Shown: one piece after another, positions 1 through 64,000 of the stretch | Layout: each line of letters starts with the position of its first letter | How positions within the stretch are numbered: position 1 is the first letter of the stretch | Assembly (NCBI GenBank): GCA_951406725.2 | Contig: OX597814.1 | Span: 92,070,001-92,134,000 of the forward strand | Length of the DNA: 64,000 bases | Direction: 5' to 3' | DNA from: Octopus vulgaris | Lineage: Eukaryota | Translations under genes and position numbers: made by a program | Notes under the pieces: generated by a model | Databases searched by the model: none | Told to the model about the DNA's origin: nothing | Seen by the model: only the letters and a program-made list of their open reading frames with translations

Positions 1-153
1 TGTCGCTATACTTCTCATGCATGTGCTTTTTGTTTATAAACACATGGATATAGTTTATACACAATATGAATGTATATGTACGGGCAGATATATGCTGTTG
101 TTTTCAACATACCGCTTCGAATTCATTTGTCTTCATTATTCATGGTCCATCTT

Positions 154-1140
154 TAAGGCAGCAAGCTGGCAGCATCGTTAATACACCTTGCAAAGTAATT
201 AGCGGCATTTCCTCCGTATTTTCGTTCTGAGTTCAAATTCTGCCGAGGCCGACCTTGCCTTTCATCATTTTGGGGTCGATAAAGTAAATACCAGTTGAGC
301 ACTGGGGTCAATGTAATCGACTTACACCCCTCTCCCGGAATTTTCATGCCTTGTGTCAAAATTCAATACCAATATTCTATTTCAAGTTAAGGCGGTGAGC
401 TTGTAGGATTGTTAGCTAGCCGAGGAAAATGCTTAACGGCGTTTTGTCTGTCATGATATCCTAATTCAAATTCTGCCGATGTCGACTTCGCCTTTCATTC
501 TTCCGGAATCGATGAAATGCGTCTCAGTTGTGCACTGGTGTCGATGTAATCAACGAACCCCCTCCAACAAAATTTCAGACCTTCTTTATAATGAACCACT
601 TCCCTGTCTTTACGTTCTGAGTTTAATTGCCACCGAGGCCGATTTTGTCTTTCATCCTCTCGGGGTCGTTAAACTACGCACTAGTTGAGAAATGAGGTCG
701 ATGTAATCAACTTACCTGAAATTTCTGGCCTTTTGCCAAAAGAAGAAAGGATTATCTATGACCCACATCTCCTTAAAATTAGCTGAAATTTTGAGGGAAG
801 GAAACAAGTAGATATAAATGACCCAAGCACTGAATAAATTATGAGTGAAATATTGATTTCGATGGCGTCGACTTACCTTACTCTTCAAAATAGCTCAATT
901 TATGCCTGAATAAGAATTACATGTTTGAGCATCAGGGTAGCAGTTGACAGAATCTATGGAACATCGGGGAAATTTTTTGCGGTACTTCTTCCGACCTGTA
1001 CCGTTTGAGTTCAAATACTGTGTGCTCAGCTTTGTCATTCATGCTGCCGGAGTCAATAATAAAAAAGTACCATTCAAATAATGAGTTCGACGGTAACGAC
1101 CTATCCTCAAAACGGATGCCCTTGTTCTTAACTTAGAAAC
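154..1140 (+). mobile_element. Cluster of 4 decayed copies/fragments of SINE family A (Nin/Deu-like central domain)
   Basis: Repeated 'aaggc(g/a)gc(g/a)agctggcag...ttctgagttcaaatt..gccgagg.cgac..tgcctttcatc.tt..ggggtcgataaa...taccagttg' at ~154, ~388, ~600 and ~935; same family as the cleaner copy at 1719. Confidence 0.8.
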
Positions 1141-1348
1141 GGTTAGTTATTGAAACGCAAGACCAGTGGATTCGTACAATCATTAGAGCTGCTGCACTAT
1201 GCATTGCAATATTTCTTGTGGCTTTTTGCCTTCTAATCCAAAATCCCGCTATGGTCAAGTATACATTTCATTCTTTCATAAAATGAAGGGCCAGTAATGC
1301 TATCATCTTTTATTTAACTTAGAAATCCTGTTGCTTCCATTATTTGTG

Positions 1349-1440
1349 TACCGTATATACTCAACAATAAGTCGCACTTTTTTCCTCTGAAATTTTCAGC
1401 TCAGGTTAAGGATGCGACTTATGAGCGCAACCTATAAAAA
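1349..1440 (+). mobile_element. Terminus of a pogo/Tc2-like DNA transposon
   Basis: TA followed by 'ccgtatatactcaacaataagtcgcac...gatgcgacttat', resembling CCGTA-start Tc2/pogo ends with an internal aagtcgca/tgcgactt inverted pair. Confidence 0.45.
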
Positions 1441-1718
1441 AAATCTTCATATATTTTCTAGGTACAAGACAGAAACTGTGTGGATTTTATAAGATCTTTT
1501 TCTTCTCTTACATGTCTTGGCGTGTTGTTAATTAGAGTAGAGCCTGAGTGATACAGAAACTGAGGATGAAACACAAACAAAATGAGAGTAGCAAGCTTCA
1601 AAGATCAGATGACAGTATTTGATCTATGAATGAACTACTCCATAACGAGATGATAGGCAGAGTCAGTTGAAGGACTCAGATTATATTTAAGAATTCGATT
1701 AACAGAAACTGAAATCAT

Positions 1719-1932
1719 AAGGCGGCGAGCTGGCAGAAATGCTTAGCGGTATTTCGTCTGCCGTTACATTCTGACTTCAACTTCCGCCGAGGTCGACTTT
1801 GCCTTTCATCCTTTCGGGGTCGATAAATTAAGTACCAGTTACGCGCTGAGGGTCGATGTAATCGACTTAATCCCTTTGTCTGTCCTTGTTTGTCCCCTCT
1901 GTGTTTTGCCCCCTGTGGGCGATAAAGAAATA
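1719..1932 (+). mobile_element. SINE family A, near-complete copy
   Basis: 'aaggcggcgagctggcagaa...gccgaggtcgactttgcctttcatcctttcggggtcgataaattaagtaccag...gccccctgtgggcgataaagaaata'; further copies at 14513, 17018(-), 32361, 48312 and 49560(-). Confidence 0.85.
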
Positions 1933-2613
1933 AGAAACTGAAAATATTTGTAAGAAAATTTTGATAAAATGTTTGTAAGAGAGAGGGAGAAAGAGAGAGA
2001 GAGAGAGAGTGCCAGAGACGGGAGGCAGATTTTTATATTAGCTAATGAACCTATAACATGTATGTTTAATGTCATGGGTTGCTATCGTCATCAGCATCGA
2101 ACTTTCGAACTTTCAGGTTAAATGTAACTCGCTTTTCGATGTTAATCTGTAATTCAATTACCAAGCATGATATTCCATCCAATTTTAGGCATATTATACA
2201 GCAATCAGCAGCACACATTGTCAAGAGAAGTGGTAATGAGTGGCGTTAATGTGATTTCTATAAATATTTGCAAATTCTAATACCACGTAGCGACACCGTG
2301 TCATCGCTTACGATCTTTATCATTGCTTAGGTCTATCTGAAATATAACAATTGATTATTATGTGAAAGGAGTAAATCCTGATATTGTCATTTCATTCATA
2401 AGTGTCCGCCAACCTGTTTACTGTTAGCTACATTCAATATATCTGCTAAATAGATGCCTGATGATTTCTTTTATATACAGTAAGAAACATGTTGTCATCG
2501 AATAAACACCGAAGAAGAATTGTGAAAATGTATTATATAGAGCCATATCGGCAATTGATAGGCGCTACTATATAATTATTATTACCTTCTTGATGACAAA
2601 AGAAAAATATATA

Positions 2614-3866
2614 CAGGGTGTGTAATGTATTTGAGGACACCTTTTTTTGGTGGACACATTTTGCTAACTCTGAGGACAACTTTTGGTAACTCTGTATAAT
2701 CCTTGTTTCAGAAAATAATAATAGCAGACCCTCAGCTTACTCAAGTAATGGAGTGGCATGCTGTTCTTGTGTTTATAAAGGTTCAGCATAGCGATTTAGA
2801 AATATCTCGATTTTTAAAAGTTGCCAGACCTTTCATCTACAAGGTCTATAAGGAGTTAGAGACTGAAGATGGAAACGTATCACCAGTCTCAAAGCATAAA
2901 AAGTATTTTGAACGCTCTGAAATCATCAGAACAATTGAATTTATCCAGTAAGTTCAACAGACCATTGAAGGTCCATGAGATCAATTGCAAAAATCTCCAT
3001 GTGTCAGAAGGAACAATCAGAAATGTTGTCCACGAAGACATTAGATATAAATCTTATATGATGAAGAAATGTCAATTAGACAGAAAAAGCAACATAAAAT
3101 CACTACACGAGATCGAAAATGCTCTTAAACAAACTGAAAAGTCCAGCAGAAAAAGATGTGGTTTGGTTTTTCTCTAACGAGAAAAACTTCAACTAAGATC
3201 AAATAGTTAACAGAAAATATAACAGATGCTTATGTGCAGACCCTTCTGAAGTGTTATGCATACAACGTTTCTTGCAACTGTCATGCTTTTAGAGGTTGTC
3301 AACAATGAAGGACACGTGATGTCTCCTTGCGTCTTTCTACAAGACCTTAGAGTTAACTCTGCCGCCTACATTGAGGTCCGGGAAATAATTGTTAATCCTT
3401 GGATAGACAGTGTATGCAATGGAAGGTTATATGTGTTTCAGTAAGGCTCTACACTCTCACATATCGCTCTAGTAACACAGGAATGGATGGCTGAAAATGT
3501 TCATGATCACATAACTCCTAAGATTTGGCCTCCTAGATCCCCAGATTTCAATCCATTGGACTATTACATGTGGAGCGTTGTTGAGAGAGAGGTCAATGTA
3601 CACGCCCATAACACCAATGATTCTTTGAAAGCTGCTATTCTCAGAGTAATGTCCAGAAGCAGGACCACTTGATTCGATCGTGTAGATGATTTAGATCTCA
3701 CATAGAAGCTATTGTTGAAGCTGATGGTGGCTGTTTTGAATAACATTATAGAAAAGAAGTCTTATTTTTATCCTCAGCATTTTTTGATAAATAAAGTCAT
3801 TATCTATTATTATATATCTGTTTTTTTATAAACATAAATCTATCCTGAAATATCTAACGCACCCTG
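2614..3866 (+). mobile_element. Full-length decayed DD37D (maT/Bmmar1-like) Tc1-mariner transposon
   Basis: Imperfect TIRs: cagggtgtgtaatgtatttgaggaca (2614) and tatcctgaaatatctaacgcaccctg (ends 3866). Broken transposase with an HTH region (VSEGTIRNVVHEDI), 'RVNSAAYIEV' and 'WPPRSPDFNPLDYYMW'. Confidence 0.9.
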
Positions 3867-4699
3867 TTGTGTAAATGACAACCTCGTATGAAAAGAAATA
3901 TTGAAACAATAATATTTGACATTTAGTCTGTTACTGTAATTACAAATTCGCCGCCATTTATGTGACAACACTATTGTATGATATTGTACAATTTCTTTCT
4001 AGACAGAATAAATCTTATAACTCGGAAGTAAGAAAAATAAAATTTCAGATTTATTAACTCATGACCCGTTCCTCCGACATTGATGTCAATGTTTAAAGAT
4101 ACTTTCACTACCTATTTTTCAGCAATCGATTTATTTTATGGGAGACTTCCATTAGTATCGATGTTTACGGTTCTAGAAAAGCCCCTGAAAGGGGAATTTT
4201 TCTATATATATTGAACTTTTTGAGGATTAATCAGTAGATGAAATGCAGCACGTGTCAATCTCCAGAGCTGCCAAGATGTTCAAAAGAGGGAAGAAGGAAA
4301 TATGTTTTGCGGATAGTTGCAGTCGGAAGTAGTCCATCAAGATATCAAGTTTTCTCAAATCCAAGTAGATACTTCATTCAAATTTGCAACGGAGTGATTT
4401 CTGCTAAAGGAAACCAGTGGCAAGTTGGAGGCTTCAAACCTGAGGATAGGTTAATTATGTTCCCAGATAAGTTAATTAAGTTATCTGACTTCTGTTGTCC
4501 TAAATGTCTTTACACAGATTTGATCTACCGAAAGTAATGTAAGACAGAACTGGCCTAATATGTTTCGCGAAGTAGTCAAATCCACAAAACCATGAAGCCA
4601 ACTACTTAAAGATGATGTCTGTATTGACTATTTACTTATCCTGGATAAGCGTTACCAGAAATAATACATGGATGGGTGACCTACCAGAGTCAGAGCTAC

Positions 4700-5670
4700 A
4701 TTCAAGCACAGCAGTGATTGAAACAAAGGGCATGTGTTAAAGCATTGTCCCGGTGAAACACGACACATTTTATAAGTTTTCCTGGGCGTTTAGTCTTGAT
4801 AACCTTTTGTAACTGTCTCAGCAAGTTGTCATAGGTTGTCATGGTATTCTCCATTGATGGTGTGGTCCTTTCAAATGTAGCCAACAAGCACAATGCCTTT
4901 TGCATCCCTAAAACTGAGGCTATCACCTTCCCTGCAGATGAAACTACCATGGTTTAGTTTGGAACAAGTGGGGGGGTCCACATCATAGATAGTTTCTTTG
5001 TCTGTGGCTCAAACTCATAATCCCAACACTCACGCTGGCTTAGTAAACCTTCAAAGCAACCAGCAAGATCTAAATCAAATAATGTCAAACTTTCCAGTAA
5101 AGTAATAATTCTAGAACGATTTTGATCAGATATCAGAAGAAATGGCGAGCAGAAACTTTGTTTTGCCAATTTAATTGTGCAGAATATTCTCACAGGATAT
5201 TTTAATAGCATTGGCTATTTGATTTATATTCAATCGCCTGTCATGCATCACCATGTGTGAAGAGAATGAATGTTTTCTTCGGTGGTGACAGTTGCAGGAC
5301 GTCTAAATCGTGGGCCAACTTCAAAACTCTACCTTCCCCTCCTAAATTCAGCTGCCTACTTTTGCACTATTGATAATGCTGGAGCGTCAGCCTCTGATTT
5401 AGCAACTGTGTCAGCATGAATGTTCTTGCGGACAAATACCTTTTTGTCCTGCAGGCACTTGATAACAACACGATGCCAAATTTTGTCGATTTTCAAGAGA
5501 AGTTTCTACTAGTTGCTCTCGAAGTCTTCTTTGCAAGGTCAGATGTCAATTTACCTGAAACGAAACAATACATTTATTAATAAAAAGGATTGAAATTAAT
5601 GCACGAAAGATTTCACATCTCTAATACCATTCCTTCATAGTTTACTTATGAAATTTTCAGCAACCCTTGT
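4700..5670 (-). mobile_element. Decayed mariner (DD34D) transposon, 3'-truncated
   Basis: Minus-strand 'SAGKVIASV', 'KTKRPGKLIKCVVFHRDNA' and 'YEFEPQTKKLSMMW'; TIR-like end 'gaaattttcagcaacccttgta' at ~5650-5671. Confidence 0.85.
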
Positions 5671-5729
5671 ATGTGCGTTTATGTATACATGCGCGTATGT
5701 GTGTGTGTGCATGCGTATATGTGTAGGAG

Positions 5730-6130
5730 AGGGTTCTTTTCTGTGTGTTATATTGTGTGCATATGCAAATATCATGCGGTAAATACTACCTTAATCCTCA
5801 ATGAATGTACAGAGGTCAATACATGCCATATATTTCGTTCATCCTTAGACAACTTCAATAGAAGTGATAAATGTATGAAAACAAAACATTCTCACTCTCT
5901 GAGCTCTCATCTTTCAAAGATGTATTTTGTTTTATTGTTTTTCTTTGTTACTTATGGCCTATTTATTTCATTCTACTTTATTGTATCCTATTCGGTTCAT
6001 CGCTTAACCTTTATTGTTTTCATTTTCCCCTCTGATGTATTTTATAGTGCTGACCTATTCTTATGTATGTCGCCTTGACGATACAACCTCTTGACGTAAA
6101 CTATGTTATATTTGCCTGGAGATAAAATTC
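5730..6130 (+). mobile_element. Possible Penelope-like 3' end remnant
   Basis: 'CYIVC...LILNECTEVNTCH' weakly resembles the PLE C-terminal CxLC...LNxRxE...CxH motif and is followed by a T-rich UTR-like tract. Confidence 0.3.
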
Positions 6131-7536
6131 TTATTTCTAGTTATTATTGTTTTAGGTATTATTATTATTTTTTTCTTATTTTCTTCTTACTCTTTGAAAC
6201 GCCATTCATGAATATATCATAAGAAAGGTGCTTTGACGAAATGTATTTCAACATATTATTTGAAGTTATACATGGTGATCGATTTTATATGCATCAATTA
6301 TTGATTACCCACTACTGAAATGATCGTAATGAAATACCTGAATACCAGCTCTTTGTTTTCTGGTTGTTCTTTTGAAGTATATGATTCTCTACTATCTATG
6401 TAAGAAGCCCAATCCTTATTGATGCTCCATCGATAGCATTATTTCGATGTGACAGTTTAATCTAGCTGAAATTCTAACCTCAAAAACTCCAACGATAATC
6501 TTTCATACATTTAACGCATCTGTATACACATGTGTGCGTACGTATGTGCACGTGTATGTATGCATGTATGTAAATATTTAAGTAAAACTTGAATGCATAT
6601 GCATGTATGTGTGGATCTGTGTGCTTTGCAGTTGTGTGTGTCTTTATTTGTATTTTTGCTTGTGTTGCTGTATTCGTAAGTATTGAAGGTAGCCAAATAT
6701 GAGACACAGGTAGATCATTCTTTATTACCAAACATTCAAAGCATGATCTATGTAATTATACAACATGTATACTTACATTCAGTGTACATACTATTTTGCA
6801 ACAATGCTTAGTATTAAAAAAAAATACACATCCTGTTTTTGTCTGAATCGAATGCATCCATTATTTCATAAATATTATTGATGTAATTTAACAAAGTCAA
6901 TATTTCTTTACAAGAGAATTAAGTTGTCTCTACCTGTTTTAAGTGGAATAGCAAGCGAAGCAACCATGAACTTTTCGTAGGCCTTTGAGACCGGTTGGTG
7001 TAAAATAAAAAAAAAATCCTCAGACTGAATCCTTTAAAAGTAACCCGCTTTCGGGTGATAATATTTGTGAGATAATTATTTACAAGGATAGTCGGGGTTT
7101 TGTACAAGATAGGATAATTATTTTCGTCAATATTCAGCATTCGAGTTGACATGTCAAGCACGATTTACATTTTGATGCGAAAGTTTCAGAGATAATTTCG
7201 AATTTAAATATCTGTTACTAATTTGCAAAATATGATTTTCCAATTTTATGCTTGCATAATTAGCCTTCCACTCAGTCATTACATTAATGCTACGTGAGGC
7301 GCTAATGAGATTTCTAGAAGTTTTTGCGAATTTAATATCTCTTAAAGCCACCATGTCACTTTATATGACTTTCCCCGTTACTTTCGTCAATAAGTAATAT
7401 AAACTATGAACTACGTTATTAAAATAGGAATGTTTTGTATTATATATTTTATTTCCTAAGTATCTACCGATTAATTTAATATGAAAGATTTTCAATAATT
7501 TTGTTAATGAAATAGCCTTTTTGAGACCGTAGGAAA

Positions 7537-8031
<495 letters not shown>

Positions 8032-8542
8032 AAATTGCCCTGATGCAGTACCAGGCAGTGACCGCTCATGGCTTCTGATATTAACTGATTGGAAGTATAT
8101 CCATGTACATTGTTTTGTCTTGGTATAAAAGATGCGCTACAGCAAATATTCTGTTTGACCTTAACCAGTTCAGCATGTCCCTTAGTGGCTGACGATATGT
8201 GCATCTCTGATCAAGAGCATCATAGCCATATGTTGAGTTGGATTCTTTGGGGTTTGAATAATTCACCCCTGGAAACATAGGTGTTTCGTTCAACATTCTT
8301 AACCCTTATTCAGGGACATTTTGAGCGGGATGTGGTTATTCGATCAGTAGAAAATTCTAACTTGGCCCCACCTGCAAGGTCATGTGCTGTTTATCTTGAT
8401 ATGAGATTACCATGTCACGCACATATGGTTGTGATGCATGTGCCTAGTGTACTCTTATCAGACGAGTAGTCATGATGGGTATACTGGGCTTCGTATATTT
8501 TATCCTAGTGTCACTTTGATGGCATGCACTGAACTCTCACTC
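8032..8542 (+). mobile_element. Non-coding ~510-560 bp microsatellite-associated element, copy 1
   Basis: Starts 'aaattgccctgatgcagtaccaggcagtg' and ends 'ctctcactc(aat)n'; alignable with 29381-29941 and 39680-40236(-). Confidence 0.9.
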
Positions 8543-9147
8543 AATAATAATAATAATAATAATAATAATTATAAAAATCAAGTCGTTGACTTTTTGAATT
8601 TCTCAACGACATGAATATTAGTATATATGTGTGCGTGTATATATGTACGTATGTATATGTATGCATGCATGTATGTATGCATGTATGTACGTATGAGTGT
8701 GCGTATATATGTATATATATATATATATGTATGTGTGTGTGCGTGTGTGTGTGTATGTATGTATATATATATGTAATATTATTGTTTTTTTCTACGAGTA
8801 ATTACAAATAGAACAAGTTGAATTGCTTCTTTTAAAGGCAACGCTCTCAGTGACCACTGTTAGTTGTAAACACATTTGACCTCTGCTGACCCAAAGGGTG
8901 CAATGATTCTTTTGTCTCTATGGCTGATCTCCCCACCATCTGCTGAATCTATTTATACACCTGTAGAATATAATCTGTTCACCAAACTGCTACCCAAATA
9001 TCTCCTCCATCAATGGTAGTGGAGGTGATGGTGATAATGATAAAAATAAAAGTAATAATAATATGCTGCAGCTGCTAATACTAAATACTATTAACACTAC
9101 AATAATACTACAACTGTTACTATTATGATACGTTGCAGTGATACTGG

Positions 9148-10165
9148 CGTCTACAGTAGACGAACCCGAACAAGGTCCAGTAAGTGAAACAAATACGTTG
9201 AACTGGCGGGGATACGGAGTCGAAGTGTGGCTTGTCGCCACAACTGAAGACATCGAGAGGATCCCCTTCCAGATCGAGGTTGAGAATGAAATGACATAAA
9301 CGTTGTAGTCGAGGGAAGGAGACCTAATTGCTATCTATGCGGAGCTCGAGGACACAGAAGGACTGCGTGTCCCTTATATGAATTCTCACAAAGCGAAGAG
9401 ACAACGGAAAAGGAACAGAAGAAAGAGCAAAAGAAAGAACAGATGCAGGAGAAAGTACAAACAGGAGGACAAAGATTAGACAAGAACAGTACACAGAAAG
9501 AGAAAGACAACAAGAAAGGAGAAATGGAGAAATCAAAGGAGGTGAGCAAAGGAGCTACTAGTTCCAAAAGTAGAAAGATATCGAGGACGAGGGAACGCTC
9601 AGAAGAAAAAAAGTTAACGATCCGTTTAAATTTTATGGAACACTTATAATATACAAAAGTACTTATGAAATAGAGAAAAAAAGATCGAAAATGAAGGGAG
9701 TAAAGATGGGAGCCAATTTTGATGAAGATGAGATCTGTGTTTTGGTACATGCGGATAGTCACGTCAATTTCATCGAGATCATCAAAGAGAACATGATACT
9801 GGACAATAGGTGTCGGTTAATGGAATGCCCACCTCACATATTGGATTTTAAGGAACTGGAAAAAATACAGTATATTTGAAATTCATTTATGAAAAAGTGG
9901 AAAAAACTGTGGAAAATTTCTATGTCAATTTGTGTGAAATTCATTTGAAATTTTTTGTGAAATTCATTTATGAAAAAAGAAAAAGACTGTCGAAATGTAA
10001 CCACTCGAATTCGGGGGTCGAGTAGGCATTGCGCTTCATTATTATATCTTTTCATATTTCATTTGTTTACTTTAATTTTTTGTATTAATTCATCCTCTTT
10101 TGTATTTTAAGTTCCCCGATTATGCTGTCCCATCAATGTATAGTCCCATGGGGATAATAAAAAAT
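9148..10165 (+). mobile_element. 5'-truncated Tx1/L1-like ORF1 (CCHC zinc knuckle) plus 3' UTR, no RT
   Basis: 'VVVEGRRPNCYLCGARGHRRTAC' (CX2CX4HX4C, 9329-9370), then a charged linker, then a 3' end 'cccatggggataataaaaaatc'. Confidence 0.7.
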
Positions 10166-10264
10166 CGACTATTATGATAGCACAGGAATCTGAGGCCCAA
10201 CTACCCCACCCCTACTACTGTTGCTGCGACCACTACTGCTACTACACATAAAAACAATAATATC

Positions 10265-10292
10265 AGTGATATCAGTGATGATGATGATGATG

Positions 10293-10360
<68 letters not shown>
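10265..10360. repeat. (GAT)n(AAT)n microsatellite, target of the adjacent Dong element
   Basis: Directly visible. Confidence 0.95.
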
Positions 10361-10362
<2 letters not shown>

Positions 10363-12505
10363 AAGAAACAGTGGAGCATCATGCGCTGGTTAATGGAGTC
10401 ACAATAAAAACACTGGTTATTGCGCAACCTGTTAATCGCTACCTCATTTGGTGACAATGAAAAAACGAATTATTGTAATGAAACAGAAGCCTATGATGGT
10501 GACAATGTTACACCCGGCAGGCTCAGAGATTCTGGTCCGGCTGTACCCTGTCGATATCCACAAAGGGATCACCACACACGGTGTATATGGAACAAGCAAA
10601 CTAATGCTGTGGTTATGGAGTGTTACTATCTGAGCAGCCCGGTAGATGAAAATGATGCTCAAATTAGAGGTTACCGACAACGTATGTATGATCATTGGAG
10701 AGAAAATGGATTGTTTCAACTCACGGAACAGAGACTGTGATCAAGCTAGAGGAATAAGAAAAATTGTTGGTTCACTGAAGTAGAGCTTGAAGCTATCAAA
10801 AGACGGATCGTGGAAAATAGCAGCAGAAATAACAATGACGATGCAGTTCTTACTAATAAGAGCAATCTCATAGCACAGGAAAGGAGCAGCGGTAGTTTAC
10901 TTGATGAGAGACATATAGATGATCTAAAAGAGACAATAAAGCTAATGGTGTCATGGCAGATAAACAGAAGGCAATCTACAACAGAATAAAGGTGAGAATA
11001 CAGGAGAACGATAGTGACATTATTTGCAACCTTACAAAGGTCGATCGAGAGAAATTGAACCAAGAAATGAAAAATGTCAATGAAATTCTGAAATACATCA
11101 GAACAAACATCACAGAAACAAAATGTTGATCAAGGAAGCAAGTATTGTTGTAGCAGAAAACGAGGGTATTGATGTCAAGTAAAAGAAATATAATGGGAAT
11201 GACAAAAGAAACGATCAATGGTGGAAAAGAAGAATCAAGGCAAGGTTAGACATGCTCTCGAAGGAAATCTCTGTGTTACACCGAAAAGAGAAAGAGAAGC
11301 TTAAATGCCAACAATAAATAAAGGGTGCTAAAAAAGTATAATATAGAAAGAAAGGGCCTCAAAGCAAAGATGGTAAGATACAACCGAAGAATGAAAGGTT
11401 GCCACCAGAATAGGTTATTCAGAGTAGAACGGAAGAGATTCTATAAAGAAGTAAATGGACAGTATACAGATGAAAAGTTGATACCAGATAACAATGAAAG
11501 TCAAATGTTTTGGAGTGACATTTTGAGCAAAGACAAGGAGCACAAGAAGGATGCTGAATGGTTGCAAGAACAGAAACAAACAGTAGTCTGTCCAAAATAA
11601 GCAGAACTAGTCATTTCGGTTAGGGAAGTGAAGGAAATCAGCTAAACAATTAGCAACTGGAAGGCCCGGGACCAGATGCAGTTCAAGCCTACTGGATCAA
11701 AAGATTTGGTGAATGTCATGCACGAATAGATGCGCAACTCAACACCTTGTTAAATGCCGACCAAGTAATACCAGAGTGGTTGACATTGGGTAGGACAGTG
11801 TTGTGCTTGAAAACATCGAAAAAGGCAGTACGGTAGACAATTACATGCCTATATCCTGTTTGCCGCTTATGTGGAAGTTATTGACTGGAATACTCGCAGG
11901 GGTCAATATACGAACATCTGGAAAAAAATGGAGTCCTGATACATGAGCAAAAGGGTTGCAAGCGTAAGTGCAGAGGTACTAAGGATCAACTCCTGATAGA
12001 CAAAACTGTACTTAGAGACTGCAAGAGGAGGAAAAGTAACTTATCCATATCATGTATCGATTATCGTAAGGCGTACGATATGATCCCACATTCTTGGATT
12101 ATGGAGTGTATGAACTTGAATGTTGAGCGATTGCTTGGAAAAAGTATGGCAAATTGGAGGACGGACTTGACAGCACACGGAAGAAGTTTAGGGAGAGTAG
12201 AAATTGGGAGAGGCATCTTCCAAGAGTACTACTTCTCCCCACTGATCTTTGTACTGTGCTTTATACCAATAACACTGATTCTGAGGAAAGCAAAATCTGG
12301 GTATGTATTCAAAAGCCTCCAACCAAAAGTCAACAATTTGTTATTCATGGATGACCACAAACTTTATGGTAAAGATGAAGCCCAAGTCAGTTCCCTCGTT
12401 GATACGGTGTATACCTTCAGTGCTGATATCAGAATGGAGTTTTGACTGAGAAAGTGTAGTGTTAGTCTTGAAGAGAGACAGAATTAAATGTATGGACAGA
12501 ATCAA
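10359..12505 (+). mobile_element. R4/Dong-clade non-LTR retrotransposon, decayed, 3'-truncated
   Basis: N-terminal 'VMECYYLS...GYRQRMYDHW...LTEQRL' typical of R4/Dong; RT motifs '[15 protein letters not shown]', 'RGIFQ...SPLIFVL' and 'LLFMDD.KLY'. Begins directly after (TAA)n, the known Dong target. Confidence 0.9.
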
Positions 12506-12739
12506 ATGTATGTTCTTTCGTTCATAACTATTTGTGAGTCTCCGATAAAAAAACAACATGTATGAGTGCGCGCACGCGCGTGCGTAAGTATGTATGTGAA
12601 TGTTTGTGTGATAGTTTGGTTAATTTTATGTCCCACGCTGTGTAAATAAGATACCAATATTGTCATCATAATACAATCGCCTGTTTCAATATTATGTATT
12701 AATTTTCATACTATTCTATTTAATTAATAAATATTTAAT

Positions 12740-15700
12740 TAAGATTTGTCCAAGAGGAACGGTCCAATTATAGAAGAAATGATAAATGTTCGAATCATTA
12801 ATTACGAAGATTGAGGCAAAGTGAAGTACAGAAGGAAGAGCAACGAAAAAGGAACACAGAAAGACGGCGTCAGCTCTGTTTAGCGCAATCACAGGAGCGA
12901 AGAAAGCAAATTTTAGAACAAGATACTGCTCAGCACAGAAATATGAAACAATAACTGTCACAAGAACAACGTGAACAGATTTTAGAATGAAATGCAGCAC
13001 AACACAGAAGATGTCAGCAAATAAATAACAGGCTCTCTTATTATAGATCGACAATATGATATAGATGGACTTCTACAGTGCACGTTGACGTTGCTCGCCA
13101 AAGTTGCGGCCTCCGGGAAGTGCGATGCCACCCCTGCATGCTTTGATATTTATTGGAGAGCGTACAGGAGGAACAATGAACAATCCTATTGTTGGTATAT
13201 GCAGTAAATCAGGATTGATGAAAATTGAAAATATCCCTGAGTTACCGAACGAACTTGCTGATCTCTTTTTTTCTAATACTCCCGAAGCAAAATATTTCAA
13301 ATGTAATATTCGAAGGTTCATCAGCGCAATAACTATGTTTTCTATGAAAGTAGATGGAACTTTAATAATGAGAGGAATTACAATTATATACTACATGGAA
13401 TTCTTTATAGATTTATTGGAGCTCCTAGAAACCAAATAGGAACAGGCTTGTCTAGCTTACAAACGTATTTCTATGATCACGAAGAACAAACAAGAAGACG
13501 AATGGAATGCCTTTTAACAATGAAAACCAAGCCTTCGATGTAAACATATTTCGAAAAATTCATTCTGCTGTGATATCTACTGGAAATAATTATTTACAAT
13601 CTTTTCTATCCGTGCAGGAGCAAATTGACGCTGGAAATATTCCTACTGATGTGACAGTTGGCTTAAATGCTGATAAAAAACCTCATGAAGAACAATCTAG
13701 GAGCTATATACTACCAACTTCCAAAGAACTTGCTATTTTTATACCAAACAATCTTGATGAGGAAATGAATTGTTCAGAACGAGTGGTTGTAACAAAGTTC
13801 AGAGCGGATAATAACCAAAAATCTTCACAAATATTAAGTGATTCGCATCGATCATACGACCCAATGATGTACCCGTATTTCCTTTCTTCTGGCCTAGATG
13901 GGTGGGACCTTGGATTAATGAATGAAAATGGCAACCGTCAAATTTCAATAGATCAATTTTATTGTTATCGCATCATGAAAAGAACAGGATCTACAAATCT
14001 ATTGCAATTAGGTCAGCGTTTGTTTCAGCTATACTCTGTAAGATCAATTTTCCAAAGTACAATCCACCCGTCTACGATATGTTCGTCACAATCAAGCAAC
14101 CTTAAGAACTGATTTATGTAATGGCTTACAAGATGCTATACTTGCAGGTGATTCTGATCGTACAGGTCGTAGATATATATTACCAAGTTCATTTACAGGC
14201 AGTCCGCGATATATGGCACAACACAACCAGGATGCAATGACTATAATGAGAAAGTTTGACAAACCTACTTTATTTTTTACTTTTACATGCAAGCCAAAAT
14301 GACATGAAATAATTAACGAGATTTCTGTGTGCCAGACGGCGGTTGACCGACCAGATATCACTGCAAGAGTATTTAAATTAAAGAAAGAGCAACTATTGCA
14401 CGATATCGAATCAGGAGTCCTTGGCAAACTTATTGCTCATGCGAACACAGTGGAATTTCAAAAAAGAGGATTACCTCATTGCCATTTCTTATTCATAATA
14501 CACAATCATCACTCTGTCGAGGCCGGCTTTTTCTCTCGTCCTTTCTGGGTCGATAAATTAAGTACCAGTTGCGTACTGGAGTCAATCTAATTGACTGGCC
14601 CCGCTACCCAAAAATTTCGGGCCTGTGCCTAGAGTAGAAACAAAAGAATCATCACAACACATGCCAAGAAATTGATAAAATTGTCACAGCTGAACTTCCT
14701 AATCCCGAAAACCGATTAACGTCACATCTGTATTCCTTGGGGAAGAAACATGATACATGGACCCTGCAGAAAGAAAAGATAAATTAAATTATCCTTGCAT
14801 GGTGAATGATGTTTGCAGTAAAAGATATATAAAATATTACAGATAACAAACTTTAATTGGAAATGATTTTTATCCGCAATATCGTCGATGAAGCCCTCGA
14901 GATGGTGGCTTCCCAGCTTCCATACTTATTGGAAATAGGGAAATTGTTCTTGATAACCGTTATGCAGTTCCTTATAAAGCTTGGTTGTTGCAGAAGTACG
15001 AAGCGCATATTAATCTTGAATGGTATGCATCTATTAAGACTTGTAACAGTTTCTTTACACAGACAAGAAAATGGCGTGCGTGTTAATGTTGGATGAAATT
15101 TCTAATTACGAAAATTGCCACGATATTGGAGCGACAGAAGGCTTGCTGGAGATTATCTGAGCTTCCGATTCAGCAAAGGCAACCTGCGGTTGAATGCTTG
15201 CCGATACACTTGCCAGATCAACAAATGATTGTGTTTAATCCGAATCATGCACAAGAAGCTTTAACAAAAAATAGATCGACCAAATTGACAGCCTATTTCA
15301 AGATGAATGAACAAGATCCCTTAGCAAAAGTTATCCTCTACTGTGACTTTCCACAGCATTATACTTGATGTAACAATGATAACCGTTGGAGGAAAAGAGT
15401 TAGACAAAATGACAATATTCCAGAAGGTATTGATAGAGTGTACATCCATCGCAAGGGGAGCTATTTTATCTTAGACTATTACTTCAATATAAAGCGAAAG
15501 CGACAAGCTTTGAAAATCTAATCACAATTAATAGTGTTGTTTGCGAAAATTTTAAGCACGCATGTCAAATGATGAATCTTTTAGAAAATGATCAACAATG
15601 GGAACTTTGTTTAAATGAGTCAAGAGCAATATGTTCAGCGAGCGAATGACTTGCAAAATTTGTTCGTCAGTATTCTTCAGTTTTGCTCTCCCTCCAGACC

Positions 15701-16605
15701 ACTAGAATTATACATGTTTCGCAATGATCTTTGCCAGGATTACTTCCATCAAATGAAACAACACAATTTTTCTCATGAAGCAGCTTTGCATATTGCCCTG
15801 AATGTCATGATGTGTGAATTGGATCATTGCATAGGTCAAAATGACTATAGTACAGTATTTTTGGGATTGCCTGCTGCTATTGATGATCTGCGAATGCATA
15901 CTGTTCTACTTCATAAATTTAGATGGATTCAAATGCGGAAGAAATATTCAAAGCTAACATCCATATGCTAAATAATGACCAGAGAATCGTTTTTGAAAAT
16001 ATTCAACAGAAAATTTATTGAAATAAAAGTGGTTTGATATTTATTGATGCTCCCGGAGGTACTGGAAAAACTTTTCTTCTTAATATATTACTGTCTTATT
16101 TGAGCAAAACAACCAACTAGTTATTGCCACAGTGTCATCAGGCATTGCTGTGACACTACTGAAGTTACGTCTCGCCGCTCACTATCGATTCAAGCTCACC
16201 ATAACGGTAAACTGTGTCTCCTCTTGGTGTCACTGGCCATTTGCTTGATGATGCACACTTGATTATTTGGGGCGATGCACCCATTTGTCATCGTTATCTA
16301 TTTGAAGTGCTGAATCGAACACTAAAGGATGTAATGAACAGTGGTTCGAAGAGCACGAAGGTCTTCTCTAACTGGGGCATGTTTGAAATTTGGCACGAAT
16401 GCGAAGTGCTTCATCTCACCACTAATATGAACGTGCAAAACTGTCTCAGCTATAATGATACCTCATCTCAAGCACACTTTCGATTACCCTCATTATTCTG
16501 CAACACTCTCATACCGATTTGCCCTTTACTTTGAAAAGACGCCAATTTTCATAATGAAAAGATAAGAAGACTTACGCGTAATGTTGTCTACACGGAAATA
16601 GTGTA
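12740..16605 (+). mobile_element. Helitron RepHel pseudogene (HUH Rep + Pif1-like helicase)
   Basis: 'SHRSYDPMMYP', 'GRRYILPSSFTGSPRYM', 'RPDITARVF', HUH motif 'VEFQKRGLPHCH' (14450-14485), 'LPIHLPDQQ', Walker A 'FIDAPGGTGKT' (16040-16072) and terminal 'TRNVVYTEI'. Many stops and frameshifts; helicase partly deleted. Confidence 0.95.
14513..14640 (+). mobile_element. SINE family A fragment inserted in the Helitron Rep domain
   Basis: 'gtcgataaattaagtaccagttgcgtactgg...gcctagagtagaaa' interrupts the Rep frame just after the HUH motif. Confidence 0.8.
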
Positions 16606-16824
16606 AATATTGGTATATTGCCTATGTGAAAAGTACAGATTTGCTTAATACTTTCTTTGCTATTTTATTACTGATTTTTTAAAAAGTATTTGCATAAATA
16701 AGAATATGTAAATATATTATCAAATTATATATTTTGTGTATTTCTCAAACAATTGTTGAATTAAATTGAAATGTTATGCCAAACATAGCATTGTTTTTTC
16801 CTTATTGACGAGTCATGTACAAGT

Positions 16825-16844
16825 AATAATAAGGATGATGATGA

Positions 16845-16934
<90 letters not shown>

Positions 16935-17016
16935 CAACAACAACAATAATAATAATAATAATAACGATAATAATAATAATAATAACAACAACAACAACAA
17001 CAATAATAATAATAAT
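16825..17016. repeat. (AAT/AAC)n microsatellite
   Basis: Directly visible. Confidence 0.95.
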
Positions 17017-17017
17017 A

Positions 17018-17171
17018 TTTCTTTACTACCCACAAGGGGCTAAACACAGAGGGGGACGAACAAGGACAGAGAAACAGATTAAGTCGATTATATCGACCCC
17101 AGTGGGTAACTGGTACTTATTTAATCGACCCCGAAAGGATGAAAGGCAAAGTCGACCTCGGCGGAATTTGA
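17018..17171 (-). mobile_element. SINE family A 3' half
   Basis: Reverse complement of the 1785-1932 part of the 1719 copy. Confidence 0.85.
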
Positions 17172-17204
17172 AATAATAATAGTAATAAATAATCTTGATG
17201 ATGA

Positions 17205-17640
17205 TTTCATTTATTTGCTACAAGGACGAAGAATGAGGGGGGCAACACAAAGGCCGACATAAAATGTGGAGGTGTTACTTATAATGAAATGAGTTTTAAA
17301 AAATAGTGTAAGTATATACGGTATACACTAAAAAGGAAGTGGCATATACATAGTATATAAAAGTTTAAAAAGTGGCACGTTGATAGAGACGTAACCCTCC
17401 TGATACCAGAGTACCTCTCGAATTTATCCAGTAACCCCACTGTCTGAGAGTTCCCTGAACACCAGGAGCAAGTACTCTCTCCATTTCCTTCTATCCGACT
17501 TACAGGTCTACACTCAGAGAGGTACCAACCACTCTTGTCATTTTCGCAAATTCCCCCCACCTTTCAGTAAACTCACTCGAGGACTGCACTTCCTTCTCCA
17601 TTCACAATTTCCCTTTAAAGTTCTCTTCATTGTTTTTTCT
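17205..17640 (-). mobile_element. 3' end of a Tx1-like LINE
   Basis: Minus-strand '..SSSEFTERWGEFAKMTRVVGTSLSVDL*' followed by a UTR ending 'gtccttgtagcaaataaatgaaat'. Confidence 0.55.
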
Positions 17641-17649
17641 TGTTGGAAT

Positions 17650-18950
17650 TGTCTAGAATATTGCTGTCATGTTTGAGTTTATGATTGTAAAGGGCGTTGC
17701 AATACTCAGATCATTTGATGACACCATTGTCATCTTTGAAGAGCAGACCTGTTTTATCCTCAATGATATTAGTGGCATATGTTTTGTTTTCGTTAGGAAT
17801 TTAGAGATTCCATATGCAATCTTCTTCTTGTCCTGCCTTATCCCAGCTTCGATTATTTAGCACAGGTCTGCTACCCATTCCTCTTTGGCTTCCCTCATTT
17901 TCTCCCCAACCTTCCAATTCACAGCATTTTATTTCCAATTTCCCTCCTGATTTGCTAGTTTGGTTTCCATAGAGTCCATGTTAAATCCAAATGTCATCAA
18001 TGACCCATGGTTCCTTTTTCCCCCCTTTATCTCCCTTCAAGATTCATTTCCTGAAGTACTTTCCTGTTATTGTTGGTCGTAAAATTTATATCATCTGCCA
18101 GAACGTTAAGGACTGCAAATCTATCACCTACTTTCGACTCAATCTTCGTTGCATCCCTAGGATCTTCTGTTTTTCTACATCAAACCTAATACTCATTTCT
18201 GGAGGGTTCTGTTCAGTCGCAGCCTCATTGTCATCATGAGCAAATCATGATCACTATTGGCATCCACACAAGGGAATGTCATAGTCCTAACCGTGCTGAT
18301 GTTGGACTTGAAGTTTTGAGGTGCGAGGATAAAGTCGATTTAGTTTGTGATTTAGTTTATGACTGGGATCATGTCATGTTTTTCTGCACCAGGAATTGTG
18401 TGGGAATATCGTGTTGGCTGGTGTCAGCGTGTGCTTGCTAGCGAAATCTAGGACTTGCAGTACATGATCGTTAGTTTCTCTGATCCCGAAAAGTCCTACT
18501 GTCACAGCACATTGCTTACATGTATTTGTGTCTACATTGGCTCTCCAGTCTCCTGGTGTTCCAGTCACCCTGGACGATGAGAACAACTTGTTTAGGAGTT
18601 ACCTTGATGATTTTTCCATGTCCAACAAGAACTCCTCAACAGTATCCTCATCATATTCAAGAGTTTCCGCATAGACCTGTATTATACTAATATACTATTG
18701 TCCTGCAGCTACATGTATTTTGATAAGTCTTCTGAATTCTGCAATGCAGCTGATGACTGAACTTACACGGGCTTTGTTGAAAATGAAACCCACTCCATGT
18801 TCATGATTGGGGTCATCATCGCTGTATTATAGTTTGTGACATTCATCTGTTGTTGTGTCGCCAAACCTTGACTTCGGTCAGCCTAAGATATTTCAGGTGT
18901 ACTTGTTAATTTCGTGAGTCAGTTCCTCCATCCTTCTGAAAGCTTACAGA
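17650..18950 (-). mobile_element. RTE-clade LINE, APE endonuclease region, decayed
   Basis: Minus strand 'HEHGVGFIF', 'ISIIQVYA', 'GDWRANV', 'VGLFG.RETN' and 'ANTIFPH'. Confidence 0.8.
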
Positions 18951-19685
18951 GTACAAAAACTGTACTCCTCCGTGCTCTGTATGTAAATATATATATATAT
19001 GTATAAATAGTGTGTGTGTGTATGTATGTATGTATGTATGTATGTATGTATGTATGTATGTATGTATGTATGTATGAGTGTGTGTGGGTGTTTGTGTGTG
19101 TGTTAATGTTCGTTTTTTATGTTTAGTTACAATAAAAATTTTACATTAATCTAAAAGTTATTCAATACTTTTGTAGAATTTGTTCTTAAACAAAAATACT
19201 ATTCACAGTGTCTTCAAAGTCTCGGATTGCTAAGCCATCACCGAACGATGATATATATGTACTGTACAAAAATTTATGAATAATCCTTAGGTTAATGTGA
19301 AATGGTTTTTATAACTGTAAAAACAAACTCTCTTCCTTGATATGGTAACAATACTATAAAATATTTAATTCTTTTATTTTTTGAGAAATTTCTACATAAA
19401 TAGCAAGTAAGATCTACTAGGTAGATCAAAATTATCGAAGGATTTTCTACCTATTTTGTCAGGTGTTGATATAGTTCTGAAATCTTGAATTGATATATAT
19501 GGTTCACCTTCCCACAAAATACTTCGTAATTAACTTTAATCGTAGAATATAGGCACTTATAAATATCACTTAATGTGTATAGTCCTGATTCTTTGTTGGG
19601 GATCATTTTGAGAACGAAATGTAGCATCCTTGGCTTTCTGCAGGGCTTCTCTTATTGCTGTGGAATGAGAGAAAGGCAACATGAG

Positions 19686-19748
19686 TAGAAGAAGAAGAAG
19701 AAGAAGAAGAAGAAGAAGAAGAAGAAGAAGAAGAAGAAGAAGAAGAAG

Positions 19749-19779
<31 letters not shown>

Positions 19780-19803
19780 GGAACAATAACAACAACAACA
19801 ACA
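19686..19803. repeat. (AGA)n(ACA)n microsatellite
   Basis: Directly visible. Confidence 0.95.
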
Positions 19804-20572
19804 GCAAGCTCATGCACTCTAATTATTCATTCCTTTTTGGACAACTACTCCAGAGAAATGCCCCATTGTCACTAGATAACATTTATCAACTAACAAACTT
19901 TGCTCTAATCTTTCTTCTTATCTGCATGAATTGGGATTTTCAAATCTTAATGATATCAATGTTAAGGAACGAGAGAGTCTAAGAAATCCTTGTCTCTCTA
20001 ACTTAGGAGTAATGAAAGCATCCTTTGGAAATTTCTTACGGTCATTGCAAAGAGTAACTAGGATCTTTGTAACTGTGATCGTTCGATGTATGAGGTATTG
20101 CAAGTAAATATCCTCCAGATCCCATAGTGTTCACTTCACGAAATGGGATACATTCCCAACATAATTATGGTGTACTAAATTGCAAAAGAAGTTGACGTGA
20201 TAACGGCTGGAATGCATTGATCATAGATGTGTTCGATAACGTCTGACAAAAGGTTAAACAAAATCAAGATCTACAACTTATAGAACGCATTTACGATATC
20301 GTTGCTAAGTATATGTTGAGAGTTTGTAGCTATCTTTATCAGTGATATATATTATAGGATAAGTATTTTTCTCAAAGGTTGACAGAAAAGCTAATGAAAT
20401 ATCAATTACACTTAATTGAATAAAGTCCCCTGAATATTTATGAGAGTTGTAAACGCGTACATCAAAAGAAATATATATAGCAAAATAATTTCTGCGTCAC
20501 CAATTCCTACTTGCGCATGTGTGTGTGCGTATGTGAATGTGTGTGTGTCTCTGCGTGTGTGTGTGTGTGTGT

Positions 20573-20624
<52 letters not shown>

Positions 20625-20947
20625 TGCGTTCACTGCGTTGGTTTCAGTTGAACGAATAAGAAACGAGCGGTTAATCCATGCTGTCGAGCACATGTGTCTT
20701 TTTTGAATGAAACTGAAAGTGAGAGTTAGTCTTGCAGCTCGAATTTCAAATCTTTGTGATCTTCAGACAAGAATTCGTCTGAATATCACAACTGCATGAG
20801 ACACAAGTCACCACACAAACTCAGTTTAGTTGCAAAAGAAAAACAATACTTACACACACTCACGCGAGCGCACGAGCACACACACACACACACACACATA
20901 CACATATGTATATATTTATTAAAGCAGCAAAAACATCACAAAAATGA

Positions 20948-21043
20948 GCTACTCAGAGTTTCACGTTCCCGTTCTTCGGGTAGTTGTGGTACATAATGGA
21001 ATAAAATTGTGAACATGAAGAGGAATGTGAAACTCTGAGTAGC
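20948..21043. ncRNA. Inverted pair of degenerate minimal hammerhead motifs
   Basis: gctactcagagtttcacgttcc (20948) and ggaatgtgaaactctgagtagc (21022) are inverted. Read outward they give (c/a)(c/t)gaaga-stemII-gaaactctgagta. Confidence 0.45.
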
Positions 21044-22005
21044 AACTTTAATAAAAAGGGCACATCACTCTACCTTCGGTATTCGGGTATTATTTGTTCC
21101 ACCTTCATTTGAATTTATGTGCTTACTAGTGTGTGTATATATATATATAAATATATATACACACACACACATATCCATACACGAGTGAGCACATAAATGC
21201 AAATTCAGGTGGAAATTTACTAATAATTTAATAAGGATCGGATTTTCTATGACTAAAAGCATATTTAGACAGATATCATCTTCTAATAATATAAAACTTG
21301 ATATATTACACAAATAGAAACATTCCCACAGAGATGATACTAAAATTGATTATAATATTATACCTAGACGAAATAGGAGCACTAATACCAACGCATGCAA
21401 TAAGATCTAAATGTTTTATGTGACTGTATAGTTAAGGCAAATTGTAAATTTTTACAATTACAGTAAACGTAAAGGCCTAATTATCTTGTAGCAACAGCGT
21501 ATTACGTAAAATATCGTACCTAGAAGTCTCATTTCGAAATATTAATAAACGTAATAGCACAGGTCTTATTAAATTTATCTGGAAACTTAAAGATAGTAAT
21601 AAAACCTATAAGATAGATGGAAAGTTGTAAATAAATCTCTACATTATAAACCACCAGCTAAGACTTCTTCGCTCTGTCTAGATGAAACCATACACTGTTC
21701 TCTAAGCACAATATCTTAAAGGATAAACCAGAAAAATATTTACCAATGTTTGCATGCACATAACTCTTTTATTCTTTTATTCTGTTTCAGTCATTTGACT
21801 GCAGCCATGCTGGAGCACCACCTTTAGACGAGCAAATCGACCACAGGACTTATTCTTTGTAAGCCTAGTACTTACTCTATCGGTCTGTTTTTCCGAACCG
21901 CTAAGTTACGGGGACATAAACACACCAACATCGTTTGTCAAGCGATGTTCGGGACCAAATAGACACACAAACATATATACATACATATATATATATATAT
22001 AAATA

Positions 22006-22500
22006 CAGTTGCGGCATTGTTTTCGTCAGAAAAGTAGATATAAAGTTTTATCAAAGTAGTTTTATATTCTATAATTTTCACAGACAATAAATACAATATT
22101 AATTGTTATTGTCTGAGATTTTGAGAGGATAATACAAAAGTTATGGATGATTTAGTGATTTTCTGCAAAATCCATGGCGGCCAAAAGGATCAGAACGGTT
22201 GAAAAAAATAACAAAATAATCAATATTGACAGAGAATACTGGAATTATTTAATATCTAGTGTGAAGCCCTTTAGCTTCAATCACATTTGACATCTTCGAC
22301 TGCATGAGGAAATTAAATTTTCAATTTCTTCCTGGGTGATCTTATTCCATTCTTCCTGAAGGCCATTCCATAATTGCTCAGTTGTTTTAGGATTTCTGGC
22401 CTTCGAACGTTCTCCTAGAATATTCCATACATTTTCAATAGGATTGAGATCTGGGCTTTGAGCAGGCCAATCTATAACAATAACCTTTTCAGCCTTGAAT
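22006..22500 (-). mobile_element. Tc1 (DD34E) transposon 3' fragment
   Basis: Minus-strand 'WPAQSPDLNPIENVW'; terminus TA-cagttgcggc at 22004-22015. Confidence 0.85.
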
Positions 22501-22501
22501 A

Positions 22502-22775
22502 GGCCCTGCCCTATTTAACATTGTCCTGAAAGAGATCAAAGAGGAACAGCATCCCATCAACTTTAAACGGAGTCTGGATAGTTTCCTTCAAGGAATACCA
22601 GATAAGCCACCCATGATTGGATACAACTCACCCAACAAAAACTCACTACTTGAATGGACCATAAACAAAACTTGACTTAAACAGGATTCAAATAATCCTA
22701 TCAGGTGGTGCTATTAAGTTAGACATGGCCCGGACCAATCATTGGTCGAAACATATCTAAGTTTATCTAAGTTTA
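22502..22775 (+). mobile_element. CR1/L2-group LINE 3' end
   Basis: 'GPALFNIVLKEIKE...FKRSLDSFLQGIPDKP' plus a tandem-repeat tail (tatctaagtt)2. Confidence 0.75.
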
Positions 22776-22784
22776 TATATATAT

Positions 22785-22818
<34 letters not shown>

Positions 22819-22985
22819 GTTTCGCCTTCTTTCTCTCCTTGTTTTTTTCTGTGTATCTTTCTGTGGTAGAGCGTAGGCCCGAAACGTAAAAGACTTTTTC
22901 TATTCCTGAGCGTTATACTAATACATTTGTTTGTTTGCACACCACCTGCCTCCGTTTTTGTTTATTTTCGTAAACTTTGCTTTTA
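22819..22985 (+). mobile_element. PLE terminal-repeat-like fragment with degenerate hammerhead
   Basis: tcttt-ctgtggt-a-gagc-gtag-gccc-gaaacgta/aaaga (22856-22893). Stem I tcttt:aaaga and the GUA site are intact; the core is mutated. Confidence 0.55.
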
Positions 22986-23691
22986 TATATATGTATATAT
23001 ATATACATATATATATGTCTGTGTGTATATATATGTATATATATATATATATATATACGACGGGCGTTCGTCGGCGCGAGGCTCTAGTAGAAGACACTTG
23101 TCCAAGCTACCACGCAGTGGGACTGAACCCGAAACTATGTGGTTGGTAAGCAACCTACTTACCATACAGCCAATCCTGTGCTTTTTCTAAATTTATATAA
23201 TTATATACTTGTTTTCCAATATTATTTCACAGGATTATATAACATAACATGCATTGGATATAATTACAATACAATATTACTTCTTGTATATATACATAAC
23301 TTATTCAGTTGTGGAACATAATACTTCCTAATCACATATTCATATATATCCTGGTTTTTAATGTTCAAGTTGATTAATTAGCATTGATTTTATCATGTTA
23401 TTTACCATATTATTTTTTAACATTATTTCGTATTAGCTGAATAATCATAACACTTATTGTTATCCCTATAACCTTTAATTAACCCTTAATATTAATATAT
23501 TTCTTTTATTCTGATCTTTATACTTAATCCCAAACTCATCATAATGTAATATTACATAATATCCCACCATACTTATATTCCATGTAACTCAGCTATATCC
23601 AATTTTTATCTAAATTTTCCAAACTATATTATCAATTTACTTTTAACTCTATGCAATACAATCCTCTTCTTTGTAAATTTAAATTTTTACT

Positions 23692-23742
<51 letters not shown>

Positions 23743-26164
23743 CACACATATATATACATATATATATATATATGTGTGTGTATATACATATATATATATA
23801 TGTATGTATATATATGGAGTATATATATACATATATATATATATATCCATACATTCAAATAACAAATTATATATTAGTTCTCAGCAGCATATTCACTACT
23901 CAACCACTTAAATTTTTCAATATTACGGACAGTCATATAATCCATATTTTTTTAACAAGTGACAATAGTATACTTATTTATTAAAACAATCATTATATAA
24001 ACCACTTTTAATACCATTATATAAGTATAAATTTATTCTATTGATCTCTTGATTTTGTAATTATACCATTCAAAAATTTACTTGAACTCTTATAATTTAC
24101 TTAAACTCTATAATACCTATCTCATTGTAAAATAGAATATATAATTACCATTAAAGAACCTCCAATTTATATTTTCTGATACAACTCCTATTGTTACATA
24201 AATGCTGTTAAGTGAATATATTATCTTTTATTTTATAAAATCTTATAATCGAGCATTAATGACTGTTGATACTTTTAATTTATGTACATATGAAACTTAA
24301 AACCACACGTGCATAAATATCCATATTATCCCTAAACCTAATAGACATATTTCTCTAGTAAAACATATAATATTTTCGCATTATAATAAAAACTGACACA
24401 TTTAGCCATACGAAAAAAGGGAGATTACTAGTTACTCATATTAGATCGAATGAAACAAAAAAAAACTACAACACTGGTTTTAATTTTTTTCGCATCTCCT
24501 AAGTAAAATATAATCTTTTTATATACCTAATATTTTTTACATACCTAATATTTTTTCTTAGAATACCGGAATTTTCCAGTAATACAAGGAAAATAGATAT
24601 ATCATATAAAAGAATAGCTTAAGGGAATGAGAAAAGCTTTTGATAAGGATTCTCAGTAAGTTGTAGTGAAATGAATGTAGAAATGCTGTGTGATTATCAA
24701 TAAGGAATAGTAAAATGAATTTACAAATGCAGAATGGTGTCAGTGTTTTTGCTGAAATTCCGACGCTATATCACATAAATGCAGGGCAAGGTGTTGTGTG
24801 TTTGTCTTTTTGTTGGTGTGTCGATGATTTTCGTTTCCCTGTGAATTTGTATCTCTGTGCGTATGGTTTCAGTCAGGTTGTCTCTGCTTATGCAAAAGAA
24901 ATTTGTATATTTAGATCTGAACGGATAATTGAGAAAAATAGGTATATCTGAAACATGAATGAATATACATACATGTGTATGTGTGCGTGCGTGTGATTGT
25001 TCTTTTAGAAAGAGAGAGAAAGAAAGAGAAAGGGAGAGATATAAAAGAAAATAGCGGCGCCATTTCTTTAGAGTTCCACTCTACTGGTGGAAGTCTACAA
25101 AAAGCAACTCTTATAATTTTCTTTTATCTTTTCTTTCTTTTCACCTTTTACTTGTTTCAGTCATTTGATTGTGGCCATGCTGGGTCACCGATTTGAAGAA
25201 ATTTTAGCGAACGTTTTGACCCCAGAGTGTTTTTTTATTTTTACTTGTGGTAGTCATTAGCAAGAGCGAGAGCTAGAGAGAGAGGGAGAGAAAGGGAGAG
25301 TGACTGCGTTTAAGTTTGCAGAGCAGGCCATCCTTGAATAAATATATATGGTGTGGTGGTTGTCATAAACCATATCCGTTATTCCCTCACCTGCCTCTCT
25401 TTTACTGTTTTATATCATTTTGAACCATATAGGCACACATATGTGCGAAAATGTGTGCACAATGAACGAGAAATTGAACTTGACACGAACTCATGAGCTA
25501 GCAAAGTAAACGATACTTAAATTATTGCAGAAGAAAGACTTTTGATAAATGTTTACAGGATGAGCAAGAGAAAGCATTTATAACTTGACAATATAGAACA
25601 TGACTGTAAATGGTAAATTTACTGAATAATTAACATACGATGTAAAGATGAAGTTGGCGTTTTACCAAACATCAGCAAGAGGTGATAGCTGCTCTCGTAC
25701 ACCTACTGACCGGGCTGAAAGTCGTTTAGTCGTATCCAATACATTAGGCAAGAAACTATTATGTACAATACCGACAGAACAAGATGTAAACAAATATGAT
25801 CAATGGAATATGCATAAATGTTTGGCTTAAATGAGCAAATTTTCGCCAAAGAAGTGTGTTAAAGTTATATAAAGAGAAACCTCAAGAAAAAGAGGGGTGA
25901 CGTTTAAAAGTCAAACAGAAGTAATGGATGGAGATAGGACTAATAAAGAAGAGGAAGAATAGGGGCAAAATACAAAGGGAGATGCAGAGACAGATGAGCA
26001 GTGTACTGAGTGAAAAAGAATAGTGAATGGACGGAGAGGAATAAGAGAAGAGGGAGTGGGAGAATATAAAGTCGTAGGAAATAAAGCAACTATTCTGAAA
26101 AAACAGTCTTGCGAAAACTAATAGGTCTACGCGCAAACGTGTAGTTCATGCACTTAAAAAAAAA

Positions 26165-26244
26165 GCATTAGTTATGGGACAACCCAACACATACACACAT
26201 ACACACACGTGTGTGTGTGTGTTGGGTCGTCCCATAAATAATGC
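26165..26244. repeat. ~80-bp palindrome of two mariner-like TIR ends around a CA/TG core
   Basis: gcattagttatgggacaacccaacac...gtgttgggtcgtcccataaataatgc. Confidence 0.75.
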
Positions 26245-26254
26245 GGTATATATA

Positions 26255-26321
<67 letters not shown>

Positions 26322-26369
26322 TTAGAAATGGATGTCTGGCGTTCAATCTTACATATGTATATACATTCA

Positions 26370-26590
26370 AAATGTGACCGCGTGTGTACCGTTGGCGATT
26401 TTTTCCTCCGTCTTCTCTTCTTTGGATCTTTTCTTTTCCTATGTTTCTGACGAAAGCTCCGCTCGAAACGTTAAGATCTCTTTATTTCCTTCTTTCCTGA
26501 GCGTCCAATAATACTATACTTGTTCCACGTCCTCGCGTTGTTTTGTTTTCTCTTTGTGTTTTCATGTTTGGATTAACTATACATATACAT
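26370..26590 (+). mobile_element. PLE terminal-repeat-like fragment with minimal hammerhead
   Basis: gttt-ctgacga-a-agc-tcc-gct-c-gaaacgtt/aag (26443-26475); its flank 'ttcctgagcgt' is shared with the 22819 copy. Confidence 0.6.
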
Positions 26591-27239
26591 ATATGAGTAC
26601 AGGACGTCACAAGACGTAAACAACATGAGACACGAAGGCAAACTTGGGTAGGCGAAAAACGAGAAAAAGAAAAGGAAAACAAAACAAGTAACATAAAGAA
26701 CAACCCTTCATCAGTTGTCGGCTGTTTATCTACTCCCCATTTCGAGCAATTAACGTCAATATGAGACTTCGGCAAACAGTTTCTCCAGCGAACCAAAATA
26801 GAATTTGGGCTTTGCGGAGGGTCAAAGTTGGTAACAAAAACAGCACATTGGAAACATACAACAAACCAAACGAAAAAAAAATATTGAGGGCCGTTAGGAC
26901 AGATGGGGTAAGATAGCGAACCCTAGAAGAACATTCTTTGACAAGAGAAATGATAGCAGAGGAGACATATAAGAATGCGTCTAGTCTGTACAACAGATTG
27001 AAGGAAAAGAATTATGATCACGTGCGGAAAAGAAAGATGGACGATGGCCACGTGTGAGCAACGAGAGAGAGAGTAAATGAGAAAGAGAGAGAGAGAAAGA
27101 CAGACAGACAGATAGAAAACAGTGAAGGGGAGAAAAAATATTAGAGAAACGATGAGAGAGGGATAAACGAAAGGGAGTGAATGGGAGAAAAAGAAAAAAA
27201 GAAATAGAGAAAGGAAGAGAACAGTACAGGGAAGAGTCG

Positions 27240-29320
27240 CATCACAATTATTAAGATAAACTTACTTTGTCCATAATCATAAGTGGATTTTATACATAGA
27301 AAAGGAACTCTTTCTTTAGTACTCATAACTGTTTATATATTTTTGTATTTACCTTTTGCTCTCAAAGCTCGAAGCGTTTTACTCAAATAGAGCTTTGCTG
27401 ATGAATTTTATTTTAAAGCCCTCATTATTTATGCTTCTCGAGCAATATTTGATTAACATTAAGCCTGTGTTGCATATTCGCATAAAGGTTAGTAACATCA
27501 ATTCTTTTTAGAATGCTGCATGCTGGTGCATTTAGCGGTAAGTACTTAAGGATGACAATACCTTCCCACAAGTTACGTAGGATCTCTGGGCATAGTTGTT
27601 TAAGTAGTAAATTCAAAAGCGACAGCAAAACTTAAGCATTTCTTAGAGATTGCATTCCTGACTTTTGAAATTACAAAGATAGTTTCCTTTTTGTGTGAAA
27701 AAGCCTTAGTATTAATTTGTTAATGAACTGGTTTTGTTCCCAATTGTTTCATTCGGGTTTCTTGTGTATTTGTAGTAGATAATTATTCAAGTATTTCTTC
27801 GTCGTAACAGTTTTTGTCCATAATGATAAGTGTTCTGTCCTCATCAGCATCTTTTATAATGATTAAACCATCATTTTACGGTATTTGTTGAACTCCGTTC
27901 ACTCGTTTCCGAAGATTCTGATGGCATGGGTGCGAATTGTGAATTTTTACATCACATCAATATAAGTATCCAAATGTTATGCGGGTTCAAGTTCGATGGA
28001 TTCCCAACAATGGACTCATTCTCATTTTTGTTGTTGTATGAAAAATCTCTTAGGTGGAGGCATCTGTGAATGTTTTGGAAATCCGCTTTCAATTTGACTA
28101 TTTTGGTTTAGGAGTAAAATTGAATCTCTTTTAACTTCATTCTCCTCTAAATTACTTTTTGATTAATTTATTATTTTGGGGTCAATATTTCACATGTGTT
28201 TCTTTAGTTTCTTTGATTTGCTGGATCTAGCGTCCAGTTGATTTAAGCCTTCGCTAAAAACAGAGTTCCATAGCTAGGATTTTTTTGTTGAGTATGTAGG
28301 TTTCACCTATGTTCTCTCCTTGGACTGCATTTTCTTTTATTCTCCGACTCTCTCTCGTTCTCTTCTATGCAGGTTAATCCATTCGGGATTTTCGTTATCG
28401 TTGGTTGGAGCTTTATTTTTTTGCATATTTTGCGAGTTTATTTCTTATGGCACTAAGTTTTGGATGTGTAGTGTATGCATTTGCAGTCTGAGATTGAGGT
28501 ATTCTTTTCGCATGTTTTGTAGCCTTTGATAGATTAGTTTCGTTGAATAGTTCCTACGTAATATGTTGCCATATTAGTTTTAGCTTTTATTCTGAATTTT
28601 CATATTGTCTCTATGCTTCGTTTTGTTTGGTTTTCATTAAGGAGCTTTCTGCAGAGTTTCTTTGGTAATTATCAAACCAAATTTGTTGTTTTTCCCACAA
28701 TGTTTCAGATTTACATTCGTTTTTCATGTTTTGTTCCCATGCATGTCGGAGTTTTTCCTGGATTTAATCATTATTTCTCGCCGGTGTTTTTGATTTAAAT
28801 CTTTCGTTATATTATACATTTCTGGTTGAAGAGGATACGGCATAAAGCTAGAGTTGTACGTATGTCTTTTTCTTGTTAGCTTTAATCTTCTATATATCTA
28901 ATGAGAAAATCTTCCGGTAATATCAGATTTTCTCGGCGGTTCTGATAAATGTTCACAATGCAGCTGTATCGAATGTTTTTCCAGTAGTTTTGTTTTCGTT
29001 CGTTTAGTAATCTTTTCCAACTATTTTACAGCACTTTTTCTACGTACGCTGTTCATTACTCCTAGATCTCGGGATGATTCTGGTTTCTGTTTGCATGAAA
29101 TTTTTGAAGAGTTCTCTTTGGGTTTTTATTGTGATTACAACTTTCCATAAAGTGCTGGACATCATATCAAGTTTTGCAAAAAGTTTTGTCAATTTATCAG
29201 ATATTCCTGAAAGAATTTTCTCCGATTCTGATTTGAAAGTAATTGTTCATTCTGATGTCTTGTATGCCCAAATAAGTAGGAATAAAAAGCGTTTTAGTAG
29301 TCTACGGAAAGTCTATTCGT
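27240..29320 (-). mobile_element. Penelope-like element reverse transcriptase pseudogene
   Basis: Minus strand 'IIKDADEDRTLIIMDKNCY' (PLE 'IIKPADKG..VIMDK..Y') and 'IDVTNLYANMQH' (PLE 'DV.SLYTNIPH'); heavily decayed. Confidence 0.7.
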
Positions 29321-29380
29321 AACAACAACAACAACAACAACAACAACAATAATAATAATAATAATAATAATGATAATACT

Positions 29381-29941
29381 AAATGCCCTGATGCAGTACT
29401 GGGCAGTGGCTCTCGTGGCTTCAGATCTTAACTGGTTGGAAGTGTTATCATGTACATTGTTTTGTTTTGGTATGAAAGATGGGCTACAGCAAATATTCTG
29501 CTCAATACCACAGATTTGCTTGTTAGTTGTTTGACCGTAACCACTTGAGCATGTCCCTTAGTGACAGACGATATGTGCATCTCTGATCACGAGCAGAAAT
29601 AGTGGGGGAGCATCATAGCCATGTGTTGAGAGGGATTCTTTGGGGTTTGAATAATTCACCTCTGGAAACATGGGTGTTTCGTTCACCATCCTTAAACAAA
29701 CCTTATTCAGGGACCTTTTGAGCGGGATGGGCTACTCGACCTGAAGAAAATTAAATTTTAACTGGGTCTCTTCTGCAAGGTCATGTGCTGTTTATCTTGA
29801 TATGAGATCACCATGTCGCGCACATATGGTTGTGATGCATGTACATCACAAGCATATCAGACGGGTTGTCATGATGGGTATGCTGGGCTTCGTATAATTT
29901 ACCCCAGTGTCACTTTGATGGCATGCACTGCACTCTCACTC
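29381..29941 (+). mobile_element. Non-coding microsatellite-associated element, copy 2
   Basis: Same ends as copy 1; flanked by (AAC)n(AAT)n and aat repeats. Confidence 0.9.
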
Positions 29942-29959
29942 AATAATGATAATAGTAAT

Positions 29960-30155
29960 AATATAGCAACCAATTTTGAGAAATATGTCGGAGAAATTGA
30001 AATTCACATCAGAGTAGAACATACTGAAAAACCTGGGCTATCGGGGATAGCGAGAATTTTGAGATTGGTACTTGGGTGTTAAGTATCGTAGAAAGATACA
30101 CTGTGAGACCCTTGATAACTGGTTGCTGTCCGCTCTCAGAATTAAATGAAGAAAG
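29960..30155 (+). mobile_element. R4/Dong 3' end (REL endonuclease C-terminus and UTR)
   Basis: 'FEKYVGEIEIHIRVEHTEKPGLSGIARILRLVLGC*' matches the R4/Dong terminal 'QK.ALLGTARILR.VL' motif; sits after an AAT repeat. Confidence 0.7.
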
Positions 30156-30655
30156 TAAAATCGATAGTTGTATTTATGTATGTATATACGTGTGTATGTT
30201 CCATGCTGTGAAAAATATGGATTTCATCGCATCCGCTAGGTTGTGTAGTTCGTCTGCACTTCTTTGAAGGATTCTATATTAGAAGAGGTTTGTAGCCTTG
30301 GGTATATCCCCTCCCACGTTATCGTAGAGGAGGAAATGAGAATGGTCCTCCGAACTATCTTCACATCGTAAAGACGTCGATTCTGTGAAAAAGAAAAACA
30401 GAGAAAGAGAGAGAAAAAAAGAGAAATGTTGAGGGAATCTAAGACAAATTAGATTGTTTTTACTATATTGTAGATCAAGTATGGGTGAAAGGATAAATTG
30501 ACCCTGACAGATTTTCATTTCAAGCTGAAGTGAGCCAGAAGTATTATGGAAATGTGTTTTTCCAACCTGCTAATGATCTTGTTAAGCGGATCGACCATAC
30601 ATGCTCTTTCTCTCTCTCTTACACACTCATATAGATAGATATCCTTGTGCATATG

Positions 30656-30722
<67 letters not shown>

Positions 30723-30744
30723 CTGTGTGATTGTGTAGTTTTAT

Positions 30745-31122
30745 CTTTTATTTGTTTCAGGCATTAAACTGCACGCATGCTTGGGCATCACATTGATGAA
30801 TCTTTAGATGAACAAATCCACCCCAGTACTTTATTGTAAAAGTCTGGTCCTTTTTCTGTCGGTCTCTTTCGTTATCCGGACGTCAACAAACCAACACCGG
30901 TTGTCAAACAATGGTGAGGTACCAACACACTGACAAAGACACGCACACACACACACACACACATATTCTTTCACTTTCCGTGTACCAGATCCACTTACAT
31001 GGCTTGGTCAGCATTAGAGAATAGTAGAAGAAACTTGCCCAAGGTGCCATGCAGTGAGATTGGACACTGAATTATATGGTTGGTAAGCGGGCTTATTAAC
31101 ACACCGGCACGCCTGCGCCTAT
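30745..31122 (-). mobile_element. SINE family B copy
   Basis: Reverse complement of family B ('agtagaagaaacttgcccaaggtgccatgcagtg', 'ccaacaccggttgtcaa'). Confidence 0.8.
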
Positions 31123-32360
31123 GTTTAACATAAGAAAATGAGACGAAGGTGGGCGTGAGAGAAAGAAAGACGAACATGTGAATTATTTGTGGTCGCGACA
31201 CGACAAGAAATTGATTGAAAAGAAATCGAATCCATATATTTCTTTGTCGTTTTGAAAGTATTAAATATTATAAGTTCGGCTGACATGTGAGAAATACAAC
31301 GGTTGATTATATCGTTATCCGTTTTTTTTTTATGTTAATCTAGCACTTTTTGGTTTATAAACCAGCACATAGACATGGATAAACTTATATGCATGCTTAC
31401 ATATATATGGGCATGTGTGTGCAAGTGTCTGTGCGTATGTACGAGTGCCTGTATGTGCGCGTGTGTGTGTGTGTACGATTTATATGCTGCAGCATATATT
31501 TATCATTTGAAGAGATATTCATATCTAGATCAAATTACTTCTTTATAAACATAACAAGTATGAAAATGCTAAAACATATTCTATTTCTAAACATTTTTTT
31601 AATTTTCGAGATCTACTCGCATTTTAACGAATATTTATTTCCATCTCCATAATCACCATCGTTGCGAAGCATTTATCATTCACGTTAATTGAAAACACTG
31701 CAAAAATATGTAAAAAAAACTTTTATAAACATTCAAATTTATCAGTGATTTCAATTTTCTTGTTTCATTTTCTGGAGCTTTATTTTCCCATTTTTTATCA
31801 TCATCCTGTATTTTGCATGATTTTCAGTCTCATACGAAAGTCTTGTGTTCCTCTCTTCTTGAAATATTTAACAAAACTATATTTCAAACAAAACCGGTCT
31901 ATCATTTAAAATTTTTTTTCTTTTGTATTTAGTCAAAAACTTAATATTATACGCTGAAAATCTGCATGCCATAAAATAACCATGAATTGATAATCTGTAT
32001 ACGATATAAATAAGTTATATAAATTATAAGCTATAAAACTATCAACTAGTTTCGTTATATGTATTAGTTTTACTGCAGTTTAGCTTCAAATGATGCCACT
32101 TTATTAAACTAGAAGCTATAAATGGTGAGTTATAAAATCTATAAACTATAACGTATAAAAGCTATAGACTGCAGTAAACGCAAACTGCAATCTCTAAACT
32201 AAAAAGTACATATATGCACAAATATATCTTTCCAAGGTAGCAACACTATGGTTTTATTACTATTAATTTTTGATCAGATGAATAAGTCTAGACTACGAAT
32301 ATTATACAAGATCGTGCATTTTAGAGGAAGGAACGTCCGATTAAAATGTCCTCGTTATTT

Positions 32361-32505
32361 GCCGAGGTCGACTTTGCCTTTTATCCTTTCGGGGTCAGTA
32401 AATTAAGTACCAGTTCCGCACTGGGCTCGATGTAATTGACTTAATCCGTTTGTCTGTCCTTGTTTGTCCCCTCTATGTTTAGCCCCTTGTGGGCAACAAA
32501 GAAAT
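32361..32505 (+). mobile_element. SINE family A 3' half
   Basis: Matches 1786-1932. Confidence 0.85.
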
Positions 32506-32569
32506 ATATTTGCCTGGTATAAACTTTTTCGACCTAGAAAGACGAAAGATAAAACTAAGCACACCAGTG

Positions 32570-33165
32570 TATTTCCAATCAACCGTCCTCGTTCAGAGTC
32601 CCAGAAAGGAGATACGTGACACCGCTGGCCAGCCATAAGTGGCAATTGCGAGACGAGGGGATTCCATACACGATCGCATGGAAGATACTCGAGAACCCAG
32701 GTCCCTACATAGACGGGACGAAACGGTACAAGTTGTGAATTGCCGAGCGCACGAGATTCCTTAAAATCTCGCTCGCGCCAATGGGTATCCTGAACTCCAG
32801 GACAAAGATTTTCGAACCATGCCTGCATTTTAGAAAATTCCTGCTCGTCTTTTGGAATCGGCATGGCGATTCCACAGTCGGAAACCAATAGGTATAGCCG
32901 AATGGAGGCAATCGTTTACTTTCGTGGTGCTTTGGTGACCGCAAGATGGCAGCGCGGCCGAATATCAATGGACAACGGCAAAGGGAGATAATCACCTAGG
33001 ATTTTACCCTTAAAAACGAGGCTTTTCCTCCTCCATATCTTAAAGAGGTGTCAGGCCAACAGTGCTTGAGGGGTGAAGATACGCCGTAAGGCTAAATACT
33101 TTATGAGCGAGAAAACCAGGGAAACCCCATAAACTAGCCTACCCTACTATAATATTTACTGCTCT
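32570..33165 (+). mobile_element. Penelope-like element 3' end (GIY-YIG C-terminal part and UTR)
   Basis: + frame 'SSFRVPERRYVTPLASHKWQLRDEGIPYTIAWKILENPGPYIDGTKRYKL*IAERTRF...ILNSRTKIFEPCLHFRKFLL' is the typical PLE endonuclease tail; not present in the ORF track. Confidence 0.8.
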
Positions 33166-33455
33166 ACATCTTAGAGTGTGATTGTCCTCCGGAATTAGGT
33201 ATTTCCACAAACGATCCTATATATGTATTATTTATATATGTGCGTGTGTGTGTGTTTGTGTGTGTGTGTGTGTTTGTGTGTGTGTTTGTGTGTGTGTTTG
33301 TGTGTATGTGTGTGTGTGTGTGTGTGTGTGCGTGTGTGTGCTTGTGTGTATGTATACGGCATGAATAATTTCGACCAACAAAAATATACAAAGACATCAC
33401 ACATGATCGAACAAATAAATGAAAGATACCAAGAACACCAGTTATTCAAAACTAG

Positions 33456-33457
<2 letters not shown>

Positions 33458-33493
<36 letters not shown>

Positions 33494-33512
33494 TATAATA
33501 TATAAATATATA

Positions 33513-33589
<77 letters not shown>

Positions 33590-33605
33590 ATATATAATAT
33601 AAATA

Positions 33606-33698
<93 letters not shown>
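33458..33698. repeat. Long (TA)n microsatellite
   Basis: Directly visible. Confidence 0.97.
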
Positions 33699-33703
<5 letters not shown>

Positions 33704-34219
33704 ACTCCAGCGTTTTATTAACATTACTATTCACGATATGTAAATATCTAGAAGAGAGAGATATATTTAATGAAACAAAAGTCAACCTAAAAAATAATAG
33801 TGTTATTTAATCAAAAATTTAAAAGTTAATAACTACAAGCCGATATATTATCCATTAAAAAGTAATAAATGTCCTGATCTAAAGCAAATCTTTTGTTTAC
33901 AAAATATCATTCTACAACAGTAGAAGTAAAAAAGTAGAATGTCTAAAGAGAAAGAGTAGTATCAGTGAAGGGAGAGGAGAGAAAATAGTAATAGAGTGAA
34001 GGATAGGTAGAGACTGTAATATCCATGAGTGAAGAGTGAGAGAAAGTAATGGCCGTTTGAGAAAGAAGAACGCGGTGTGTATCTTCTGTTCTCAACATAT
34101 GAATGAGAAACGAAGGGGCGAATAAAGTAAAAAAACAGGCATTAAACTGTGTCAATATATGTGTATACGTATTTGTATGAAAAAGGGAGGTATGTGAGCG
34201 TTTGTGTGTGTTTGTGTAT

Positions 34220-34267
<48 letters not shown>

Positions 34268-34289
34268 TGTCAGTGTGTGCTTGTGTAAT

Positions 34290-35892
34290 GGAACCGTTTC
34301 CCAGCGTGCGTAGTGGGAACGTACAACTCTGAAGATAAAAACCATACAGGTGGGTAGAGGATAAGAGGGAAACCCATGCTTCAAAAATCTTCTCAGTCGG
34401 TTTCAGTTGGCAGATAGGTACAGACTAGATGTTCGAGACGCTCCATTGTGGACATGGATTAATAGCGATGAGTAACTACATCTTATTTAGACAGGATTCC
34501 AATTCGAGAAATAGACAAAAAACTAGTTAGTCGTCCACAATTTCACTATGTCAGCTACAGTGATCACAAAGTTGTGACCTGTAGGCTGGATTTAGATAAG
34601 CTACGTGGACAAAGATCTGGTTACTGGAAACTCAATATATTTTTTTGCTCATAAGGAGTACGGGAGTCGGATTAGGCAGTTAGTGTTGGGGGCATTGTGT
34701 GGAGCAATTATTAACAACACATGATGTTATGCCCTCGAAAGAGCCATAAAATTTCAGTCTATATAGCAAAGTGTTAGTGACTAAGAAAAATAGAGTAGAA
34801 AGGGCTTTAGTTAGGACCCCAGATGAAGCACTTGAATCTGGCTAGGTACCACTAGTTTAGCTGCGAGATTGGCTCTTAAACATCACCGCGAGGCTAAAAA
34901 TGTATAGTCAGGGCTAAGCAATGTACAATGGAATCAAAGGTGCTGGATGGGCCCGTATGATAAAGACCCTACGTGGCAATAATGGCACAATAAGGTATAT
35001 GACTAATCATCAAGGGAACCCAACGAACCCAAGGAAATATGTAAGGTCTTTCAGGAGCACTTGGCCTTGTTTTTCGGAAGGGCAGCGAGCCGGAGTAATA
35101 GGGGGAATTCGCGGGCTTCCTCACCGGTGTACCGCGTCTCTCGTGGTGACAAGCCAAGCGGAGTGCTGAGACGGGCTGATCATAGCTGCGGAGGTGGAGG
35201 ATGATTTGTCGAACTGCAGCGAAGACAAGTCGCCGGGGCTAGATGGTCTCCTCTACGAGCTTTATTACAGTATGCCAGACTTGTTTGGGCACCTACTGGC
35301 ATGCGTCTTCACAAACTGGCAGCAGAATTGGTGTGTGAACCGGGGAGTTGTGACACTGCTTAGAAAGGATCCAAACAAGGAGGATATTATAGATGATTTC
35401 CGGTCCATCACTCTACTTAATGCAGAGTTGAATATTTTAGCCAAGGTGGTAGCAAAATGTTGGCGCGTGTCGTGGGTGGACTCGTTGGGAAGGCACAAAC
35501 TTGTGCCGTTCCTAGCAGATCCATACACGACAATCTCCACCTTTTACGCTGCATCTTACAGAAGGTTAACGGGTTCTCCTAGCAAGGATGGGGATCTTGC
35601 CCATTTAGACTAGTCTAAAGCTTTTGACTGGGTTCATCATTGGTATCTCGTGTCAGTCCTCGCGGAGTTCGAAAAAAATTGATCTCAATAATTATGCAGA
35701 GTTAGGTGAATGATCCTGCGCGTCAGGGTCACTCACCTACCTCAGAACTGGTCTGAGCAGTGGTTATCTCTGAAAGGAAGAGTGGAGGTCGCAGAGGTGT
35801 TTATCGCTTCTTTGTTTACCTACCGCCTAATCGTCGTGCCTTGCTCCCATTCGTGGTGGATGAAGTTGGAGCGTCTGCTCTTTCGCTTCTTT
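34290..35892 (+). mobile_element. Tx1/L1-like LINE ORF2 fragment (APE end + RT), internally deleted
   Basis: 'SYLDRI', 'YSDHKVV', 'GYWKLN', 'KSPGLDGL.YELY', 'FRSITLLNAELNILAKV', 'LD*SKAFD' and 'WLSLKGRVEV'. Confidence 0.85.
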
Positions 35893-36232
35893 TTGTTAAT
35901 AAATATAATCTGTACACCACTTCAAACAATCTACACACACACGTACGCACACACAAGTATACATACTCATACACATACATATATATATATTGGATCGTAC
36001 GTTATAGGTAGTTTCTGCAAATCTTATCCTCACTAACGAATTAGTAGTACATCAAGAGAAAACTACATTACATTCATTGTAATGTATGCATTCAATATTT
36101 ACCAATACAATATTTACCAATACAAAATGATTATATTAAGTTCGGAAAATGCCAAGAGGAATCTGAACAAAGAATACTACATTAGAAGCACTGTCTATAG
36201 TCGATTCTAAATTCCACATTTGCCAAATATTT

Positions 36233-36340
36233 TAGACTTGCCCGGGATTAAGTTACGATTATTAAGCTAATCAAGTTCTTTATTTCAAACCAAACTAAGT
36301 AATACAGACGTCAAATTTGGGCAAAATCAGTTGAAATTAG

Positions 36341-36345
<5 letters not shown>
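36233..36345 (-). mobile_element. 3' end of a second, inverted copy of the same Helitron
   Basis: Reverse complement of ~37527-37628. Confidence 0.8.
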
Positions 36346-36396
<51 letters not shown>

Positions 36397-36472
36397 ATAT
36401 ATATTATATATATTATATATATTACATATATTATATATATATATATAATATAATATAAATATATATGGGCAA

Positions 36473-37646
36473 TCATATCTATAAAAGGGAGGATGTGTAT
36501 GCGTGTGTGTGTGTGTGTGCACTTCATTGTAATTTATGCACGTCAACAAATTAGCACGCATGTCGCGCAAATTTTAGGAGGACATTTGTTAACACCCTAT
36601 CTGGGTTTTGTCAACTTATTCTTTCCCGAGGCACCCACGGATAGGGTAAAAATCTATTTTCAACCATAGATTTTAACCATAGCAAATATCACCCATTGCT
36701 TTTTGATGGCTTCTAACAAAAAAATATACGATAAAGAAAAGTGGAAGAAGGAGGCAGAGAGTTTCACGGGAAAGACAAATTGAGAGAGGTAAAGAGAGAG
36801 CCATTGCTTTTTTGATGGCGTCCAACAACAAAAAAATACGATAAAGAAAAGTGGAAGAAAGAGGTAGAGAGTTTCAAGGGGAAAGACAAAGTGAGAGAGG
36901 GAGAGAGAAAGAGAGTAACTGACTACTTTCATAAAAAATAAAATGTAAAATGTTTTGTTTTTTGTTTTTGAAAGGCACACTATATTTTATAATCATAGTA
37001 TATATACTTTCTCAAACAACAATTACAATATATCTATTTTAAATAATTTATTTATTTTAAATGGTTCATCTTTCTCTCCCTCTCACTCACACACATTACT
37101 TTGGGTGCGAAAGAGTTTTGTTTTTATTTTAGGCCGAGCAAAAAAGTGTTTTGTTGACAATCCATTTATTTAACAACAAAGGAACAAAGAGGTGAGTAAC
37201 AATTTGTCAATGAATTACACAATATAAATGGGTACAATTTGCGTGGCTTCCCCCACACCCCACTCCGTGTCACGGATCACAAAAAAGGGATTTGAGGCCA
37301 GAGTAGTTGATTACATGCAAAAAAAACGATTTTTTTCTTAGTGAAAATTGTGCGAGTGTTAATCTACAAATTTAACAACATTTTTTCCATTCATTTCTGT
37401 TTATGAACATGTATGTGTGCACAAAACATGCAATAGGTGTACGTACGTACGTGTGTGCATGTGTGTTCGTGTCTGTTGCCCATATATATTAATATTATAT
37501 TATATATATAATATATATATATATATAACTAATTTCAACGGATTTCGCCCAAATTTGAATATTACTTAGTTTGGTTTGAAATAAAGAACTTGATTAGCTT
37601 AATAATCGTAACTTAATCCCGAGCAAGGCCGGGTTATACTGTTAGT
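36473..37646 (+). mobile_element. Non-autonomous Helitron, apparently full length
   Basis: 5' 'tcatatctataaaagg'; 3' hairpin cccgagcaaggccggg (37618-37633) followed by 'ctgttag|t' (CTAG variant); internal ~110-bp tandem duplication at 36690-36900. Confidence 0.7.
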
Positions 37647-37872
37647 GGCTGATATTTGTTATGGTTAAAAGCTATGGCTGAAAATGTTTGAAAATAGATT
37701 TTTACACTATCCACTGGTGCCCCAGGAAAAATATAAATTGACAAAACCCAGATAGCGTGTTGACAAATGTCCTCCTAAAATTTGAGCGACATGCGTGCTA
37801 ATTTGTGGATGTGCATAACTTACAAACACGTACACACACACGCACACACATCCTGCCTTTTATAGATATGAT
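37647..37872 (-). mobile_element. 5' end of the inverted copy of the same Helitron
   Basis: Reverse complement of ~36473-36692. Confidence 0.8.
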
Positions 37873-39397
37873 ATTTTCTAAATTAAATGCATCTAATTAA
37901 TGCAAGACTATCTAGCCTTATTGCTGGCATCGGTGTCCTTTATATATTGATATATGATGCTATATCTTTCTATTTCTGTTACTAAATGGCATAGCTATCT
38001 ACTAGAAAAGACAAACTTTTTTAAAATAGCGATTCCATTTAATCAATTATTATTTTACAAGCAATTTATATTTTTAAAATATTATTAATGTCATCCTAGT
38101 TGAGATATAAATAGCATACGAAAAATAGATTTATTCTCAATCAGAAATTATATGGATTAATATAAATATATCATTCATTTACTTGCTGGTGCATTGGGCT
38201 TCAAGTGTATATTTATATAATGTATTTTGTACAGTGTATCAAATATACATTTCCAGGATTAGAAATGTTGAAAAAGCGCCAGAAAATTTGAGGTTTTTAC
38301 ATATGAAAGAGCGCAGTCTTATTTCACACCAGTATTATCACTTGCAATGATCTAGGTTAATGCCTAACTGCAAGCAGAAGGAATGTCGGAGTGCTATTTG
38401 AAAACACTATCATCCATCCTACATTTATAACCTCTGAATAGCAGTGACATCATAAACAAGGTGCTCGGGCTGCCGCAGTAAATAATTTCGCAACAACTGG
38501 AGGACAGATACTTCACTACTGTACAGTTACACCATTGCCAAGGATTAGCATAACTTTCAGGTTAATCTGTTTCCAGTATATCCATAATATTCCTTATGTA
38601 GACCACTATATAGTGTATCGCTCTTTCCAAGGATCATCGTCTCACTCCTGTTAACCTCCTTTAGAGGAGTTCACCTGATTCATAAACGCAATCATTTTCT
38701 GTTGTAAAAGTGCCGTGCCAAGAGTTTTAGCAAAATGGCGTAAAATATAAGGGGAAATAAAATTATAAAATAACAAACATCATTATATCAATCTGTATTC
38801 TTTAAACATTGCAATTTTCATCATAGTACTCTTTACACATCACTTCAAATGTATATCTTACATTCTCTTGCTTTTTCTCTCATTTGGTAAAATTTGCGTT
38901 TTAAAGAAATCATTTTGTCTATAAAAGTATATTCACGGTAGAGATTTTGAACAAAGAATGATATAATTTTATATTGATATTAATATAGAAAGATATCTTT
39001 CACCATTTGTTGAACGCTGGGAAGTAGAAAGATATGTATTAATAATTGGAAATGGTATTCCTCCTTATATTTTTCTATTGAATTATTGCACCAAAATCTT
39101 TCTAGTGCCGCTATTGAACGCATTGTTTTGTCAACATCTAATGGTGGTTTTCCAATTTATTTAATTCTTCGTAATAATGGTTTAAAATTATCTTAAAGAA
39201 CATTACACAAACTTGTATAATTGTTTGTGGTTTTCCTAAAGCAATCTTTGATTAGCTCCAAATTTGTTAATATATTATGACGCAGACATTGCTGACTTAT
39301 TTGCTTTTCAAGACATGCAATTATTTGAAACTTTAATTTAAAGTTCTTAAAAATCATTCAAATTTTATTTTCTTACTTTCCAAAATAAATGCTTAAA

Positions 39398-39679
<282 letters not shown>

Positions 39680-40232
39680 GAGTGAGAGAGCAGTTCATGC
39701 CATCAAAGTGACACTGGGGTAAATTATACGAAGCCCAATATACCCATCATGACTACCCGTCTGATAAGGGTACACCAGGCACATGCTTCACAACCATATG
39801 TGCGCGACATGGTGATCTCATATCAAGATAAACAGCACATGACCTTGCAGGTGGGGCCCAGTTAGAATTTTCTTCAGGTTGAGTAGCCCATCCCGCTCAA
39901 ACGGTCCCTGAATAAGGGTTGTTTAAGGATGTTGAAAGAACCACCCATGTTTCCAGAGGTGAACTATTCAAACCCCAAAGAATCCCTCTCAACACATGGC
40001 TATGATGCTCCACCACTACTTCTGCTCGTGATCAGAGATGCACATATCGTCAGCCACTAAGAGACATGCTCAACTGGTTACGGTCAAACAACTGACAAGC
40101 AAATCTGTGGTATTGAGCAGAATATTTGCTGTAGCCCATCTTTTATACCAAGACAAAACAATGTACATGATAACACTTCCAATCAGTTAAGATCAGAAGC
40201 CATGAGAGCCACTGCCTGGTACTGCATCAGGG

Positions 40233-40236
<4 letters not shown>
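39680..40236 (-). mobile_element. Non-coding microsatellite-associated element, copy 3
   Basis: Reverse complement of copy 2; (ATT)n on both sides. Confidence 0.9.
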
Positions 40237-40272
<36 letters not shown>

Positions 40273-40277
40273 GCCAT

Positions 40278-40348
40278 GGGCATATGGCGTAGTGGTTAAG
40301 AGCGCGGGCTTCTAATCCCAAGATTCCGAGTTCGATTCCAGGCAGTGT

Positions 40349-40350
<2 letters not shown>
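40278..40350 (+). pseudogene. tRNA-Arg(TCT)-derived Pol III head (not a functional tRNA)
   Basis: A box TGGCGTAGTGG (40285-40295), loop CT-TCT-AA (40309-40315), B box GTTCGATTCC (40330-40339). The anticodon and T stems each carry 2 mismatches. Confidence 0.75.
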
Positions 40351-40407
<57 letters not shown>

Positions 40408-40455
40408 TCGAAAAATTTCTTAGGGATGATAAACCAGGTTCTAAATTTCCCCGAT

Positions 40456-40500
40456 ACACCTGATGAAGGCTGGAGGGTATATCAGCTGAAACGTTGTGTT
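40456..40500 (+). ncRNA. Minimal type I hammerhead ribozyme with intact core
   Basis: acac-CTGATGA-a-ggctg-gagggtatat-cagct-GAAA-cgtt/gtgt: stem I acac:gtgt, 5-bp stem II, palindromic stem III aacgtt, GUU cleavage triplet. Confidence 0.75.
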
Positions 40501-40784
40501 AACAACAAACAAGATGAGGACAAATATCTGTCAAATGTAAATAATGTAAATAATGTACATAATTCCTCATCTCTTAAATATAGAACTGAAATACTTAAAA
40601 GTTGAGCTCCATGATAAATATCATTATCAGCAATATTAATCTCATAACCTCTCTCTTAATGAAATTACTACGGATTGTGTTACAACCGGTGATAATTGAA
40701 CGTTCATTGTTAAATTATACACTGAGCCTATTTGCCCCTGGCTAAATATATCCAATGTACGATCTATATATGCAAATGGTGCGA

Positions 40785-41320
40785 GTACACCTAACTTGAC
40801 GTATTGCTTACTAGCTTATTGCTGGTGTATGAGGGCCCATCAAAAGGTGATGACAGCGTCGATACAGGACATTTATCCTCCTCCGTCTCCAGCACATTCT
40901 TTCCTATGGGAGCGGACGTGGCTGACGTGATCGATACGAGACAAGGACATATCATATTGTCGAGCGCACAGAAAATGACCCAGAACAAAAGCCTCAGAGG
41001 TTTGATTACGACGTCTCCTCCTCTCTTCATGCAGTCTCCTGCATTCGCTTTCAAAGCACTCTGTTCCAGCATCACACATGTACTTCCATGACTTCCGATC
41101 AATAACCAACCGATTGGGAGGGACACAGGATAAAATGTGGGACCGCTTGAGATAATCATGAAAACTAAGTTTTGGACGTCCACGAGGTCTACATCCAGTC
41201 CCGTTCTTGCTGAAGAGCACCGTCTTTGGGAGCCGGTTACTCGGCATCTGAATTACATCATCAACCCAGCGGAGAATACGACGAAGGAAGCAAACATAAT
41301 AACAAAAGCACACGTTCAGT
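40785..41320 (-). mobile_element. RTE-clade LINE 3' end
   Basis: 'LRWVDDVIQMPSNRLPKTVLFS...RPRGRPKLSFHDYLK' and a terminal C2H2-like 'SRIDHVSHVRSH'. Confidence 0.8.
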
Positions 41321-42397
41321 AATTTCAAATAGTATCCACCCAAAAGATAATAATATCTAATTCAAACTTCTTTGCCATATTCCATAATCTTATTCCCTTT
41401 AACCTTTACTCCCCCTTATTAAGTTTTCTTTTGTTTATCAGTGTGCACAATATTTTATATATACTTATAACTGTGAGTATGGGTTTATTGTAGCGTGTTA
41501 ATGTCTGTCAATGTTTTGGGAGGTATGTGATCCTCTATATGTGAACGAACGTCTGTTTATATTTATAATTCTAGATCGATAAAGTCCTGTAAAACATACT
41601 TAAGTATCTGTATGCGTTTAGTGAGTTATAGTGAGTTTACAAATCTAGTTTTTAGTTCTTTCAAACAATTTCTTCCCATTACCTAATGATCATTTAGCTA
41701 AACTTTCTTTTACTTCCTTTTCTTTTTCTTCTGGTTTTTCTTTCATTTCTTTCCCCTTCACAATCTTACTATACTTCATTTCCATCTATCACAATATCTA
41801 GCTTGTTCCGACAAAACGTTATTTTAAATTCCAAGCACCCATTGTTCGTGTGTAAATATTTTGTGAATGAACGTAATCTTTATGTGCTTAAGTAAGTGCT
41901 TAAGTAAGTGTTGTAACAGCTATGTGTTGGGGATCTATTGATGTTTGGGGATGCGTATGCTCTTGTATATATCAATGATAGTTTGTGAGTATTAGTATGT
42001 CAACGTTAGCGTATAATTTAGTAAACGTTTGGTTCTAAGTCGTTACCACATGATTCTGTACGAGTAAATATTTAGAGATATCTATGCATGTGTGTAAGTA
42101 TATTTCAGAATATGTATGTATGTTGGTATGTATGTATGTGTGTATATGTATATATATATATATATATATAATATCTTATGTAGGTATATATTAATATATA
42201 TATGTATATATGTAAGTGTTTGTTTTTTGATGAGTATGTATTGGTATATGTTTGTGTTTTTGTATGAATTTAAGGTTTATATTTACACGTCACATGTTTT
42301 AGCATGAACGCCTGTATCCATATAAATACGTTACGTTTTGTAGGACTTTCTCTTTCGGTTAACATGTTTTTTTTTCTATGAGTTTCTTATCATAAAC

Positions 42398-42479
42398 CTC
42401 CTGAAGAGATTGGTGCACTATTGACCATTATTTAACCGGCCGGACATTTTAGAATGCACCCGTCCAAACGTATGTAGAG
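42398..42479 (+). ncRNA. Hammerhead motif with long stem II, core G12>C
   Basis: ctc-CTGAAGA-gattggtgca...tgcacccgtc-cAAAc-gtatgta/gag. Confidence 0.55.
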
Positions 42480-42552
42480 AACTTCATCATATAAATTGAT
42501 TAAGAACATCTCGAGCGTTCGTCTCCTTTTTATATTGTATATATATACATAA

Positions 42553-42631
<79 letters not shown>

Positions 42632-42828
42632 ATACGAAAATATTATTTGAATACCTGTGCACGTTGCGTTTGAGTTGTGTGTATGTGTGTGCATATCTGA
42701 GGTGTGTCTGTATATATGAGGAGGAGTGACAATCAAGGAGATTTTTATTAAAAAAGTTTTGAATTGAAATTAACGAAGTTTCGGGGATATATCTATGTCT
42801 CTGTATGCGTATGTATATGTACATATTT

Positions 42829-43140
42829 ATACATACATACATACATACATACATACATACATTCATACATACATACATACATACATACATACATACATAC
42901 ATACATACATACATACATACATACATACATTCATATACATATTGACATATATTTGTCTGTGTGTGTGTCTGTCTGTGTATGTTCCTGTGCTTGTATGTGT
43001 GTGCATATGTATGTCTGTGTGTACTTATATATCTATGTATGTATGCGTGTAGGTAAGTAAGTAGGTAGGTAGGTAGGTAGGTAGGTAGGTAGGTAGGTAG
43101 GTAGGTAAGTATGTAGGTACGTAGACAGGTAGGCAGGCAG
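42829..43140. repeat. (ATAC)n and (GTAG)n tetranucleotide microsatellites
   Basis: Directly visible. Confidence 0.95.
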
Positions 43141-45344
43141 GTGTGTTGATTCATTTTGTATGTATATGTGCATTTGTCACTATTATTGATAATATATATT
43201 ATATAGAAAAGGAAATACCAAATTTGTTATGAAAGGAAACAACAAATTAAAACTTATTATTAGAAAACTATAATTTGAAACTATATATTTTATAGATTTT
43301 TGTTCGCTATAAAAGACTATGTGATGGAATTTTTGATAAAATACCACATATTCCTACATTTCATTTCATAATTTGTGGTTAGTTGTATAACAACGTATCT
43401 CATAAATATTTATTCACTAGTTGTACAACCTACTAACAAACTAAAATGCTTTATCAAAATACTGAATTGTAAACTTTGGTGACTGCAGTAATCGAAAAAT
43501 TCCAATTATTTAGTAAATCCTGAATTATGTGACATTCATTATCAGATTTATTTAAAATGCTAGATTATTGAAACGGTGTCAATCGATTTTATATCATCTT
43601 TTAATACGGTTCAAATCTCATAAATTGATATATGTATAGAAAGCGAAATATAGATATTTGTATATTGTTAAAATGTATCACTTATAATTTTTGCTCTTGA
43701 AGGTAATTATTGGAAGATACTGACTGAATTTAAACTTACAAAAGTAAATATACCTACATTTCAGAAAGAGTTACGCTAGACCAATCCTGGCGAACCAGAA
43801 GTGTAAACCTTGTTGTCTCGTTGATAGAGTAAATTAGTTAATAACTCTTGGTCTCGTTGAAAACTGCCATATCTAAGTACATTGATTTGAGAACACTGAG
43901 ATGCCCTGCGACTACACTGAAACGGGTCATGTGCATTTATATTTTCCTTTCAATATTTTCGTTATAGAGGATTGAGAAAACATGCCTTCGTAAGTTCAGT
44001 AAGTTCATGTAAGCTCACTTTCAGTGAGTGTGCAAAGTGAAATAGAAAATAAAAATCGTTACATGTCCGATGAAAATTCTACCAACATAGATTTAATCAG
44101 CGAATCAGTATTGTGTGGCTCCCGTAACTAGTTATATGATGACTATGATAAAATCCGAAAATAGTAGACGTTATTGGCAAAATTGAGGGAATCTCATGAT
44201 AAGTATGTAATTAAAGGACATTGTAGACAAAACCACAGGCAAAAGTTTGAGGAGAAAGAAAAAAACTGTAAATAACAGAAAAAAATGTTGCATTCTTTGC
44301 TAGTTGAAAATTGATATGTAATGCCTAGAAGAAAGCAATCAAGAAGGAATCAGGAGCGATATTGTATTAAAAAAGAAACAGAACATGCAATGTTTAACAC
44401 TAAGGATGAGAAGTGGTGATAATAAAGTTCTTAAGAGATGAGGCATACATTTGTAACAATAATCTGATATAGACTAAAACCTAAAACTAAAAATGAGATA
44501 AAATAAATTAAATTCAATGTAGTATATAAATACGCCTACAGAGAGATTGATCGTGCTATGCTATATTGCAATTTCATAATATCTAGTTAATGTGTGTAAA
44601 TGGTAGAAGAGATATTGAAAATACTGCGTGATACAAAAAGAGAGGGATAAAAAAAACAAAAATGCATTAAAAATCGTAGTTGAAATTCGGTCAATAACTT
44701 TTTTTTCTACAGGATATAGCCTACAAGATGCACTCTGCAGAATAAAGGAATGAACCCGTTGGGATTTTTAATACCATCTAATACAACATTATTTGGGGTC
44801 GGCGATTTAGTTTTAAAAAATGTCTACCAAGCGCTGATATATTTTTACTGCGACAAAAATGCGAGGAATAACACATGATGTAGCAAACCATATCGATTCA
44901 ATACTTAAAGCAGAAGAGGTTACGGCTGAGGATTTTAACGGTTATTAATTTTATGTATAAAAGAATTACTGAAGTTAAAAATTAAATGAACAAATAAATT
45001 TTAGGTCTAAAAGCGGAGAGTGAGGGTCGTGTATTGTGAAAGTGAAAGATAAGAAAGGTATGTTCGTCTGAAAGATTTCCAACAGTTGAGATTTAAAAGA
45101 AAAAGTCTTATAGAATGCAATAGTTAACAACTAGCAAGGAGAGTCTCATAGACATGGTCATTTTCTAGAGACTACATGTTACTTTCACGATAATTTAAGA
45201 TTTAACTCTATATATATCCATCTGACAGTAACCAGAAGTGTGTCACATGTATGAACAAATATCTGATGAAGCTAACTTTGCACAAATCGTACTGGGGGTT
45301 AGAAGGATATACATTCAGGATGGGGAAAATTTCCTTCCACACGA

Positions 45345-45411
<67 letters not shown>

Positions 45412-46479
45412 ACTCTCTCTCTCTCCGTTTAATATACTGGGTGTGAAAATGATAGATTGGTCGTCAATGAGCTCAAACTTTGTAAAGAAACATGATACAA
45501 TATCAGTTATCCTTTCTACGGATAAATGTTAGAACCTTGTAGACTGGGGAATGTTGTTAGTCGAATTTGGCAAGTATACAAGTAAACAATGGAAAAGAAT
45601 GTTTGTCGGTAATACACAAATTGATGAGGAACTTCTTAGAAGAGTTGCAGACAAACACGATGTCATTTGTTACTTTGTCGCCGACATCACTGTACATCTT
45701 TATGATTTTAGTTATGAAAAAGTAATAAATCGATGTTTTCCTTTGCACATTTTCCGAACCAGCTAAACACTGCAATTAAATATCGATAATGTACAAAACA
45801 GCTTTGACATGAAACGTTTCCATGTCTGTGTTTGTGTATGTGGGTGAACATGTAAAAGGTGTATTTATCTTTATTTGTCTCACAATATTCCAGTTTTGAA
45901 ATATATAAAGTATTACAATCAATTGTGATTGTAACAGTATTATTTCATTTGATCTAATGTTTAGTATGATTAAAAAGTAAGATTTACTGTAAATTGAGAT
46001 GAGTGGAAACTTTAGATGTATTGAAATAATTGCACAGGTGTACAAAAATTTTGTATAAGTGTATGTAACACTGTGCTTTATTTATTTGAATTCTTCACTA
46101 AAGTTAGGACCTGATTTTTAACGTAGAAACGAAATCTGCTTCACAGAATTTAGGACCTGATTCGTAACATAGCAATAAAATCTGCATCACTGGAATTTGG
46201 ATAATGGTTATATATATAACCAATGATAAAGGTACATGATATATCCTACTTTAGAAAAGCTTACCTATTTTTACTGCTACACTTGCTCATTGCATTTGCA
46301 AAGTTCGCGTTAGCTGATCCTTTTCTTTGCTTGAAAATTCTAGGTAACCAAGTACGCAAATGTCAAATTTATAAACAAGATAGAGAAATGTGGGTGTTTA
46401 AATTGGCGTTCATATTAGATTGAACGGAAAGTTCTCAGTGTCATTTTGCAAAATCTTTCAACGCTTCATTGAACACACC

Positions 46480-47873
46480 TGAGACGTAATACAGTTAAAA
46501 CGTTGGCGTTGCTTCAAGTGGTAGTGCATGTTTGCTTTGTTTCTGACTAAAAATAGATTTATCTTTTATTCCGTTTACCCTTTATTGACATTTGAAATGG
46601 ATAACCAGAAATATCATGTTCGCGTTATGAAGCTTTTCTTTTTAAAAAAAAAAAGAAAATGTTGAAAAGACATGCAAAAACACTCGTAAAGTTTATGGTG
46701 ATATTACTGTAGGTGAATCAAGTCTTGGAAAGTGGTTTGCAAAATTTAAAGTTGCAGAGCGGAGCTTGGAAAATGACAGTCGCAGTGGAATACCTTCAAA
46801 ATTGGATGAAGATGCTTTGAAGACAAAATTCGAAGAAAACTCAAATATCACGACTAGAGAATTTGCAGAGGAGTTGGAAGTTTCTAAAAGTGCGGCTCAT
46901 GAACACCTAGTGAAGCTAGGATACATGTCTAGGCTATAATGTATGGGTCGCTCGCAAACTCTCAGAAGGGAATTGCTTGGACCAGTATTCCGTTTGTGAT
47001 ATGCTTTGTTTGAAATAGTTTGTGACTGGAGATGAAAGATGGACTGAGTACGAAAACGTAGTGCGAAAAAGATCCTGGAGTTTGCGTAAGGATCCTTCCA
47101 AAATAGCAACCAAAGACGAACATCCATGCCAAAAACGCTATGCTTTGTGTTTCGTGGGTTCATGAAGGCATAATTTATTATGAGCTTCTCCTACAAAACC
47201 AGACCGTTAATTCTGATGTCTACTATCAGCTGACTAATTTGAACCAAAAATTAAAAGAATAGAGGCCGGAGATTGCCAACTGGAAAGGGGTTGTGTTCCA
47301 ATGCCAACAGAAAAGGGATAGTGTTCTAATGCCAACAGGAAAGGGGTAGTGTTCCAATGCCAACAGGAAAGGGGTAGTGTTCTAATGCCAACAGGAAAGG
47401 AGTTGTGTTCCAATGCCAACAGGAAAGGGGTAGTGTTCCAACGCCAACAGGAAAGGGGTAGTGTTCCAACGCCAACAGGAAAGGGGTAGTGTTCCAACAA
47501 GACAATGCCCGATCACATGTGTCTTTGACTACTCGAACAAAGTTACATGATCTTGGCTGGGATCTCTTACCCCATCCACCATATTCTCCTGATATTGCGC
47601 CATCCGACTACCACTTGTTTTTATCGTTACAGACTTTATTGGAAAAAAAGCATTAAGTGATTTAAATGAAGCCAAAATGCATCCAGATAACTTTTTTCTT
47701 AAAAACCAGTCAAATTTTATGCTAATGGAATATTTAAATTGCCTAATAGATGGGAAAATGTCATTAATAATAATGGAAATTATTTTATTAAATAAAATTT
47801 ATTGAAAGGTCAATTATTCATATCCCTTTTTGAATATTAAAAAAATACTTATAAACTTCAGGCCAACCTAATA
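46480..47873 (+). mobile_element. Decayed mariner (DD34D) transposon
   Basis: ATG at 46597 'MDNQKYHVR', 'IVTGDERW', 'FQQDNARSH' and 'HPPYSPDIAPSDYHLF'; right TIR 'aaacttcaggccaacctaata'. Left TIR not recognised. Confidence 0.9.
47275..47498 (+). repeat. 28-bp minisatellite x8 inside the mariner transposase
   Basis: Unit gccaacaggaaaggggtagtgttccaat starting at 47275, 47303, 47331, 47359, 47387, 47415, 47443 and 47471. Confidence 0.97.
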
Positions 47874-48311
47874 CACCCTAATTTCAGGCAACTCAGCTCA
47901 ATTACTATGTATTTTCTTTCTGTCTCAGTCAAATCTGTTATGATTGCAATTGATAGAAGTTTATGTTAGGAACGTGCCAACATTTTTTCTTATATTGATA
48001 TGTATGTAAGCACTCAATATCGGATGTGTTGTTTATATTTATCCCTAGCTGGTCCTTCCAGGGGATGGCGTTTCATATTGTTTTCACATCAATTTCATGC
48101 TGATATCTCTGTGTTATGTTCTCTACACAAAAGTGATATATAATAGCTTGTATCTTGTTATTTTAAGGATATGTATGTCCTTTCTTAAGCAGATATTCAA
48201 TTACCTTCTTCTGGTCATGGATTGCAAAGTTTAACCTTCGAAATGTAGCGTGATGTAACGTCGTGAATTCCAGCGAGACTAAACTTCGTTCTAATACTAT
48301 CATTTTCTTCA

Positions 48312-48520
48312 GGGCAGCGAGCTGGCAGAATCATTAACATGTCGGGCAAAATACTTAGCAGCATTTCGTCCGTCTTTACGTTCTGAATCAAAATTCGCCG
48401 GGATTGACTTTACATTTCGTCTTTTCTGGTTGGATGAAATAAGTACCAGTTGAGTACCGGGATTGTTCTAATCAACTCACTCCTTTCCCCGAAGTTTCTT
48501 ACCTTGTGTCAAAATTTGAA
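48312..48520 (+). mobile_element. SINE family A copy
   Basis: 'gcagcgagctggcagaatc...ttctgaatcaaaattcgccg...aagtaccagttgag'. Confidence 0.8.
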
Positions 48521-49559
48521 TACCTCAAATCGATTTTCATTCTTCCACTTCACTCTATAATACATATCTTATCTAAATTAACTATTGCTTAACCATTTTC
48601 TCACACCGTCTCTGATAAAGAGATATATAAAATATCCCGGAAACAGCCTTAATACCTTCTATTTATAAATGTTCTTGGATGTTTATCTCATTGCCCAAAA
48701 TTTTTTCATATATATAGACATATTGATATATGATCTACGTTGGGCTCCTTATTCGTATAATCAGTGAACCTGGAGCTTAACTATAGTCTGTCCATAGCAC
48801 TTACTCAGCGTTACCTGACATCTTTGGGTCTTATTGACACCATTACCTCTCATAACATCTCTCTCTCTCTCTCTCTCTGTCTCCCCTCTCTCTCTATATC
48901 TCATAACATCTCTCTCTCTCTCTCTCTCTCTGTCTCCCCTCTCTCTCTATATATACATACACACATACACACACATATATATATATATATATCAAGAGAT
49001 TTCTTTCAGCTTTCTCCTACCAAATTACGAAATACCTTCACCAGACTCTGGTTCACATGGGACGACTTGCCCAAAGTGCAACGCAATGGGACTGATTCCT
49101 GAATTAAAAATACGTACCACACAACCGCGCTTGCGCCTATAAAATAGGATTAATTTTGTTGCATATTTGCAGATCCACAACTGGTCTTGTTTTTATTTTG
49201 TGCTCTGAATCTACAATTTCCATTTGATTGTATTCTAATGAGGCGGTTGTTTCCATGTTTATGTTTCACCAGTATTACTTAGTACAGTTTGTTTCAATAT
49301 GTTCTATTTTGCTATTATGTTTCTTTTTTTTTACATTCGTACAAACAGTTTTCTATTTCATATTGCTCCTACAATGTTCTGTCTTACATCTGAATATATG
49401 GCACATTTTGTGATGAGTAGCTACTCTACAAATTTAGTTAAGTGTACATTTAATGTGTTATGACCTGATGCTTTTTCTTTTTACTGGCGAAAATTCTTAA
49501 TAGAAATTTCTTGCTTCTTGACTGCATGAAGAGAAAATTAGAGATGAAATATTCTTTTC

Positions 49560-49750
49560 TATTTTAGGCACAAGGCCCGACATTTGGGTGGGGGCAGTCC
49601 ATTAGATCGATACAGTACGCAACTGGTACTTAATTTATCGACCTTGAAAGGATGAACGACAAAATCGACCTCGGCGGAATTTGAGCTCAGAACTTAAAGA
49701 CAGACGAAATATCGCTAAGCACTTTGCCCGGCGTGCAAACTTTTCTGTCG
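49560..49750 (-). mobile_element. SINE family A copy
   Basis: Reverse complement of family A ('caactggtacttaatttatcgacc...cgacctcggcggaatttga'). Confidence 0.8.
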
Positions 49751-49825
49751 GGCTTTTAACTCAGTTTATTACATTTACGGTTTATGTATCCACATGTCTA
49801 TATATCTCTGTATGTGTGGATGTGC

Positions 49826-49965
49826 GTGGCTTAGTGTTTAGAATACTGGACACATCGTAAGATTGTGATTATGACTCCTGGACCAGGTGATGCGCTGCGT
49901 TCTTGAGCAAAACACTTCATTTCACGTTGCTCCAGTCCACTCAGCTGGCAAGAATGAGTAATCAT
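49826..49965 (+). mobile_element. tRNA-derived SINE 5' part (CORE/MESC-like)
   Basis: A-box-like 'gtggcttagtgttta' followed by 'ttcttgagcaaaacacttcatttcacgttgctccagtccactcagctg'. Confidence 0.6.
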
Positions 49966-50659
49966 GTGAGAGACCGGAAGGAAGGAAGGAAGAAAGGCAC
50001 GGATGTGGGTATGCATGAATGAAAGTGTATCTGCGTGTATGAATGTGAGAATGATTAGATTCCGTAATGCTTCCACTCTAGCAAGTAATATTATGAATAG
50101 AAGCTTTAATACATGGTGGTTGTGCCTCTGATTCGCAACAAAAATTTAAAGAGAAAAATAGTAATTCGTATTGTGTCTGATTTTTCTCCTTTGCTCTAAA
50201 CGAGACGTTCAAATTTTCCTTTCCAACATATTCAGTAAGAAAAAATCAATCAAATATAGAATATTAATTCTACTGAGGGCGTCGAATTACAATTTATGTG
50301 TTAGCTAATTTACAGAAGTATATGAACAGCGAAGTGCTTCTGATAACATAAATTTTTACTTTTATTTTTACCCACATTATTATATTAACACCGAATTGTT
50401 TTGTTTTTTTTTCTTTCTTATCTGATTACTGAAACCACTAATCTATAGAAGAAAAAATACTTCATGAAATTTCATTAATGTTCCTCAGCTAATATCATAC
50501 ATCATTATCTTCTGTGCTTCTAATAGATATCTTAAAAATTATATTTTTCTATGATGAAGTATTAAATAAACAAACAGCTTATTCGTTAGCTAATTAGTAA
50601 GTTAGTTAACAATCTTACATGGATATTTCATATATCTTTTAATTATCTCAATCGTTAGA

Positions 50660-51190
<531 letters not shown>

Positions 51191-51469
51191 ATATATATAT
51201 ATATATATATATGGCTATATACGGGATTTGTGGTTGAGGAGACAGGAATAAAGTAGCTATTCGATTCGTAAGTTATTAACTGATCAAATGTAGGTACATC
51301 TGAACATATAATTTTGGTGAAGTGCCGATAATTAATTTTTACTCTTGTGTACACATCTATTTGCGAACATGCAATTACTCCAATGAATCTAATATTTTAT
51401 CACACATGGCCAATTAGAAAATTACTATTTTTAAATCTCACAACGTGAGATATTCAAGAACAGTACTTT

Positions 51470-51891
51470 GTTGTAAAGATTGTTTGCCAACATAACATGG
51501 CAGTCCTGGTTTAGGACGAATGTTGCTGTAATTTAGCCCCAGAAGACATCGTCTCCAGCTGGCTAAACGACACGCTCTGTGTCCTTATATTTTCGAACAA
51601 GGTAATCTAGCACCCCCACTCAGTTCAAAACGGTATCTGTGTATCGCGATTCCCGGGTAATTTCCGTTCATCAGCATAGAATACTTGTGCTGATGAAGGG
51701 AAATAACGCGGAAATCGCGATACACAGATACTGTTTTGAGCTGAGTGGGGGTGCTAGATTCCCTTGTTCGAAAATATGACACAGATCGTGTCGTGTAGCC
51801 AGCTGGAAATAACATCTATTGGGGCTAAATTACAGCAACATTCATCCTAAACCAGGACTGCCATGTTATGTTGGCAAACAATCTTTACTAC
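51470..51891. repeat. ~420-bp long inverted repeat with two outward-facing hammerhead motifs at its axis
   Basis: Arms run from gtaaagattgtttgccaacataac... to ...gttatgttggcaaacaatctttac; centre ttcatcagcatagaatacttgtgctgatgaa. Confidence 0.92.
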
Positions 51892-53471
51892 ATACCAACC
51901 AATATCCTGGAAATAGCCCTTACACTGGTGGTTCTGGTTGGAACTCTCCTCTCGACCTTTTGTTTGATGAAATTTGTTCAGGACCACAGAAAGGACCTAC
52001 AGCACATGATGGTAAAGCTCAATTGTCATTTCAAAAACATAACAAAACTGCCAGCCACCTTTTTAATATCTGATACTTATTCGTCAAAGCATCATAAATC
52101 TACGCTTGTAAAATTAGCTGCCTTACTGGATTCAGCAAAATGGAAAATGATAAGGCATTATGACGAGAAATGAAACCATATCTATTAAAAATCGAAAGGT
52201 TGCGAGGCTTAAGTTAAAGGACGAACTGTATTATGTGGTGTTCATGCAAGGAGAAACGTAGCAGGTAAATGAGTCCGAGTCTCTTCTTGCCCCTGTTGGA
52301 AGATTTCATTTAATATATTCTGCTTGTACAAATGTTGTGTGCATAATTTTACGAACCTGCGTAAAATCAAGAAGACAAAAAATAGAAAAAAGTATGTGTA
52401 CGTGTGTGTGTTTGTGTGTGAGTGTACGTATGTACGTGTGTGTGTGTACGTGTGTAAATGTGTGTGTGTGTGTGTGTATGTGTGTGTGTGTGCGTGTCTG
52501 GTTGTGCGCGCGTTGTGTGTAAAGACCTAAACAGCTTTAATATTTGACCGAAACTCCCCGTAGGTTTAAACATTTAATTTCCATTAATTTAAATCCCGGT
52601 GTGGCTCCTCTCTTTTATTGCTAAGTATTAATTCACACTGTCTCTTGATTAATTAAGACGATTTTCAACATTTTTATCTCATTTTAACTTTCGAATTCAA
52701 ATCCTGCTGTAGTCATGTTTCAGTTTATGAACCCAACGTTGATGAAGTAGATACCACTCAAGTGCTTATAATTGGCATAAACTACTGTACTCACCCCTAC
52801 ATTTTATGTTCTAATGCTTATCATGATGTCTAAAGAGACCATGATATGGAAAATGTTAATTCACTAGGCTTATGAAGTAAAAAGCAAACGTGGAAACAGA
52901 AATATTGCCAGCGGTTTGTATTATGTATTTAACTCTGTAGATACAACAGATTCAGAGCATGTCTGCACATCTTTATCTGATGCAAGCCATGACGTCTGTG
53001 TTGAGGTTAGTAGCGGACTGAAAAACAACTTGGTATGTGGGGCAAGGCACGAGAAGCAGACAATCATAAATTATGGAAACGAGGTAATGATTCACCAAGT
53101 TCCATCTAATGGCTCAAAGGTTGATGTTTTTCGTATGTCTCTGGATGAGACTAATTACCCTACTTTCAAGAGTAGCTCTCTCCCTACTCGTTTTGAAGTT
53201 TGGACCAAACCTCAAATTCACTAACTAGCTTGTCACTGCAGTGACATATGCAGAAAATGGTGATGCTGCAGCTCTACCCCCCCCCTCACTGTTTGTTATA
53301 TCTTCGGTGTTCCACTGAGATAGGGGTAAGATGAACAGGGGATATTTATATTTGGTCACCATCACAAAAGTATCTACAGCAACTGGCGAACTCCCTTTAC
53401 ATTCTGTCAGATCATTCTCACATTCGAATGATAGCAAGTTAAACTTTTATACACGGACTTGAACACACACG

Positions 53472-53527
<56 letters not shown>

Positions 53528-54928
53528 TATGTATGTATATATTTATGCTGATAGATTGGTTTCGTTTTACACCCCAATAAAGTATTCTTGATTGATTCAG
53601 TTTTTTTTCGGTTTTGTATTATCAAAAGACTCAGACTGCAAGGTGACTGCAATGCCTGGATTGTTATATTAGTGCAAAAAGCTAGTAAAGTTACAATACT
53701 TGCATTTTTCACTGATTCCACTTGTAATTTCATATATATTTTAATTTTACTTTAAGTGGACATCACTATTTTCCAGTATGTCTTGCTAAACATGATTAGT
53801 GAAAGCTAATGATATATGTAGTAATGCTCATTTTTTTGTTAATTTTTCAATAACAGAAACATTTTTATATATTTTTATTTTATTCTAGTGAGAAATGCGA
53901 GTTGAGGTTAGAGAAAAAAAGAAAGCAAATTTTAAAGTAAATTGCGGTAAGTCACGCAAATGAAGAAACATAAAATGAAAGAAAGATATACATAAAAATA
54001 AAACACATCTAATGTCTAATTAACCCATGTTTCATATAGGAAAATAATTATCTCAGCATTGCCTTGTATTAAAGCAGCCTATCATTAGTTTCCCATTTAC
54101 AGACCACGTGATAATGTTCGCTCAACACGTATATTACAATGAATTTGTCTCGAGTTTCAGTACTAAGTCCACAATTAGTAAATGTTTCGAAGATCTTAAA
54201 CCTAATTTAAAATAAAAACCTGAAGTTAGCTTAACGATGTGTGCATCATTAATAACACGTTTGTCTACGCAAAAAAATAGCATCTGCAGTGGAATTCGAT
54301 AAATGACCAGAAATTCTTTTTAGTAGCTTTGCGTGATAAAAGTTCTCGATTACATCAGCAGATTGTGAGACACCGGTGCTTCGGTGCAACTCTAGAAAAG
54401 CGAAGTCGCTTTCCTGTAAATGACGATGCGACATTATGCTGAAATATCACTCACATACAGGCATTTACACAAACACACACACACACATACACACACGCAT
54501 ACATGCCTCTGTATGTGGCATATCAGTCTTATTGTTAATAAATATATACATATATATATATACATTTACATTTTGATCGAATCCCCAGTGAGTTAACACA
54601 TAATCACAATGTGAACTCCATTTAATAAAGGCATCTTTTGCCTGAAGAGTAGCTTTTAGTTTAGGTTTACCACTTGGTTAGATAATTACTACTTCTGAGA
54701 TTCCGCTAGCTACGGAACATATGTGGCCTAGAATTTATCGACTCCATTCGCTAATTGTTGGAAACGTTTTCGTATTTACAGCAACCATAGTTGCTAACTG
54801 TGAACTATTTCTAGTTTATAAACCAAAATTTTTCCTGAAAGTTTTTTTTTAATATTTTCTACCGCCTGTTTGAAGCTCAATAACTTTCTGCACCTTGATA
54901 CTTGGATTTTTATCTTCACATACATACA

Positions 54929-54983
<55 letters not shown>

Positions 54984-57900
54984 CTGCTCCTTATTCTATT
55001 TATCACTAAATGGTGAAAGCTAAACTCGACATCGGCGAAATTGGAGCTCACGATGTTAAGGGAAACGAAATGCTATAAAGCATTTTAACCGGTTTGCTAA
55101 TAATTCTACCAGCTCTCCGTCTTGCAATGAAGTGTTTAATATTTCATAATATTCAAAACAAACGAAACTAATTAATGCTATTCATGGCTGATTTAGTGAC
55201 TTATATAAATGACAAGCATTTCAGAAATAAAAATTATAGCTAGACGCTTTTCTAATGTCTAGAGAACAGAACACATCATGATTTCAATGCCAATGTAGCT
55301 TGAAAACCGTTATTCAAGAAACCAAAATATCAACTTCACAATATATCTTGATATAATTTGTCAGACGAGTAGCCGGGCACATTGTGGCTGCTGAAAAATA
55401 CAGTTACACAGTTGATGGTTAAAAAGAAAAGAATTTGTATTTGTTTCAAAGGCTGACTTCCAGTACACTGGTAGATTTGATTAAACTGTCGCTACCCAGA
55501 TCTCAAGAGTACAGCATTGAATGAATTAAACTATAGAAACAAATGAAATAGTTCGCTGATTTATTACTGTGAATATATTTGTTTCTTATTGACCAGAGAT
55601 CTAACGATAAGATACTTGGTATATCCGGACACCAGACACTATTGAAATAGAAATTTGAAACTTATGAGAAGAACTGCAGGCGCATCATATAATGGTTGAT
55701 ATTTAGCCTTAGAGAGACATACGTTCGAAGGCGTACCAGCATTGTCCATTCTTAATAAATTGTTTTGCAGCTGACATATAGTGTTGCATCTATATTGTGA
55801 CTCCTCACAGGCTCCTATCAAGGAGTAGATGAGAATGTTCATTGAACCATAAAGCCATTTAATAAATTTCTCTCTACGTTCACAGTATACTCGTCTAGTC
55901 AATTCCCCTCCCGCCCCCGTCAGAAAAATATAATTCAAGTGAACTAGTATGAAGTGCTTAGAGTTGAAATCCTCAAAGTTCCCTTTCGAACCAGACAAGG
56001 GTCAATGCAAATTTCAACTCAGATTTAGATTTATGTCTAACGTTGCTAGCAAAGATGCAAATATCCTGCATCGCATTGTGAAGAAAGCCATTCGGATGAA
56101 CAGCAAAGACTGAATTCTCACACTGCAAACACTGGCTCGCAGCAACATTGTTCCTTTTTTTTACTTTTTTTCGGCGGGATGGGTGCTGCTTCGTTCAATT
56201 CTACAATGCCCTCTACTCAAAGAGAATATTTGTGTAGTTTTCAAGTCAAATACATACTGCATACTTGTTGTCTCGTCCGTATTGCGTTTTGCTCTTTCAA
56301 ATAACAAATTAAGCTCTCACAACCAACCCTTCTAATTGATCCTGTAAATGACACACTATACTATTTGAATCTGAATATCAACATGCAAAATTTAATCGAT
56401 ATTACCTTTGCCGAGACAATGTGTGCTACTCTTTGTTCTATGACAAATAAAAATGAACTCCAAGTATTCATTTGTATACATTTTTATTTATGTCTACCAT
56501 TTATACACGAATATGATTCTTGCAACAGCTAAAATACATTACATGATAACCTATTAAGACCCAATTTATTATCGTTTAGTATTTTCGTGTTACATTTTAT
56601 TTGATGTTTGAAAGTCTATTATAGTAATTAATTGTATCTTTGAAAATAGAAATAGCTTGTTGTTTATTTTATTTAATACAATTTAAATGGTGCAGAGAAC
56701 TATAATGATTTTCAGAAAACAAAACATTAGCGTCAAATATGTAAAGCAAAATTTGATTACATTTCCAAGGAGACATTTTACGTGTTTTTTTTTTCAAATT
56801 ATGTTTTAACACTACCATGATTTGTTAGATGAGAAAAGTTATTCAAGAAATATAATTCAATAAGTTAATAATTGAATGTTCCACCAGAACGTTTGTGAAG
56901 TGTTTCCCTAGCTAATTGATGGTCAACTTTCCAACAAGAGCAAATATACTATTTGATAAAATGAGAAGGAGGGACGCAAGCAACATGTGCAGTCCACTTC
57001 ACTAAACTAGTATATAATTTTCAGCTGCAATGTCCGTAATTCATGGCAATGCCAATATGGAAGACGATACTTGGTCGTTCTTTATGCCTGAGGTAACAGA
57101 CATACAGCCATACACCACACAAATCAGCTTTAAAAACAGAAAGGCCACACAGGACAATGTATCCCCGGATATAAAAAGAGTTTTCTTTTTACATATTTGG
57201 CACTCTGATACAAATATTCAATATCAAATTTTATGAAATTTTTAGCAGCACAGGTGTCCTATAATTCTCTTATATATGTGTACATAGGTGCATTAGGTAC
57301 TCCCTACGTTTGTTTTCCAAGAAACACAAAATATTTTCATAAAACGACTATACTCACGTCCTCACCCATTCTACGATATGAATTCTAAATTAGTATAAGG
57401 AATGTTGTCAAGTTTTAATCTCTCATTTATACTTAAAGGTCTGACTAAATATAAAGGTAGGTGGAAATAAAGTCACATAACCGACAAAGTTATATTTGGT
57501 AGGAAAAGTATCAAGTTTCATTTAAATATATTTCATTTAAATATGCAATATAATTACACAAATATTTAAGTCGCTTATTAATTGGCAATAATACCTTGTA
57601 GACAATATCAATATAACTTATACAATAGGCATTAAACGTAATTGATAAAAATATAAATATTTTAATGAAACAAACAAATTTTAATTCAAGAACTTTTTCT
57701 TCCGCCATACCGATTCTATTATTTAGCTTCAGAACAGTTCTAATCAAGTAAACGTGTGACCTGTCGCAATACATTGCGGAGTAAAATATGCTGTAGTATT
57801 TAGTTACTTTGTTTAAGTTCTGATTCAAAATTCGCACCTCTCAGAAGTAAAATCCACCAAGGAGTGATGAAATAATTGGTATATCATAGTCATTTATCTA

Positions 57901-59098
57901 TGTTGGAATTCATTGTTCTTTCCCGAGTGAGTTCTTGTGAAGGAAAAATACTTTCATTTTATAGAATGATAAAAACGTATCTTTAAAACTCCTTCTTTTT
58001 CTGATTATATTTTATTAAAATGTTTCAGTAGAAACTTTCAATCTTGTTATTTCATAGAAATTTATTAAAAAAATATAACTTTCAGAACCATTTCTTAATC
58101 AACTATCAAAACCATTAAAGATATTATTTATTCTTTATAATTTGGTATCTTTTCTTACATCGCTAAAGGTTACATTTTCTTTAAAAAAAAGAGCTTTATT
58201 TTTAATCTTACAGGTCTTATCATTCCATGCCACAAATATTTCTCTTTCCAATATCTCACATTTAAAAAATCCTGAAAACAATACTAAAACGATTTGTTAA
58301 TTTTAGATATTGTTAAGTATTTAAATTTTAAATTTGAACTTTGATACCCTATACAGATGCTTCATCGAAGAATGAATTTCAGAAATTTCATTTGTGTACC
58401 ATAGAAAAAGTCTCCATATGGAGAGATAGGTGGTAAATATTAAAGTTAGAAACCACTGCACGGTCCTTCGGGGTACTAGAAATAGCAGCAACGTTTCCAT
58501 TAGATAATGCTCTGCCGTCTTAAATACCAAAATGAATCCATTAAATAAGATAGACTTAGACGAGAGAATCACGAATGGAATACATTTTGTCAAAGTACAG
58601 TTCCATCAAGGCCAATTTGAGTCACACAATAACAACAGATGTTTGATTTAACTCAGGCTTCAATAAAATCAGAAAGATATAAAAAATGAGATTCATAAGA
58701 ATGATGAACCATATTGCTAATATATAGAAAGACAGAAAAAAACATTTCAATATTATAAGCTTTTCAACAAGTATCAATACATATATGGAAACAAAGGGAA
58801 TTAAATATGAAAACTTGTGTTGCAAACTCAGCTTCTCGATATGTAGAAGTTTTCATTATAAACAGCACTTAGTAGTGTATTCTGTTCCAAAACATATTTG
58901 TCACATGGATGTGTTTTAAATTAGCCTTATAATTACACCACTTTCATAAGGAAAAAAATTCTTCACTAAAGGATTTATCTCCAGTTTCAATTAATCGATT
59001 TATCCTGCTTCTAACAACTTCAGATAAGGACATCGTTTTGACATTTCAGGTATGCGATTATGTTTATTTGCTCTCTATAGAATTTTATATCTAAATGT

Positions 59099-59136
<38 letters not shown>

Positions 59137-59154
59137 AACAAACACACACGCACA

Positions 59155-59191
<37 letters not shown>

Positions 59192-61382
59192 ACACACGTA
59201 TATATATGGATATGTGTGTCTAAGACTATGTGTAGCAGGTTAGAAAATATGGAAAAATCTATTATATAATCTACCTCGAAATCTTAGGCGCGTCATATAT
59301 ATACACACCCATACACAGAAACGCAAACACACTACGCGCGCGCGTGTGTGTGCGTATATGTGTGTGAGTGAGTGTATGTGTGTGTGTGAGTGAGTGTGTA
59401 GCAACGCTCATTTCTGCTGAACGGATAGGAAATGAATGTGTAATACATGTAGAATATATGGTTTATTGAAATTGAATGATTATCTTACAACAAGAGTGCA
59501 ATGGCGGGGAAACATAATGTTTAGCAAAGAGTTTCCGCTTTCGCTAATGCATAAATTGCTCCTTTGGATATTCGATTCATAACAGTCAAAACAATTTCTC
59601 CACGATATTTAACTTCAAAGAATTAAAAGTAGACAGTCAAAGGACCTTATTCATTCTTAGTTAAAGGGAACCTGCTTTAAAAAATGCTACTCAATAATCG
59701 ATTTTTAAATGCATGCATTTTTATTAATATGATCAACTGCAAATTTCTAGATATTTAGACGTATATGGATCAACATGATTCATGAATTGTTTAATGAATT
59801 GATTAAATAAGGTAATAATGTACCAATTGAAATCAAATATTATAGAGTTAAATCATGTTAAAGTTCAAAATTGCAAACCTGAAAAGGAAATGTAAGAGCA
59901 TACTCATACACAAATATTCATAAAGCAAATTTTTTGGATATTTTCTCTACGTATTCTAAATGTTCTAAAATAAGGCACAATCATGCTTGAAAATGTGAAA
60001 AATCTGAATGATAAAGATTTATCACCCATTTTGATACACAGTTAGTCTCTAATGAGGAATTTCAACCGTGTTTCGTGGTCTGCTACCACAACAGCTCCTT
60101 TATAGGATCCAGTTAGCTCAGGACATTATCAGGAGGAACCACGTCCTGTTTCGATCCCTACTCCTCTACCGTTTTGACGTGGTGTGCACTCCCCTTTCGA
60201 AGGTTTCTTCAGCTCTGATGTTGGGTGCATGTCTTCTTTCTTATTCTTTCTTCTGTTCCCCGGCCTCTTCGATGTAGCGTCAACGAGTATCAGCGGACGA
60301 CTGACTGTCTTGTCAATTTTTTCCCCTCTAAATACATGCTGGGAGGCTCCAGCAGGCAGCCCCAGCAAGTTGTCACGTGACACTGTCTCAACTTTAACTG
60401 ACCAATGAAGGCGCGTAGTCTCAGCTCACATATTCTCTAAACGATACCGTCATCTGTCAATCAGCGAAGCTAATTCGGTGTCTGTCTCACCTATTGATGT
60501 TATTTTCCGCCGGCATGTTATGACTTTCAAGCCATTTTTGGTCTTCCCGCTTCAGCCATATATAGAAGCTGGCTGTTTCGACCGCCTCCTGTACTTATAT
60601 TACATACGTTTTATGCTTACATACCGAGATGAGTTCAGGATTCTTACTCAAGGTAGAACCACATATAGAAACTACCTTTATTGTTTTTGTCATACATAAA
60701 TCAGAAAACCTTTCACTACCATTATAACATTTGATTATTGCTAAAATTTCCATTCGAAATGAAAATAACTTTCTATAATCCCGTCGCTATTAGCTAGGCA
60801 TAAATTTATGATTCTCGAGTCAAAATCAATATGTGCAATTGTCTCTAGTTTGAACAGCAAGCGCAATACAGACTGGACAAAAATCCAATCAACATATCTT
60901 CATTTCAGAATCTGAATGCTCTATGCGTAAAATCTTACAGCCAAGTCTGTTATTTAGAACTCGAACTTATAAAAGAGGTAATGAGTGAAAACGTCGTGAG
61001 AATATTAACGTACAACCCATGATAAAAGGACTAGCATGATTACAGAATATTACATCAAATTACGCAGGATTTTGTTCTGTCATAATAAATAATATATAGG
61101 AACAAGCAACTGACAAAATGTTAGAAAATATATAACAAAAGTGTTTGATTTTATTACCATATAAATATTTCATTATCTATACACGTATGTATACCTACTC
61201 TCTCTCCCCCTCACTCTCTCTCTCCCTCACACACACACATACACACACATGCATTTATTACTTTTGCCTCTAAAATATCTCGAAGTTAATCTGTGTCTTG
61301 CAGACACTGGGAAACAAAACTATGCCTATAAATAAAAAAAAAACAGTTACCGTCATTCTGATAAAACGTTAATTTCTATGCG

Positions 61383-63805
61383 TAGGCGTGGGAGTGGCTG
61401 TGTGGTAAGTAGCTTGCTTACGTCATTGCCACCCCATTGCGCATGTGCGAATTAGAGTTGTCTTTAACACAGAAGTTGTAAGACGTGTTTTTTGAAAGAC
61501 GTCTTCAATTGAAGACTTTTGAAACTCAGCCGTAAGGTAAGAATTTGGTGGTGGGGGGTCTAGTGGGGACCTGTTGTATGTCGCAAATTATTTTTACAAG
61601 CAAGAAGTCCTCACTAAACTCTAGTCTGCCTGAGGCTGAGTGAAAATATTATTCAGTTAATTGTGAAAATTATTGGTTTGGTGGGCGTATCCTGCCAAAA
61701 TTTTTGTTTTAAAATAGTGTTGTTCCTGTTAAGGAGTACCTAGAAGAATATTGGAATGATTTTTTTAACTGTTTTACAATTGTGTTAAATTTTGGCCTGG
61801 AGAACCAAGTAGCCTTTGCTGTGTTTTGAACTGTTGCTCTCTCTCCTTCTATCTTTGATTTTTTTAAAAAAGACTTTATTGAACTGTTAATTTTTTTCTC
61901 TCTCCTTCCTTTTGTTTGGACCTTTTTCCTCTTCCTTCTTTTTCTTTAATTATTTTATATTTTAACAACTGTATTTTTGGACTCTTTTAAAAACAATATG
62001 GCAAATAACAATGAAAAGCTGGTGAAGTGGGAAATTACACCACCCCAAAAATGGTTTAAAGAACTTGAAAGTAAGACAGTGGTTTTGAGGACCTACTCTA
62101 GGACCCTAGACGCCATTGCCGTTTTCTGAAAGGATATAATCGAAAGAGAACTGGCAGAATTTAAGCCAGCGATTAGGTTTATCACTCGGTGAGTCAACTG
62201 CGCAAGCATGTGGTTGCTGTTTGACTCCCCAGAAGTGGCCTGTGAATTTGCAAGTCAGCCCCTGGAGGGTAATGTAATCTTGTTTCTTCCCACTTATTGT
62301 GGGAAGAGTTTGACGAGGGCTTGGGTTTGCGGCTTGCCACCCGGAGTTGAGCCCCAGTGGATAGGAGATACTATCCGCCAGGATCTAGATGGCAGTAGCA
62401 CCAAGCTCCTTAGCGTATATATTCTGCATGCGGTTGACTGAGAGGTGTCAAAAGCTGTTTTGACTCTATGGACCCAGTCAACCGAAAGTCTGGTATTTCC
62501 AGACATTTTGAGAATGGCCGGGTCTAAGTATCCGTTGATTCTTGAGAGACGCCCCGCTCCAAGTGTCATCGGTGCTTGAAGCCTAGCCATATAATTAAAG
62601 AACTGTTCTCAAGGGCAAAGCAAAGTCCCGGAGCGGTTGACGGAGACCTCTGTAGAGGAGGGAATAAAGGCGGCCGAAGAGACGGAGGACTCCTCAAAGA
62701 AGAGCCGCAAAAGGGAAAAGGAGAGCAATAATGGGTGCTCACCGAAGGATCCTGGGGATGGGGGAGGGGAGGCGAATCTCCACGTCACGGAGAAGACGCA
62801 CTCCCCCAGTCGAGAAAAAAAAGAGAAAGAGGAGGAGAAACGGGACATTGCCGGCAGTCGGAGACATGACGCCGGAATGTCACGAAGCCTCGTCGGTTGT
62901 GCCACCGGAGGGGGTAGAAATACTATTGCCGGGAATTGTGCCACCAACGGTGGAATTGACCGACCCGGACCCGATGGATCAGAAACAGTTGGTCTTCTTT
63001 TATAGAGGCGGAGAGGTGGAAAAGATAGTGAAAGAACACTACGAGGGAATACCTGTGGTCTTCACACAGGACCACGAATGGCCTCCGCAGATAGCTGTGG
63101 AGGTCATATCGTTGCGCCTGTTTATGATGCTGGACGGACTAAAAGAAGAATATCGCTCGTGGCCCGGTAACGCCAACTTGGACCCCGCCGTGATTTTAAA
63201 CAAAGCATTGGTTATGGCGGAGTACACGGACACAAGCGATTATGATGTGGAAAATTGACAAGAGGTTGAAAAGCCTCAGTGTTATAAATTGTAAGAGGCC
63301 CAGCACCTCATTTGTAAATGGACTAGTGTTGATTGTATATTGAATATTTTTTGCATGTTAATATTTGTAATGGACTATTAAGTCCAAAAACTGTAAAAAC
63401 TGTTGTGAGAGGTTCAATACCTCGCTTTGTTTATTCTGTTTTAAAAAAAAGAATGTTTTAGAGAAGAAAATCGGCGGGCGTTTTTGCCTTCTCTCATCAA
63501 TATCATCCTTATTTCATCATTCACCTCATCAATGTATATGTCCAGCCCGCAGCTACTCTTTGTAATTGCTTTATGGCAAATGTTTTATGAAATAAAGTAG
63601 CTTACTTACCAACCACATGGTTCCGGGTTCAGTTCCACTGCGTGGCACCTTGGTCAAGTGTCTTCTACTATAGCCTCGGGCCGACCAAAGCCTTGTGAGT
63701 GGATCTGGTCGGCAGAAACTGAAAGAAGCCCGTCGTATATATGAATATATGTATGGGTGTGTGGGTGTGTTTGTGTGTCTGTGTTTGTCCCTCCCGCCTC
63801 CAACA
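61383..63805 (+). mobile_element. SINE family B copy split in its tRNA-like head
   Basis: Head at 61383-61421 resumes at 63595 'aagtagcttacttaccaaccacatggttccgggttcag'. Confidence 0.9.
61422..63594 (+). mobile_element. ORF1-only (HAL1-like) Tx1/L1-type retroelement with 15-bp TSD
   Basis: TSD aagtagcttgcttac (61407-61421) / aagtagcttacttac (63595-63609). Broken ORF 61998-63258 with 'LILERRP..KCHRCLKPSHIIK.C' zinc knuckle; ends at aataaa; no EN/RT. Confidence 0.8.
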
Positions 63806-63807
63806 TC

Positions 63808-64000
63808 TGGCGTTATATAGAGGTTTAATGGCGGGCAAGTGTAAGCTCGTTCTCGGGAAGAGCCTAAGCGCCGACAAAAATCAATGGTTGGTCTGTTTCG
63901 GTGGACTTTCTCGCCGGAGCCTATGGATAATTTCCAGAAATCTTTGGCCTGGCAGTGATACCGGGTGTATTGTCGGTTACGGGGAAACTCTACTAGCACA
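63808..64000 (+). mobile_element. Tx1-like ORF2 C-terminal fragment running off the window
   Basis: 'ALYRGL...GLFRWTFSPEPMDNFQKSLAWQ*YR'. Confidence 0.6.

Follow-up and report, generated by a model that had tools for sequence, protein, structure and literature searches.

A Penelope-like element of Octopus vulgaris with a tRNA-derived head in its pseudo-LTR, a probable source of SINE-like copies made through RNA polymerase III

The window analyzed in this work, a stretch of 64,000 nucleotides of the Octopus vulgaris genome (contig OX597814.1, positions 92,070,001 to 92,134,000), contains a repeat unit in which a tRNA-derived head, an (AAT)n spacer and a minimal hammerhead follow each other. 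Good evidence identifies it as the pseudo-LTR of a Penelope-like element (PLE), with the head lying between the stop codon of the element's open reading frame (ORF) and the hammerhead. We furthermore consider it probable, at roughly 70%, that the PLE bears an endonuclease and that its short copies are reverse-transcribed from RNA polymerase III (Pol III) transcripts starting at the head. Since 5' ends cluster at the head start and the coding strand is poor in TTTT, the element likely spawns SINE-like copies by way of Pol III and may itself be transcribed by this enzyme. An earlier note on the same DNA had taken the unit for an independent, non-autonomous retrozyme; it is instead the repeat of an autonomous PLE.

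Results

The unit and its surroundings in the window

The insertion consists of the following parts.

39387..39398, plus strand: left target-site duplication, 12 nt, one mismatch to the right copy
39398..39537, minus strand: inverted arm of the same insertion as the main unit, body positions 1-140, tail-less, hammerhead core damaged
39538..39679, minus strand: (AAT/AAC)n spacer of the inverted arm
39680..40234, strand unassigned: unrelated 555-nt repeat, inserted later inside the (AAT)n spacer
40235..40273, minus strand: remainder of the spacer and a few inverted head-start bases, forming a palindromic junction
40274..40352, plus strand: tRNA-derived head, best match tRNA-Arg, likely Pol III promoter
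40285-40295 and 40328-40339, plus strand: A box and B box, respectively, within the head
40353..40407, plus strand: (AAT)18 spacer, of varying length between copies and a landing place of other repeats
40408..40588, plus strand: pseudo-LTR body, a single open frame aligning with the N-terminus of the relative P0001
40456..40499, plus strand: minimal type I hammerhead with 4-bp stem I, 6-bp stem II and a palindromic ACGU replacing stem III
after 40495, plus strand: predicted hammerhead cut (GUU), in the order stem I/CUGAUGA/stem II/GAAA-CGUU
40512-40520 and 40564-40572, plus strand: inverted 9-nt arms closing a hairpin
40557..40588, plus strand: 'tail' of 30-40 nt (body about 150-181), abutting the ORF 5' region in full-length copies
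40589..40600, plus strand: right target-site duplication

The spacer, the hammerhead with intact core and the subsequent hairpin named in the earlier note are all present (40353-40407, 40456-40499 and 40512-40572), the hammerhead is minimal with a palindromic stem III as had been stated, and TTTT is indeed absent from the window unit. As to the tRNA-Arg(TCT)-like head, the A and B boxes and arginine as the best match were confirmed, while its start lies at 40274 and not at 40266 and TCT is a minority variant: the place of the 'anticodon' is taken by ACT in 41 and by TCT in 4 of 51 aligned heads. Among tRNAs from 30 fetched loci, which represent some isotypes only, tRNA-Arg(TCG) and tRNA-Arg(TCT) match the head best. 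Neither the window nor the consensus head yields a tRNA with ARAGORN; the heads no longer have a cloverleaf but retain intact A and B boxes. An Rfam search returned no hammerhead match.

What had been regarded as a second copy at 39398-39560 on the minus strand does contain a body (39398-39537, 89% identical to that on the plus strand). The 12-nt duplication encloses 39398-40588, however, and this 'second copy' is therefore the inverted arm of one and the same insertion, later separated from the head by the 555-nt repeat. The latter has three copies in the window (39680-40234, 29384-29941 and 8036-8542) and sits inside (AAT)n arrays in nearly all of the 14 copies seen. Throughout the family the spacer is often invaded by this repeat and by LINE 3' ends (L016, L017, L022, L046, L053). 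The headless bodies of L016, L017 and L022 were considered as a separate family, which was rejected because LINE-like 3' ends, presumably of the Dong/R4 type, sit in their spacers.

Elsewhere in the window we noticed eight tandem copies of a 28-nt repeat with 92% matches (47274-47497) and decayed frames at 11885-12445, 35170-35613 and 40873-41361, which we take to be pieces of LINE reverse transcriptases.

A dispersed family with linked head and hammerhead

In the searched genome (2.8 Gb, 227 contigs) we counted 4,598 exact matches to a 28-mer taken from the hammerhead and none to its reversed control, so that the unit represents a repeat family, as proposed before, and not a product of chance. 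The exact 28-mer is held by 22 of 86 sampled arms, from which about 18,000 arms are calculated. Arbitrary 10-kb tiles contained the family in 7 of 39 cases, with a Poisson range of 20,000-104,000 loci; no copy was found within 327 kb flanking GIY-YIG and tRNA loci, which favours the lower copy estimate. As a fair range we estimate ten to fifty thousand insertions. Copies diverge from each other by about 10%, and every copy seen is broken.

The suggested linkage of head and hammerhead holds true in the genome: in 24 of 29 head-anchored loci the head is followed by a body on the same strand, a further one has a fragment and four have none. The hammerhead core is conserved in the consensus, and a loose pattern finds it intact in 36 of 75 copies, 29 of which have CGT-T.

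Linkage to the coding region of a PLE

The identity of the autonomous partner follows from contiguous sequence, not from co-occurrence. A tblastn comparison of fetched loci revealed a reverse transcriptase (RT) fragment directly upstream of the unit in locus L029 and thereby the parent element. When 20 ORF 3' ends were fetched from the 39 other best matches to the L029 ORF end, 18 ran on into head and/or body about 25 nt past the stop codon; 7 of 10 RT-anchored loci likewise run on into head and/or body. At the opposite end, all 39 other loci matching the ORF start were fetched. Here the last base of the body adjoins the ORF 5' region, a forward body match reaches at least position 170 in 34 of the loci, and four are true tandems in which ORF end, head, body and ORF start succeed each other. 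Both element ends are present in L185. The order in long copies is ORF end, head, (AAT)n, hammerhead, tail and ORF start, and the pseudo-LTR body forms one open frame that continues into the ORF in full-length copies.

The ORF matches the RT domain PF00078 (E 2e-10) and is 55% identical to an 847-aa homolog, its best match. The translated hammerhead body, hammerhead codons among it, can be aligned to the N-terminus of this homolog with 53% identity over 80 aa. PF00078, PF28514 and PF26215 occur together in 47 of 51 homologs. On the C-terminal frame (L191) the Pfam GIY-YIG model finds no match; the frame shows a CxC..YxGxT.R...R..EH pattern that may represent the GIY-YIG endonuclease motif, and one member of the cluster of homolog P0002 is named GIY-YIG endonuclease. 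A zinc-finger-like linker between RT and endonuclease is present in the Neptune-type L092 and absent from the L194 frame and from P0001, and because this Neptune linker is missing the element is probably a member of the Penelope/Poseidon clade and not of Neptune, judging from the frames. None of the 10 RT-anchored loci contains an intact full-length ORF; this, taken together with the distance between copies, means that the family may be extinct.

A young Neptune-type PLE with a 781-aa ORF was rejected as partner as it has no 3' homology and a different hammerhead, and 20 further GIY-YIG loci likewise lack 3' homology. Intact 781-aa RT/GIY-YIG frames of the young element are numerous (L091-L094, e.g. 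G000:C17:42761500-42769000); it further has an upstream frame of 333-479 codons, a U3-A8 hammerhead variant and an upstream repeat that also shows a one-sided extension. In locus L113 a LINE-like element has an open frame of 3,438 nt, and a further divergent PLE fragment lies at 6410-7063.

Short copies are inserted in PLE fashion

PLE insertions are marked by 5'-truncated and inverted copies with a one-sided tail of 30-40 nt (PMC8557442), and the short copies of the octopus family were inserted in this fashion. Pairs are divergent in 36 cases, tandem in two and convergent in two, and the tandem arrays anticipated for a retrozyme did not appear; a hand count of the first 100 genome matches listed gave 12 divergent pairs, one tandem and no convergent pair. 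Of the two arms of a pair, one reaches about body position 181 while the other stops at about 140-156. In 33 of the 36 divergent pairs a single arm carries the tail, in three neither does and in none do both. As these body-anchored loci had been selected for one full arm, the count was repeated on 28 loci chosen by the hammerhead 28-mer only. An inverted piece is present in 18 of them, and the pairs in which both bodies are visible (n=15) have a single tail in 13 cases, none in two and two tails in no case. Short direct repeats flank the inverted pair as a whole: a duplication score of at least 9 was obtained for 22 of 33 insertions versus 1% of 1,056 mismatched flank pairs. Mobilisation by PLE machinery, which had been postulated, is supported by the ORF linkage and these insertion marks.

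5' ends of copies cluster at the tRNA-derived head

In the 28 unbiased loci the furthest 5' reach, counted by hand, falls between -6 and +1 of the head in 12 cases and at least 120 nt upstream in six, with none in between; the remaining loci end inside the head (five) or short of it (five). Exact 28-mers number 2,319 in the head, with a pattern that is degenerate at CpG, but no more than 592 immediately upstream of it, and by raw counts short copies outnumber ORF-linked ones about fourfold. The A and B boxes and the clustering of 5' ends make the Pol III promoter proposed for the head probable.

The same clustering could arise in an ordinary PLE whose 3' UTR had at some time received, as a passive passenger, a tRNA-derived SINE ending in (AAT)n. 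Transcription would then be by Pol II or by read-through, and the short copies would be 5'-truncated products that stopped or folded back at a hairpin at the head start. Indeed, a native 5-bp hairpin coincides with the head start, where RT stalling or fold-back could cluster 5' ends, and as 10 of the 12 loci beginning there are inverted insertions, fold-back is a live rival explanation. 5'-truncation and inverted copies are normal for PLEs (PMC8557442), and the promoter of Drosophila virilis Penelope is described as having Inr/DPE motifs (PMC2377424). Moreover, four of the 39 long copies are tandems that reach upstream beyond the head; a transcript started at the head would not yield these without template jumping, which counts for a passenger. 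On the other hand, the non-inverted copies L259, L272 and L101, the last with a 9-nt duplication, also begin at the head start, the boxes have been kept though the cloverleaf decayed, and the missing TTTT across the ORF is left unexplained. All in all, we judge a passive passenger to be unlikely and favour reverse transcription of Pol III transcripts started at the head.

Three raw RNA-seq runs, 6% of which was read, were mapped on copy L101. Each run yielded 5,500-7,600 family reads, equally from both strands, 80% of which run into unlike flanks, and no pile-up of starts or ends was seen among them. Joints to the opposite strand close to the hairpin probably stem from the alignment itself. 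Such reads agree with family sequence carried passively within longer transcripts, and they do not bear on short Pol III RNAs or on circles.

TTTT is rare on the coding strand

Four consecutive Ts stop Pol III in vertebrates, and the absence of TTTT from a full-length RNA made by this polymerase was predicted before counting. Five long copies, which are not independent of each other, contain three TTTT runs versus 21.5 expected, and the observed and expected numbers of the other runs in the same copies are 137/136 for A, 27/15 for C and 7/12 for G. In 11 long alignments we found none or one TTTT run each, apart from four in L185, and no run of five Ts. Between the repeats of the 2.7-kb coding strand no TTTT site is common to two copies, the 5' third being covered partly thinly by 3-6 copies; the TTTT in L185 proved to be private, being absent from five more copies and from L186. 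Codon shuffles gave P values of 0.01 for a 1,984-nt tiling and of 0.04, 0.11 and 0.31 for single copies, and dinucleotide shuffles values of 0.05-0.26 per copy. Other long frames of the same genome have 95 TTTT runs in 32 kb (partly redundant), and all 50 related PLE loci with at least 1.5 kb aligned carry TTTT, three of them a single one. At the mean rate of these relatives eight runs would be expected (P 3e-4), at the rate of the lowest relative only 1.4. The depletion is suggestive of Pol III transcription of the ORF. As a more tentative but quite possible extension, the PLE would be transcribed from end to end by Pol III, having captured a tRNA-derived promoter and purged its terminators, and would carry a built-in SINE that can be launched from each solo repeat.

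The hammerhead is predicted to cut as a dimer

The hammerhead is an inherited PLE motif with GUU as cleavage site and without a stem III in the monomer, and is predicted to cut only as a dimer. In the window copy the helices of the active fold amount to -9.3 kcal/mol versus -11.9 kcal/mol for the minimum free energy structure. Minimal hammerheads are described as often single or opposed at 100-700 bp and as having low activity even as dimers (PMC4209133), and 235 hammerhead hits are given for the giant squid (PMC6962438). The cut site is spanned by 16 of 34 upstream repeats, while one starts within 3 nt of it, which argues that the templates of the copies were mostly uncut or re-joined there. 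That the cut site forms the 5' end of full-length copies, an idea derived from L185 with its start at body position 92, was rejected as the 34 starts are scattered over positions 1-165.

These data also bear on an independent non-LTR retrozyme or SMalpha-like satellite that would be self-cleaving and spread via circular RNA. The combination of head and hammerhead resembles SMalpha (PMC6765202), a re-ligated circle would allow copies to span the cut site, and the core letters are conserved in the consensus. The family nevertheless forms no tandem arrays, the unit is part of a coding PLE, and copies end at the head start and at body positions 140-156 or 181 but not at the cut site. The three RNA runs, fragmented cDNA libraries that are weak evidence with regard to circles, likewise gave no sign of cleavage or circles: read ends did not pile up, and the joints that were displayed, 15 of 79, included no back-joint. 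We consider such a retrozyme very improbable.

Further hammerheads came to light in the loci. A second, unrelated minimal motif lies at 26447-26475 on the plus strand of the window with a palindromic junction upstream (26166-26243); similar copies in L023, L034, L108 and L154 likely constitute another PLE-derived family. A third family with a U3-A8 core, a GUC site and a longer stem I occurs in L101 (8675 and 9037, minus strand), L119 (7660, minus strand; 8144, plus strand), L079 and L107. It is arranged in tandem with 362-nt spacing in L101 and is a better retrozyme candidate than the pseudo-LTR unit. L129 contains at 9834-9873 a hammerhead-like core within a perfectly palindromic junction that reads the same on both strands.

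Discussion

The octopus element shares many traits with Penelope/Poseidon PLEs, that is D. virilis Penelope and Xena/Poseidon of fish, namely an ORF for RT, to which a putative C-terminal endonuclease is added in the octopus element, pseudo-LTRs in partial tandems, an inverted 5'-truncated arm, target-site duplications, a minimal type I hammerhead and a tail of 30-40 nt equal to the ORF start (PMC8557442, PMC2377424, PMC4209133). In D. virilis Penelope a 34-bp repeat is found both where the ORF begins and at the 3' end of the element (PMC2377424), a layout mirrored by the octopus body, which runs on into the ORF. In contrast to these elements, the pseudo-LTR of the octopus PLE includes a tRNA-derived A/B-box head as well as (AAT)n, the 5' ends of copies cluster at this head, and the coding strand is free of TTTT in the sense that no site is common to two copies. 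For the pseudo-LTR of D. virilis Penelope, a spliceosomal intron and a Pol II promoter are described (PMC2377424). Neither a head match nor a tRNA was found between stop codon and hammerhead in 80 related metagenome loci, many of which do not include enough downstream DNA. A tRNA-Leu-like sequence downstream of the related PLE L307 was discarded as it lies after the hammerhead within a separate repeat.

The promoter of Schistosoma SMalpha is tRNA-related. In SMalpha and Sj-alpha a Pol III-type promoter precedes a hammerhead just as in the octopus family, and they are described as tandem repeats with a cleaving ribozyme for which the accessible part of the source identifies no parent ORF (PMC6765202), whereas the octopus copies are dispersed inverted pairs or singles with a minimal hammerhead and correspond to the repeat of a protein-coding PLE. 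Animal non-LTR retrozymes also have a type I hammerhead, an origin from PLE pseudo-LTRs and short non-coding copies (PMC7761336; bioRxiv 10.64898/2026.07.22.740005). Their definition rests on tandem units and circular RNAs, and they reportedly lack promoters (PMC7761336), while the octopus family possesses a promoter-like head and forms no arrays. In the main text of bioRxiv 10.64898/2026.07.22.740005, so far as accessible, neither 'tRNA' nor 'promoter' occurs.

With tRNA-derived SINEs the octopus family has in common a tRNA-Arg-like A/B-box head, a length of about 300 nt, tens of thousands of copies and a 3' end shared with an autonomous partner, here seen from the ORF linkage. It differs from them in that this partner is a PLE and not a LINE, that the head is also part of the partner, that the microsatellite is internal and that insertions are often inverted pairs. 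The tRNA-derived octopus SINEs OK, OR1 and OR2 were reportedly described by Ohshima and Okada in 1994, and the family may or may not coincide with them. OR1 or OR2 is cited as a CORE-SINE (PMC4758252, PMC4824008). In the literature searched, which was accessible in part and did not comprise Repbase, Dfam, Ohshima and Okada 1994 and Lunse 2017, we came upon neither a PLE whose promoter is tRNA-derived or of the Pol III type nor, in the accessible portions of sources including PMC8969392, PMC3531059, PMC8967140 and PMC10886601, a SINE of cephalopods that bears a hammerhead. A catalogue entry for the repeat, as a Penelope or as a SINE and lacking the anatomy described here, may already exist.

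In the mechanism that we propose, TFIIIC and Pol III would recognise the A and B boxes of the head, the RT and endonuclease of the element would nick DNA at varied sites, and priming at the tail would lead to the insertion of one or two opposed cDNA arms. Any solo repeat whose head is intact would then be transcribed on its own and could amplify in SINE-like manner, dispensing with the tandem arrangement on which other PLEs depend for a promoter. The promoter of an upstream repeat could make the whole coding RNA.

One family would thus join three matters, the mobiliser of hammerhead-bearing SINE-like repeats, the escape of a PLE from the need for tandems and the origin of a SINE. Its estimated ten to fifty thousand insertions with clean junctions are a large natural data set on PLE inversion and the one-sided tail, both hitherto unexplained. 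Should the lack of TTTT be due to transcription of the ORF by Pol III, the element would provide a rare long coding Pol III RNA, and cap-independent translation as well as the role of the PLE hammerhead would become directly testable. Were Pol III indeed to transcribe the octopus element from end to end, the messenger would be a Pol III product whose first codons contain a hammerhead, and a SINE would have arisen inside its own autonomous partner.
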